A stretch of DNA of 63,470 nucleotides, the filler included, from Perkinsus chesapeaki ATCC PRA-425 (taxonomy: Eukaryota > Protista > Perkinsozoa): NCBI GenBank assembly GCA_013115145.1. It is 9 parts of 9 records of this genome, joined end to end, with 100 filler letters (N's around TTAATTAATTAA, not from the genome) between each part and the next. Parts side by side here need not be neighbours in the genome. Positions count along the whole stretch, not along the records: positions 28,766 to 47,343 come from JAAPAO010000661.1; 8 more parts are not named here. One strand, written 5' to 3'. Of this stretch, positions 1 to 63,470 are shown one piece after another. A program made the translations under genes and the position numbers. Positions within the stretch are counted from its first letter, which is position 1; the number at the start of each line of letters is the position of its first letter. The notes beneath the pieces were generated by a model that saw nothing but the letters and a program-made list of their open reading frames with translations, had not been told where the DNA came from and searched no databases.

Positions 1-1596
1 TCAGACAAGACGGTACCAGTAAGCTCTTTACTATGGGTGCAGAGATAGGTGAGCACGACAGATATTTGCAGCTGCGGTGATTTATTATGAGAAGCCCTTA
101 GCGGAGGGGCAGTAAGCCCTACTGAACATAATAGGAGTGGTTGGACAAGTGAAAACATTTGAAAATGATGCTATAAATGATAGAGGGGTAGCTCGGAGAA
201 AAACCATGCAGTAGATCCCCATATTGTTGGTTCGTTAAGCTGAGTTCCGGTTGGCAGCCTTATGTGGCGTGAGATCGTCATATGAAGGCATGTAGCAGAA
301 GCACAACAGTCAGTTGGTTGCCGAGGGGGGGGACAGCCTGCACGACGGGACATCATGTCCCGATGGAGCCATGCTTACTCAACGAGCTGGAAGCGTGTGT
401 TAGCAAAAGCCAGTGGGATATTTGGACGCTAATCAGTGCAGCGTGACTGTGGATGGACAGGAGGTAGTTTTCTCCTTGCATTAGAGAATGGTCAATCGAA
501 GCCGTTTGAGCAGTGGTGCATTTCATTCGTCGAAGTGGCGGCGATACCATTGCGCGGCCCGGTTCACAGGCTCTCAGTGCGAGTCTCCCACTCGGGCTCG
601 TCAAACCCGGTCTGAACCCAGCACCGGCCTTAGCTAGGATTTACAACATCGCACTAGTTCTGTTTGCTGAGAACGATCCTTGTCTGAGGTTTTGTAATCG
701 TGGATACTCGATAGATACTAGCATGACGTGAGACTCGTCACGTGACATGTCCCTGTTGATGAGATGATTCATTGTGCGCGCGGTATTCGCTCCCAAAAGG
801 AGTCTGGTGTCCGAGGAAGCATTGAAATGATTTCTGTAGGCCGGGAATGAAGTTCATATTAATAAAATGAACACTATTGCAATATGATATGATATTATGA
901 ATGCGATTACGTCGAATTGGTTCTATCTAGAGTTCGTTTGCCATAGTCTATTGTAGGTATGAAATGTGAGACCAAGCCGGAAGGAAGTCGTCGCGGTGGA
1001 GCGCCATTAAGACTCTCCGGAAAGAGCTCGAAAGGATTTTTTCTCTATCCTTCGGCCTCCCTTTGGAATAGGCAGTTCACGCAAATATTTGGCCTAGGCA
1101 CGTTAGCATGCTCCGATGTGATTTGCAAGTGGCAGGGAGAGCGATAACTCCTTGAAGAAACTGCGCTCCATACGACAGATTACGAGTTATAATACGGCGA
1201 ACCGCACGGGAGTCTCGTGATGGGAGTTTGTCTACTGGTGTGAGAATCCAGGCTTCTCCCCGGATAGAAGTAGTGGGTTAAACGAAGACGGGGAATTTGA
1301 GCGAAAATAGACAATGCTGTTCGGCTACTCGAAGACAACGTCTTCGCACAGTGGAGATTCGCAACCACACCTGGTGTGAATCACACAGTGTGATTGCACA
1401 ACCTATCACCGTGCTTCATATAGTGGCCCCCTGTTACGTACACTATTTTACATTTCGCGCAATGTGTGTTATCGTAGCACCCCTCAGTGAAGGTCAAATG
1501 GCATAAGTAAAGAAGTGTACCCGGTATCCCTATGTTTCAAATTTGGACTCGCAATAGCACAGCCTGTGCTATATGCAGTCCACACACAATGCTATT

Positions 1597-2900
1597 TTAA
1601 CTTATCCTGTGCTGCACAGGATAAGTTAAAGTAGCATTGTGAGCGGTATGTTTCACCAAAAGCAGCCTGCTCCTTCTACGAGACTCTCGATGCTCCAACG
1701 CGTTTGCAGAGACTCCCCTCTGACAAGCATCAAACGTCTTCGCGCGAACTTCCACTTTACCTTCAACAGGCCCTTGTTGCGTCCATGCTTTTACGAACCT
1801 GGAGACAACTGAATAGAGATGTGAGTAATTCATGGTGCTGGGGTTGCTATTAAACGAGGTCAGAACCAGCTCACTTGATCGAGCTTGCCTGGTAACTCGC
1901 TCTGGCTAGGTACTTGTATCTGCGATTGTATGCCGATCTTTGTCACATGATGTGGAACAAAATGCAAAATACTGGATCCTCGATGTCCCCAGCGACTACT
2001 TCTACATAACGTTCATAATATCCCAACAAAGAGTAAAACTGGTCATCGTATCAATAGTACTGAGGAGCGCTCGAGTGATTCTGCCTAGGCTATGCTGCAA
2101 TCTAAACACCGTAAAGCTGCAGCCCATCAGCTGGATCAACTCATGAATCATCGTAGCCTTTTTACGGCACTGCTCCATTACACAGACGATGAAGCAAGTT
2201 TCTTGGATCAACCTGTATGTGCATTCCCGTCTACCACGCTAGCCTGAAAATATTCCGATCAAGAGAGGGACAAGTGGTGCAACAACACGGGCTTTGCGCG
2301 AGACTGTTCCCCGACATTCCTGAGGGTGCAGCACAGATGATGCCTGTGACCTTCGATGCGGCCACGTGTAACAACCCAAAAAGGGAACGGGAAAATTATA
2401 AACTGGAAAGAAGGCGCGAAGTAACAGATAGAGTAGGAGAGTAACAGTATCAGCGCTGAGCTAGAACACAATCGTAGACACAACAATCTTCTGTGTTAGT
2501 AGTCATACGACACAATATCCCGGAGAGTATGAATTGTCGTAACAATAGTGAGGGTGTGCACACGACAGTGAGAAGCTCTCTCTCTCGCAGTCTGTCCCAT
2601 AGCCGCAGTGACTAGCATTCTATGATAACTGTCTGCCCTGGATAATACCGGTAAGATGAAAATGAGTTGTAATACTTCTGCCGTATTTGGGAATAACTAA
2701 GTTGGTGTTATCGTCAAGGATATTGAGATGTGGTCAAAGACACAATCAGATCTGGATGATACATTGAAATGTAGGGCGAAGCATAATCGAAAGAGGACTC
2801 ATATTCTCAGCAACTTCACCAACTGGATCTCGAAGTCGAGGAACAAGTACTCAGAAGTGAGGCTTTCGGTATCGCGACCTATTTGGCCGTAGAACTCATC
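1597..2900 (-). CDS. Probable multi-exon hypothetical gene, boundaries unresolved
   Basis: Several protein-like minus-strand blocks flanked by AG/GT (e.g. IQETCFIVCVMEQCRKKATMIHELIQLMG; VVSRFVKAWTQQGPVEGKVEVRAKTFDACQRG). No family recognised. Confidence 0.3.
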
Positions 2901-3079
2901 ACAACTTGTCAATCAGGAGGGTTAACTTGCTCTGAGCGAGTTTCCTCGTTGAGTTTCCAGTTTGCTCGTGCTGAGTCTCAGCCGAGTCGGTCGACCCCTC
3001 CCATTAACAAAAACAACAAAGTGACTGTGAAAGTTACAATGGTAAAAGGACGTAAGCTTTGACTCAGTTGGAAAGTGTG

Positions 3080-4067
3080 CTAGCGTTTCTTATACACACA
3101 TTCGGAAAGAACCGAAGGGTCAACAGTGTCATGTTCTGAATGCCGCTTTTTCAATCGGTTAAAGCGATAAATGTTAAAGTATGCTCTTGGTTCCACTTCT
3201 TTGCTGCTGAGCTTGAAGCCACACTTCTCAACCGAGTCGATGAAGGCGTCTGAGTCTGCTATTCGACTCTGGACTTCGGCAATCCAGAGCACTCCACCCG
3301 GCTTCAGGCATCGCCATGCCTCCTTAATGAAGGAGGGCCAATCGACACCTGAGACAATTCACCAGATACTCCAGCCTTCAGAAGACCTACCCATGAGAGC
3401 GAGGCAGAATACCGCAGCGTCGAGCTTCCCATCGTCCAAGGGAACATCGGCCATGTTGCAAGCGGTCACTGTGGAGTTGTGCGCAACCAAGTCAAATGAA
3501 TGTACCGTTCCTGAAGAACATGTTCAAATGGATCACTGTGTGCACTCACTTCCGTCTTTTCCGTTCAACGTCGCGCCGAGCCTCGCCTCACCGCAACCGA
3601 AATCTCCAATACTCACTAATTTCGGATGCTTCTCGAGATATCCTATAGCAACGTCCAGAGGATTTCGCGGCCATTCGACAGCCTGGGCGGCAAATCCCTT
3701 GTGGTAAGCTTCGAACAGCTTGGGATCCTTCTGGAACATATTGAATCTGCCATGCACGCCCGATATCTACGGTTCTCTGCGAAATGATACTCACGCATCG
3801 TCGCCTGAGCACGTGTAGAGCGCCTCGTTCAACATTCGGAACTTTGCCCCCTCCAGTTTGGTTGTGCCTGCAAGAACTTCGAAAAGGCTAGCAAGAGCAC
3901 ATTTGCTACTTACGTTTTTTCGGCTTTTTAGGGTGCTTTGCGGCGGCCTTAGGTTTGGCTTTCTTCGAAATGGCATGCACGGTTTTGCCCTTCACATTCG
4001 GTGCACCCGAGTTCGATCCCTCCCGGTGCCCTTTTTCCTTTGCCGCTGCAAACAGTGACGAAAACAT
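3080..4067 (-). CDS. RRP8: Ribosomal RNA-processing protein 8 (nucleomethylin, SAM-dependent rRNA methyltransferase), about 4 exons
   Basis: Spliced translation contains KLEGAKFRMLNEALYT, FEAYHKGF..Q...WPRNPLD, GDFGCGEARL, VHSFDLVA, DAAVFCLALMG, EAWRCLKPGGVLWIAEVQSR and C-terminal CVYKKR. The Lys-rich first exon starts at ATG 4067. Confidence 0.93.
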
Positions 4068-4155
4068 CAAAAACCTCAAGTAGACACTGTAACAGTTGAG
4101 AGCGGAACAGAACAGTACAGCCTACAGAAACTGAAGAGTTAACGTGATTTGTTCC

Positions 4156-7100
4156 TCAGGCATTCGTCTTATCCTTCGCCTCTTTCCGAAGGAGCCCCTC
4201 GATTTTCCTGCACTTCTCTTCTCCATAGAGCTCGACGTTTCTCGCATCAGAGCCTCCGTGCTGTAAATGCCTCTCGGCCTCTTTACCCGTCATGACAAGC
4301 ATGTTGCCTGTAGTAGGCCTGCCAAGAGGCGCTGAGCCTTCTTCCCATTTCCACCACATCAGGACCATACCGCCCACTTGACCTGATAGGCACTTCCCAC
4401 AAGAACCAGTCTGGGTTCTACCAATCTTAGCGAGAATATCCTTTCATACAAAGCGAAGGCGGATCTTGTTCAGGGATTCGTGGAATCAACACCCCCGATA
4501 TGAACGAATTTAATGTTCCTCTGCTAGCCTGGCAATCCTTTTCCTTAGAAAATGGACGCTAGGAAGTTTTCCTATCAAACTACACCTTTTCCCGTGCAGG
4601 TTTGACAAATGTCTTCCCCAAAAATGACACTAAGCATTCATGTTTGACACAAGTGACAATATGCAATCATTTCTGACACACCCTTGATTTATCGGCTCCA
4701 AGTTTGACAGCATTTGCACCAAGAGTGACAATGAGCGGCCAAGTTTGACATTCTGAGAATGAACATGCACACAGCGCAGGATCCACCACAGAAGGTGGTG
4801 CAAAGCGCTGAAAATGTCCTCTTAACCCTAGTAACGTTTTCGACCCTCGCGAACACACTTCCACGAGGCTAAATCGAGGCCAGACTACACCTTGTCGAAA
4901 GGTGTAATCTAAATCCGCCATTGTCTAGGTGTGCTCCTAGATCCGGGACATTATTCTTGCGATTACCCTCCACCACTCATCCTGTCTTATATAGCGATCG
5001 CAGAATTGAGCAGCGAGCGGAGTATCCATCTCACCTGAGATGACGCTCTTGCCGCCACAGACATCTGCGTAGATGTAGTTGGCTTCCTTCAGACTGACGT
5101 AATCGTCCAGGAGTCTATGTGGACATTGAGGACCAACCGCTTTCCGAATCTTCTCCTGCATTTTCCTGTACCTGAAAAAGATACGGTATAACTTCCACCA
5201 TCCAAGCCGCCTCGAGATATCTAGCCTACTGTTTCGGTCCGACAGCCTCCATTGCAGAGGGGGACATTGGCTGGCCTGCCAACTCGGTTAAAACATGAGC
5301 TGCGACGGCATTGCCGAAGATTGCTGGGAGCGGCGCAATAACAGGTAGAATTCTAACCTGATCAGTAATCAGACATAATCCTGATTAGTGAATACTTTCA
5401 ATGAATTCGGCCCTAATAAATGAAGCATATCAACGAAATAAGCTGTCCCTAACAATCTCATTCCTAAAGGAGATTGAATTCAAAAAAACGGCTCGAAAAT
5501 ACCACTACTGTTTTAGCTTCAAAGGGACATATCGAATCAGATTCCAACTCACTCTGAACTTCTCAAGTGTCTGGAAATCGCCGGGGTTCTCCTCCTGGAA
5601 ATCCTTCAATGGTAGCAGCCCTCGGGTAGGTTTCTGCGGTACAACACTCATCGCTTTACATCCGGTTTACACAGTAGGCAGCGGGGGGGCGCTACCTCTG
5701 TGGAGTAGATGGCGTATATCTTCTTCAAATCTTCATCGCCACCCTAAAGAATACGACATTTCAACTCCGGCTCGAAGCCCGGGTTTTGCGCCGGAGAAAA
5801 ACAGAAATGTAAACAAGAAGAGTAAGTGCGGGGCAGAAGAATTGTCAACACTAGATGTTGGACAATGAGCCGACCTTCCTGTGCGGTGCGAGCTGTCTCT
5901 CTCAGCAAAGGCAGCGATGACGCCAACATTTCGTTCCTCTTTCTTGAGTGCAGACCCGCGTCCCAACTCCTCAGCAGAGAGCTGGAGCAAGTAGCGAAAT
6001 TATCGCTGGAAATTGCTAAGTGATAAGATATTACTTAGCAATTTCCCAAGCTACTACAAATAGAGCTCGGGAAGCCTCATTACAACAATCCACTTAACGA
6101 TCCTAAGAGGGAAGCGTTCGGAACGGTGACGCATATATCAATGTAATTCTCAACGTTAAGGTTGGACACTGTCCATCATACTGTCCAATGGACAGTATGA
6201 TCCCTAAGTACCCGTGGCAATAGTATGTATATCCAGTTTGGTTAGTACCTCTTTAGCACGAACTCTTTGTTTCACCGCTTTGCATAGTTCATCTTCCTTG
6301 GTGTTATTTAGGGTCGTTATCTTCACCCTAGTTGGGTCGCATTTACACGCTGCTCCACCAGAGCTCACTACTTTGATGCTGCGAGTTGCGCAGTAACTAT
6401 AGAAAGAGAATAAGGCAAACAGTTGAATAGATGAAAAACAAATCAGAGAGCAGGCGAATGCATACCGGAAATCTCGAGAGATTTGCGTATTACAATATCA
6501 TATTATTCGATTCTCGATACGTAGCGGATATGCCTGCCATTCTCAGCATCACGTATTTGAACTCCGACAATTCGTCGAATGCCATTCAAGCGAGCTACTA
6601 TCCGATTGAGGTAGGTGAAGGTGTAAAAGTAGATCGCCCCGTTAGTTGTTAAAATAAAGCGCATATCGTGGGGCTCGTACCCGGGACGTCCGCAGGCAAT
6701 CGCAGCACCTTAACGTATTGAGCCACAAAGAACCGATTTCTAAGGCAATAATCTCACATGCATTTCCAGTTTCATGATGTGAGCGAATGAAAATCATAAC
6801 TACTCATAATACTGCTTTTCCTACTGTACAGGGTGTCCCAAAAATGTGCTTTTTTGAACAACTTTCTCAGGAGGGCGAATATTTCGACGACACGTGCGAC
6901 GTTCGAAAGCCCTCGAGAGTGACTTTCTAACGGCATACGGCCCATGATGATATTTCTATACATCATTTTTCGTGATGCTCTCCCTTATCCTAGTAACCCC
7001 CACCTGCTCCACTACACATTACTGTAAGAGGTCTGCCTTAGTCGGAAGATTGTCGATTGCATCTATGACAAAATCTGGCTTGAAATCCGCAATTAGTGAA

Positions 7101-8805
7101 TCTGCCTCCTCCAACTTGAACAGCGATTCCACAGCATCAACCTGAAGAGCGAATGCCGTTCCCAGGAATCCACAGCTGTAATTCACACAAAACCAGAATT
7201 GGATTGAGGTATCACCTGCTGGAGAGACAAGAGAGAGGAATTCAACAAAGTTTCCAATTTTTCACATCACCTGCGCCGCCGCGACGATGAACTGAAAATA
7301 TAATTTCCGAGATACTATCGGCATTGTCAGGGAAAACAAGATGACAGTTTATAACGAGCAATAAGATCCTTCCGACTTCCGTCCCACGAAGCTCTCGATA
7401 TCGCAAAGAATTCACTTTATGCTTGACTAGGGTTCCGGAGTCTCGCCGATTTTATCTCCTATCTGCCCAATTACATCGCAGAAGGGGTTGAATTCGTGTA
7501 TGAACTTTTTGACAGCAGTAACCTTTGGAACGCCAACATCATCCCAGATACCGGCTGCGTGTCGATTCAGGGACGACACTGTGAGGCGATCAAAGTCAAT
7601 AAGACGCATGTGACCTGAACAAGCCAACGATCATGCTAATATATCTTTATGCTGAAAGCAGCTCCGAGCGCATCTATGTGGATCTGACAGAGAAATTCTT
7701 AACCAAATCCCGCTGCTAGAATTTGAAGGGAAAATTCTAAATTCCAATCCAGTGAAATCCAAATCCTATTTACCATTGCCACATTGGCTACTCCCGAAAG
7801 GCAATTCCAAGCTATGGTGATGGAAAAGGGGAGATTAGGAAAGAACGGCTCCCGGGAGTCGGGAAGTCATCGGAATTAACCAGACGGATGCGGAAAAATA
7901 TATGGCTCAGAAAGCCTCCATATGGACCCCCGCCATCATTACCAATGCCGCTCCTAGCCAGGGTGACTGCAGCGTGGCTTCCTACACCGCCGAGGCCGAC
8001 AACAACGACTCTTGAATTCATAATATCCGTTTGACCCTTCTCACCAAAGAATTGGTAGTTTCGAACGAACTGCTCATCCATAACTGATAGGAGAAAAGCA
8101 AAGTGAATATTACTTGTCCGGTTTTATTCAGGCAAGTTACGTTATAATAATGAGTATGATTGATACTAGTTGTATAATCAAGTAAATGCCAGGATTCAGG
8201 TAGAAATCTTTCTTCCTCCCAAGGTAGCAAGTTAGTCCATCTCAAGTCCAAGTGTCACACTGTACGAGTATACTGTGTATAACCGTTTTGGTGTATGACT
8301 TTAACGGATCGTACTTTGTGTAGGGAGTGCAAGTGTATAATACTGAGATATGAGTTCCTTCCAGCTCCTCTATGACTCGCTGCCTGCCGCTTCCCCCGGA
8401 ATATTACCAACTTTGTCATTCGATACCTTCTCGCCGATCTTATTGCCCCCGGCAGCATCAGCACAAGCCTTGCCTTTCTTCAGCGCGCTGGCTAATAACC
8501 GCTCCTCCCGAGGAACCATAAGACGCCTATACCTGAGTAATTCCGTGGGCGGGAAATTATAGACGCTCGAAAAACGGACTCATTCGTGTGTTAGAGCAGG
8601 TTTTCAACTTAGAGGATCTTAATGTACGTTATTCCTATTGTCTAAATATACGTCTCAGACATCCTCATGTTATTTTCCCGCTGAATCCACTCCCGCGTTA
8701 TTACCCTAAAGTAATAGCCGCAGTGCCGAAAGCAGCAATGCCAATGCCTGCTAGAAATGAAGGGACGTCTAAGGACGACCTGTGTTGAGAAGAAGAGGAA
8801 CTCAT
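4156..8805 (-). CDS. tcdA: tRNA threonylcarbamoyladenosine dehydratase (ThiF/E1-like, TcdA / yeast TCD1-2 type) with N-terminal hydrophobic anchor, multi-exon
   Basis: Exons give RVVVVGLGGVGSHAAVTLARSG, RLIDFDRLTVSSLNRHA, PDFVIDAIDN, VVSSGGAACKCDPTRV, YSTEKPTRGLLPL, LPVIAPLPAIFGNAVAAHVL, KSVISG and a C-terminal exon NMLVMTGKEAERH. The N-terminus MSSSSSQHRSSLDVPSFLAGIGIAAFGTAAITLG starts at ATG 8805. Long introns lie at about 4385-5035, 5746-6247 and 6395-7020. Confidence 0.9.
6827..6860 (+). mobile_element. Solo Tc1/mariner-like terminal inverted repeat end in a TCD intron
   Basis: TA followed by CAGGGTGTCCCAAAAA, a typical Tc1/mariner-type terminus. No matching opposite end was seen. Confidence 0.5.
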
Positions 8806-8918
8806 TATGTACAAGAAACTGTAGGAAATAAGAAAACAACAAGCTACAAGACAAGTTGTTCAATAATTGGCAGTGTTGAAATACCGTCGGTCATCCTCAG
8901 CTCTATAATCCCCTATCT

Positions 8919-9490
8919 AATTGCCTTGTAATTACCCAATCCAATTGCCTTGTAATTACCCTATCCAATTACCTTATAATTACCCTATCCAATTACCGTA
9001 TAATTACCCTATCCAATTACCTTATAATTACCCTTTCCAATTGCCTTATAATTACCCTTTCCAATTGCCTTATAATTACCCTATCCAATTGCCTTATAAT
9101 TACCCTTTCCAATTGCCTTATAATTACCCTATCCAATTGCCTTATAATTACCCTATCCAATTGCCTTATAATTACCCTATCCAATTGCCTTATAATTACC
9201 CTATCCAATTGCCTTATAATTACCCTATCCAATTGCCTTATAATTACCCTATCCAATTGCCTTATAATTACCCTATCCAATTGCCATANNNNNNNNNNNN
9301 NNNNNNNNNNNNNNNNNNNNNNNNNNNNNNNNNNNNNNNNNNNNNNNNNNNNNNNNNNNNNNNNNNNNNNNNNNNNNNNNNNACTATCCAATTGCCTTAT
9401 AATTACCCTATCCAATTGCCTTATAATTACCCTATCCAATTGCCTTATAATTACCCTATCCAATTGCCTTATAATTACCCTATCCAATTG
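8919..9490. repeat. 24-bp tandem minisatellite (CCAATTGCCTTATAATTACCCTAT)n containing an internal N gap
   Basis: At least 15 near-identical units before the gap at 9289-9382 and about 4.5 after it. Confidence 0.97.
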
Positions 9491-10631
9491 CCTCTACTCA
9501 ATATGTGATTTCGCATTCAGCATATACGTGTGATTATATATATCTTATCATTTCTAAACATCTTTTAAACTCCGAACATAGCGCCTGTTGATCTTGCATG
9601 CTCGTTGGCTCTCTTAGAGCATATCTCGCGGGTGTTTTCCCAAGCATGCCCCTCTCGAATTACCTCGATGTTGTGGTGACTCAAATACAAAGGCCCACTT
9701 CTGGTCTATGAACTAGTTAACTGAAGTCCTCAACTAAAAAACAGAAAAAGGTACGAATCATGCAACCATTCGAAAATACAATCTTCAGAGGTCTGGCGTA
9801 CAGCATTATTAGATTATTTGGTCCAATTTGGATGACCTTGAACCAACCCCAATAATATCTTTGTGAGAGTCTGTAGTCTGTTCACTTGGACGACTTTAAT
9901 ATCCGACATTGACGAACCTTGGAGACACCGGCGACAGCGAGGTTCTTTCTTCTCCGCTCTTCCATTTTTGAAGTTGTGTTGATCGAGTTATGAGAGTTCT
10001 TTGCCGATTAGAAAATCTCACTTTACAGCGAGCATCTGGACATAATAACAAATTCATTTTCAGGAAGACTCATTTGAGCTTGACAACTTCCCAGTCTGGT
10101 TCGCCAATCCACCTTTTCAGGGCTGAGTTCGTACTTCAGTTCTTTACTAAAACTGGAAGTTTTAACGACCATTTAGATATCCCCGTTCAAGTTTGCTTAT
10201 CGAGTTGGTGTTTTCGATTATGGGGATGTTGAATTTCTAAAGACTAACTGCATTCAAGACTCTTGGATCAAGTGCAGTCATTTTGGCAAGAATTACGTCC
10301 GTAGCAATTGATCCGTAGCTCCCCTTGGCCAACGTGAAACACTCGGGCTGTTGCGGGTTAGATGATCTAAACAAATTTCCAGATCTAACTTAGATCTGGA
10401 AATGTGCTTGAGTTTCAGGGGAGATGTACAGAGCAGCCGGACTCAGGCCGTAACCTCCTCACACGGAAAACGCGAAAACATTGTACGTAAACGCATGGTG
10501 AGTAACGGTGAGTGCTTTCGAGAGATCAAGATGAATAAAGAGCTCTCATCATCACCTTGACAGTGGGAAAATACAGTTGAATGTCCGATCCCGTCTGCCA
10601 AGATCTCCGTAAGCTCCCCGAGAAGGAGAGA

Positions 10632-11721
10632 ATGGCTTTGGCGGTTCAAGGGCCTACGTTTATATTCGACGGCGTGTGCAACCTTTGCAATACTGCTCTC
10701 AGATTTGTAGGCTCCTTGCCATGTGGGACGATGGACTCCTAATTTCAGGTCAATGACCGTGTTAAAGAAGATTCTGACGTTAAATATATGTGGACAAATC
10801 ATCCGGACACGCTGAAGGTGTTGGCAAAGTAACTTCATTGGTATCCTCCCTGCTTCAAGCTATGATACTCTTTAGATACGACGTCGACGAAGAAGACATA
10901 AACAAGAGCTGGGGTTACCTTAAGGATGGCCATCTATATCGTGGTTCGACAGCTTGGCTTATGGGCATCCGGGAGCTCAAGGCCCCATGGTCCTGGGGAT
11001 ACTATCTCATTTACGTTCCCACATGCATAAGAGAGTTTGTGTAAGCCACGAGCCTTGCTGCTTATTGTTAGAATGTCTTATCTGAATCAGTCTGCGCCAC
11101 TCTGGGGATTCTTATTGTCCCGTGTGGTGTGAAATGTCTTATTTGCTTCACGAATGTTAAGTGTGACTGCCAGTATCCGATCGTTGTCGACAATTGCATC
11201 CTTCTAAAGCCGATCTTCTTGTCTCCTTCCTCGAGCATTTGCATACATTCTTGTACTTCAACGTATCTTTCATATGTTTTATCGAGCATCTTTCCGACAA
11301 AGCTTTTATTAAATGCAATATAGGCCTCACATTGCGAATTCATTGTTTGAAGTCTGCCAAAAATTCCCGATTCCGTTGGTGTTTTACAAGATTATACAAT
11401 CTCGGGAAAGCGTCTCTTCAGATGTTTGATAAGGCGGGGATTGACGCTTTTATTCACGCTTATAAATATAATTTTAATTTCTCTCAGTGGAACGTAGGAG
11501 AGACATAATAAATGATCGGTCCTTGCGCTTCGCAATCGGGCCACATCGCTGAGAACTTTCTCTCTTGCTTGCTATTGTAACATCTTAGATACAACTTGGT
11601 TGCCCGAAATCGTTATCGGTGGTTTGGGAGAAGTAATCAATGCCAAATGGTCAGCAAGTCCATGTTGCATCGATTCCTGCATACCACTAAGATGCCAACT
11701 GGAGGCACTAAAGTCGAATGA
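10632..11721 (+). CDS. DCC-family thiol-disulfide oxidoreductase (DUF393), 4 exons
   Basis: FIFDGVCNLCNTALRF (DxxCxxC motif); GHLYRGSTAWL; last exon YNLVARNRYRWFGRSNQC..RFL follows a ~550-bp intron (about 11041-11589). Confidence 0.88.
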
Positions 11722-12186
11722 ATCTAATCAGAGTGACGTTCGTAACTTGATTTTGCTTGTTTCTTGTGTACTAATCAGTACTTGAGCTCGAGAGTTGTCA
11801 TATGTCGTGAAAAGTATGAAGATAGTAGTCTGGACAATATCATTGGTAACCAAGTCTATAATAACCACATATATAGTAACAGCCAAAACATACACATGCT
11901 TAGCCTGGCAGTGGATGAAACCTTCCAACTTGTCAAGAAAGTTGAATTAAACACAAAATGGAGCGCCTACTCTCACACCTAACAAACGCACGACACTTAG
12001 AAGGAAGGCGTCGAGACACGCTTTACAAACACTTAACCTACATCAATCCTGTTAAGAAGTAACTGAAATGACGCTCGAAAGCTAATACGCACTGTGTTAT
12101 CATACATTACACAGAGACATATACTTGATGTCTACTGTGGAGCCATGTGTAACAGGATCCACACACAAATGGTGTAGAACTCATTG

Positions 12187-12286
12187 NNNNNNNNNNNNNN
12201 NNNNNNNNNNNNNNNNNNNNNNNNNNNNNNTTAATTAATTAANNNNNNNNNNNNNNNNNNNNNNNNNNNNNNNNNNNNNNNNNNNN
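12187..12286. other. Artificial contig-joining linker
   Basis: 44 N + TTAATTAATTAA (stops in all six frames) + 44 N. Confidence 0.97.
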
Positions 12287-12687
12287 ACGATTGGTACACA
12301 TAAATTACGTACACATGAAACTCGTACACGGAATTTTTGACTTTCGACTGGTACACCAAGTTCCCGTACACTCACATCTCTGTCGACAAAATGTGATACA
12401 CCAAAAATAGGTTCAGGATCAAGTAGTACACAAAAATTCCGTTCATATGAGTGTCGTACACTAAGATTTGGTTCAGTTCGATTTCGTACTCCTCGAACTC
12501 GTACACCCGATTGCTACACTTATCCGAATTTTTCTCAGTTCAGTAGGGAGATCACTAATTTGTTAATCCAAAGGTTGAGCGTTCAATTCCCAGAGGCGAC
12601 ATAACTGGCAAACTTTCTCTGTCCGGCGGAGCGATTAGCACTTTTTGGGAGATCAATATTGAGCCAGTGCGACTTTGAATTGCATAG

Positions 12688-13370
12688 TCAGATTGCTCTA
12701 GTGGTATGAGGGCCATCTGACACGGGCAAGGTTCTTAACTCGAATCTGGCCGAGAGTATTTTGAGTTCATGGGAGTGTGAGCAGCTGAAAGCTTGGGGCG
12801 ACAAAGCCGGGAGTTGTAGCGCCGGCGAAGCCCGCTTGAAAAATTTCAAAAGGGGCAAGATACGACTATGGGCGTCATCCCACTCAACATCAACATGACC
12901 AAAGGCACGAACCGCGAACACTTTACCCTTATAATATCGCCTCCGCGGTCTCCTACGATTCGGGACAATAACATCCTATAGTACACTCACGCATACCAAT
13001 TAAGCTCGGAAGTATATCAGCATATGGGTCTGCAGTACTATCACAGGGTAGCCATCACACTCTCTTTCAATAGAATGTCGGCAGTTGTAGTAGTCACGAC
13101 TCCAATCACCCTCAAATATCCCTTGAGCTCAGCAAGCGCACGATCAACTGTATCTTAATCGGTTGTCCACGACTTGCTATCTATCGGCTGTCCACAACCT
13201 CGCCCTTCACAGTCTCCAGGCTTTCTCTGTCTCCAGAGAGTAGGGCTGGCCCATTTTCCTCACGATATTAGCGTAGTACGCATTGTCATTGTCGGCCACA
13301 TCTTCTACTTCATCAAGCGCCTTGGCGATGTGGCGGACCACCACGCCGCGCACAGCAAGCGCCTCTAGGG
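12688..13370 (-). CDS. Hypothetical protein exons or fragment
   Basis: Protein-like blocks LEALAVRGVVVRHIAKALDEVEDVADNDNAYYANIV and FAVRAFGHVDVEWDDAHSRILPLLKFF. No family recognised. Confidence 0.35.
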
Positions 13371-13696
13371 CAATCAGTACCCGTTGTTGTTATGATTAGT
13401 TGTTAGTAACAAATTGTTAATGATAGGACGTGAATCGATGATAGATGAATTAGCATTATTAGTATAATACTAATACTTCATCCATCATCGATATAATAAT
13501 AGTATACTATTATTACATCGCATTACTAGTAATAACACAATTCTAAATTATAAGGAACAAGTAAGAGAAGATTATTACGTTATTGGTATTGGAGGATACG
13601 TTGAATAATAGCAAGGTAGTAGTATAGCAGCAGTTAATATTATTAACTCCATTACATACAGCATACTATTGGTTATTAAATAATAAAGAGAGTATG

Positions 13697-16083
13697 TTAT
13701 TCCATAACCTCATCCTCGTCTTTATTATTATTATTATCATCATCATCATCATCATCTGTGGCTAGTCCAGCTTCACTATCATCATCAATATCATCGACAT
13801 CATCATTTGTGTTTGTGATATTTGTAATATTATTATCATCTATCATAATAATATGATATTCATAATTATAATAATTGATATTACCTTTATCATCTTCATT
13901 ATTATTCATCATCATAATCTTATTAATGGTATCAATTAATGCTTTTCCCGCATTATTACACTTAATATTATCATCATTTTCAGACTAACAATGTGAATAT
14001 TTACTTATTATAAATGTGACATGTAATTATCGTCCTCATTACCTTATTAACCGCATTAACTATATTTTCTATACCACCACCTTCATTATTTACTTTATCT
14101 ATTATCCATTGATATTTATGTTTATTATTAGTATTTAATATAGCCTTTAATATAAATGCCCACCTAGTTGTTGATAAATATGCTATATCATATTTATTAA
14201 CATATTCTTTTATTATATCACAGGTAATATCTTTAACTAAATCACAATCTGATTTGAGTATTAATACCAATATAAATGATACTAATTCACCACATATATC
14301 ATCATTATTAATATTATTATTCGATTCTCCTCTCCTGTCTTCGCCTTTATTATTATTATGTTGTAATATATTATTTAATATATATTCAGTTACACTACAA
14401 TCATTATCATATTTACCCATACTACAACATAAATATAATAATATAACACTACCATATCTGTTACATGCCATATCATATAACGAATAAACTTTATTATTAG
14501 TATTATCATTTATTATATTATTTTTAATTCTTGTTATTACTTTATTCCGTATCTAAATTATATTACAGTATATCGTAATATACAGTAATAACAATAATAT
14601 AATTATTATTACTACTACTACTACTACCTCTTTAGTTCTTATTTTATCATCTTTCATTGATAATGGTTTTGGTAGATTAATTATTTCCCTATAATATTGT
14701 GGATAGAACCTTTCTCTTCTCTCTCCCATACAATATAATAACACCTAATAATAATAATAACAATGTCGTATTATTATTATTATCGTTCATATTATTATTT
14801 TTATTACTAAATGACCATATTGATCCATTATCATATTATTAATATTATCATCGTCTGATATTAATTCATGTAATATAGTTTTAGATAATAATACAGTATC
14901 ATCAGTACATTGTAACATTCTTATTATTACTATACTATCAACAGCATTATTTGATAATGCTATATAATTCCCTTTACATTCCTTAATTAATACTTTCTTC
15001 TCTTTAGCACTAGCATAACCAAATAAACGACTAAATACCATAGCACCTTCTTTAGATGATAATAATCTAATAATAATAATGTGTATAATAATAAAATGTT
15101 TAATTATAATTACTACCTTGTAGCACCTTCATTAGTTATTTGTAGTAATTGCTTTATTATATCATCACTTTTATCAAGTTTATCAGCTATTTCTAACGTT
15201 GATAAGAATAATTTATGAACTAACGGTCCATTATCAATCAATTCCTTATCAACGCATTTATGACATAACTAATAATAATATTAATAATGATTATCATGTA
15301 TTAATAATAATAATACTAATACCTTCATTCTATGTTCTAATAATTTATTATCATCATTATTATTACTACTTGTAATATCAAACGATGGTGGTGTTGATAT
15401 AATATGAAATATACGTCTAATAATAATATATTATTATATATTATATATAATAGTATTATTACCTTCTATATTGTGTTGGTATTTTAGTATTATTATACAT
15501 ATTAGATAGGAATCGACAACCAATACGATGTATAAATAATCGTTCAACATTATTTCTATCATTTAATAATGGTTTTATTAATATATCAATAGTTAATTTA
15601 CGATCAGTTTTTAAACCATATATTATTAATCTTTCAATTGCTAACATACCATATGCTTTACCTTGTAATATAGCATCCTTTATACCACCACCATTATCAC
15701 CATCTTTATTATTAACATTTAATAATGTTATTATTGATTTCCTTTGATTATTATTACCATATTTCATACATGCTTGTATTACTCTACTACCCGAATGATT
15801 TAATATATAATTATTAATACCCTTATTCTTAACTTGTTTTAGTATATTATCAACTATATCATATTTATCATCATTAACATTATTACCATCAATAAGATTT
15901 GAATATAATTTATTAATAATCCTTCTATCTTCCCAATTTGGATTATGTTTAATAATATTATTTTCTTTATTAATACGTCTAACTTTAGATGTTGATGATG
16001 TTGATGGTGAATTAACTAATATATAGTACTATATAAATAATATGTATTATTATAACCTTCATTCCTTTTCCTTTTAACAACAT
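13697..16083 (-). CDS. PUM3: Pumilio homology domain protein PUM3/Puf6 (nucleolar PUF), multi-exon, Asn-rich
   Basis: HSGSRVIQACMKYGNNNQRKSI, LIERL/LFIHRIGCRFL, VFSRLFGYASAKEKKVLIKECKG, IRMLQCTDDTVLLSK and DQYGHLVI are PUF6/PUM3-type repeats. Acidic C-terminal tail. Confidence 0.85.
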
Positions 16084-16214
16084 TCCCTCTATTCCCTTTA
16101 TTATCCTATTACAATCTCAATTATAATATTATATTAATATGTATTACTTTATTATCCTTTCCTTTATATATTGCCATTAATAATAACAACAACAACTACA
16201 ACAATAACAGTGTT

Positions 16215-16369
16215 TAAGCCCCAGTAGGGCATTAGCCGCCCGCCGCCCCCGCCTTAGTAGGTTGCCGGTCGATTCTCGCGCGCCCTAATATTAAGGCGGG
16301 CGCGGGCTACGGCATTACGTGCGCATTATTTGGGATTTGAGGCGGCGGCGGGCTGGCGGCCTTCACAGA
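16215..16369. promoter_or_regulatory. GC-rich putative bidirectional promoter between divergent PUM3 and TPR genes
   Basis: ~150-bp GC-rich block (GCCGCCCGCCGCC ... GGCGGCGGCGGGCTGGCGGC) within very AT-rich DNA, between divergent ATGs at 16083 and 16370. Confidence 0.55.
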
Positions 16370-19300
16370 ATGGATTTGAATAGAGCTGATAAGATCATAG
16401 ATGATATTGGTTATATAGTAATAATAATTATATAATGTTATATTAAGCTGGTATAAGGTATCATATAATGTTATATTATTAAAATATGATGATGATATTA
16501 TTGATAAAGCTATTGAAGGGTTATGTTATAATCATCCATTATATAAGAATTGGGCTGTATTAAAAAGGTTAGTGGTAATATTATTAATATTATTAATATT
16601 ATTAATATTATTAATATTATTAATATTATTAATATTATTAATATTATTAATATTATTATTAATAGGTTAAAAATAATACATTAAAAAGTGAATTAGATAA
16701 GCTACTTAATAACACAAGAAGGCAAAATAAATAATATAAATGCATACATGTTATTAATATCAATTAGTTATTTTGTTATTGTTTATAATTAATATATTTT
16801 ATTATTAGTTTTATAAATATTATATGAATAATAATTGGGAATATTTTAAAGATTCATCATCATTATATTATATTCACGATAGAATAGAGGAATTAGAGCC
16901 CGAGGTAGTAGTTGTAGTAATATGATAGTATTATTATGGTTGTTGTTATTATTAGATATCCCGTAATATGGGTAATAATGAATATAATAATGGTAAGTAT
17001 AATAATGCAATTACTAAATGGCAAGGTGGTTTAAAATATATATTTAAATTATTCTGTAATAGTGGTGATGGTGGTGGTGGTGGACCTGAATTATTAACTA
17101 ATAAGAGTTTAAGTGATTATGATATATTATTAAATAGTAATATATCAATGGCATATCTTAAATTAAATAATTATAATATGTGTATTACATATTGTAATAA
17201 AGTATTAAATAGAAGAACACAAGTTAATAATAAAATATTAATAGAGAAGGCATTGTAATAATAATATTAGCTAATCATTAGATAGACATTAAGATTATAG
17301 AATTAGTATTATAATAATACTAGGTACCGTAAATGTATATCAGAATATAAATTAGGTAATATTGATGATAGTTTAAATACAATGGATGATTTATTATCAA
17401 ATATTAATAATGTTAATAATAAGAATGCCGTATATGCACTCAATCATGAGGTAATAATAATAATAAGTTAATGTTGTTATTATTACTACTATTAGATAAG
17501 GAAAGCTAATAATATAGAAAATAAACGTAATAAACGTGATATGATGAAACTATTTAAAAGAGTTGAAGAAGATAACAATAAAAGGGATAATGATGATAAT
17601 AATGATGATAATAATAATGTTATATTATGGATGGATAAGGATTGGAGTGAAGAACAATTGAATATATGGATGGTAATAATAATAATAATATGTATTATTG
17701 GTAGTAGTAGTACGATTGTTGTTGTTGTTATTAGAATAATATAAATCGTGTTAATTATCATAGAAGTATCGCATTTACTATATTATATAGTATAGATATA
17801 TTACAAAAAGATAACGGTGTAAATATAATTAAACATGATAATAATAAATTATCTATTTATATTATCGGTGCAACATCATCATTCGAATTAAAGTAATGAT
17901 AATAATAATATAATGATTAATAATAATAATATTGTTGTTGTTATTATTAGATATATAAGAGCATTATGCTTAGCTGAATTAGCAATAAGATTACCAAAAT
18001 CAATTACTAATATAAATATAGTAATAAATATTATTATAACATTACAACTACGATAAAGAACAACCCGAACAAAAAAGAATTATCATTATTTAGATCCTTA
18101 TTGGATTTAATAATAATAATGATGATAATATAATTAATGGTAATGTTATTGATGAAAAAACATTTGATAAAGGAAAAAGATGTATTAAAGTTTATACGTA
18201 ATAACAATAATAATATTGACAGTTGATTAGTTAATAATATTAATTATCATCAGATATAAAGGATTATACCATAATGTTATACATGATTATCATAATACTA
18301 ACCACAACCAGGAGGACGATCATCATCATCACCAACTTGGTGGTGGTGGTGGTGGTAGCTGTTGTGCGGATATAGTTATGTTATTTAATCCATTATTAGA
18401 TTATTATTATGATAAATGGGCACCAACTATTATACAATTAATAAATGATAATGTAATAATAATAACAACCATCAGGGTAATATAATCATATAAGTAATCA
18501 TGTTGAAGGATGATGCGAAAAAAAACAAGAATAATAATAAGAACCCTCGTTATAATGCTACTTGTATTCGATATATACACCACCACCGCCACCTAAAATA
18601 GCAGCAGCAGCTCACCGTAGCTTTTAGTTAATATTGTATCTTAAGTATTACCTATGAATCATGCTTCTATTGTTGGATTACCACAACACTTTACCGACAA
18701 CAGTTATCTGCCTAACAATACTGTAGGCAGATGCAGCGTGAGAAGGAGGACTGTAACTAGGTATCATTAATTCTAATCATCACCTAGTAACCGCCGTTCC
18801 TTAGGACATCACGGCCTATACACCCATGTTTTCTTCTACATACCTTATAGTTATTTAATAATTAGTAACCGTAGTAGTAGTACTTACGGTACTACTGTTG
18901 GTGCCTCCTCAAAGGACTATTATATTTACACCAAGAACAAATGCTTCTTGTTTTATATGCATCTTTTTATTGTTTATCATATTTGGTGTATTAATACTAC
19001 TACTGTCTTGATAAATTTACTTCAAACCACCACTACTATCGCCACCACCAATGTCGTCGTCGAATCTCCTCTTATTGTACTACTTGTTGTACCCAAATGT
19101 TGTTGTTGGCTAAGTGCCTAAGCTGCTATGTATATCATTATTAATAGGTACCAGTCGTTGTTGTTGGACAACTTAGTTATCCAAATAATAAAAGTTGGGA
19201 TAATGAAGAGATAATATTAAAAGAATTAGGGTGTAATATAGTTATACCAAGAAGGATAAATCCATTCCCTATACTTATACAACAAGAACAAGAAGGAGTA

Positions 19301-19601
19301 TTGAATATGGTTAAAAAGAATAATCATCTTTGTGCATTTAAAGGAGGATGTTATAGTAGCAAAATAAATAAGAGCAAACGGTAATGATGTATATGTTATT
19401 ATTATGTTGTTAGTGCTTCTGCTGATGCTGATGCTGATGCTGATGTATGTTATAATTATTATTAGGTTTTTATTAAATGATGATGATGATATATTCTATC
19501 ATAAGTTGAACCTTATTGCAAATGATATTTATATACCATTTAATAAAGATGATAATAACAACACCATCATCAGTCATCAGTCAGATATTAATGATCAATA
19601 A
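16370..19601 (+). CDS. TPR-domain protein fused to an MSS51/ZMYND15-like C-terminal domain, many exons, one apparent frameshift
   Basis: TPR part: MGNNEYNNGKYNNAITKW, LLNSNISMAYLKLNNYNMCITYCNKVL, EKAL..YRK. Later exons: SIAFTILYSI, LSIYIIGATSSFE, YKGLYH, DIVMLFNP, KWAPTIIQLI, ILKELGCNIV, NNHLCAFKG. The 3' end (19384 or 19601) is uncertain. Confidence 0.65.
16583..16660. repeat. 9-bp tandem repeat (ATTATTAAT)n, intronic
   Basis: About 8 units seen directly. Confidence 0.85.
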
Positions 19602-19683
19602 TATTATATTTCCTTTATTAATATTTAGTTAACACAATAATAATTATAATAGGAGCATTAACTGTAGGAAGGTACCCTTATTA

Positions 19684-21622
19684 TTATACAGTATTATGAT
19701 TGTGATTATTATGATAATGTGGGCACCTTTTAACAACTCGGTATTTAATATCATCATCTTCTTCATCTTGTTGTTGTTGTTGTTGTTTTCTTTTTCTTTC
19801 TTCTTGTTGATGTTTTAATAATCTTAAATGTTTTCTAGCAAACACTTCAACATAAAAGTTAGCCCCATTCCAAATAGTTATCATTAAACATAATGCACAT
19901 AATATATAATTACATAATTTATTATTATACCATATAAATGATGGTAATATAGTTAATGATGTTAATACCATTTGAGCAATACCGTACCAAATCCACATTG
20001 TATTATCAGTTATATATTTACTTCTTCTTTTTAAAAATGGACCATGTAATGATACTAGATGTGAATATGATGTAGCATATTCTGGATTACCTTGTATATG
20101 AAATATATTATTAGTAACAAAACCATATAATAATAAATGTATTAAATACACAAATATTGGTATAATTACTAATAATATAAATAATGATGATTTACTATTA
20201 TTATTATCATCTAATGTTACTGCAAATCTTTGATTATGATTATTATTATTATTATTCCATCTTAATAATGTAACCATAAATAATGGTCCAAGATGTATAA
20301 AACATGAAGTAGTTTTATCCATAGAATGAAATACTAATGAATTACGAAATACAATAACTGCCCATGCTAATGGACCAGTAACCAATCCATATGTTATTAT
20401 AAATAATTTATTGGAATATGGGATAAACCAATAATATATTAATACTAATATATTACCAAAATAACAAAAGTCTAATAAATAAAAATGCCATTTTCTTTTA
20501 TAATAAGTTATAAATCTTAATGGCATTAATATAATAAACTTTAAAGTATAATATATTGGATATATATTAGGTTTACCAGATATTAACATACATGTTAATG
20601 CAAAATCACATACACCAATAAAGAATGCTCTCTATTACATAATAACAATAATAAATAATATCAATATCACCATTATTACCTTGTCCTTTTGTCTGATCCA
20701 TATAGGATCATCAACATTTTCTAATAGTAATTCTTCAATATCAACATCATCCATTAATTCTAAGGTATCACTATCACAATCAGCAATAATATTACCTAAT
20801 AATAAAAAGCAACTACCATCAATAATACAACAACTATTAGTCTTAAACACCTTCCTTAGAATCTTCTTTAATATTATCATTTACGCCTTCTTTAATATTA
20901 TCATTTACGCCTTCTTTAATATTATCATTCACGCCTTCTTTAATATTATCATTTACGCCTTCTTTAATATTATCATTTACGCCTTCTTTAATATTATCAT
21001 TTACTATTGGTTGAGTAACTACTTGTGATATATTATTAGTATCTAAAATGACATCAATATGGTATACCTATTTGTTAATAATAATACTACTTACCATTAT
21101 ATTGCATACCGCCACCACCACCTGCTGCTGCTGATGTGGTTGTTGTTGTCGTTGTTGATAATAATATGTTATATTCTTCTTTTAAAGGTAATGATGTACT
21201 TATTGTTGAACCACCTTGTATTAAATACATCATTGATGCCAATGTCTCTGTTCTTGTCATACTGCTGCTACTAGTATAATCATCATTATTATCCTTTATT
21301 AATGGATTACTGCTACTACTACTAGTATAATCATCATTATTATCCTTTATTAATGGATTACTGCTACTACTAGTAGTATAATCATCATTATTATCCTTTA
21401 TTAATGGATTACTGCTACTACTACTAGTAGTATAATCATANNNNNNNNNNNNNNNNNNNNNNNNNNNNNNNNNNNNNNNNNNNNNNNNNNNNNNNNNNNN
21501 NNNNNNNNNNNNNNNNNNNNNNNNNNNNNNNNNTCATTATTATCCTTTATTAATGGATTACTGCTACTACTACTAGTAGTATAATCATCATTATTATCCT
21601 TTATTAATGACGATGACATCAC
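19684..21622 (-). CDS. GPC1: Glycerophosphocholine acyltransferase GPC1 (DUF2838) with a repetitive N-terminal extension
   Basis: LRFITYYKRKWHFYLLDFCYFGN, LAWAVIVFRNSLVFHSMDKTTSCFIHLGP, WNGANFYVEVFARK; multiple transmembrane segments. Upstream exons join in frame through 21622. Confidence 0.88.
20863..21005 (-). repeat. 24-bp coding tandem repeat (VNDNIKEG) x6 within GPC1
   Basis: (CTTCTTTAATATTATCATTTACGC)n. Confidence 0.9.
21270..21610 (-). repeat. ~48-bp coding tandem repeat (SSSSSNPLIKDNNDDYT-like) spanning an N gap
   Basis: Repeated TAGTATAATCATCATTATTATCCTTTATTAATGGATTACTGCTACTAC units on both sides of the gap at 21441-21533. Confidence 0.88.
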
Positions 21623-21757
21623 TAGTTGTATATGTGATTTTTGTTTGTCTTCTTTAATGATAAAGAGGCCTGATAATATATAACTAATAATGACTGATAT
21701 ATCTTAATAATAACCACCCCATAATACAACACCATTTAATATTATTGAAACTACTTA

Positions 21758-22522
21758 TTAATCAACCAATGTTGCTGCACCAGATCTCTTCATAGCATTA
21801 CCTTTACGATGACCACCACCACCGCCACCATGTTTTCTACTTCTACCTTTTTTAGTTGTTTCATTACCAAATATAATTACATCATCAGGTATTGTATTGC
21901 CCCAATTATCGAGTATATAGTCAAATAAATCTTCTTCAATATCACCTTGTATTTCTATTATATTATTATTAACAATACCACATCCACAAGCAAACTTCTT
22001 AGCAAATACTTTACAACAATCTTGTAGATTAATACCATAATTGTCCAAACCATCAACACTTGTAATTGTTTTACGTTTATTACGTATAACTTTACGAATA
22101 GTTATAACAGCGGCGGATGATGATGATGATGATGAAATGCCTCCTTGATCTACTGGTGCTGGTGCTGGTGGTGCAGAATGATCGGTGACCCTAATAATAG
22201 TAGATATGTTAATAATATTATTATTACATTATATTATTTAATGTTTCATTGTTATATTGTGGATATAATAATGGATATTCTTCAATTGCTGTTTTACAAC
22301 ATTTATCCCAATTATTACCATATTCGCAATAATCTTTAGGTAAGCCACATATCTATATATAATAATAATATATAATAATACTGCAAGTATTACATTACAA
22401 TATGTTACTTTAATACCACCATCATTAATCATATTATAACCATATTCGTTATATTCTTTATATGGTAATATATCATTACGTAATATTAATAATTCTTCAT
22501 CACTTACTTCTTGATATACCAT
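21758..22522 (-). CDS. DENR: Density-regulated protein / Tma22 (translation reinitiation factor)
   Basis: N-terminal VTYC|ICGLPKDYCEY zinc motif and SUI1 domain YGINLQDCCKVFAKKFACGCGIV..IIEIQGD. Confidence 0.88.
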
Positions 22523-22996
22523 TTTCAATAAGCTTTAACCTTAACCACGGCTACTACACACTGTGCCCCCTGTAGCTGTACAACCTTAGATTTACACAAA
22601 CGACAAGAACCTTAGATTTATAATGTGCAAGATGACCTTCTCGCTCCGATACGTCAGTCCAGCAGCTTCAAGCTTTCTCCTATTTGGCCTTGAATATCCT
22701 CAGTTATTAGGTCACTGGTAATGATAGTGATTGGTAAATGAAAGTAGAGGAACCGATGCTGGACCCTGGAATTTATACGCCGCAAGCGAAACGCACCTCA
22801 GAGATGATTTCCACCACCCGCCCCTTAACAATATAACCTATATTATATCGATTATGATGGCGAGCGCTTATTGCTACGACGGCAGGGCTACGCATATTGT
22901 GAGGGTAGTATAGGGTCGTGATCGTGAACGGGGACAAAGATGTCGTCAGCTGTAGACGGAGCGAGACGAGGATCAATCCTGTGATCAAATGGAGAA

Positions 22997-23096
22997 NNNN
23001 NNNNNNNNNNNNNNNNNNNNNNNNNNNNNNNNNNNNNNNNTTAATTAATTAANNNNNNNNNNNNNNNNNNNNNNNNNNNNNNNNNNNNNNNNNNNN
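22997..23096. other. Artificial contig-joining linker
   Basis: Same 100-bp linker. Confidence 0.97.
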
Positions 23097-23650
23097 GACC
23101 AATTGATTTCTCAAAGTTCGCTGTCGTGTACGCTGGTGCCCAAAAGAATCTTGGACCTGCTGGTGTTACTGTTGTTATCGTTGATGAGAAGTATTTGGGT
23201 CATGAGATGCCCATTACTCCTGCTTACTTAAACTGGGCTACTATGGCTAAGGCTGATTCTATGTATAACACTCCTGCATGTTATGCTATTTATGTTACTG
23301 GACTATATCTTAAGTACACAAAGGCCCATGGTGGACTTAAGCATTGGGATGATCTTGCTGAGAAGAAATCAAATCTTCTTTATCAGGCTATTGAGAACAG
23401 TAACGGCTTTTACAATGCACCTGTTGAGAAGAACGTTCGATCTCGTATGAATGTACCCTTCGTAATCAAGGATAATGATGATGATTTAAAGAAGAAGTTC
23501 CTTGCTGAGGCTAAGGAGGTTGGTCTTGTCACTTTATCTGGTCATAGAAGTGTTGGAGGTCTTCGTGCAAGTCTATACAATGGTATGCCTTTGGAAGGTG
23601 TTCAACGTTTGGTAGAATTCATGAACAAGTTCTACAACGAGAATAAGTAA
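23097..23650 (+). CDS. PSAT1: Phosphoserine aminotransferase, 3' portion (5' end cut by the contig edge)
   Basis: YAGAQKNLGPAGVTVVIV (PLP lysine), SMYNTP, RSRMNVPF, GHRSVGGLRASLYNGMP. Confidence 0.95.
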
Positions 23651-23930
23651 GTGTATGTTGCTTCTCGATCCCTTCACCATAACGAGATCAATCGTGAGAC
23701 TTTATTATTGGAAGGACCGATTGGCGAGATCCTCAGACCGTAAATGCCTTAGCCCTTGTTTAGCGTTTCTGAGGTCCCCAAGTGGCCTTTCCTCAAGTGT
23801 AGCTAGTAGTGAGCTGTATCTTTTCTTAACAATTTGGTTGACTTGTGTTAAGCAGTGGGAGATCGGCAGGCGTCTACATAACGCGAAACTCAGGAGGGTG
23901 AGTCGTCAGTTGGCGCAGGGACTGATCATA

Positions 23931-25474
23931 ATGCCCAAACGTAAGAACACTGCTTCGGAGGAGTCAAGAAGAAAGCGGCAAAGAGGAGACGGAAAGCCAA
24001 GGTTCTTAGAGGAGCCAGAGGTATACGTTAAAGATGGGCTGAGATTCGTCAAACCCTATAGGTAACAATTCCACAGAAGACGTTGCGCATGCAACGGTAG
24101 TCAGGTTCGAGTTTCGGTGTTATGTGAAGAAGCGATGGCTTGGAAGGACCCTGCTTGACATCTGTAACCTATTGCCGGAAAAAGTAGTCGAATGTGCTGA
24201 TTCTTCAGGCAAGGCCGAGTTTATGGCCCAGCCGCCAGAGTACTATGAGAATGCGATAAAAGAGGGAAAGATAACGATAGACTTTGGTAAACACCGAGTC
24301 TCGTGAAACCTTTCGGTGCGAAGCTCCAGCTTGTTCTACTGCGTAGGTAAGGTCGATCCAGATTACGTTCTGCAAGGCAATGATCTCCTCGTCCATGAGA
24401 CTGTGGTCCATGAGAATCCTGTACCTTTTGATGGTCAACTGAAAATAATAGGCGAAACCGATGACGTCGTCGCCGTGGATAAGCCTTCTGGAGTAAGCAG
24501 CATTTAGTGGACTTAGTACAGAGTAAACTTGTCAGATGCCAGTCCATCAAGGCGGCGGTCACCGAGTGAACTGCCTCGTAGAAATCCTCAAAAAACAGGA
24601 CCCTACGAGGTGTCTTTACGGTCTCGAGTGAAAGGCTATCAGTTTTCACCAGGTTCTCTTTCGCTGTTCACACTCTCCATCGATTGGATCGTCTTACTTC
24701 CGGAATCGTCATCCTCGGCAAGAATCCCGATGTGGCACGAGTTTTCAGTAAAGTTCCAAGCTCGTAGAGAAGCTGTAGATGCTCTGATTCAGGCGAAGCA
24801 TTCAAGAAGCATGACCAAGAAATACAGAAGTGTTATTTGGCAAGGGTGAAGGGGAATTTCAAAGGTAGCATTCGTCGACCGTGGAACGCTCGAAGGCCTG
24901 TTTCCCAGACTCCGAAGTCGTAGTGCAAGGCTACATGCGGTGCGTCGACTTCCGAGTCGGAAAGTTCATCTTGCTGAACTCCGACGAAGAGGCAGACCAG
25001 AGTAAAGAAAAACCAGCGGTTTCGACGTCATCTGAGAGTGCCGAGACAGAGGAGGGGAACAAAGAACACGTTGAAGACAAATGGAGTGAAACTCGTTTCG
25101 AAAAAGTGTGGTATGATGAAAAGAACGATGAAACGATTGTGAAGTGCTACCCGAAGACGGGCAGGACTCATCAGATCAGAGTACTCAATTTTCTAGAGAT
25201 TATAATCACCTAAGCTATTTCTCAGGTCCACTTGGAGTCCATCGGTCATCCAATCGCCAATGATAGCTGCTACGGCGGCGAGTACGAGCCTGAACACCCT
25301 TTTGCCTTCCCATTGGCCCCACATGCAAATGACGCCCCTCCAAAAGAAGGATCGGCATACTCTCATATAACCGGTATTTGGCTACATGCTTTGTCTTACA
25401 AGATGCCGAGGAAGAACCTTAACTTTACCAGTGACTGGCCGCAATGGGCTATCGAGCCGACCAAGCAGCAATGA
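23931..25474 (+). CDS. RluA-family RNA pseudouridine synthase, multi-exon
   Basis: [86 protein letters not shown]. Confidence 0.92.
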
Positions 25475-26143
25475 GCAGCTTAACGTTACTTCTTCTTGAT
25501 GGTTGCCTTTTGTTAGTACCGAGTACGGTCTCATGTTCTACATTCGTAAAATACTTTTACTATGGTTAAAGGTCTGAGCAACCAGGGAGTCGCGTTACGC
25601 GACTCATGCAAACACAAACAGGGAGTGAAATATAGACAGTATAGCGTACAGGGTAATGCTTACCGAGCATGGTAAGTTCAAATTGGTCGCCTCGCTGTGA
25701 ACCGTAGAACTCAATTGTGTTTCTGTCCTCTGATTTCGAGTCGTCATACTTCCATGAATTACAGCCCTCCCCAATGAAATAGAATATTTCGTTTTTTAAT
25801 GACTTCTCGTCTGCTATTGAGTGTACGGCCCAAAAGCTTTGTAGCATAGTACTAGATCGCACAGCGAGTAAGAATACGTAAATCGACCGACCGTTTCATG
25901 CCTGGTGCAAAGATACTGGCGCGCAAAATTTCTCGCGCGCGCAGAACTGCCTCGGTGAAATAGAATAGGGACATAGTATGTACCCAACCAGGGTGGGACC
26001 CACCAGAACTTGGAATGTAAAGAATAGGATACGAAAAGACCTGTGGGTTTGGTATCTCGATTGCACCGGTATTCCGATCTCTCAGCCGTTATCCAACCTC
26101 ACCGGTTCCACCGCGCGGTATTGCCTGCTCTGTTTCCAGCCTT

Positions 26144-26243
26144 NNNNNNNNNNNNNNNNNNNNNNNNNNNNNNNNNNNNNNNNNNNNTTAATTAATTAAN
26201 NNNNNNNNNNNNNNNNNNNNNNNNNNNNNNNNNNNNNNNNNNN
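26144..26243. other. Artificial contig-joining linker
   Basis: Same 100-bp linker. Confidence 0.97.
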
Positions 26244-26865
26244 TGGCTCAATGATGCCCAATGTTGGCATGCACTAAGCCTGATGAGTGTAGATCGTTAC
26301 ATCGATAGATCGCTGAGTTTGGGTGCAATGCGAAGCGCGGTTATATAATACAATTGTTGTACGCATCAACTGTTGAAGGCGAAGCAACGAGTGTTGGATG
26401 AGCAGTTAATTGTGTAGCAATGGTCAGGTATCTTAGTGTACATAAGAATAAATGCATCTGGTCAGTACGGGCAGAGGATGGGGACCTGAGTATGTTAGTG
26501 TGTCAAAGTTGAAGGTGTTTCATGCAAGGTCTTCGATGACTGATCAATAGTTGGCCCCCATGCATATGTTCGGACTGACAGTGTATAGTGTTTATTTTGA
26601 AAGTGTTTAGGAAAGCCGTGCGAGAAGGTCGAGTGATTGTCAGAGACAAGACACTTCGAGCCGGAGTTAAGAGGAAGGAGTGAGTTCAGAGGGAGGAGTG
26701 GTTGAGAGTAGTATGATATTGCATGATTAGTATGTATGACAGTACGCCAGTACGCTTGATGAACTACAAGCACAACGACAGGGCACAAGTCAGCAGTCCA
26801 CGGTAACCGAAGGATCATCCAGCCCTGCAACAATCATAGAACACCATGAAGATGACGTTCGTTCG

Positions 26866-27470
26866 GTCAACCCCGCTGTCAAAAACGCCAAAGGTTTACC
26901 TTCAATTCAGCCTCTCCCCTCACCTGGAGAGGTTTCTCTGCTCGACTCCGATGTCAGTCAACGCCAACATTTCATCATCAAGTCATCCTCTCCTCTCTTC
27001 TGGAGAGGCTTGTTTGCTCGACCCCGCTGTCAATAACGAGAAAGTTTCATCACTAATTCAGCCCTACCCGCCAGGAGAAACTCATCCGGTCAACCCCGCT
27101 GTCAACAACGTCAGAGGTCCCTTTCCATCCTTCTGGAAAGGCTTACCTGCACGACCCAGCTGTCAACAGCGTCAGAGGATCACCACCAACTCACCCTCTC
27201 TGTCCTTCGGGAGAGCCCTATCTAGTCAACCTCGCTGTCAACAACGCCGAAGACTCACCGCTACGTCATTATTTTCCCCCTCCTGGAGAGGCTTACCTCC
27301 ACAACCCGGCTGGCAACAACGCTGAAAGCTCACCACTACTCCATCCTCTTCCCCCCTCCTGGAGAGGCTCACCTGCACAACCCGGCTGTCAACAACGTCA
27401 GTGGATCACTACCAGCTCTCCATCCGTCGGGAGAGCCCTTTCTAGTCAACCCCGCTGTCAACAACGTCAG
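26866..27470 (+). repeat. About 9 degenerate 64-84-bp tandem units with core CAACCCCGCTGTCAACAACG (peptide GEAxxxNPAVNN)
   Basis: The core recurs at about 26866, 27019, 27088, 27151, 27224, 27300, 27377 and 27444, with a degenerate copy near 26950. The sequence between cores is also homologous. Confidence 0.85.
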
Positions 27471-27849
27471 AAGCACCGGGCCCATTAGTGATTCTTGTCG
27501 ACTCCCTCCACAGTCCGAAGTCAACACGGTTTGGCACGTTGATGATGAGTCTACCAAATCCCCTCACCAACAGCCTGACACCTTTCGGGTACTGCATGGC
27601 AGATGGTGCAGTAAGTGCAACCTACAACGCACATCCTTGAAGGACGCTGCGACCCTGGTTACGCTATCTCTGGTAACACCGGACATCAACGACAACTTGA
27701 AAATCCTGTTACTGTCGTGAATCGGAAGTTATCAGTAGACGCGTGCATAAACCAAGCTCGAACCTTCGAGTTTCCACCAAGTTGTGAACGACTAATACTC
27801 TCTTGGTTTTGTCATTCCAGCTCGTCTTGATACTACCACCGGTGTCGAC

Positions 27850-28585
27850 TCCAGCCTCCCCAAGATTTCTACACTGATACCTGCCTTTCCGGTATTCCGG
27901 GAGGACTACCGGACAGGTGAACTCCAAGACATCCAGGACCAGTCTGGTAAATACCTCAACGGTTTCCTCAAAGTTGGTCGCCAGGCTAAAGACTTAACCT
28001 ACCCCGAGATTTTGTGGAGTACCCTTGCATTGTGTCGCACCTTCTGGAGCCTTAGTGGTCGACGACATCTCCAAAGCCTACTACCAAATCATGCTAGACA
28101 ACTAAGCTGATCGTGACCATTTTGGAATGGTAGCATGCGGCCGAGTTGGTATGTAGGTATCTACAGTCTTTGGGGCCACGTATTCACCATCAGCCCTGTT
28201 ACAAGCCAACAGAGCAGTTCCTACCCTACGAGATTTCGAGACCGGCCACATCAGTCATGCCGAAGCGTGTGCCGATCCAGTATGCAGCAGTCTCGTCTCT
28301 CAGTTCGAGAGGAACATGAAGCTATGGGTATGTCCAAGAACTGAACCACTTTCTCGCGCCGAGGCCAACACGTCGTCCACCAACCATCATGTTTCCCTTC
28401 GTCAACATACTGCCATCTACGTAGATGACGGCCAGACTCGTGGGACGACCAAGGAAGAGGCGCTTGACAGAGCGAACTCCTTCACTGGTGCACAATCCGG
28501 TCATGGTTTTCAGTCCAACCTAGCTAAGCTGTTATCCTCTAACTTGTTATCAACTCGATCAGTCATCTTATTAATAAAATATTAG
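27850..28585 (+). mobile_element. Degenerate LTR-retrotransposon reverse transcriptase (Bel/Pao-like)
   Basis: LVVDDISKAYYQIML..DRD (~28055) and AIYVDDG (~28418), with stops and frameshifts. Confidence 0.75.
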
Positions 28586-28665
28586 CACTTTTAGGTTTTT
28601 GCTATGCACCACAGTACCATTAGAAAGTTTAACCATATTAGGTGCGACCAATTCCATAATAGTAT

Positions 28666-28765
28666 NNNNNNNNNNNNNNNNNNNNNNNNNNNNNNNNNNN
28701 NNNNNNNNNTTAATTAATTAANNNNNNNNNNNNNNNNNNNNNNNNNNNNNNNNNNNNNNNNNNNN
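28666..28765. other. Artificial contig-joining linker
   Basis: Same 100-bp linker. Confidence 0.97.
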
Positions 28766-28934
28766 TCTTGGTTTTTACTAATCTGTTCTGGGCTATATTA
28801 ATTTGATCTTGGCTTTTACTAATTAGATCTTGAAATGGTGTAGTAAAGGGAATTTGACAAAGTAGACAGGGGTTGTGTTGGTTGGAAAAGTGCAGGGTTC
28901 CCAAGTTGGGAATCCCAACTGTCGGTTCTTGCAG

Positions 28935-29987
28935 GTATTTTCCGACCAAGCGCTGAAGTTCGTCGAGAATGATAATGTACAGTTGAAAATTGCAATAATT
29001 GAAATTGGCAGTTTAATATCTTCAGGTTGTCTTCTTCAAATTCGATGGCATTGCTGGTGGACAGTTCAAGAAAGGTGCTGATAATTACGCCGCTGAAGTG
29101 GACTCTCTTCTGAGATTGGTAAGATGATAATGAATAATGCAGATATCGCTTGGGTATTTATACACGTTTACCAAGTTTCATGCACAACCCGACTAACGAC
29201 ATTGGGAAGAGCGCTGGTCGTACTTAGGCATCAGCTCCGCGTGTTATCTATAGATTTCGCACACACTCATCATTTGATGAATTGTATTCTTTGTATATTT
29301 GTAGATATACTAGAAATGCGTGGTGGAGAGGATAAGCATGTATCCGAACCTGGAGGAACCATCTCTAATGGTTTTATAGGAATATATCTCATTGTATAGC
29401 ACTTGCACTAGAATCTAGTATCTTTAATATCTGATATTAATATTAAATACTATTACTAATAATAAATAAAATGCATATACATAATAGTAAAACATAACTG
29501 ATATCATTCCTTAATGTTATTACTCCTAATAGAGCAGCAGATGGCCTTCGGGAAGCCCGGAGTTTGGCGGCCACGAATTCGAGTCTTCGGTTTACCTTAT
29601 AGATGCACCATTTTAGCAGAGTCGTATGATATCAATAGGATCACTCTTCTTTAAAACATAATTGGCTCCTTCCTCACTAACACTCAATGACTATCCTTTA
29701 TTTGAGGATTTTAAATAAATACTAACAATACTAATAATTCTCCTTCTGTTCATGTAATAGATTCTCGATATCCGGAAGCGCGGTAAAGGTAACATCACCT
29801 GGATCAACCTTACAATAGGAACGTGGCCAAGTCCATATTGGCTCATCTACGGAGACAGTAGGTGTCTTCGGAAATTGGCTGGAAGGGTTCATTGGTCCTA
29901 TTAGGTATTTGGAAAGATGGCTATGATGTCGGACTGGCGGGTTGGGGCAATCGACGAGATATGCATATTACTGAGCGAGACGCTTCA
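28935..29987 (+). CDS. Fragment of a bacterial-type putative glycoside hydrolase (alpha-galactosidase / clan GH-D-like), four visible exons
   Basis: In-frame splicing gives VFSDQALKFVENDN-VVFFKFDGIAGGQFKKGADNYAAEVDSLLRL-ILDIRKRGKGNITWINLTIGTWPSPYWLIYGDS-IWKDGYDVGLAGWGNRRDMHITERDAS. I recognise the KFDG / INLT.GTWPSP.WL / RDA pattern from bacterial proteins (from memory, not searched). Confidence 0.6.
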
Positions 29988-30229
29988 GTGAGTGGAGGCA
30001 TTATTATTCACACTTAAATAGGTGGCACTGCTTTGGTTCTCGTCCTCTACAACATATTCCCAGTCAAAGTTAAATTTCTGCACGAATGTTAGAGCCCGAG
30101 GGTTTTACGCCTGAAAATTCACTTCGAAAGAGCTCAAAGTTGAACTCTACAGCTGCTGCGGTATGCTTCTATTAACGAGAACTCAGAGTTGCATCATTGG
30201 AAGTTTAGTGGTTATCATTTTTCCTACTC

Positions 30230-31076
30230 GCGGCCAAGCCTGGTGATGTTCGCAAGCCCAGATTAGTAGCCGACTTCTCACCATGTAACTCACAGTTGCC
30301 GGTATTGCAGTCGAAGACGTCATGTTGGCTAAGCCAACTTGGCTTTGAGATGTGTGAGTCCTGCGTTCATCGTTGGTTATCTGCCTTCTATCGTATAAGA
30401 CTAGATGTGCAACGCCTGCTCTATATGCACTCCGGTACGACTGACTCCAACGAGCCCGACTTCGTGTCGACAAGATTGAGCTTAAGTTATGACCTATGCA
30501 GGATCTATGACCATGTCACTTTGCTTATGAATACCTCTCCTATCTGTGAACATGTTCTTGACCACCAATCGGGAAGCTCAACGTCTACCTTCATAACTGT
30601 TGATGCTCTAGCCTTTCAAAGGCTAGAGCATCAAAATTGGTTATAACCAAATTGGTTATACCCGCTCTACTGGTTTATTGGTGAAGTCGGTAGATGGGAA
30701 CCCGATACCTGACTTACATGCTGCGAGACCTGTTGCTATCGAGAATATCCGCAAAGCCTTCTTAGCTCATCATTGGCAAGCGCTACGTGATCGTTCAGTT
30801 CAACAGTTGGGTCATCAACCGTCTAGGCACACCCAACCTTTGGCTCCTGATTCTGCTGTTCTTATTCGTTATAGACCACGTAACAAGTGCGATGTTGGGG
30901 TTCATCTTGGCCACATTGTAACTGCGGATGTCTCTCCAGATGGATTTTGTCGTCGTTATCGTGTAAGGTCCACATCTGGCAATGAATCGACCGAGAATAA
31001 TTGCAATATTTTCCCTCTTTTGTCTCATGCTTCAGAAGACTGTGTCCTCACAAGGGGAGCGTGTTGTAGGAAGTAG
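30230..31076 (+). mobile_element. Degenerate Bel/Pao-like pol 3' region
   Basis: KPRLVADFSPCNSQL (RT-like) and IRKAFLAHHWQALRDR..VLIRYRPRNK..GHIV...PDGFCRRYRVRSTSG...NIFPL (DUF5641-like end), followed by a polypurine tract. Confidence 0.65.
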
Positions 31077-31326
31077 TTCTCTAGTTGCTGTGAGGCCTTT
31101 CTGGTGTCTTCTGGTATTGTTGGCTAATTGTTATTGTGCTGCCTCGCGCATGGCGCGAGATGTGTGCGCGTGTATGTGTACGCGCATACATGTAGAACCC
31201 TCAGTTCAATTGCCCCAATGAACGTGCAATTATGCCTTAGAGTAGTTACAATGATAATTGTTATTTAAGACCTTCCCCCTGCTCTAAGTCATTGATCCAA
31301 CGGCTGCCCTTGCGTTATATACAACA
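31062..31326 (+). mobile_element. LTR (265 bp)
   Basis: Ends TGTTGTA...TACAACA form a perfect 7-bp inverted pair. Preceded by the purine tract AAGGGGAGCG and followed directly by TGG (PBS-like). Confidence 0.75.
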
Positions 31327-32356
31327 TGGTTGGGAACAGAACCGATGATCAGACGCCCGAATCCTCGAATAATATCTCAGACTTCGTAGCTGAAGCTCGA
31401 TGGGCGCCTTCATCCACTCTGTACGATATTAGTCTCTTTAGGTTTACCAGAATGTAGTGCAGCGAAGCATGCTGATGCCGATTGCTAACCTGATGTTGCA
31501 TGGCATACTTCAAAGCCGCGCCAATGAAGCTGGATATGTACGTCTGCTGGTAGGAGAAGGCTTCATTGATGCTGTTTTAGTTGCTAAAAGAGAGCATCTC
31601 CGATTTGAAGTCGTTCAAGACTGAAGTCTTCACCTACTTCCTCAGCGGTGTTGGGCTCCAGGAGCTGTAAGCAGGGATTCATTCAGCCTTACTGAGATGG
31701 TTCTTTCGAGACGGAGATGTGATCGAATATCTTTTACAGAGTTCGTGTTCTTAAGAAAGAGGAAACATCCAGGCCATTTTTTAGGAGCAATGAATTCCTC
31801 TCAATGCGGCATCTGAGCGTCTCCGAGCGCTGCCGGTTTACCGATTGGGAAGGTGCGGCTCATTAGTATCGAGTCCTCATTCGTTTTTAGAAATGTACTC
31901 GAGTCGTAAAATATTAAGTAGTTACTTGGTTGTGAAGTTTACGAGTGATGTAGACGAAGAAAGTATCGATGAAGGTACATCCAACCGGAGGAGCTTACAG
32001 ATGAGCATTGGAGAGTTGTTGCCGAAGGTGCTCAATTTCATAGAAGTTTCCAGTCTGTATTGCGGCAAGTTCAATGGATCGGCGGAGATCCAGAACAAGG
32101 ACAACTGTAAGATATCTTGCGCAGCAGCCTTCGTGTGAATTGTGCCATTCCACGGTCAATGCCTTCAAACCACAAGTTGCTTGTTATAATATTGCCGCAG
32201 ACTTGCAACTTTTTATGGGGCGCGAGCTCTAGATTTCAAGCCGATTGGATTATGCTGACAGCAGCGTTTTCTTCCCGGCCTGGGCTGGCAGGTTGATCTT
32301 TCATTGCTGATCCAAATTATTGCGTCCTGCTTGATGATCCGTCGTGGACTGAAACC

Positions 32357-33061
32357 ATCTACTGAATTGGAACCGTTTCTAATCCAGCGGTGGAGGGACT
32401 TCAGATATTCGGACACTGGAAATGCGCTCAGGTACGGGTGGGCGGCATGCAATGACACAGCTGGAGTCTTTGGACTTCGCAATCCGACCACATTTCAGAG
32501 GAAAGCCAGAGTTACATTAAGTAGGATAGAAAAGCTGCACTATTCCTAGCGTATCATTCAGGCAGCATGTGGGGAGTTCTTGGCAACTCAACATGGCAGA
32601 TATCACCGCTCTTCGAGTCTCCCGCTTTTCCCATTGAATCCAGCGTTGTACTACTCGATCGTGAACTGAGTTTAACAGTTAGTCCTCTCGGCGTGCTGGC
32701 CTACCGTGCCAGCAGGATCTCAAGTTGACTTGTTTTTAGTATTGATGAGTGGTGTTTTGTGTTATCTCCGAGAGTTACCAATACAAGAATAATACCGCAT
32801 CGGTAACGATGTCATCCAAATACGGCTACGTGGTGTACGACCAACGAAACTTAGAAGGAAATGGTCGTTGACGTGGTGTACGACCAACGAAACTAAGAAG
32901 GAAATGGTCGTTGATATACACTCTTTATGACGACTCAACCTCATAAAAGGATCACTGTCACTTACCAACAGTCACACTCGCCGGATAGCAAACAACAATT
33001 TCTAAGTAGGCATCGAGTCTGAACCCGAAGACGCTATTGATGCCACCTTCGAGTCATGGAC
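32357..33061 (+). repeat. ~690-bp segment duplicated at 46566-47241
   Basis: Near-identical direct copies. This copy has an extra 42-bp tandem unit; the other has a 14-bp insertion. Confidence 0.92.
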
Positions 33062-33508
33062 TGTTTTGGTGATTTGTACTATACCATCGTTTTTCCTTCT
33101 TAGACAAGGAAATTCCTGTCTAAGCTCTGTTTCAGTGTATCTAATCATCACTCCTCGTGGTTCCTGCTGGCTGAACCTCCATGTGAGTTGTTCTTCCCTA
33201 TCGGCTCGGTGGTAACGAGTCGAATTGATTGAATCTTTCTAGTGCAACTTGCTGTATATCTTCAACACGTAAACTTCAGTTTTCCTCCTTCATTTGAGAA
33301 TACAACACTTGCATCGGTAGGCATATGAAACTTTCCTTAAGGACAATAAGGCGAAGTTTGCGTGTCCAGAGCTAATCTCTGCGAAATTGATACTGACTAT
33401 GTAGTAGACCGAAAGGCTGTTAGTCGTTACATGATAATGTAGATGGAGATGTCGTGCTACAGAATATTCGCCAGTCTCGCACACTGAGGTCGAGGATAGA
33501 CAACACTT

Positions 33509-34251
33509 CTACTGCGATACCGTCTTGTTGTACAAAATGATAGTTTCCGTGACGCTTCCGAAGTCGATAGCTTCCAGTTTCGCCAACATGTTCCAATTTA
33601 AACGATCAGTAGAATGAGTCTCCAGTGACAGCCGTACATTGGTCAACGATGTGTTAAAACGGCCTTCATCAGGACTAACGTAACCGTTAACTTGGATTGA
33701 GCTGTGAACAGAAACATTGTCCTCTTCGTAGCGAACACTGCATATTCCATTAGAAGTAGCGTTAACCAACCAGAATGGGTCACGCCCACCAGCCTGTGAT
33801 TGGGGCGTACTCCAACATAGGCGTCCATACCAAAGTCTATCTGTCTGCCGGACGCTGTCGCATATTCTCCGTCATTTTTTATAGTAGGTAGGATGAAATT
33901 AATGCTCACCTCTACGCCCTTCTTTGCCATAATCTGCTTGAAAAAAGTACGCCCTTGTCCTTCAACGCGAACTGTAGGAAAGCCTGTAGCATTGTCAGGA
34001 GGTCCGACCCCGCAGGCAAAGTCCAGGGAGCCTAAAAGGCTATCAGGGAAGGGGTATCCGAGATGGTAACCGCCAAGTAGAACTTCAGCGTCTCCTTTCA
34101 CGAAGAAGCAGTTTCCATTGTGAAACATTCCATCTTGCTGGGAGCAGTTATTAGGGCTGTCAACCAGATAGTTTGTAATAGGTTGAGCAAGAGAGATAAC
34201 CACACACCCGCACACCAACGCGAAGGTTCCGATAGTCGGGTAGATCATCAT
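33509..34251 (-). CDS. Secreted hypothetical protein with one frameshift near 33780 (pseudogene or assembly error)
   Basis: Signal peptide MIYPTIGTFALVCGCVVISLA. ORF 33643-34251 continues as GGRDPFWLVNATSNG...KTVSQ in the overlapping frame. Confidence 0.6.
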
Positions 34252-35989
34252 TTGGTATGAAACAGCTGAAGGGATGCCTATCGCTGACTGTGCAAGTAAG
34301 CGCCACTTTTGACTAATACAATCTAGAAGGGGGCAGATTTTTCATAGTAACAACCAATCGGATTGAAGAGAAAGCGAAACACGAAGCTTAGGTGACTCGG
34401 AAATGAGCTCTCTGGGGGAGCATGCGTGTAGCACGCCACTCATACAACAGATCGATATTCTGCAAGCTCGAAACGCTATGAGAGAGCACTAACTGCCTGA
34501 ATATTGAAGCATTGAAAGATGATATCACATTGCGTGGAGAATCGCCGAGCTTACCCCCAGGAGAAGGTTGAGCAATGCATATGGTCAGCGTCACGTTTCG
34601 CGTTGCGCGACGCCCCATCTTTTCGTCAGCTATATCCGCCACTGGCGGACCGCTTAATCTTACACATTTCTAACAAAACTATCCGACAGTATTCTGACAT
34701 GTATCCTTAGAGAAGAGATATAAAGCCCACGATCCATTTCCAACTATCGCTATTCGGCCGGCTTTTAGAATGTGAAGTAGTTCATAATGCGACGCCTACT
34801 CTAGTAAACTGCAATACGACCGGGCAGCTGCGTGGACCATATATGCCTTTAAGAAGGGGATATTTGGTTCTAAAAGGCCATATAACTTTAGACTGAGGAT
34901 ATCGTCCTCAGAATCATCAACGACAGATGACGTGGGACGTAAGATTGCGGCTACATTCCGCACAGGTGATACACTTCAGGTAAATCACTCTTTGCATCAT
35001 AGCTAAGCGAACACCGCGCATGATTCTTGCGTTGCTCTAGGCGTGCATCAAGTGGTGCTAGAAATTCATAGAGGAGGCCTGCGAGTGAACAATGGCCTAC
35101 CCTTCCTGTGAGAATTGGGAAAACCATTTCATGGGTCTTTCAAGTTACGAGCTCTGAACCTCGGCTACATAGGCGAAGTCCGCGCACGCAGAAGCCCCAT
35201 GATTCCCTCGCCCTCATTTCCACTGCCAACATCTCCCTACCTCCTACTTCATCGTCCCCGTAAAAAAATCGTGCTTCAAACTTTCCGAGCAGTAACCCCA
35301 GTACTGCGCCCTGTCTGCTCAAGCTTAGCGGCGCTAACCTAGTTGCACCAGGCTGGTACAACCATGCGCTAACTCACACAAGCTGGAACAAGCTGGATGG
35401 AGCAGCATGTATTCCGCAGTATTACGCCGAATTACTCCCCATCGAGCAAGTGTTACATGTTAACCAGAGCATCTACTCTGGTGGCAATGCTGTATAACCT
35501 CCATGAGCAGACTGAGGAGGTTAAAGCCTAGTAGTGCTGGTGGTCCTTCCGATGGAGTAGCAGCGCAAGTCCGGGTACTGATGCTAGTCTCAGTCGAAAT
35601 CGACCGGGTCGGAATTGACCCGGTGCCGGTGTTGTTCATAAAAGCGCTTCTTTTCCGAGGAGAGTGGGAGAAGATGAGACAAGTGGTGTCAGTCACCGGG
35701 TGACGCACCGCTTGCTCATCATGTGCCAGTGTGCTGCCAGTGTACATCACAATAGTCACAGGACTATGCAAGAGTGAATTCGGCATGACAGGCGACACTG
35801 ACACCTCCCCGAACCCGAATCAATAATACAAGCAGATGGCGCCTAAAGATGGCTCACTATCTGTGTCATTTCTTAAGCCATCCGCAGAAGTTTAAGCCAA
35901 CGACGTTGCAACTCAGCTTTGCAACACCCCGTTCATGAACAACGGGTGGATATTTCCTTGCGATTGTGTCACGTTTGGATAACCCCTCT

Positions 35990-36510
35990 AGGGCAATAGC
36001 CTATTGACTCGTACGAAGTTGCACTTCCAGTAGGACTCCTTCACGACCTAATCGTGTAAGCGTATGAACGTTTCTGGGGCTTCTGTGAAGACTCTCTGAG
36101 ATCCACATCAATGTCAGCATTAATAAAATTCCAACATAAGTGTAACACACGTAACAGAAAGCTCGATTTGGTGAGACTCAGCGTAACGGATATTCGGGTT
36201 TGACCAAGTTTGTTTGACCAGTATGAGAGCCTCATAATGAGACACTTTGTGATTTGCCTTACTGAATCAAGCCACGGTTCTCTAGAGTACTAAAGAGCTA
36301 TCACGCTTGCAGCAATTCGTTATCTAGCTGAGTCGATACCGCATGTCATATGCGGTATATGAACCAAATGGTCTTCAAGATAAGAGGGTTGTTGACGCGC
36401 TTCACCTCCATAAATGATACCATCATTATGATAGATCAGTTTTCTGAAGCGACGGGAGTCTGTAAAACACCCGGTCTTTCTTCTGCATCACAACAAGGCG
36501 ACACGACGAT
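35990..36510 (-). pseudogene. Inverted 3' fragment of the small secreted protein family plus its downstream flank
   Basis: The reverse complement reads RLVVMQKKDRVFYRLP and continues in homology with about 38100-38560. Confidence 0.8.
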
Positions 36511-36699
36511 TAGACTCTGCGGAAGAGCCCCACTGGAAGTGCAACTTCATATAAGCCGATTGTCCTGACTTACATTCACCTCGCTTTACCTTGGCTACAT
36601 TCGGATAGTAGACGACAAACTCATCCCGGTAGTACTGGAGTACAAAATCGTACTTTGTGGTAACTTGTGATGTCACAGTTGCACGCAAAATATCGTTAA

Positions 36700-37760
36700 A
36701 GGCTTCAACTTTCAGCGCTGCTTTGGATGCCTTGCCCTACTGATAGCTCATCCGATTAATTGTCGTTGTGACCTCGTGACTGGCCCAGTCGCTTTACTTG
36801 AGTGCGTCAGTGTGTATCCGAATTGTATCGATAATCTGTATCGAGCACTGTTGAGCTAACGTGAGTCATGTCTCACTTGTGGTAGTCCACTATCTCTGGG
36901 TTTCCAGCGTTACAATATTAAGGTAAGGCAGCAAAGCACTATATCATTAAGAGAAAAGGGTGAGAACTCGAGAGTAGTTGGAAGAAATCGAGTACCTTAG
37001 ATACTCCACTCGGATACTACTCGAATTGTGAAACTTTTCGTATGAATGTGGAGAGCAAGGAAGCAGCTTGTCCCCTAACTTTTGAAAACTGCAGCGGGCC
37101 ACTCGTGGCCTTCGACGCTTTGACTAACTCCTCATCGTTCGTGGAGAATAAGACATCATTTTGGAAACTACTACTTAACTCGTTGACAGTGATAGGGCAA
37201 GGTGAGGTTGCCAGCCTCGATACTTATTGAAGTTCTTGTTCCTAGTAATTGCGTGACGGTGGCGCCATGAGTGATAGACAGTCCTTCAAGTTCATATCTG
37301 GTGTCAGCGATCCCCTCCTCGCTTTCAAGAGATCGAGAGCGTAAACTGACAAAATCAAACTTCGTCTACTGTAAAACGTTGCCGATCGTCTAATTTCGAG
37401 ATTACTCACTCACAGAGCGCTTGTTTTCTGAACACTGTGTAGTGTACAGTTTAAACAAAGAGGGCACAGTCCCCTTAACAAGCGTCACGCCGCTGCGCCA
37501 TGGTGACACTTCGCCTGGTTAAGGTAGTGCCCTCCTACGTGAGAAGCTGTGAATTGAACACTGCTTACATCACATTTCTCGATTCTTTGCTCCGAATGTT
37601 GAACTTGTTCCCGAATTCCGCTCCTTAGGCGTCTTGCCGCTGCGCCATGATTGCATTATACTTGGGTTGTGTGTGAAAGAATGGTTTAAACATCCGCAGT
37701 TCCGTGTATACGTGGATGCATATTTCTTGAAGGGAAAAGGATTCCAATTATACTTCGTTG
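36700..37760 (+). repeat. Upstream duplicon, paralogous to about 39150-40185
   Basis: Colinear similarity with scattered substitutions over about 1 kb. Confidence 0.88.
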
Positions 37761-37776
37761 GCAGTTATTTGCAAAC

Positions 37777-38175
37777 ATGAACGTTATCATGCTTATCGCC
37801 GTCACGGTCATTGGTCAGACCGTTCCAGACCCAATGTATCTCAATGATAAGTATGTTCGCTGTGCACCGTTTGAAAACGCGGTAGTCAACAGTATCGAGT
37901 TCTTTGGTAATGGCTCGATGGAATTGGTTAGAAGAAGAGAAGAAGCGCGTCCTCAGAAATATGAATGTGTGTATGGAGCGCAAAAGATCGGAAATTATAT
38001 CCAAGTCACCGTTGGTGGTGCCGACTGCAACGCCTTGGTAAGGTCGTTCCCTAACACTCTGGACTACACTTTCCTCATTATGAGAGTGATAGAGACCAGT
38101 GCAGGGCGCCGCCTTGTTGTGATGCAAAAGGAAGACAGGGTGTTCTACAGACTCCCCTTCCCACCAAAATGCTGA
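37777..38175 (+). CDS. Small secreted protein, family member 1 (132 aa, 4 Cys, intronless)
   Basis: Intact ORF with hydrophobic N-terminus MNVIMLIAVTVIG; two close paralogs in the window. Confidence 0.8.
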   Translation: MNVIMLIAVTVIGQTVPDPMYLNDKYVRCAPFENAVVNSIEFFGNGSMELVRRREEARPQKYECVYGAQKIGNYIQVTVGGADCNALVRSFPNTLDYTFLIMRVIETSAGRRLVVMQKEDRVFYRLPFPPKC

Positions 38176-40193
38176 TCTAATCATAATAATGGCATCACTT
38201 ATGGAGGTGAAGCGTGTCAACAACCCTCTTGTCTTGAGGACCATTTGGGTCATACGCCACATATTATATGCGAAATCGTCTCAGCTAGATAGTGATCTAT
38301 CGCAAGCTGTTTAGTACTCTAGAGAACCGCTTGTGGCTTGATTCAGAGGGTCAAACATATTTAGTAATAATTGTAACGAATATCTCTTACGCTGAGTTTC
38401 ACCAAATTGAGCTTTGTGTTACGTGTGTTGGACTTTTCTTGGGATTACATTAATGCTCATATTGATGCAGGTCTGAGAGAGTCTTCAAAGAAGACCCAGG
38501 GCCGTTCATACGCTTACGCGATCAGTCCGCAGAAGAGGAACTACATCTAAGCCGATAGGATTTTGCTCTGGCCTACATTCATCTTGCTTTTCCTTGGCCA
38601 CATTCGGATACTATCCGAATGCGATGCGTCAAGGATAATTCTTGTCTATAAGTAGAAAGGAATTATCCTTGACGCATATTGGTACTATCAAGCACTCCTG
38701 GGATTCTGCAGTGTTGTGTGAAAGTCAGTGATGTACTACTTGTAGATTAAGAAAACAACATAACAACATTGATAACAGGAATTCCTGTCACAACCAGTCG
38801 GCTCGAACCATCGAACTTTACCGCGATATGAGAGTGTAACGTAACGGTACAACCTGAGCGGTTACTAGTCAGTGCCAAACAGTGTGAATCACACTGGGGG
38901 CTTAGCCATCACACAGTGTGATGGCTAAGCCCCCAGTAACTGGGGCCCAGTTCACGATAGGGCAGAGTGAAGGCAGTTAGGGGCACAGGGGTTTTACCCT
39001 TTTTTGCCAGGGCAATATGAATATTTCCCGATGGTATTGGTTTTCGTTAGCTCTGGCGTTTTAGCCTTAGACAAAATTTTCAGTGTTCTAAACTTGAGGC
39101 CGAAAACCTTATCACTTCATTGAACACTCAATCAGTATTGCTGATTCAATAATATAAGGCTTTAACTTTGAGCGCTCCTTCGAATGCTTTGCACTACTCA
39201 GCACTCATCCGATCAATTCTCGCTGTGACCTCGTGACGGGCCCGTCGCTTCACTTGAGTGCATCAATGTGTATCCGATGTGTATCGATCACTGTTTAGCT
39301 AACGTAAGTCATGACTAACATGTGGGATTTTACTGTCTTTGGGTTTCAAGCATGACAATGTTACAATAGTGCGGTGAAGCGCTATATCATTAACAGAGAA
39401 TAGTGAGGAATCAACAGTAGTTGGAAGAGATTGAGTATCTCACATATTAGCAGCGACGAAGCAGCTTGTCCCCTAACTTTTGGGTATTGTGGTGGGCCAC
39501 TCGTTGCCTTCGACCCTTCGCCTAACTCCTTTCCATCGCTCGTAGAGACTAAGACATCATTTTGGAAACTATTACTCAACTCGTTGACAGTGGCCCAGCA
39601 ACGTGAGGTTGCCACCCTCGATACTTATTGATGGCCTTGTTACTAATAATTGAGTCGCGATGGCGCCGTGAGTGGTAGACAGTCCTCCAAGTTCATACCT
39701 GGTGTCAGCGCTCCCCTTCTTGCTTCCAAGAGATCGAGAGAGTCAACTGACTGAGCCAAACTCCGGCTGCTCTCAAACGTTACCGATTGTCTAATTCCGC
39801 AACTACTCATTCGCTGAGCGCTTGGTCGCCGAACACTGAATAGTGTACAGTTTAAACGAAGAGGGGGCAGTCCCCTTCACAAGCGTCACGGCGTGACGGT
39901 CACGCCGCTACGCCATGGTGACACTTCGCCTGGTTCGGGTAGTGCCCTCCTACGTGAGCGACCGTGAATCGAACACTGCTTACATCCTGTTTTCTCAATT
40001 CTTTGCTTAAAATGTTGAACTTGCTCTCGAATTCCGCTCCTTAGGCGTCGTGCCGCTGCGGCATGGTCGCACTGTACTTCGCTTGTGTGTGAAAGAATAG
40101 TTTATCCATCCGCCGTTTCAAGTATACGTGAATGCATATTCGATGAGGGGAATAAAACGTCGAATTATTCTTCGTTGGCAGTTATTTGCAAAC

Positions 40194-40595
40194 ATGAATG
40201 TCGTGTTTTTTATCGTCACGGTCATTGGCCAGACCGTCTCAGATCCAGCGTACCTCAATGTCAAATATGTTCGCTGTGGGGCGTTCAACAACGCGGTAGT
40301 CGACACTATCACGTTCTTTCCAAGTCTCTCGTTGCAACTATTAAGAAGAAGGCGAGCAGAAGGCTTTCCAGATAAGAAGTATAATTGTCTGTATAGAGCG
40401 AAAAAAGTCGGAAATGATACCCAAGTGACCGTTGGTGGTGCCGCCTGCAACGCCTTGATAAGGTCATTTAATACGACCTTGGACGACACCTTCCTATTGA
40501 TGAGAGTGACACAGACCTATAAAGGGCGTCGTCTTGTCGTGATGCAAAAGAAAGACAGGGTGCTCTACAGACTCCCCTTAGCACCAGAATGCTAA
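40194..40595 (+). CDS. Small secreted protein, family member 2
   Basis: MNVVFFIVTVIGQTVSDP...RLPLAPEC; start placed by alignment to member 1. Confidence 0.8.
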   Translation: MNVVFFIVTVIGQTVSDPAYLNVKYVRCGAFNNAVVDTITFFPSLSLQLLRRRRAEGFPDKKYNCLYRAKKVGNDTQVTVGGAACNALIRSFNTTLDDTFLLMRVTQTYKGRRLVVMQKKDRVLYRLPLAPEC

Positions 40596-41299
40596 TCTAT
40601 CATGTCGATGGTATCATTAATAGAGGTGAAGCGTGTCAACACCCCTCTTGTCTCGAGGTCCGTAACCTTTTTTCTAGTTCACAGGGCCACTTGTGCCCTA
40701 ATTATGAGGTGTCTCGTACGAGTCGATATTATTTTTATGGTAATTGTCACGAATATCTATCTTTATTGCTTCTATCATCGTTCTATATCGCTGAGCTTGA
40801 TCAAATTGATCTCTGCGTTGCGTGAGTTAGACATATCTGAGGACAATATCAGCGCTGAGATGAATGTAGGCCGAAAAAGTCTTTTCGAAGGACCAGGGAC
40901 CAAGGACAACACTCTCATATGATTGATGTGTGGAAGAATTCCATTGGATGTGTAAGTACGCGTAACCGTTGTCCGATATAAGTTTCCGTAATGCCGAAAG
41001 GGTTTTTCCCAGCTTCATTCTGAGGGTTCAAGGTTGCCAATTCCAGGCAATCAATTTAGACTGTCTGAATTGATTGCCTGGAATTGGCAACCTTAGCTTG
41101 GCATATAAAAGAATGCTTTGAGCCTTTACACTGTAAAGTTCACAGTTTAAAGTGTACGGTATTGCATATATGTCGGAGAGAGTGCGAGTCACAGCAGATG
41201 TAATTCAATAGTTTGATGTAATACAAGCTTAATCTGGTATACGTAATGAGAAGGAACGAAAATTACAGAACTTGAATCACCAGCCCCACCATTACTGCT

Positions 41300-41445
41300 A
41301 TGGACTTACGCTCCACCAAGGGCCCTACTGATTTCGGCCATTCCATCCGCTTTTGCCATCATTTCCTTCATACCACCCTTTTCCCAAATCATTGCTTGGG
41401 CCACCCCTCTCACCGATATATCTCTTCCCTCTCCCTTATTTCCTA
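41300..41445 (-). pseudogene. 3' fragment of a Gly/Trp-rich protein paralog
   Basis: Encodes KGWYEGNDGKSGWNGRNQ*; homologous to 45470-45600. Confidence 0.65.
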
Positions 41446-44092
41446 TCTCGAAATCATTGAAATGTTTCCTAATCGTAATGGAGTGTAATTATTACACTGT
41501 ATTACAGTACGAAGTCCGAAATTAGACCGAATTGCTCTCCTGAGACCATCTTGGCACTAACTTGGGTTTACTTCTCTTGAAACATCGGGATTCGGGAATT
41601 AGGAAGCTGAGACTCGACTGGCACCGAAATGGTCGAACCGAGCCTGAAGTTCAGGTCCTTAAGGCAAAGTTGACGCGTCGCCAGTAAGTACAGCATTTCC
41701 CGGTCATGCTTCGTACGTCCGCACTGTTATTTCCGAGTGTCCGCAAGCAAATACCCGGTGCGTCACAAATTGTGAAAAATTGTTGTGACTCACAATTATT
41801 TCCGACCGGCACGCATTTGTCCGACTCGGTCATCTGCATTATCCGACAGAGACAATCATACTAATATCCGTTTCCCCAACTTGGACAATTCAATGCTCCC
41901 CGAAGCTTTGTTTTTTTGTGGAGGAAGTGGTGGGTTTCGAGAGTTCTCAGGCTCAACCCGCGCCTCTCCGCAGGGGAGCAGCTCGACGCGGGGCTCAATT
42001 AACGACTTAGGGTTGACTAACTACTGATACGATCAGCCTGATAGATAACTGACAGCACTTAGAAGAAGATAGATGCTAGATTTCTGACGCTAGTAGCTAG
42101 GAAGGCTTCAACTGCGAAAAAGTCAGGCCTATATCTTGGACAGCATTCTCCGCTGAGTGGGCAACCATTGTTTAGTGGTAACACCGCTCTGTATGTTTAA
42201 CATACTATGTTGTATACAGAGCGGTAAATAAAAATTTGACAAAATAAATCAAATTTTGATTATCAAAACAATAAAATCTGTACATAAAAATTCGACATAC
42301 AGTGTGTCAAATTTTTACCCACCCTGAGGGTTACAATGGACCTTTAAAGGTGGTGCAAGGGGACAAATCTTGGGCCTTTTGGCTATCATAACTGAAGTCT
42401 CGCATGACTTTTTTGTCCTCTCCGACTTACATGAGGGATTCGCGTGGCCCTGTCCTGGCAATGACATGCTACCGCATTAATAATCTGCATTGCCACCCTC
42501 CTCACAGTGCGTCTGGGCCGCTAATTGAGCATCTCTGGTGCTTCCCGTTTACTGGGAAGAAACTCTGGGATGTAGAGATGAGACCCACATGGTGGGCCGC
42601 ACCATGGTATGTCGTGTGCCCGCGACTCTCTTATGCCATATATAGTTATGTCTGGAGCACACTTGTGCTCGTTGCCCATGGCCCTTGGGTCACGAGTGAA
42701 CCGAGGGGTATCAAACAACTTTGAGTCCTACAGTTGCATTCGCACGAGATCTGGTTACTACAATCGGCTGGCGTTCAAGCCAAAAGTTCTAAGCCTTTGA
42801 TCATAAAAGTTCGAGTTCCTCTAGCGCTTGCGGGGAATGAGAGACAGCGTCTTTTGTCAAAAGACGTGTCCTGTCAATGACAGGCCACTGCGAAGGACTC
42901 ACTGCTAGTGAGTCATTGTGGGGAAGCTAGCGAAGGTTTGTCTGTGGAAACCCCTCGCGCGCTGACACGGGGGCTGCGACACCGCTTTGCAGCTGAGGGC
43001 TGACCAGCCAAAATTCAAGAGCGAACCTGTGTACAGCGCAAAATGCATGAGGCACTAGGGTGCGGGCTGGAGCCTAGTGTTCGCGATGACTACGCTTGCG
43101 TACGCGTGCTTCGTATTGTGCGGCGGCCGCACTGCGGCCTTCGTGGTGCCGGCTTCCGGAGCGACGCGTGCCTCGTTCCCGGAATTTATATAGAGTTAGG
43201 AAGCAGCTTCGGAAGCTGACCTTTCTGGGAGCTAACCTGTATCAATGCCTCTTCTAATCACTATACCTGTCATACTTGTCACCAATGCTGTTGAGTGCCA
43301 GAAAGCGCCGCCCAGCAAGGGCTTGTAAGTGTCACGGTCTCAGTTCATGAACTCTGAAGCATAACACACCAAAGGAAATTAAACCAGAGCAGCCAATACT
43401 ACGACCCGGGCGTCCTGGCCCGGGACTGCATGATACAGGTACAGTCTTTATCGATAAGCGCACTATCTGCACTTGACTTATACACGCATGCACAGTCTCC
43501 CTGCGCAACTGATCGGTATTGCCAATATCATATTGGGCCTCAAGGCTGTAAAAGGAATGGCGAAGGTTTAATACAACACACAATCGAGGGATATAGTAAT
43601 TTCTCTCGATACATAACAATATATGGAAATATCAGTATTATAGCAAGATGGTAACCACAACATTTGGACCTACAACATAAGCTTGGCAACGCTTGCGTCG
43701 CCCAATTCACCAACATGCTGTCTCAGACAGCCTGTCTGCGCCTTCACCTTCTAATCGTCGATGACTTTGAACGCGCCGGTCCCAATTAATAAAATTCGAC
43801 GGGTGCCTGAGGTCACTAATCATCTGCCATTACATGTTAACTGTTTGCAGATGGCGCGGCCGCCCGAAATCCCGTTGTATCGGAAACGAACAATCCGCTC
43901 CGCAGGCGTCGTGCAGTTGCGCCATGGCGTTGCACTTCGCTTGGGTAGTGCGCTTGCCAGTAAGATAATACTTTCGCCGTTCACCATTTTAGCTTGAAAC
44001 TGTCAAGCATACGTTATTAACATAACGTTATTGCATATTCGATGAGGGGAATGAAACGTCGGAATATACTCCGTTGGCAGTTATTTGCAAAC

Positions 44093-44488
44093 ATGAACGT
44101 CATGGTTATTATTGTCACGGTCATCGGGCAGACCGTTTCAGATCCCATATATCTCACTGATAAATATATTCGCTGTGTATCGTTCGACGATGCGTTAGTT
44201 TACAGTATCGAGCTCTTTGGTAATGGTTCGATGGAATTGGTTAGAAGAATAGAAGAAGCGCGTCCTCAGAGATATGAATGTGTGTATGGAGCGCAAAAGG
44301 TCGGAAATTATACCCAAGTGACCGTTGGTGTTGCCGATTGCAACGCCTTGGTAAGGTCGCTCCCTGACACTCTGGACTACACTTTCCTGATTATGAGAGT
44401 GATGGAGACCGGTGCAGGGAGTCGTCTTGTTGTGATGCAAAAGGCAAATCGGGTACTCTACAGACTCGCCCGCGCACCAGAATGCTAG
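44093..44488 (+). CDS. Small secreted protein, family member 3
   Basis: MNVMVIIVTVIGQTVSDP...RLARAPEC. Confidence 0.8.
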   Translation: MNVMVIIVTVIGQTVSDPIYLTDKYIRCVSFDDALVYSIELFGNGSMELVRRIEEARPQRYECVYGAQKVGNYTQVTVGVADCNALVRSLPDTLDYTFLIMRVMETGAGSRLVVMQKANRVLYRLARAPEC

Positions 44489-45494
44489 TCTATCATAATG
44501 ATGGTATCATTAATAGAGGCGAAGCGTGTCAACACCCCTCTTGTCTCGAGGACCTCAAAGTTGAGGTTTTGGGGTCAGGCTCTGATTCAGCTCAGCTAGA
44601 TAATGAATTACAGCGATTCGTAACCTTTTTCTAGTTCACAGGGCCACTTGTGCCCTGATTATGAGGTGTCTCGTACGAGTCGATATTATTTTATGGTAAC
44701 AAATTTATTTTTTTTGTTACGAATATCTATCTTCATTGCTTCTATTATCGTTTTATATCGCTGAGCTTGATTAAATTGATATTTGCGTTGCGTAAATTAG
44801 ACATATCTGAGGAGTATATCAGCGCTGAGATGAATGTAGGCCTAAACGAGCCTTTTCGAGGGACCAGGGACCAAGGACAACACTCTCGTATGATTGATGT
44901 ACGGAAGAATTCCAGTTTAAGTGTAAGTACGCGTAACCGTCTTTCACGAATGCCGATGGGGGTTTTCTCGGCTTCCATTCGTCAAATAACTTGGTTTCTC
45001 TTGGCTACATCCTGATAGTAGACAACTATTATCAGTAAAACTTTGATATGTTTGAAACGAATGAGACTAAGCGTAGATAACGTAGCTTTTTCATAGCAAA
45101 AGCCTCTTACTTCAGCTCGTATGACAGACAGAAGATGTTCGACGGCATGGACTCTGTCGTCCAAGACTTTCAGATCGTAATGAGTGTGATTCAGGCGATT
45201 GTGAACAGCCAAGATTGCCAATTCCAGGTGATTCAGACTGTCTGAACCTGGAATCAACCTTAGCTTGGCGGTGCGTGTAAAAGAACGCTCTGAGCTTCTA
45301 CAATTCGAAGTGTACGGTATAAAGATGTCATATATTTTATGTTGCATATATGTCGGAGAGAGTGTAAGTCAAAGTAGATGTGATAACGCAATACAAGCTT
45401 AATCTGGTATACGTAATCGGAAGGAACGATAATTACAGAACTTGAATCACCAGCCCCACCATTCCTGCTGTGGACTTACGCGCCACCGAGGGTC

Positions 45495-45960
45495 CTACTG
45501 ACTTCCGCCATTCCATCCGCTTTTGCCATTATTTCCTTCATACCATCCTTTCCCCAAATCATTGCTTGGGCCACCCTTCTCCCCAGTATATCCCTCCCCC
45601 TTCCCTTCATACCATCCTTTCCCCAAATCATTGCTTGGGCCACACTTCTCCCCAGTATATCCCTTCCCCTCCCCTTCATACCATCCTTTCACATAATTAC
45701 CCTTCCCGCCGTAGTCGTTCCAATAGTGAGGTGGGGGAGCCCACGGCATAGGAGAGTTCCATTCCCAATTCGGTCCACTCCAGCCTTCCCAACCTCCTTG
45801 CCATATCCGGACCCCTCAGAATAACCCTTGCCGGGATTCGAACTTGCGCCCTTCCCTTTCCCTTTTCCTCTGCTTAACGCATCCTCTGTAGCACACAATG
45901 GGTCTGTCCCGATGAGAGAAGATAGGAGCTAAGCTAAGACTACGAAGATGATGCAGCTCT
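45495..45960 (-). pseudogene. Secreted Gly/Trp/Tyr/Lys-rich repetitive protein, disrupted
   Basis: Signal-like SCIIFVVLA*LLSSLIG with a damaged ATG, a GKG-rich part, a frameshift near 45800, then 69-bp repeats encoding KGWYEGKGEGYTGEKGGPSNDLG. Confidence 0.65.
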
Positions 45961-46534
45961 ATCGAGTAATTACTGGCTCATTAATAGGCATTCCTTCCCT
46001 ATTTCATCCAGTGCACGCCCGATTAATCTAACGTGGTTTAGAGACGAGAGTTGTGTTGTGCTTGGTAACTTCATTCAGACCTCCCCCGTGCAATAAGGAT
46101 ACCGCCTTCGGTCTAATCGTCATTGCCATGCAGTTGATTGGTTCTGTCTACCATCATTTTTTTTCTTCATATAAGTGAGGGAGGTTGGCGGATCTGCTTG
46201 GATGCTTTGTTGACTACCCGGTGCGCAGTCCCGGCTAATGTCACTAGCTGTAGAGCTAGGTGCATGATTGCACACACCATCACGTGCGATCTCGCCTGTT
46301 CACGGTTATTTCATGGCCCAAGGGTGGGAATTGTCGCGTTGACAGTGGGAGGGACTCTGATCATCGAAGCGGTGGACATCGGATTTGCATCTGCTTAACG
46401 CATCCTCTGTAGCACACAATGGGTCTGTCCCGATGAGAGAAGATAGGAGCTAAGCTAAGACTACGAAGATGATGCAGCTCTATCGAGTAATTACTGGCTC
46501 ATTAATAGGCATTCCTTCCCTATTTCATCCAGTG
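45870..46534. repeat. 144-bp identical direct repeat (45870-46013 and 46391-46534)
   Basis: Base-for-base match by eye. Confidence 0.92.
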
Positions 46535-47241
46535 TAGTGTTGTCTCAATTAGCAAATCACTAGCAATCTACTGAATTAGAAACGTCTCTAATCCAGCGGT
46601 GGAGGGACTTCAGATATTCGAACACTGGAAATGCGCTCAGGTACGGCTGGGCGGCATGCAATGACACAGCTGGAGTCTTTGGACTTCGCAATCCGACCAC
46701 ATTTCAGAGGAAAGCAAGAGTTACATTAAGTAGGATAGAAAAGCTGCACTATTCCTAGCGTATCATTCAGGGCCTGAATTTCAGGCAGCATGTGGGGAGT
46801 TCTTGGCACCTCAACATGGCAGATATCACCGCTCTTCGAGTCTCCCGCTTTTCCCGTTGAATTCAGCGTTGTATTACTCGATCGTGAACTGAGTTTAACA
46901 GTTAGTCCTCTCGGCGTGCTGGCCTACCGTGCCAGCAGGATCTCAAGTTGACTTGTTTTTAGTATTGATGAGTGGTGTTTTGTGTTATCTCCGAGAGTAA
47001 CCAATACAAGAATAATACCGCATCGGTAACGATGTCATCCAAATACGGCTACGTAGTGTACGACCAACGAAACCAAGAAGGAAATGGTCGTTGATATACA
47101 CACTTTATGACGACTCAACCTCATAAAAGGATCACCGTCACTTACCAACAGTCACACTCGCCGGATAGCAAACAACAATTTTTAAGTATGCATCGAGTCT
47201 GAACCCGAAGTCGCTATTGATGCCACCTTCGAGTCATGGAC

Positions 47242-47343
47242 CAGGGTGTTCCGTTTCCATTTCGCGCAGGGTTTCATTTCGGAAATTTCCGGAAATTTCC
47301 GTTGGAAATTTAAAAGTTGGAAATTTCCGGAAATGAAAATGCG
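47242..47343 (+). mobile_element. Probable DNA-transposon terminus (CAGGG start, GGAAATTTCC subterminal repeats), truncated by the contig end
   Basis: Begins exactly where homology to 33061 stops; several copies of the palindrome GGAAATTTCC. Confidence 0.6.
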
Positions 47344-47443
47344 NNNNNNNNNNNNNNNNNNNNNNNNNNNNNNNNNNNNNNNNNNNNTTAATTAATTAAN
47401 NNNNNNNNNNNNNNNNNNNNNNNNNNNNNNNNNNNNNNNNNNN
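47344..47443. other. Artificial contig-joining linker
   Basis: Same 100-bp linker. Confidence 0.97.
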
Positions 47444-49456
47444 GAACCTGTCTTGAGTAAGACGAGAGCATACGGAATCTTTGGGGTAGACACGCGAATC
47501 CCGTGACGCGACGTCGGTTGGGCAACCTACCGCCCTGGCACGAGTGACTACAGTCTAGCCACCCATCTCCTCATTCTCCTAATCATATGCCAAGTAGACC
47601 CGTGTCGTGTCTTGATATTAACTTAGCGACACGAGGCTGTCGGAATTACTCGAGTCAGTGTCGCCATCTCGATGTCTTCAACAAACAGTGGGGGAAGGTG
47701 TAGACAGCAGGCGCACATTGTAGAAATGTGCACACAGTGGTGGCGCTCCGGACACTGCTAATGGATTCGATAATACGATTTTACACGTGGTGGTATGATA
47801 GTTAGTACGACCAGGGAAGTTGATCTCAACTTGACCATTAGTGGAAGACCAATGAAAAAACCATACCACAGTGCAACAGTGACTGAGGGTGGTAGTTAAT
47901 TGTGGGTTCAGAGAACGTAGATCTCGTTAGAGGCCCTGGTCAATTCTAGCGTAAACGGGAAGTGTCAGCGCGCGGCTGTGAAAGGGCGCGCGCATCGGTA
48001 GTTAGTACATGAGTGTTTCAATCCAAGGTTTTGGTATTAGCGAACATCGAATGGGCGGGAAGCGCGAAAGTATGGTGAAGTGTAGTCATAGGTTTGCCAT
48101 CTTGCGGACTGTAGGATCAATATGACAGAGTTCTTGATCTGGAATTAGAGTATATTGATATAACGTCAATAATTTTTTTGGGGTTGAATGAGTGACAGGT
48201 CTGTCCTGGAAGGGTCTTTGGGGTTTTATAGAACACAACCCATGGTGCTAGATCTCAGCTATGCTGAGTTTTGTAAGTGATAAGATATACGATAGCACCA
48301 TGCGTTTATGGGGTTATGTATCCAGGACATCCTGTGACAAGTCCACGGGCCTCGGGTTTGTGGTTTGTGGACTTGTCCTTCGCATCACACTCATTCGACC
48401 ATATATATTGGAGAGAGCTTCACGTTGGAGCAACCAATTGATCCCCACTTCAAGGGGGCCCCATGGTGGGCTCTCCGGACAAGACCGGTCCATGAGTAGG
48501 CCCTGCTAGGCAGGTACCCAGGGAAACAAACATGTCTTGAGTGCCGAATCTAGTTGGACACACTGTTATTCAGGCGAATGTTTGCATGCTTAGAACTGCA
48601 AAAAACCCACCATATCCAACTTTTTCTCTTTCATTCTCATGAACTCCCACCTAAACTTCTTATTAGCTGACGCTCAAAACTTTTTGAGGCCCACAAGGGC
48701 ATATCCGCGATAAACTTCACCTCGCAGTGCAAACCGATGAGATAACTTACACGTATATATCATCAGCGGTGAAGGGATTGTAATCGCCTGCTTTACAGCC
48801 ATACTTGGCGGAGTCGGGGTTGCACACCGAGATACTCGAGAAGTTAATGACCACATTATTATCAAATGAAATAATAACCCCTACATACAAACGCATTCTT
48901 CCCCTTCAACTCTTCTTTGTGTCATCCCGAGAGCTTGTGCCCCCATGCTACCACTCGGGAACGCTACATTATAGATCACCGATTGATGACTACTTTCATC
49001 CTCAATGCCGAGTAGCGCAATGCGCTCATTTCAACACCAACTAGAACACAAAGTGCTTGGCAGAGCCAATGCTACTACGGCGGCGCTTTAAATGGTGATT
49101 CAAAAAAGCATTCCCGAACCGACTTCGAGATGGTTGCATGAGTACGTTAATCACACATCGATGGCCTTTCGGCTGTAACCCTCTGAATACCAGTTCACCA
49201 AAATGTGTAATACTTCCCATCTCACTTGTCTTCTGTTACACTGAAAATCTCTTGACATTTCAAAAGATAGAAAGTGAGATAACCAAGCATGTTTTTGGGG
49301 ATTATTGATTCCATATTTTCAATGATAATTTCTATACAGATCAGCCCACAAAATTTACAAACGCCAAGATTAGAGTTCAGGACTACCGCGCGCCGGTAAC
49401 AGTAACGAATTGATAGTCAACGCTATGGCAGCTACTATGAAGAGGAAACGAGGAAA

Positions 49457-51744
49457 CTAAGCAGCATCAGTAATAACAAGATCAACGAGCAATTGCTCGC
49501 CGAGAATCTTCAAATTCTTCCCAGTGCGGGCCATAAGCTCGTAAACTTTATTTCTGGCTAGATACTCATCATCAATCTCGGCCAGATCTTCAGGTTGCAC
49601 TTCTATGTGCACACCACTGAGGAGCACCTGAGAAAGCAAGCAAGGGTACTTCGATCGGAAGGGACCAATAACGACGACGTTATCAGCAAACGGAAGCTGG
49701 TCATCAGCCTTAGAGTCCACGAGCAGGTCTAAACTGGATACGATGGTAAGAAAGGTACTAAAAGTTACAGTCATAATGTATACGATATATTACGGTAATG
49801 ACATGGGTTCGACTCTGATTTCATATATTACAAATTCGGGTTTTTAATTTTTTAATTCGGGTTTCATAAAACCCGAAAACCCGAAAACCCGAATATCTAT
49901 CACAAACCCGAATTTCACTACTAATCGCATTATACACGACAGTGTCTCAACTCGTCAGGACCGCACCTTCCATGTGTAGTCCTGGAAAAAGCAGCAGCTG
50001 CAATCTTACGCAGATTGGATGGGAAACTGGTATTGGGTAGAAATTAAGATAGAAATTAAGATACATCCTAGATCACAGGCACCTCCTTGGCATCCCTACT
50101 TTTCCCAACCCAACCTTCGTTCTCAGAATCGCCGGTTCCCCACTAGCTGCATAAGTATAAAGGACTTCACTTTGGCAATCAGAAGGAAAGCCAGATGCCG
50201 GAAAGCAAGGGCCGCCATTGAAGTACCTAATGGAAGCGCGGATAACGCCAATCTACTAAACGCTATGGGGTGTTCCACTTTGCCGTAAAGATTACCAAAC
50301 CTTAGTTCCTCGAAGTATACATCTCTTGGATATCGAATTCCTCTCCAGCTGGAGGGATCAAGACTGAGGTTTATCAAGCTTGTCCTAGCTGCTTTCCAAG
50401 AAATAGCCGTCCGAGCCAAACGCGTAAAAACACTCTGGTGGCCAAAGAGAACCACCAGATGACCACATCTCCATGAATCTTCTCCTACGTGTATATGCCT
50501 TCATTGTTGCCCCCTCCTTGAGCTCTAAGAATCTTTGCCGCTCTAGCACCAGCCCTTGAATTGTAGTCGTAAGTGGCTATATGAGGCCCGGTCGCTGGTC
50601 CTGGAATAATGGAGCTTCACTTCGCCGTAAGACTGCCTTACCAGTATGGAAGGAAAGCTCTCTTGGACCAACCACTTCCAAAGGACCGCCCTTGTCGAAG
50701 ATACACCTGAAATGTAGAGATGGTGGTGGTGGAGTTATAGAAGACAGCTCTATCTCTCAAGCTCGGACACCACTGCACTACATACTAGTGCCTGCTCACA
50801 CTGCTTTTTCTAGCTTGCACTACCGATAAGGTAATATAACATATTTTGTCATATTCCTCAGTTTGAACTCATTGTACTGGGCCTTCTTGAAGAAGGGACG
50901 GAGCTCAGGGAATCATCAGTAAATTCTGTTAGATGGTCGCAAGTTCGATTCCCAGGCCAGCCATTTTTCTGCGGAGAAAATTTTGCCCGCAAACCTTCAA
51001 GATATCACCAAAACCAGCTTTTCGTATTCTTTCTAGTATCCCCAGAGTAAGAGCTATCGAAAGGTGCCCAGCATGTGATTATCACATTCCTCATCAGTAA
51101 CAACTTACTTTCCCGATGCAAAATAAGCTCCCGCGCACACACCAAGATATGCTCCTCCAGCCTCAACAAAGCACCGTATAGTTCTACATCCCGCACCATT
51201 AAGATCTTCCACCCACCTGTCATCTCAACCATTCCTAATAATCAGCCCCGTCACTTACGGCGAGTCCGCTCCACCAGGAAATACAAGTAAACGGGAGTCT
51301 CTCATCCACGCTCCGTCCAGAAGCTCATGACAATTCAACCGTCCGATCAAAAATCCATGGGGACTTAAAACGCTTTTAAGCCACCGCTCGATGCCTGCCA
51401 GAATATCGCTTCACCACCAACACAACTTCTGTATACGTTTCTAACTGTACGCTATAAGCCCCCTTACTAAACAAAAAGGGCCACTAAATTACAAAGCGTT
51501 AAACACTCACGCTGGAGGTATGCGGTGCGATTGCTGAGTCTGGAAGGGTCACTCAAGTCGAGGGTGATCACAGTATAGAGGAGGCTTCTCCCATTGTCGG
51601 AATAGTAGGATACGAAGAGACTACGCCTGCACCTGTGCCGCGATCCGCCTTAAGCGTAGTGAAATACGCTACACAGGATACCTTCGATTCGACTCGTACT
51701 GGTTGTGTAGAGACATGGGAGTCCGAGGGGTCCCGACCAAGCAT
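49457..51744 (-). CDS. Stand-alone BPL_N domain protein (biotin-protein ligase N-terminal, class I GATase-like), multi-exon; start uncertain
   Basis: Exons give RLLVFPGGADSP, LNGAGCRTIRCFVEAGGAYLGVCAGAYFAS, EVVGPRELSF, YNSRAGARAA, YFNGGPCF, GLGK..VLLSGVHIE; stop at 49457. Confidence 0.82.
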
Positions 51745-52853
51745 TGTTAGTTCCTGTACTACTTTACTTACCGCTGAATTACAATCACCTTACGATATTC
51801 ACGAGCCATAAGAGGTTAACTATATGATGAAATTACATATTACTTCGCAAGGAAGTTCACTGAGACCTAGGAAGTGTATCGAACCCTAGACAGCTAACAC
51901 ATATACTGGCTACAGCCTGCCTGCTCAAAGGAGGCAGGCTGCCTAATATATATCAGACATGATCATATTGGTAAATGCCTGCTGCTGCTGCCCACGCAAG
52001 CCAAGAGCTCATACACTCGCCACGCGTAAGCAGGTACCCATCCCATAACTACCTCCAACACTCCTCTCCGAGCTGCCTCGATCATCGTATATATACACCC
52101 ATTTCTCACTGGAGGCGCAAGAGCCTGTCATGGCTTAAACACTCTATGTAGAGCGCACTGAATTGAACTTCAGTTAACACAACAGACCAGCCAACGCTGC
52201 TATTAAGAGTAACACCTTCTGCATGCTCAGCGACAATCAATTTTACACATCTTCAGTTAATTTACCTTCACCGATACGAACTGTCGTCTTTACTCTCAAA
52301 GCTTCCACCGCGATCTACTTGCTGAAGAAGTTTGTGAACCTATCAGACATAGAACTCCTAAGAGCCGGGACACCCTCTCTGTCGATAATCACAGTGTACT
52401 GGTCTGGGCGCGTGGACTTGGATGGCTCAGTTCTTATGAGGTTTTTAGCGAAAAATGAGTCCCGATATAAGAGCCATACACAGGTTTAGCATCGACTGCC
52501 TTCAAGCCATCATTACTCTTTAATACCCACTGGAATGCATTAGTAGTACTTGCGCAGTGCCAGTCTACCAGTCTAGTGGTAGTCTATTTGTGTCTCGCTG
52601 TTGAGAATATTACTAGTTATAAACTACATACAGGGTTCTACAATGTTCGATACTGCGAGCCCAGGCGAGTTAGTGAAAATGATTATTATTATATTATTAC
52701 CTCTGCTGCAATGCCTTCGAACTTCCAAGTAGATAGATCTACAAGCTCCTGAAGTTCAGCACTCCCAACACCTCCTCCACGGTTACTTATCAGTAGACGA
52801 CCTGAGGTAATAGCCTAAGAACCGGAGAACGACCGAAGATTAAAAAATCCAAA

Positions 52854-52935
52854 CGACACCTGTGGGATTCGAACCCACGCGGGCAGAGCCCAACGGCTTA
52901 GCAGGCCGCCGCCTTAACCACTCGGCCAAAGTGTC
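52854..52935 (-). tRNA. tRNA-Ser(GCT)
   Basis: GACACTTTGGCCGAGTGGTTAAGGCGGCGGCCTGCTAAGCCGTTGGGCTCTGCCCGCGTGGGTTCGAATCCCACAGGTGTCG. Cloverleaf with long variable arm, anticodon loop CTGCTAA, T-run terminator downstream. Confidence 0.97.
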
Positions 52936-53049
52936 TTGCGTGACTTTGATTATACTTCTTCGTCCATCCGAAATCACCTTAAGATTCCTCCCTTCACCTT
53001 TGACTTACTCATCTCCTTCAATGCATCCGTTGCCGTCTTCGCGCTCGGA

Positions 53050-53900
53050 TCCTCAGAATCGTACACCGAAACACACAGCTGGCACGTAACGTCATTTTGA
53101 CGTCCCGATGGAAAAACGTCAATCCTGCCAACGACAAGATAATTTACAAACCGCCGCCACTCCTCGGCACCTTCGTATGCTTATCCCCATCAGCCGCTGC
53201 AGCGCTGCTCTCACCGTCTCGCATGTCACATCAGACCCAGCCTGGGCATCGGCGTCGACTTCTTCGAATGACGTCACCGTCGCGCGCCACCAATCACCAT
53301 GTCTCACTATTGTACCTGGCACAACCTGTTCAACCAAGCACACGAGGGAGAATCTTTCGTCAGGTTGAAAGTCTCATCTCAAAAACAAAACGAGAAGCGA
53401 TACGAAATTACGAATGGCAAGAAAGCCCATCCAGCATCCCCAAGCCAAAGCCGAGAAATTCCCATCCACCCAGAAAGCCTGGGAGAACCACACCCTCATT
53501 ACATCCACTATTAGGAGCGAACACCGCCCCGCCTCCCCCAGCAAGAGTCGACCCCGGCGGTGCCAATACTTTCCGTTCACGGAAGTAAGGTGCGCTATCC
53601 GGTGGCGGAGGCACAGTGCACGCCCTCGCTCGCCGAGTGCCAACTGTATAATAGATATTCCTGTTACAGAGCACGTACACTTCACAGCATCCACCAACTA
53701 CTACCGAAATAGCTCCTCGATGACTTGATCAGTAGGGCGACAAGGGTGCAGGTAATCCAACAGAAGCCGACCAACCGCATCTGCACTCGGATGGCTCGCA
53801 TCGTCCCCACCTCGACCAGCTCGTCTACCCTCCCCCGCCGGCGGTGAACTCGCGTTATACCAAGAGGCACAAATCCCTATGAACAAAATGCCAAACCATG
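53050..53900 (+). mobile_element. Possible degenerate non-LTR retrotransposon 3' region
   Basis: Overlapping frameshifted ORFs with pieces resembling post-RT and zinc-knuckle regions (KIIYK, ECQLYN..HSIHQ). No core RT motif seen. Confidence 0.25.
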
Positions 53901-55629
53901 CATGCAGCCCGCTCTACCAGCCAAGCTTTGCGCCAAAGCAAATATCTGCTGCCGGAGCACCCGGCACTCCTCACTTCTATCAGCAGGAGTGTGACGAACA
54001 GACAAAGGACTTAATCTGAACCATCCCTTCAATCAGCCTCGTGGACATCATAACTACTTTCGTTGGGGCGATCTGTATTGATTAGCTTCCACAGCTAATG
54101 CTCGAGAGGGAGGCACCCCATACTGTGGAACATGCTGAGGTCTAACCTCCGTGTAGGATGTCTTAGGTTGAGCCCATCTTGGACTACTAGTCTGGTAGGA
54201 ACTGAGGAGAGCCACAACTTGACCACAGTAAGATAAGATGCTTTGGGCATTCCCAGCACACTGCATTCACAACGCTTTCAGCAGCCATCCCAAAAAGCAA
54301 CAAAGAATATGAGAGCACTTAATGAACTGACTTATTAGTATCCACAAATACCCGTGCGCGAGGCTCTTTCTTTTGCTGCAACACAGCCAGGCCATTATAT
54401 AGCTCCAACAGAGTCTACTGTGTCATACTCACCCTCCAAAATGAGATTATAACCCCCCCCGACGTGCATAAGATAGTAGCTCTTCACCTACAAGTCTATT
54501 ACTATTATTATTATCTCCAATGCCATCTACGCGTTTACTCCTATTGTGTTTCATACCAAACCTTCTACAAATCACCCCCTTAGTACTATGGCTGCCCCCT
54601 ATGACTCGGTGTGCCCTCCTCTCTGATCTCCACAGGGGCCCTCCTCGGTGGCAATACTTCTACGTACCGGTCGCGAGGGTTGCTGTTGACGCCTGGTGAC
54701 CACCATCGGTCAACCTAGATGACATTGTGACAGAGACCCTCGGATAGACTCACCTTCACATCGTGACCATACGGCGGAGGGGTCCTGCCTCCACGGGGAG
54801 GGACTTCTACCACGGGAGGAGGAGGATAGCAGGAATTGCGATCCAAGAGTCCTTCTCTGGGGCACTAAAGTTGAGCTATTTAGTATCCTGCAAGATTAAC
54901 CTAAAGATATTCACCTGTGGGCCATGTAAATGCTTAACACAATTGCATCTTGTGCATCTTGGAACTGGCTGGGAGCTCGGAATGTTACTCCGGGAATTAG
55001 GAGAAGCTACCGTATGAGGCGACCCGGATTCCATCAAGCCAAACTGACCAAATGATACTCCCTAGAGAGGATATTGCCTCGGGCTGAATCCCTCCTAAGA
55101 CTCATTCACACACAGTAGTGTAAGAGTTAAGCCCACGGATCTATAAGGCGAGGAATCCACCAAATTTAGCAACGCAGCTCCGTTAGCTCTTTAGATGCTT
55201 CCCCGTGAGACCCGGTGGGTGGAGGAGGCCCTTAAGCTTGTATTCAATTCAAATGATATTGCCCGGCATAAGGGGCGCAGCCCATCCCCGTGCACACGCC
55301 CCCATACAGGCTCGGCCAGCATGAAGCTACCAGTAATGGATCAGGTTAGACTAACACTACCTTACTAAGCACGTAGTAAGCTATAACAACGTAAGAGGTC
55401 GAGAGGAGTCAGAACTACAGCAACGACGCCCGCAGCGGACCGCCTCGAGGTCTTACGGGAAATGCCAATCACAGTTGCGCGGATGAACAGCGCACGCCTA
55501 AGAAATTACTTCATGCTCATGCGTTCGTCTGACGGTGACCCCCTGGAGGAACACGGTGGTGTGAGAGATCTTCACATTATCGATCCCTTGGGCGAGCGCG
55601 ACATTTCTGCCTTAGAGCGCGTTGCACAC

Positions 55630-55729
55630 NNNNNNNNNNNNNNNNNNNNNNNNNNNNNNNNNNNNNNNNNNNNTTAATTAATTAANNNNNNNNNNNNNNN
55701 NNNNNNNNNNNNNNNNNNNNNNNNNNNNN
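55630..55729. other. Artificial contig-joining linker
   Basis: Same 100-bp linker. Confidence 0.97.
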
Positions 55730-56939
55730 AAAGAGATCGTGAGCAAGCCTCCATGGTCCGTGGCACGTCGAAAACAGTTGAATGCGCGTTCTGAGCTTAT
55801 ACAGGGTGCGTATAATGAAATTACGAGGCTCGTAGCTTTTTATGTTGAGAGATACCAATTGAAAGCCCTAGTTGAACCCTGTTGGTATGATCCCCTATTA
55901 CTACGGTAGAGGTTATGTGTCTGTTGTGCGGATACCTAGACGGCAGCATTGGCCGTCGGAGCTCGACCTCCGTCTGTGTCGTAGCCAATACCTGCTTCCA
56001 CCTTGGGTATACTCCCCAGGCTAACTCAGAGAGCCTGATGCCGACCAGCACTCGGTGGATGAACGTGACACTGATGTAGCACTAACTCAGTGAGAAGCTC
56101 GAGCGCTAGTTCGGACGTCACTCAGCTCTAGTGGGAACCCTTCTCACTCAGATACAAACCCTAGGGCATGTGAGAATCGTAGGTTTGGGTCTATATCGGC
56201 TTGGGGATCTAAGTTGTCCATAAATTTACGGGCCAGCATCCTGGCACAGTGAAATCCGGACAAAACAGAAATGAGAGGCATCATGTTACGTGGTTCGTGT
56301 AGCATTTTGGTACTGTATGGTATTACATGCTATCTATCAAACACTTCGCAGCTTGCCAGAATAATATTAAACGAACAACTCTCATGCTCGGCGTGCCCAG
56401 AAGATGCGTGGAAACGGCATAGTTACATGCTTCATGCTAGGGCGAAAAGATATCGAGGCCCGAACCAAGGACGAAGTTCACGGAGCTCAGGTATGCCCGA
56501 GCTCTGTGATGGTGGGAGGGTGCGTGGGCGCTCGTCCGGTTAGTGCCTTTCCCAACTCCTGCTTGAGGGCTCAACTAATAAAGTTATTATACGTTACGCC
56601 GCACGTGATCACCACAACTTGCGTTCACGGGTTCTGTTGTGGGCATGATAATAATTCAGATAGAGCGAGATTTAGCGTGCAGTATCGGTGCTACTGTAAC
56701 CTGACTAAGGTTTAGCGAAGCAATATGAGTATCGAAGACTGTATATCGTGAAAACTTATCTTATTTGCTCTGCTTATGTGAGATATGAATACGTTGGATC
56801 GAACCCATGGAGTGTGTGCAAGAGGAACTTTCTCGGGCAACAGATAGCATGACTAGCATCACAATCTATAGTAGTGCCCGTCGGGTGCCAAATTGAGATG
56901 GTCTCTTTAGGTTGTGTCCCTTTGTTGGCGCGATGCTGG

Positions 56940-57039
56940 NNNNNNNNNNNNNNNNNNNNNNNNNNNNNNNNNNNNNNNNNNNNTTAATTAATTAANNNNN
57001 NNNNNNNNNNNNNNNNNNNNNNNNNNNNNNNNNNNNNNN
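56940..57039. other. Artificial contig-joining linker
   Basis: Same 100-bp linker. Confidence 0.97.
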
Positions 57040-57896
57040 TCACAGTAATGGTTGTGGTTCACAACTTATGAACAAAGGACCTGTATGATTGCAGCAATTT
57101 GCAGCATATATTTGAGGCAGTATACGAGTTGTAAAAGAGGTACTGAGACTTTTCAGGTTGTGGATTGACCATAAATTAAACTTTTTTATTTTCTTCCACA
57201 TGGACATATCTAGCTGCTAGATTCTAGCAGATATCATCTGGTTTCCCATTTCCATCTTTACATGTCTTTGCTGACATCATGTCACGAGCCGTAACTCACG
57301 ACAACTACCACGCAAAGGTAACGCTAGGCAAGACCCTCTTCGAAGTGGATGGGTGCTGAGGTGAATTGGTCCACAAACGCAGTGTTTTTCATATGTTTGT
57401 GCTGAGGTCCATTACTATACGAAGTACAAGGCGAAGTTGGCTGCTAGCGGAACTGAGCTGTCAAGGTTGCCGTGTTCACTAGATGTTTGAGGGCACAAGT
57501 CCTAAGCAATATCGAGTGCAACGCAACTCATATAAGGTATAGAAGGTCAACAGGATGGCTCTCATTCTGGAGTAGGCTAAAAATAGTGAGGGTTCGCGCG
57601 GGAACAATAAAACTGTCAGTTGCGTTTCCGCAGGAATGCGGCACAGTTACAGCTACAGATATTGAATGGTTCCCGACGAGAGTACTACTCTGAGAGTAGG
57701 ACTGGTGACAGATGAAATTAACGAGGGAACCAACAGCTGGAGAGAATGTAGACTTTCTGAGCCAACTATGCTGGAATTGTAACTGAACACATCAACGTCA
57801 TGAAGATAGAATTCATATCCTATAAGGCTGAATCGGAAGCTGATCTCTACGAATTGGGACGTATAACACCGCTAATACCAAGATAGGTAATGGTTA

Positions 57897-59033
57897 CTAG
57901 GAAACACCAATAGCTAGGTTAGCTATTCCTACTCTTCCTTTCTCCGGATGGAATTCGAAGTATTTTCCAATAAATGCATCACCAGGGAGGGTCCATCGGG
58001 GTTCCGTACGGCTTGTTTCAGTGCTGATAATGACACCGCACTGATCGGTGGTACGATATTGACGAACATAGTTATTATGAAGGAGAACTAACGGAACTTC
58101 ACCCTTAGCACCAAAGTAGAACGTAATAGCTGGAAAATGAGCCCGTTGTTTACAAGAGAAGGTATATAGTCTCCAATCGGGATCCCATGTGAACTTAATC
58201 TCTATACCGGCAGAGTTTGATGCTTGCGATCGGATCTCGCTCAGTATACCATTGAAGTAAATCTGAGGGACATACATAGAATTGCTACCAGTATCGAGGA
58301 GGACATTCTGGTCGATGCCGATGGTTAAGCGCCCATCGCCCACTTGCATGTAACTGAGTTTGACTGTGTACTCCTCCTGACTGGTGAAGCTGACATAACG
58401 TAGTGGATTTTTGTAGAGGTTGGGGTCACCACCACCTAGTAAGAGTTTACCAAACTTGTCGTTCTTTAGATAAATCGCAAATGTCATGGAGCTTATGCGT
58501 TTCGGACGAGCATTGGCTAACTGATGCAACAGGGAATCGAAGTCACCGTCGGCAAAGGGCGCAAGACCAAGTATGCTTATGGACTTCTCTACCAAGGGTG
58601 AAGGATACTGGTTACAAATCAATCCGAAGGATGATCTCGGTATCTGAACAGAACCTAGCTTGATCGAGTCCTCATGATTGAACACCCCCACAGCCATTCC
58701 GTCTTCGATGACAATGACGTAAGGGTCATCAGGAGGACGGATTCCTGGACACGAGTAGCAACCCGCAGCAAGGGCATCACATGCTCCCACACCGACTTCA
58801 CGCTCGTACCATTCCTTCCAAACGAAGAAGAGGCTCGTCGATCCAGTGTCCACTAAGGCAGAGACTTCGTACCCAGGGAAACCGACCACGCAGAACAGGC
58901 CTATGCCATATCCGCCAAGATTTCCATATCTGATATCTAGATCCAGTACTTGGCCCATTATGGTCGGCAGTAAGCGGAAGGCAGACTGGATAAAGTGACA
59001 AGCCAGGAGAACTTGTACAAGGCGGCCCCTCAT
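57897..59033 (-). CDS. Secreted pepsin-like aspartic protease (family A1), intronless
   Basis: Signal peptide; two catalytic motifs ALVDTGST and LLDTGSN; GILGL-like SILGLA; LLLGG; WTLPGDAFIGKYFEF. Confidence 0.94.
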   Translation of the reverse strand: MRGRLVQVLLACHFIQSAFRLLPTIMGQVLDLDIRYGNLGGYGIGLFCVVGFPGYEVSALVDTGSTSLFFVWKEWYEREVGVGACDALAAGCYSCPGIRPPDDPYVIVIEDGMAVGVFNHEDSIKLGSVQIPRSSFGLICNQYPSPLVEKSISILGLAPFADGDFDSLLHQLANARPKRISSMTFAIYLKNDKFGKLLLGGGDPNLYKNPLRYVSFTSQEEYTVKLSYMQVGDGRLTIGIDQNVLLDTGSNSMYVPQIYFNGILSEIRSQASNSAGIEIKFTWDPDWRLYTFSCKQRAHFPAITFYFGAKGEVPLVLLHNNYVRQYRTTDQCGVIISTETSRTEPRWTLPGDAFIGKYFEFHPEKGRVGIANLAIGVS

Positions 59034-59918
59034 TAAGACGATCGCAACGTGGGTTGGAACTCTACGGCTTCTCTACAGCAGGATCAACCGTCAGGAGACA
59101 GTGCTTGCGTCATGTCCCGCACCGGTGGAACTCCCACCATGGCAGCAGCCACGGCAACCGTTACCGACACGCCAAATTCGGTTAATACCAACTTTGGAAT
59201 GAGACAGTAAGTCGATGATCTGATATACTCCGCGCTCTTTCATGTCATATACGTAATGCGGTGGGATTCGACGCTGGCTCCGATTCGGCTGGATATAAAT
59301 CAGGGCAGCAGAAATGGCATCCGTGGAGCCAGCAATGGTCAGCTTCATCATCAGCCGTATGTGCTCAAATACTCTTAATCATAGGTTACAATACTCAAAA
59401 AAATACCGTTGGTAGCACATGAGTCAAACTATCATAAGTCTACCATGCTAGACTAGCATAGCAGCCTGAAATATCATGCTAACGGGCGTTGACCGTGTCA
59501 CGGCAACAGCGCTCCTCCACTACACCAGTAGAACTGCCTGCACCCAGATGAAGCGAAATGGAGACCATTAGGTATGTGTAACCATATTGGTTGTCTCCTG
59601 TCCTCGGAGAGGCAGCGTCGCTAGGCTACTCGACGAGCAACTCTGGTTCGCGGACGAGGTCTAAGTCAGCTATTCTATCCTCTGGGCCAGACCACTACTG
59701 CCGTCAGAGGCTCTGGCCACAGAAGTCGCGCACCGCAACTCGCGGTGGAGCGAGGCTGTCTCAAACTCGCGGCCCATAAGAGGCACTCTACCTATATTTG
59801 GGCAGTTTCTTCAAGTCGATACCAAGGCCGACTTTTTATCTTCCCGTACGTGCACGTCAGTGACGTGCGACTGGAAGTATATACGAGTTCTGCCGGCTTA
59901 CTGCGTTACAAACTCCTA

Positions 59919-60018
59919 NNNNNNNNNNNNNNNNNNNNNNNNNNNNNNNNNNNNNNNNNNNNTTAATTAATTAANNNNNNNNNNNNNNNNNNNNNNNNNN
60001 NNNNNNNNNNNNNNNNNN
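59919..60018. other. Artificial contig-joining linker
   Basis: Same 100-bp linker. Confidence 0.97.
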
Positions 60019-60056
60019 ACACACCAGCTGACTTATCCGAGTCTACTCCATTTCCT

Positions 60057-61304
60057 ATGGCCCAAGCTGCAGCCAATAGTAACACCCTCGGGCCGAGCTT
60101 CTCGTTGAATCGGTCGAGCGGAGTTGGACTGCAAATGGGGTTCAGAGGGAGTGGTATGTTCTCACAGCTCGACAGCCTCCTTGAAGACCCTCGTCGTGAA
60201 CGCGTATCCGATACCGGTGAAGATCACAGTGAAGCAGATGCTGTTATGTCTACAATAATCGATCCAGAGCCCGAGGGTGCTAATGACACCCCTTTAGAGA
60301 AGGTTGTCGATCTGACTGAGGATGACATACCGTTGTTTAGCGAATATGATAGTGTTGTCGACGATGACACGCCTTTTGTCAAAGAGGAGGAGACTGCTGA
60401 CATCTCACACGACGGTTCGGTACGGGAGAATGATCAACACGCATCACCAGTGGAAGATGCCGAACAGCTTGGTTTATTTGAAGGTCTTTCTGATGACACC
60501 TACTCCGAACCAGTCTACCCGACACTGTCACCTCTTCGACCATCTGATAATGATATTGAGATGACAGCTCTACAGCCAAATGAGGAACAGTCAGAGACGG
60601 CATCGACCGAGCCAGAAGCCAACAGTGATGTCAGTTTTGATGGTGAACCCGTAGAAGAGCCTACTCCTGATAGGTGTGCTGCACCCATCAACCGAGATGA
60701 TGCATTGTCGCCCGAATCAGAGTTATTGATGGACGATAGTCGATGCGATGCCGAGGATGATATGTTCGATAGTAGACTGATTGAAGGAGCGTCTCAGGCA
60801 GTTGAAGGCGACGTTGAGGTCCCTCGTGAATCAGCCTCGGAGCTCTTTGAAGATACTCAGATCCAGTCGGGCCCTTCAGCGTCATTAACACCCACCAGAA
60901 CTTCCGAACGCCAAGCTGAGGGTACAGCCAATGATAACTCGAGCCGAGCTACTGAGTTTGAGACACCCCAATCTGAGTTCAAGCATAACTGTAGAGCCGT
61001 CGATGCTTGCCAAGATCAGCTACCTGATGACCAGAGCATCCCGAGGAAGAGGCAGCCGACCGAGCCTGATGATCCGGCAAGTCAGTCAGAGAGAGATGCT
61101 TCAGTGTTAAGTTCTGGTGAAGTATTTGATTCGAGTGTTATGGAGGCGGTGTTCAAATTACTCAAGTATCAAGGTCCCGTTCCCGAAATGGGCATTGCAT
61201 CGAATGGGTTGAATGGTATCAGGGCTTCACTCGGGCAGATTGGAAAAAGAGGACCGTCGGTGGAGGAGTTCCGTAAGGAGAGAGGCACGGCGAGGCCTTA
61301 TTGA
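60057..61304 (+). CDS. Acidic low-complexity (D/E/S/P-rich) hypothetical protein, possibly partial
   Basis: 415-codon open frame of disorder-like composition next to the contig edge. Confidence 0.65.
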   Translation: MAQAAANSNTLGPSFSLNRSSGVGLQMGFRGSGMFSQLDSLLEDPRRERVSDTGEDHSEADAVMSTIIDPEPEGANDTPLEKVVDLTEDDIPLFSEYDSVVDDDTPFVKEEETADISHDGSVRENDQHASPVEDAEQLGLFEGLSDDTYSEPVYPTLSPLRPSDNDIEMTALQPNEEQSETASTEPEANSDVSFDGEPVEEPTPDRCAAPINRDDALSPESELLMDDSRCDAEDDMFDSRLIEGASQAVEGDVEVPRESASELFEDTQIQSGPSASLTPTRTSERQAEGTANDNSSRATEFETPQSEFKHNCRAVDACQDQLPDDQSIPRKRQPTEPDDPASQSERDASVLSSGEVFDSSVMEAVFKLLKYQGPVPEMGIASNGLNGIRASLGQIGKRGPSVEEFRKERGTARPY

Positions 61305-61694
61305 CGGCAACACAATTACTCTTCCAATCATTGTCCCATTATATTGTTTATCACTTGCACTCTTCAATGTATTATTATTGAGTTATTTGAGTACACTCAT
61401 CCTTACACGAGTGTGGCCATGTAGCCGGATGATACAACAATCATGGAGGACGAATAATACGCAGGTCAGATGATGAGAAACAAGATGTGTAAGGATTGCG
61501 ATAGTGAGACAGTTGGGAACCTCGCTCGAGGAAGGCAAGAGAAAGTATCCACACACACCGAAGAATACAGAACGGCATTGTACGAGTGTTAAACGTTTCA
61601 CTTACATACACAACACATGGTGCTGAATGAAACAGGCCTAAGCTCATAGGGAGCACCTTCAAAAGAATATCATCAATAACAGATAACATTGTGT

Positions 61695-62135
61695 TCAAAC
61701 AGGTTCATCTGATGATACCCAACGAGTCTTGGAAATAGTAACCCATCGTCCTTCTTCATTTACCTCCAGCTGATTACCAACAGCCTTATAAGTTGTGAAA
61801 TCTCCCTTGATGAACCTTTGTCCGGGGCAATAGGAGTTGAGGTAGTCGATGAACTCCTCATAATCTCCGGAATGGATGTTGACAATAACGAACGTTTTAT
61901 ATTCTGCAGGGTCTATCATCACCTCGAGATCATTCACGGTTTTGTGCCACTCCTTTTTGGGCTCGCACTGCGCGCTGATTACCACAGTAGGCTTTATGCT
62001 AGTAGTGTTGAAGTGGCACTTGAGCTCAATGTAAGGTTCTGAAGCTCTCCCATAGAAATCTCCGTCAGGAATATGCCACGCGGGAGTGATAATGAATAGT
62101 TGGACAAGAAGTACGATGAATAGCATTGCTGGCAA
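61695..62135 (-). CDS. Small secreted hypothetical protein (146 aa)
   Basis: Signal peptide MPAMLFIVLLVQLFIITPA; intact ORF. Confidence 0.7.
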   Translation of the reverse strand: MPAMLFIVLLVQLFIITPAWHIPDGDFYGRASEPYIELKCHFNTTSIKPTVVISAQCEPKKEWHKTVNDLEVMIDPAEYKTFVIVNIHSGDYEEFIDYLNSYCPGQRFIKGDFTTYKAVGNQLEVNEEGRWVTISKTRWVSSDEPV

Positions 62136-62239
62136 CTAAAGCAAAGCGAAATGATAATCGATACAATTATTGCTGACATCTCCCAGCTCAGGTTGAGCGC
62201 TCAACTGAGTTGAGTCAACTCTTCCTTGAACAATAGGCT

Positions 62240-63042
62240 ACGGAAAACCTCAACGTGCTTCAGGAACGCTTCGCAATTAATATGGTATAAGAGAGGATAC
62301 ATACTACTCAGCAAACGGCGCCTACCCGTAGCTTTGATGCAGCTAGCGAGTCGAGAACGAAGAGGAATTTGATAGGAGGATCTTGCATTTTTAACTCTCT
62401 GAAACTTCGGGAAAAATCCAGAGAACCCGCACTCGATTTCAGGATATTAATATGAGTACAACTTGCTACAGGGTCTGCTGTGGTCCTGAATGGTGGTCTC
62501 ATAAGAAACGTTGGCTTCAGGTGAATACGGTAAGAGCCCTCAAGCGATGGAGAGATGTCGCTGGCGCCTGGCGCACGCGCTCCATCCTTAAATGATGTCA
62601 CGTCACCACCCAATGGGGGGTGAATGCAATGAGCCGACTGACGGGGGGCCCCCATCAGTCCGTTCATTGCATTCATTGCATTCATTGCAATCTTATCCAT
62701 ATCCCGTCTCATGTCAAGTTCGTCAATCGGGGATTTCGGGTTCGCCGGCGATGCCGACGACATGGTGCCCAGACCCCAGGTTGCTTATGCCTTTATGGCT
62801 GGTGAGGATGATGAGGTTGTTGATCCTTCAGAAATCCCCCCAGTGGGAGCTGACCCCCCGGACCCTGCCGGTGCGCAGGATCCTCCAGGTGGAGGTGGTG
62901 TCCTTGACCCTTTCGGAGAAGTTGCGATAACATTGGAGAGAAGACTCTGCAAAGTGTCACGGAACCGTGACGCGACAATCGGCTTCAGTATGTGAAACCT
63001 GCTGGGTGTGTCACCAGCAGGCCGAATTGCAAGCATCTGCAA
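62240..63042 (-). mobile_element. Possible degenerate retrotransposon gag-like ORF
   Basis: ORFs 62785-63042 and 62308-62763 share one frame separated by a single TAA. Pro/Gly/Ser-rich linker with an (AMN)x3 repeat. The gag identity is inferred. Confidence 0.35.
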
Positions 63043-63470
63043 CCATCAACTACTAATCTACATGTTGCCTGATCACATTAAATCTCAGCCAATCTACGGC
63101 TCGTAGATTACGAGCCCTGCGCCTACCTCACAAGCCGACTACAGTTTTGCATTCAACCTGTGATGTGAGCGGAGCTTGCGATAGGGCAACGTGTATCTGT
63201 CTTTTATCAACTATAAGTGTCACACTTCAGAATATCGTTAAGGGAATTCGAGAAATGTATCTTGAATCCAGGTGAATGATATGGCAGGATTTGGGAGCTT
63301 GAAACTCGAAACTCATAGTTTCGACCGAGGGGGAACTTTGCAAAACAGGCTCGATTCGAGCCGCTCAAATGGGGCCTATTCGGTAGGCGAGCTCTAAGTG
63401 ATGTCGTGTGCCCACTAGGCATGACGAGCTATGATGATAAGTTATGTAGGTTTCAGTATATCTGCCTTTT

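Follow-up and report, generated by a model that had tools for sequence, protein, structure and literature searches.

The piece analysed here, positions 28766-47343 (18,578 bases), is the whole of contig JAAPAO010000661.1 from Perkinsus chesapeaki (assembly GCA_013115145.1); positions are those of the window, the full 63,470-nucleotide stretch of joined parts in which the contig is embedded. In protein searches, the proteins of this contig are orphans. A family of small open reading frames (ORFs; ~130-155 amino acids) is found at 37777-38175, 40128-40595 and 44042-44488, as tandem and inverted copies inside duplicons of 2.4-4 kb. Read depth at these duplicons is ~5x that of the flanks, and the small-ORF family has no Pfam matches, nor was a homologue found outside the contig. 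The small-ORF region also has an inverted partial copy (36048-36500 versus 38110-38525). A 69-nt unit is repeated in tandem at 45532-45669 (96% identity), with a third copy at 41362-41430 in a paralogous duplicon, and the contig end, at 47277-47334, carries a cluster of GGAAATTTCC-type palindromic repeats.

Upstream of the second small ORF lies the 22-base palindromic scar that is the focus of this analysis, which reads CGTCACG.GCGTGACG.GTCACGC and is built on the 8-mer CGTCACGC. The other copy of the 2.4-kb duplicon carries this 8-mer only once at the paralogous site, and when the two copies are aligned globally (77% identity), the scar is the sole 14-nt gap. If an 8-mer W is written as w1..w8 and the complements of its bases as c1..c8, the pattern can be generalised as W[1-7]+rc(W)+W[2-8]. 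The long form thus consists of two overlapping odd palindromes with the single bases c8 and c1 at their centres, and represents a net gain of 14 nt. A first-pass annotation had reported the long form at this position, a single W near 37483 and the same fixed geometry on unrelated 8-mers; the sequence and the duplicon alignment bear out the first two of these observations, and the third is matched by eight exact cases in the contig, on different targets (Table 1).

The regions 39024-40657 and 41264-44141 are covered, with 0-1 differences, by contigs of the likely source sample and of an independent study, which also cover 38500-38992 with no difference at all. The scars are therefore real and are common to both samples. 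Misassembly, which had been named at the outset as a way in which the focal observation could fail, is contradicted by contigs of two independent samples that cross the focal scar itself without a single difference. The first-pass annotation had also proposed a check of reads for an allele carrying an element; among the contigs from the two samples there is neither an element-bearing nor an empty allele, contigs being a form of data that drops rare variants.

Scar architecture and abundance

A scan for the exact 22-mer architecture with any 8-mer identifies eight sites in 28766-47343 (18.6 kb), against a chance expectation of ~7e-5 sites by our own estimate, which is based on 14 constrained positions. 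The same architecture is absent from twenty shuffles, and unit lengths of 5-7 and 9-12 give no exact matches in this interval. Imperfect copies are also in excess: those with one, two and three mismatches number 4, 6 and 18, versus 0, 0 and 0.9 in shuffles. Altogether, the contig contains ~33 non-overlapping sites with three mismatches or fewer, ~25 of which are decayed. Palindromes with a one-base centre and arms of at least 6 nt are enriched ~10-fold (43 observed, 4.3 expected), whereas even palindromes occur near expectation, with no enrichment. Clustering beyond that produced by intergenic density is not significant (~3 close pairs versus ~2 expected).

The details of the geometry are equally restricted. 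Neither the no-offset 8-8-8 form, W+rc(W)+W, nor a form with uncomplemented centres occurs in the Perkinsus loci, and in 38 of 51 core matches both centres are the complements of w8 and w1. The classical 16-mer footprint, with one complemented base on each side, is absent from the window's contig.

Two of the sites in the contig are more complex. In the compound scar, the odd palindromes with 8-nt and 22-nt arms share a 4-nt microhomology, an arrangement consistent with two nearby events, one of which had long palindromic tracts. The decayed scars at 39598 and 37197 occupy the same position in both duplicon copies, and this scar is therefore older than the duplication.

Table 1. Scars and unscarred counterpart sites in contig JAAPAO010000661.1 (window positions).
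Feature	Position	Strand	Basis and remarks
Focal scar	39884..39905	.	w1-w7, c8..c1, w2-w8 on CGTCACGC; ~220 bp upstream of small ORF 40128-40595
Unscarred paralogous site of focal scar, W once	37483..37490	.	Duplicon alignment
Exact scar on W = ATTCAGGC	46765..46786	.	Architecture scan; second before/after pair
Unscarred paralogous site for 46765, ATTCAGGC once	32556..32563	.	Repeat 93-97% identical
Exact scar	28898..28919	.	Architecture scan
Exact scar, the sole exact one within an annotated gene span	30324..30345	.	Architecture scan, gene annotation
Compound scar	38880..38952	.	Exact 22-mer at 38931-38952 after odd palindromes with arms of 8 nt and 22 nt
Exact scar	42247..42268	.	Architecture scan; 1-mismatch scar at 42191, 56 bp upstream
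Exact scar	43118..43139	.	Architecture scan
Exact scar	43717..43738	.	Architecture scan
Old decayed scar, 2 mismatches	39598..39619	.	Counterpart 37197-37218 (3 mismatches) in other duplicon copy

Scars at other Perkinsus loci

Additional loci were located via one distant paralog and one Perkinsus olseni homologue. Two exact and six one-mismatch scars lie in a further P. chesapeaki contig (L002, 20.8 kb). The P. olseni locus is represented by four records from three assemblies. Three haplotypes can be told apart, L004, L005 and the near-identical pair L006 and L007, and these contain 9, 14 and 5 exact scars. The total is 38 exact 22-mers in 72 kb of Perkinsus DNA, with none at the other unit lengths tested, and there are no exact scars in a 50-kb animal locus, met with by chance, that serves as a control.

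The 35 distinct exact targets have no sequence in common. They show a weak bias, in that position 2 is T, or position 7 is A, in 28 of 70 instances versus a background of 26% (one-sided p = 0.007), and only eight of the 35 targets have both. When scars with one mismatch or none are considered, 50 of 52 fall outside annotated gene spans, which cover 51% of the DNA (p = 1e-13), and scar density is ~1.5 per kb of intergenic DNA.

Not all products are of the +14 type, although this single product accounts for 38 of the 45 exact scars that fit the model described below (~85%). In a +20 variant, two full 8-nt tracts are joined via a 2-nt microhomology. At L005:12405, a left tract of 12 nt and a right tract of 4 nt make up a +22 variant that is missing in the L006/L007 allele. 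A +29 variant is also present in the Perkinsus loci, and like the others, it is rarer than +14.

Several other features of these loci were recorded. Three long palindromes in the P. chesapeaki contig, at 41030-41094 (arms of 32 nt), 30600-30634 (17 nt) and 38624-38677 (25 nt), have no recognisable second target copy, and the first two have a one-base centre; they could be footprints with a deletion, or the result of another process. In P. olseni, a 509-bp MITE at L005:11543-12051, which has a TA duplication and ends in terminal inverted repeats (TIRs) that match perfectly over 48 bp, is missing in the other three records. It is the only polymorphic element seen and belongs to a superfamily other than the 8-bp duplicators. 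Since it looks like a recent Tc1/mariner-type insertion, cut-and-paste transposition appears to be active in this species. Near L004 ~5990-6010 (alignment columns 1641-2304), 611 nt present in the other haplotypes are absent, and 5-7 nt of filler derive from just upstream. This haplotype difference was considered as a possible element, and inspection of its termini identified a plain deletion with short templated filler, a break-repair signature distinct from the scars.

Direction of change

Two before/after comparisons had been taken in the first-pass annotation to show the direction of change. The two paralog pairs in the window are insufficient by themselves, because slippage between the 6-7-nt direct repeats could delete exactly 14 nt. 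A third duplicon copy, considered as an outgroup for 39884, begins only at ~43894 and does not cover the site. The direction is instead given by the three P. olseni haplotypes, among which the commonest indel length is 14 nt (10 blocks in the alignment). The L004-private scars at 5756, 5830, 6124 and 6947 each correspond to a single W in both other haplotypes, and one L006-private scar corresponds to W in L005; the remaining scars are common to two or all three haplotypes. Losses cannot account for all of the private scars, which lie on different branches, and the change thus runs from W to scar, in a process that is ongoing. Related sequences carry the target once both in the two paralog comparisons within the window and in the five clean allelic comparisons from P. 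olseni.

The L004 branch has accumulated 141 private substitutions over 1974 aligned columns, versus at least four, and perhaps ~10, private scars. In terms of bases added, scars are of the same order as substitutions on this branch, at least four scars being equivalent to 56 nt. A further observation concerns the targets themselves: at L004:5756, 5830 and 6124, the outermost target base, w8, differs by a transition from the empty L005/L006 alleles, whereas w1-w7 never differ. The transition may reflect chance, CpG decay or a feature of the process.

With the polarity in place, the earlier description of the scars as new insertions of fixed size, rather than ancient decayed hairpins, can be refined. 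The +14-nt change is derived, but nothing foreign is inserted, as the local 8-mer serves as template for all 14 nt. Its size is not strictly constant: 14 nt is the modal gain, with rarer products ranging from +10 to +29 nt, and while the long form is the derived one, old decayed copies (for example 37197 and 39598) exist as well.

A model for scar formation

What the sequences show directly is the geometry of the scars, with its fixed 8-nt unit and 1-nt offset, together with their polarity, variants, target bias and distribution. From the sequence comparisons, each 22-mer is probably a donor site that a cut-and-paste DNA transposon of hAT-type chemistry left behind and that was then repaired. 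We infer the existence of this transposon, the superfamily to which it belongs and the steps of repair; hAT is the most likely superfamily, and another hairpin-forming DDE family that makes an 8-bp duplication is a less likely one.

In this model, an element would insert at an 8-bp target W and duplicate it, resulting in W-element-W. Upon excision, the transposase would nick one base into each flank and leave a hairpin on each, such that the left flank would consist of w1-w7 joined to c8 c7..c1, and the right flank of c8..c2 joined to w1 w2..w8. Host nucleases would then open both hairpins far from the tip, on the 3' side. The resulting 3' overhangs, c8..c1 and w1..w8, would be perfectly complementary, because both derive from one duplicated target, and would anneal, after which flaps and gaps would be trimmed and filled. 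The product would always be w1-w7, c8..c1, w2-w8, which adds 14 nt and retains nothing of the element. As long as the overhangs overlap, in-register annealing would give the 22-mer wherever the nicks fall, and a uniform outcome would thus be predicted. A few elements hopping along a line of descent could leave a trail of scars in neutral intergenic DNA, and the intergenic placement would be expected if only harmless hops survive.

Several lines of evidence are in keeping with hAT chemistry. Two copies of the 8-bp target remain at every site, each without the base that would have adjoined the element (w1-w7 ... w2-w8). In the Hermes biochemistry of Zhou and colleagues (2004), the hAT nick is reportedly offset 1 nt into the flank. 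hAT elements make 8-bp target duplications, with a target preference of nTnnnnAn (PMC10368747), and the target bias observed here is in weak agreement with that preference. Enzymes of the hAT, Transib, RAG and MULE types excise through a hairpin made on the DNA that flanks the element (PMC5499845). The odd palindromes of the scars match Ac/Ds footprints, whose hallmark is palindromic P-nucleotides with the complement of the element-adjacent base at their centre; microhomology is used, and arms may reach 20 nt in yeast (PMC5873905). Where annealing fails, the hairpin model predicts further products; the variants fit this prediction, and no other explanation accounts for them. The +20, +22 and +29 variants show that tracts are often at least 8 nt long, which makes annealing over an 8-nt homology natural.

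Other evidence is unfavourable to a hAT origin, namely the missing element and transposase, the single dominant product, the lack of a classical 16-mer and the very high scar density. No hAT element, as defined by TIRs and an 8-bp duplication, was seen in the 72 kb of Perkinsus DNA, which is a small sample of the genomes, and Pfam scans of 13 ORFs and gene products detect no transposase domain. An element-in-place allele is likewise absent from the three P. olseni haplotypes and two read sets. Among 8-bp direct repeats beside inverted termini, there were only two leads, both false: one proved to be part of a large inverted gene duplication, and the other lay inside a TA-flanked MITE. A few wandering cut-and-paste copies can leave many scars, so the lack of an element in 72 kb is not fatal to the model. 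The uniformity of the junctions is a separate matter. Footprints of hAT elements are heterogeneous, with 28 types among 128 events in Candida (PMC5873905), and the junction heterogeneity expected from end joining is not seen in the Perkinsus scars. This uniformity marks them as a variant, without excluding hAT chemistry.

Alternative explanations

It may be that a different enzyme leaves an equivalent hairpin-and-anneal scar, whether this is the transposase of a MULE, a Merlin, a P-like or an unknown transposon with an 8-bp duplication, or a domesticated transposase without TIRs that carries no mobile element and attacks intergenic DNA. Such an origin would account for the lack of a hAT element in the 72 kb, and there is no shortage of candidates: MULEs form flank hairpins and 8-9-bp duplications (PMC5499845), Merlin (8-9 bp) and P elements (8 bp) match the duplication size, and two Merlin-like DDE ORFs are conserved in P. 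marinus, with TIRs and duplications not found for either (PMC8101967). However, the size of the Muta1 hairpin (43+43 nt) suggests no offset, whereas the scars need one of 1 nt, and Muta1 excisions are mostly precise. Moreover, it is hard to see how a transposase that lacks an element could first duplicate the target, and the weak nTnnnnAn bias would favour hAT. The involvement of another transposase thus appears unlikely, if still deserving of some weight. A more unusual proposal, and one that we consider unlikely, is that a lineage-specific enzyme with no conventional transposon repeatedly attacks Perkinsus intergenic DNA and writes templated 14-nt palindromes; one of the TIR-less DDE transposase genes reported as conserved in P. 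marinus is a candidate for it. If this were true, the enzyme would be an endogenous mutator and the commonest source of indels, adding about as many bases to intergenic DNA as are changed by point substitution.

Explanations that invoke no transposase are harder to reconcile with the data. Template-switch events during replication yield forward-reverse-forward copies of adjacent sequence, and the layout of the scar is typical of such a product: fold-back synthesis could copy w1-w7, then 8 nt off the complementary strand, and return one base in. The long odd palindromes at 30600-30634 and 41030-41094, which lack a recognisable second target copy, are also compatible with this process. Template switching is nonetheless very unlikely, because nothing in it sets an 8-nt inverted tract and a 1-nt loss at both joints. 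It would be expected to generate inverted tracts of variable length, set by microhomology, but the unit is 8 in all 38 of the 38 exact cases, and the palindromic target bias and the 12+4-nt variant are left unexplained. The constant gain of 14 nt might alternatively bring to mind tiny mobile palindromic elements of fixed size inserting at these sites. Copies of a MITE-like insertion should share sequence and have their own termini; instead, each of the 35 distinct inserts derives from the target at which it lies, and the 14 nt differ per site and are fully predicted by the local 8-mer, making this reading highly implausible. An assembly or sequencing artefact has next to no probability. All four assemblies used do come from related projects, but the sites are reproduced exactly in contigs of an independent study, and scars are common to haplotypes that have their own point differences, decay with age and are depleted in genes.

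Comparison with known systems

A close parallel for the proposed hAT-type excision is found in the footprints of Ac/Ds and other hAT elements in plants, yeast and Candida, in which the 8-bp duplication lacks the element-adjacent base (PMC5873905). Palindromic P-nucleotides, joining at microhomology and the possibility of long arms are further points of likeness to Ac/Ds (PMC5873905). The Perkinsus product differs in being ~85% uniform, with both P tracts running through the whole duplication and merging. In addition, the Perkinsus scars are a fixed, genome-embedded population for which the element is deduced, and not an experimental donor site. RAG and Transib hairpins are not known to have a 1-nt offset and typically give even palindromes, along with a 5-bp duplication and diverse junctions. 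What RAG V(D)J coding joints and Transib would share with the scars is a flank hairpin opened off-centre, leading to palindromic addition (PMC5499845).

A catalogue of excisions in rice is similar in approach, in that excisions were inferred by comparing related genomes (PMC4423477). The 94 rice excisions are heterogeneous, with deletions and filler DNA, and eight are 'perfect' (PMC4423477); the Perkinsus scars, unlike these, are uniform and identify themselves without comparison. Template-switch mutation and quasi-palindrome correction also result in an inverted copy of adjacent sequence, but such changes have no fixed unit length, offset or target bias. Finally, the introner elements of Amoebophrya, a related alveolate, resemble the scars in combining inverted repeats (8-20 nt) and direct repeats (3-5 nt) with no family-specific sequence, although they differ in being larger introns within genes (PMC7789003). 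A tie between these introners and locally templated scars is a matter of speculation.

Literature searches identified no account of scars like these in Perkinsus, and none of a class of stereotyped footprints occurring genome-wide elsewhere. The Perkinsus scars are best read as footprints of hAT-type excision that are unusually uniform and abundant: a new variety of a known class.

Implications

As a rule, the history of cut-and-paste transposons is lost, because the footprints they leave are small and varied and cannot be recognised. In Perkinsus, a genus of oyster and clam parasites in the sister lineage of the dinoflagellates, the putative footprint is stereotyped, so that a single genome should suffice to read each past visit, down to the exact 8-bp target and a rough age given by decay. 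If the excision reading is true, the scars are a dated record of past transposition, and hop rates, target choice, local hopping and selection against insertions would become measurable. The scars are also a quantitatively important class of mutation, 14 nt being the commonest indel length in one P. olseni intergenic region, and with every scar a further perfect inverted repeat arises close to genes. The uniformity of the repair products, in turn, is informative about hairpin opening and end joining in the Perkinsus lineage.
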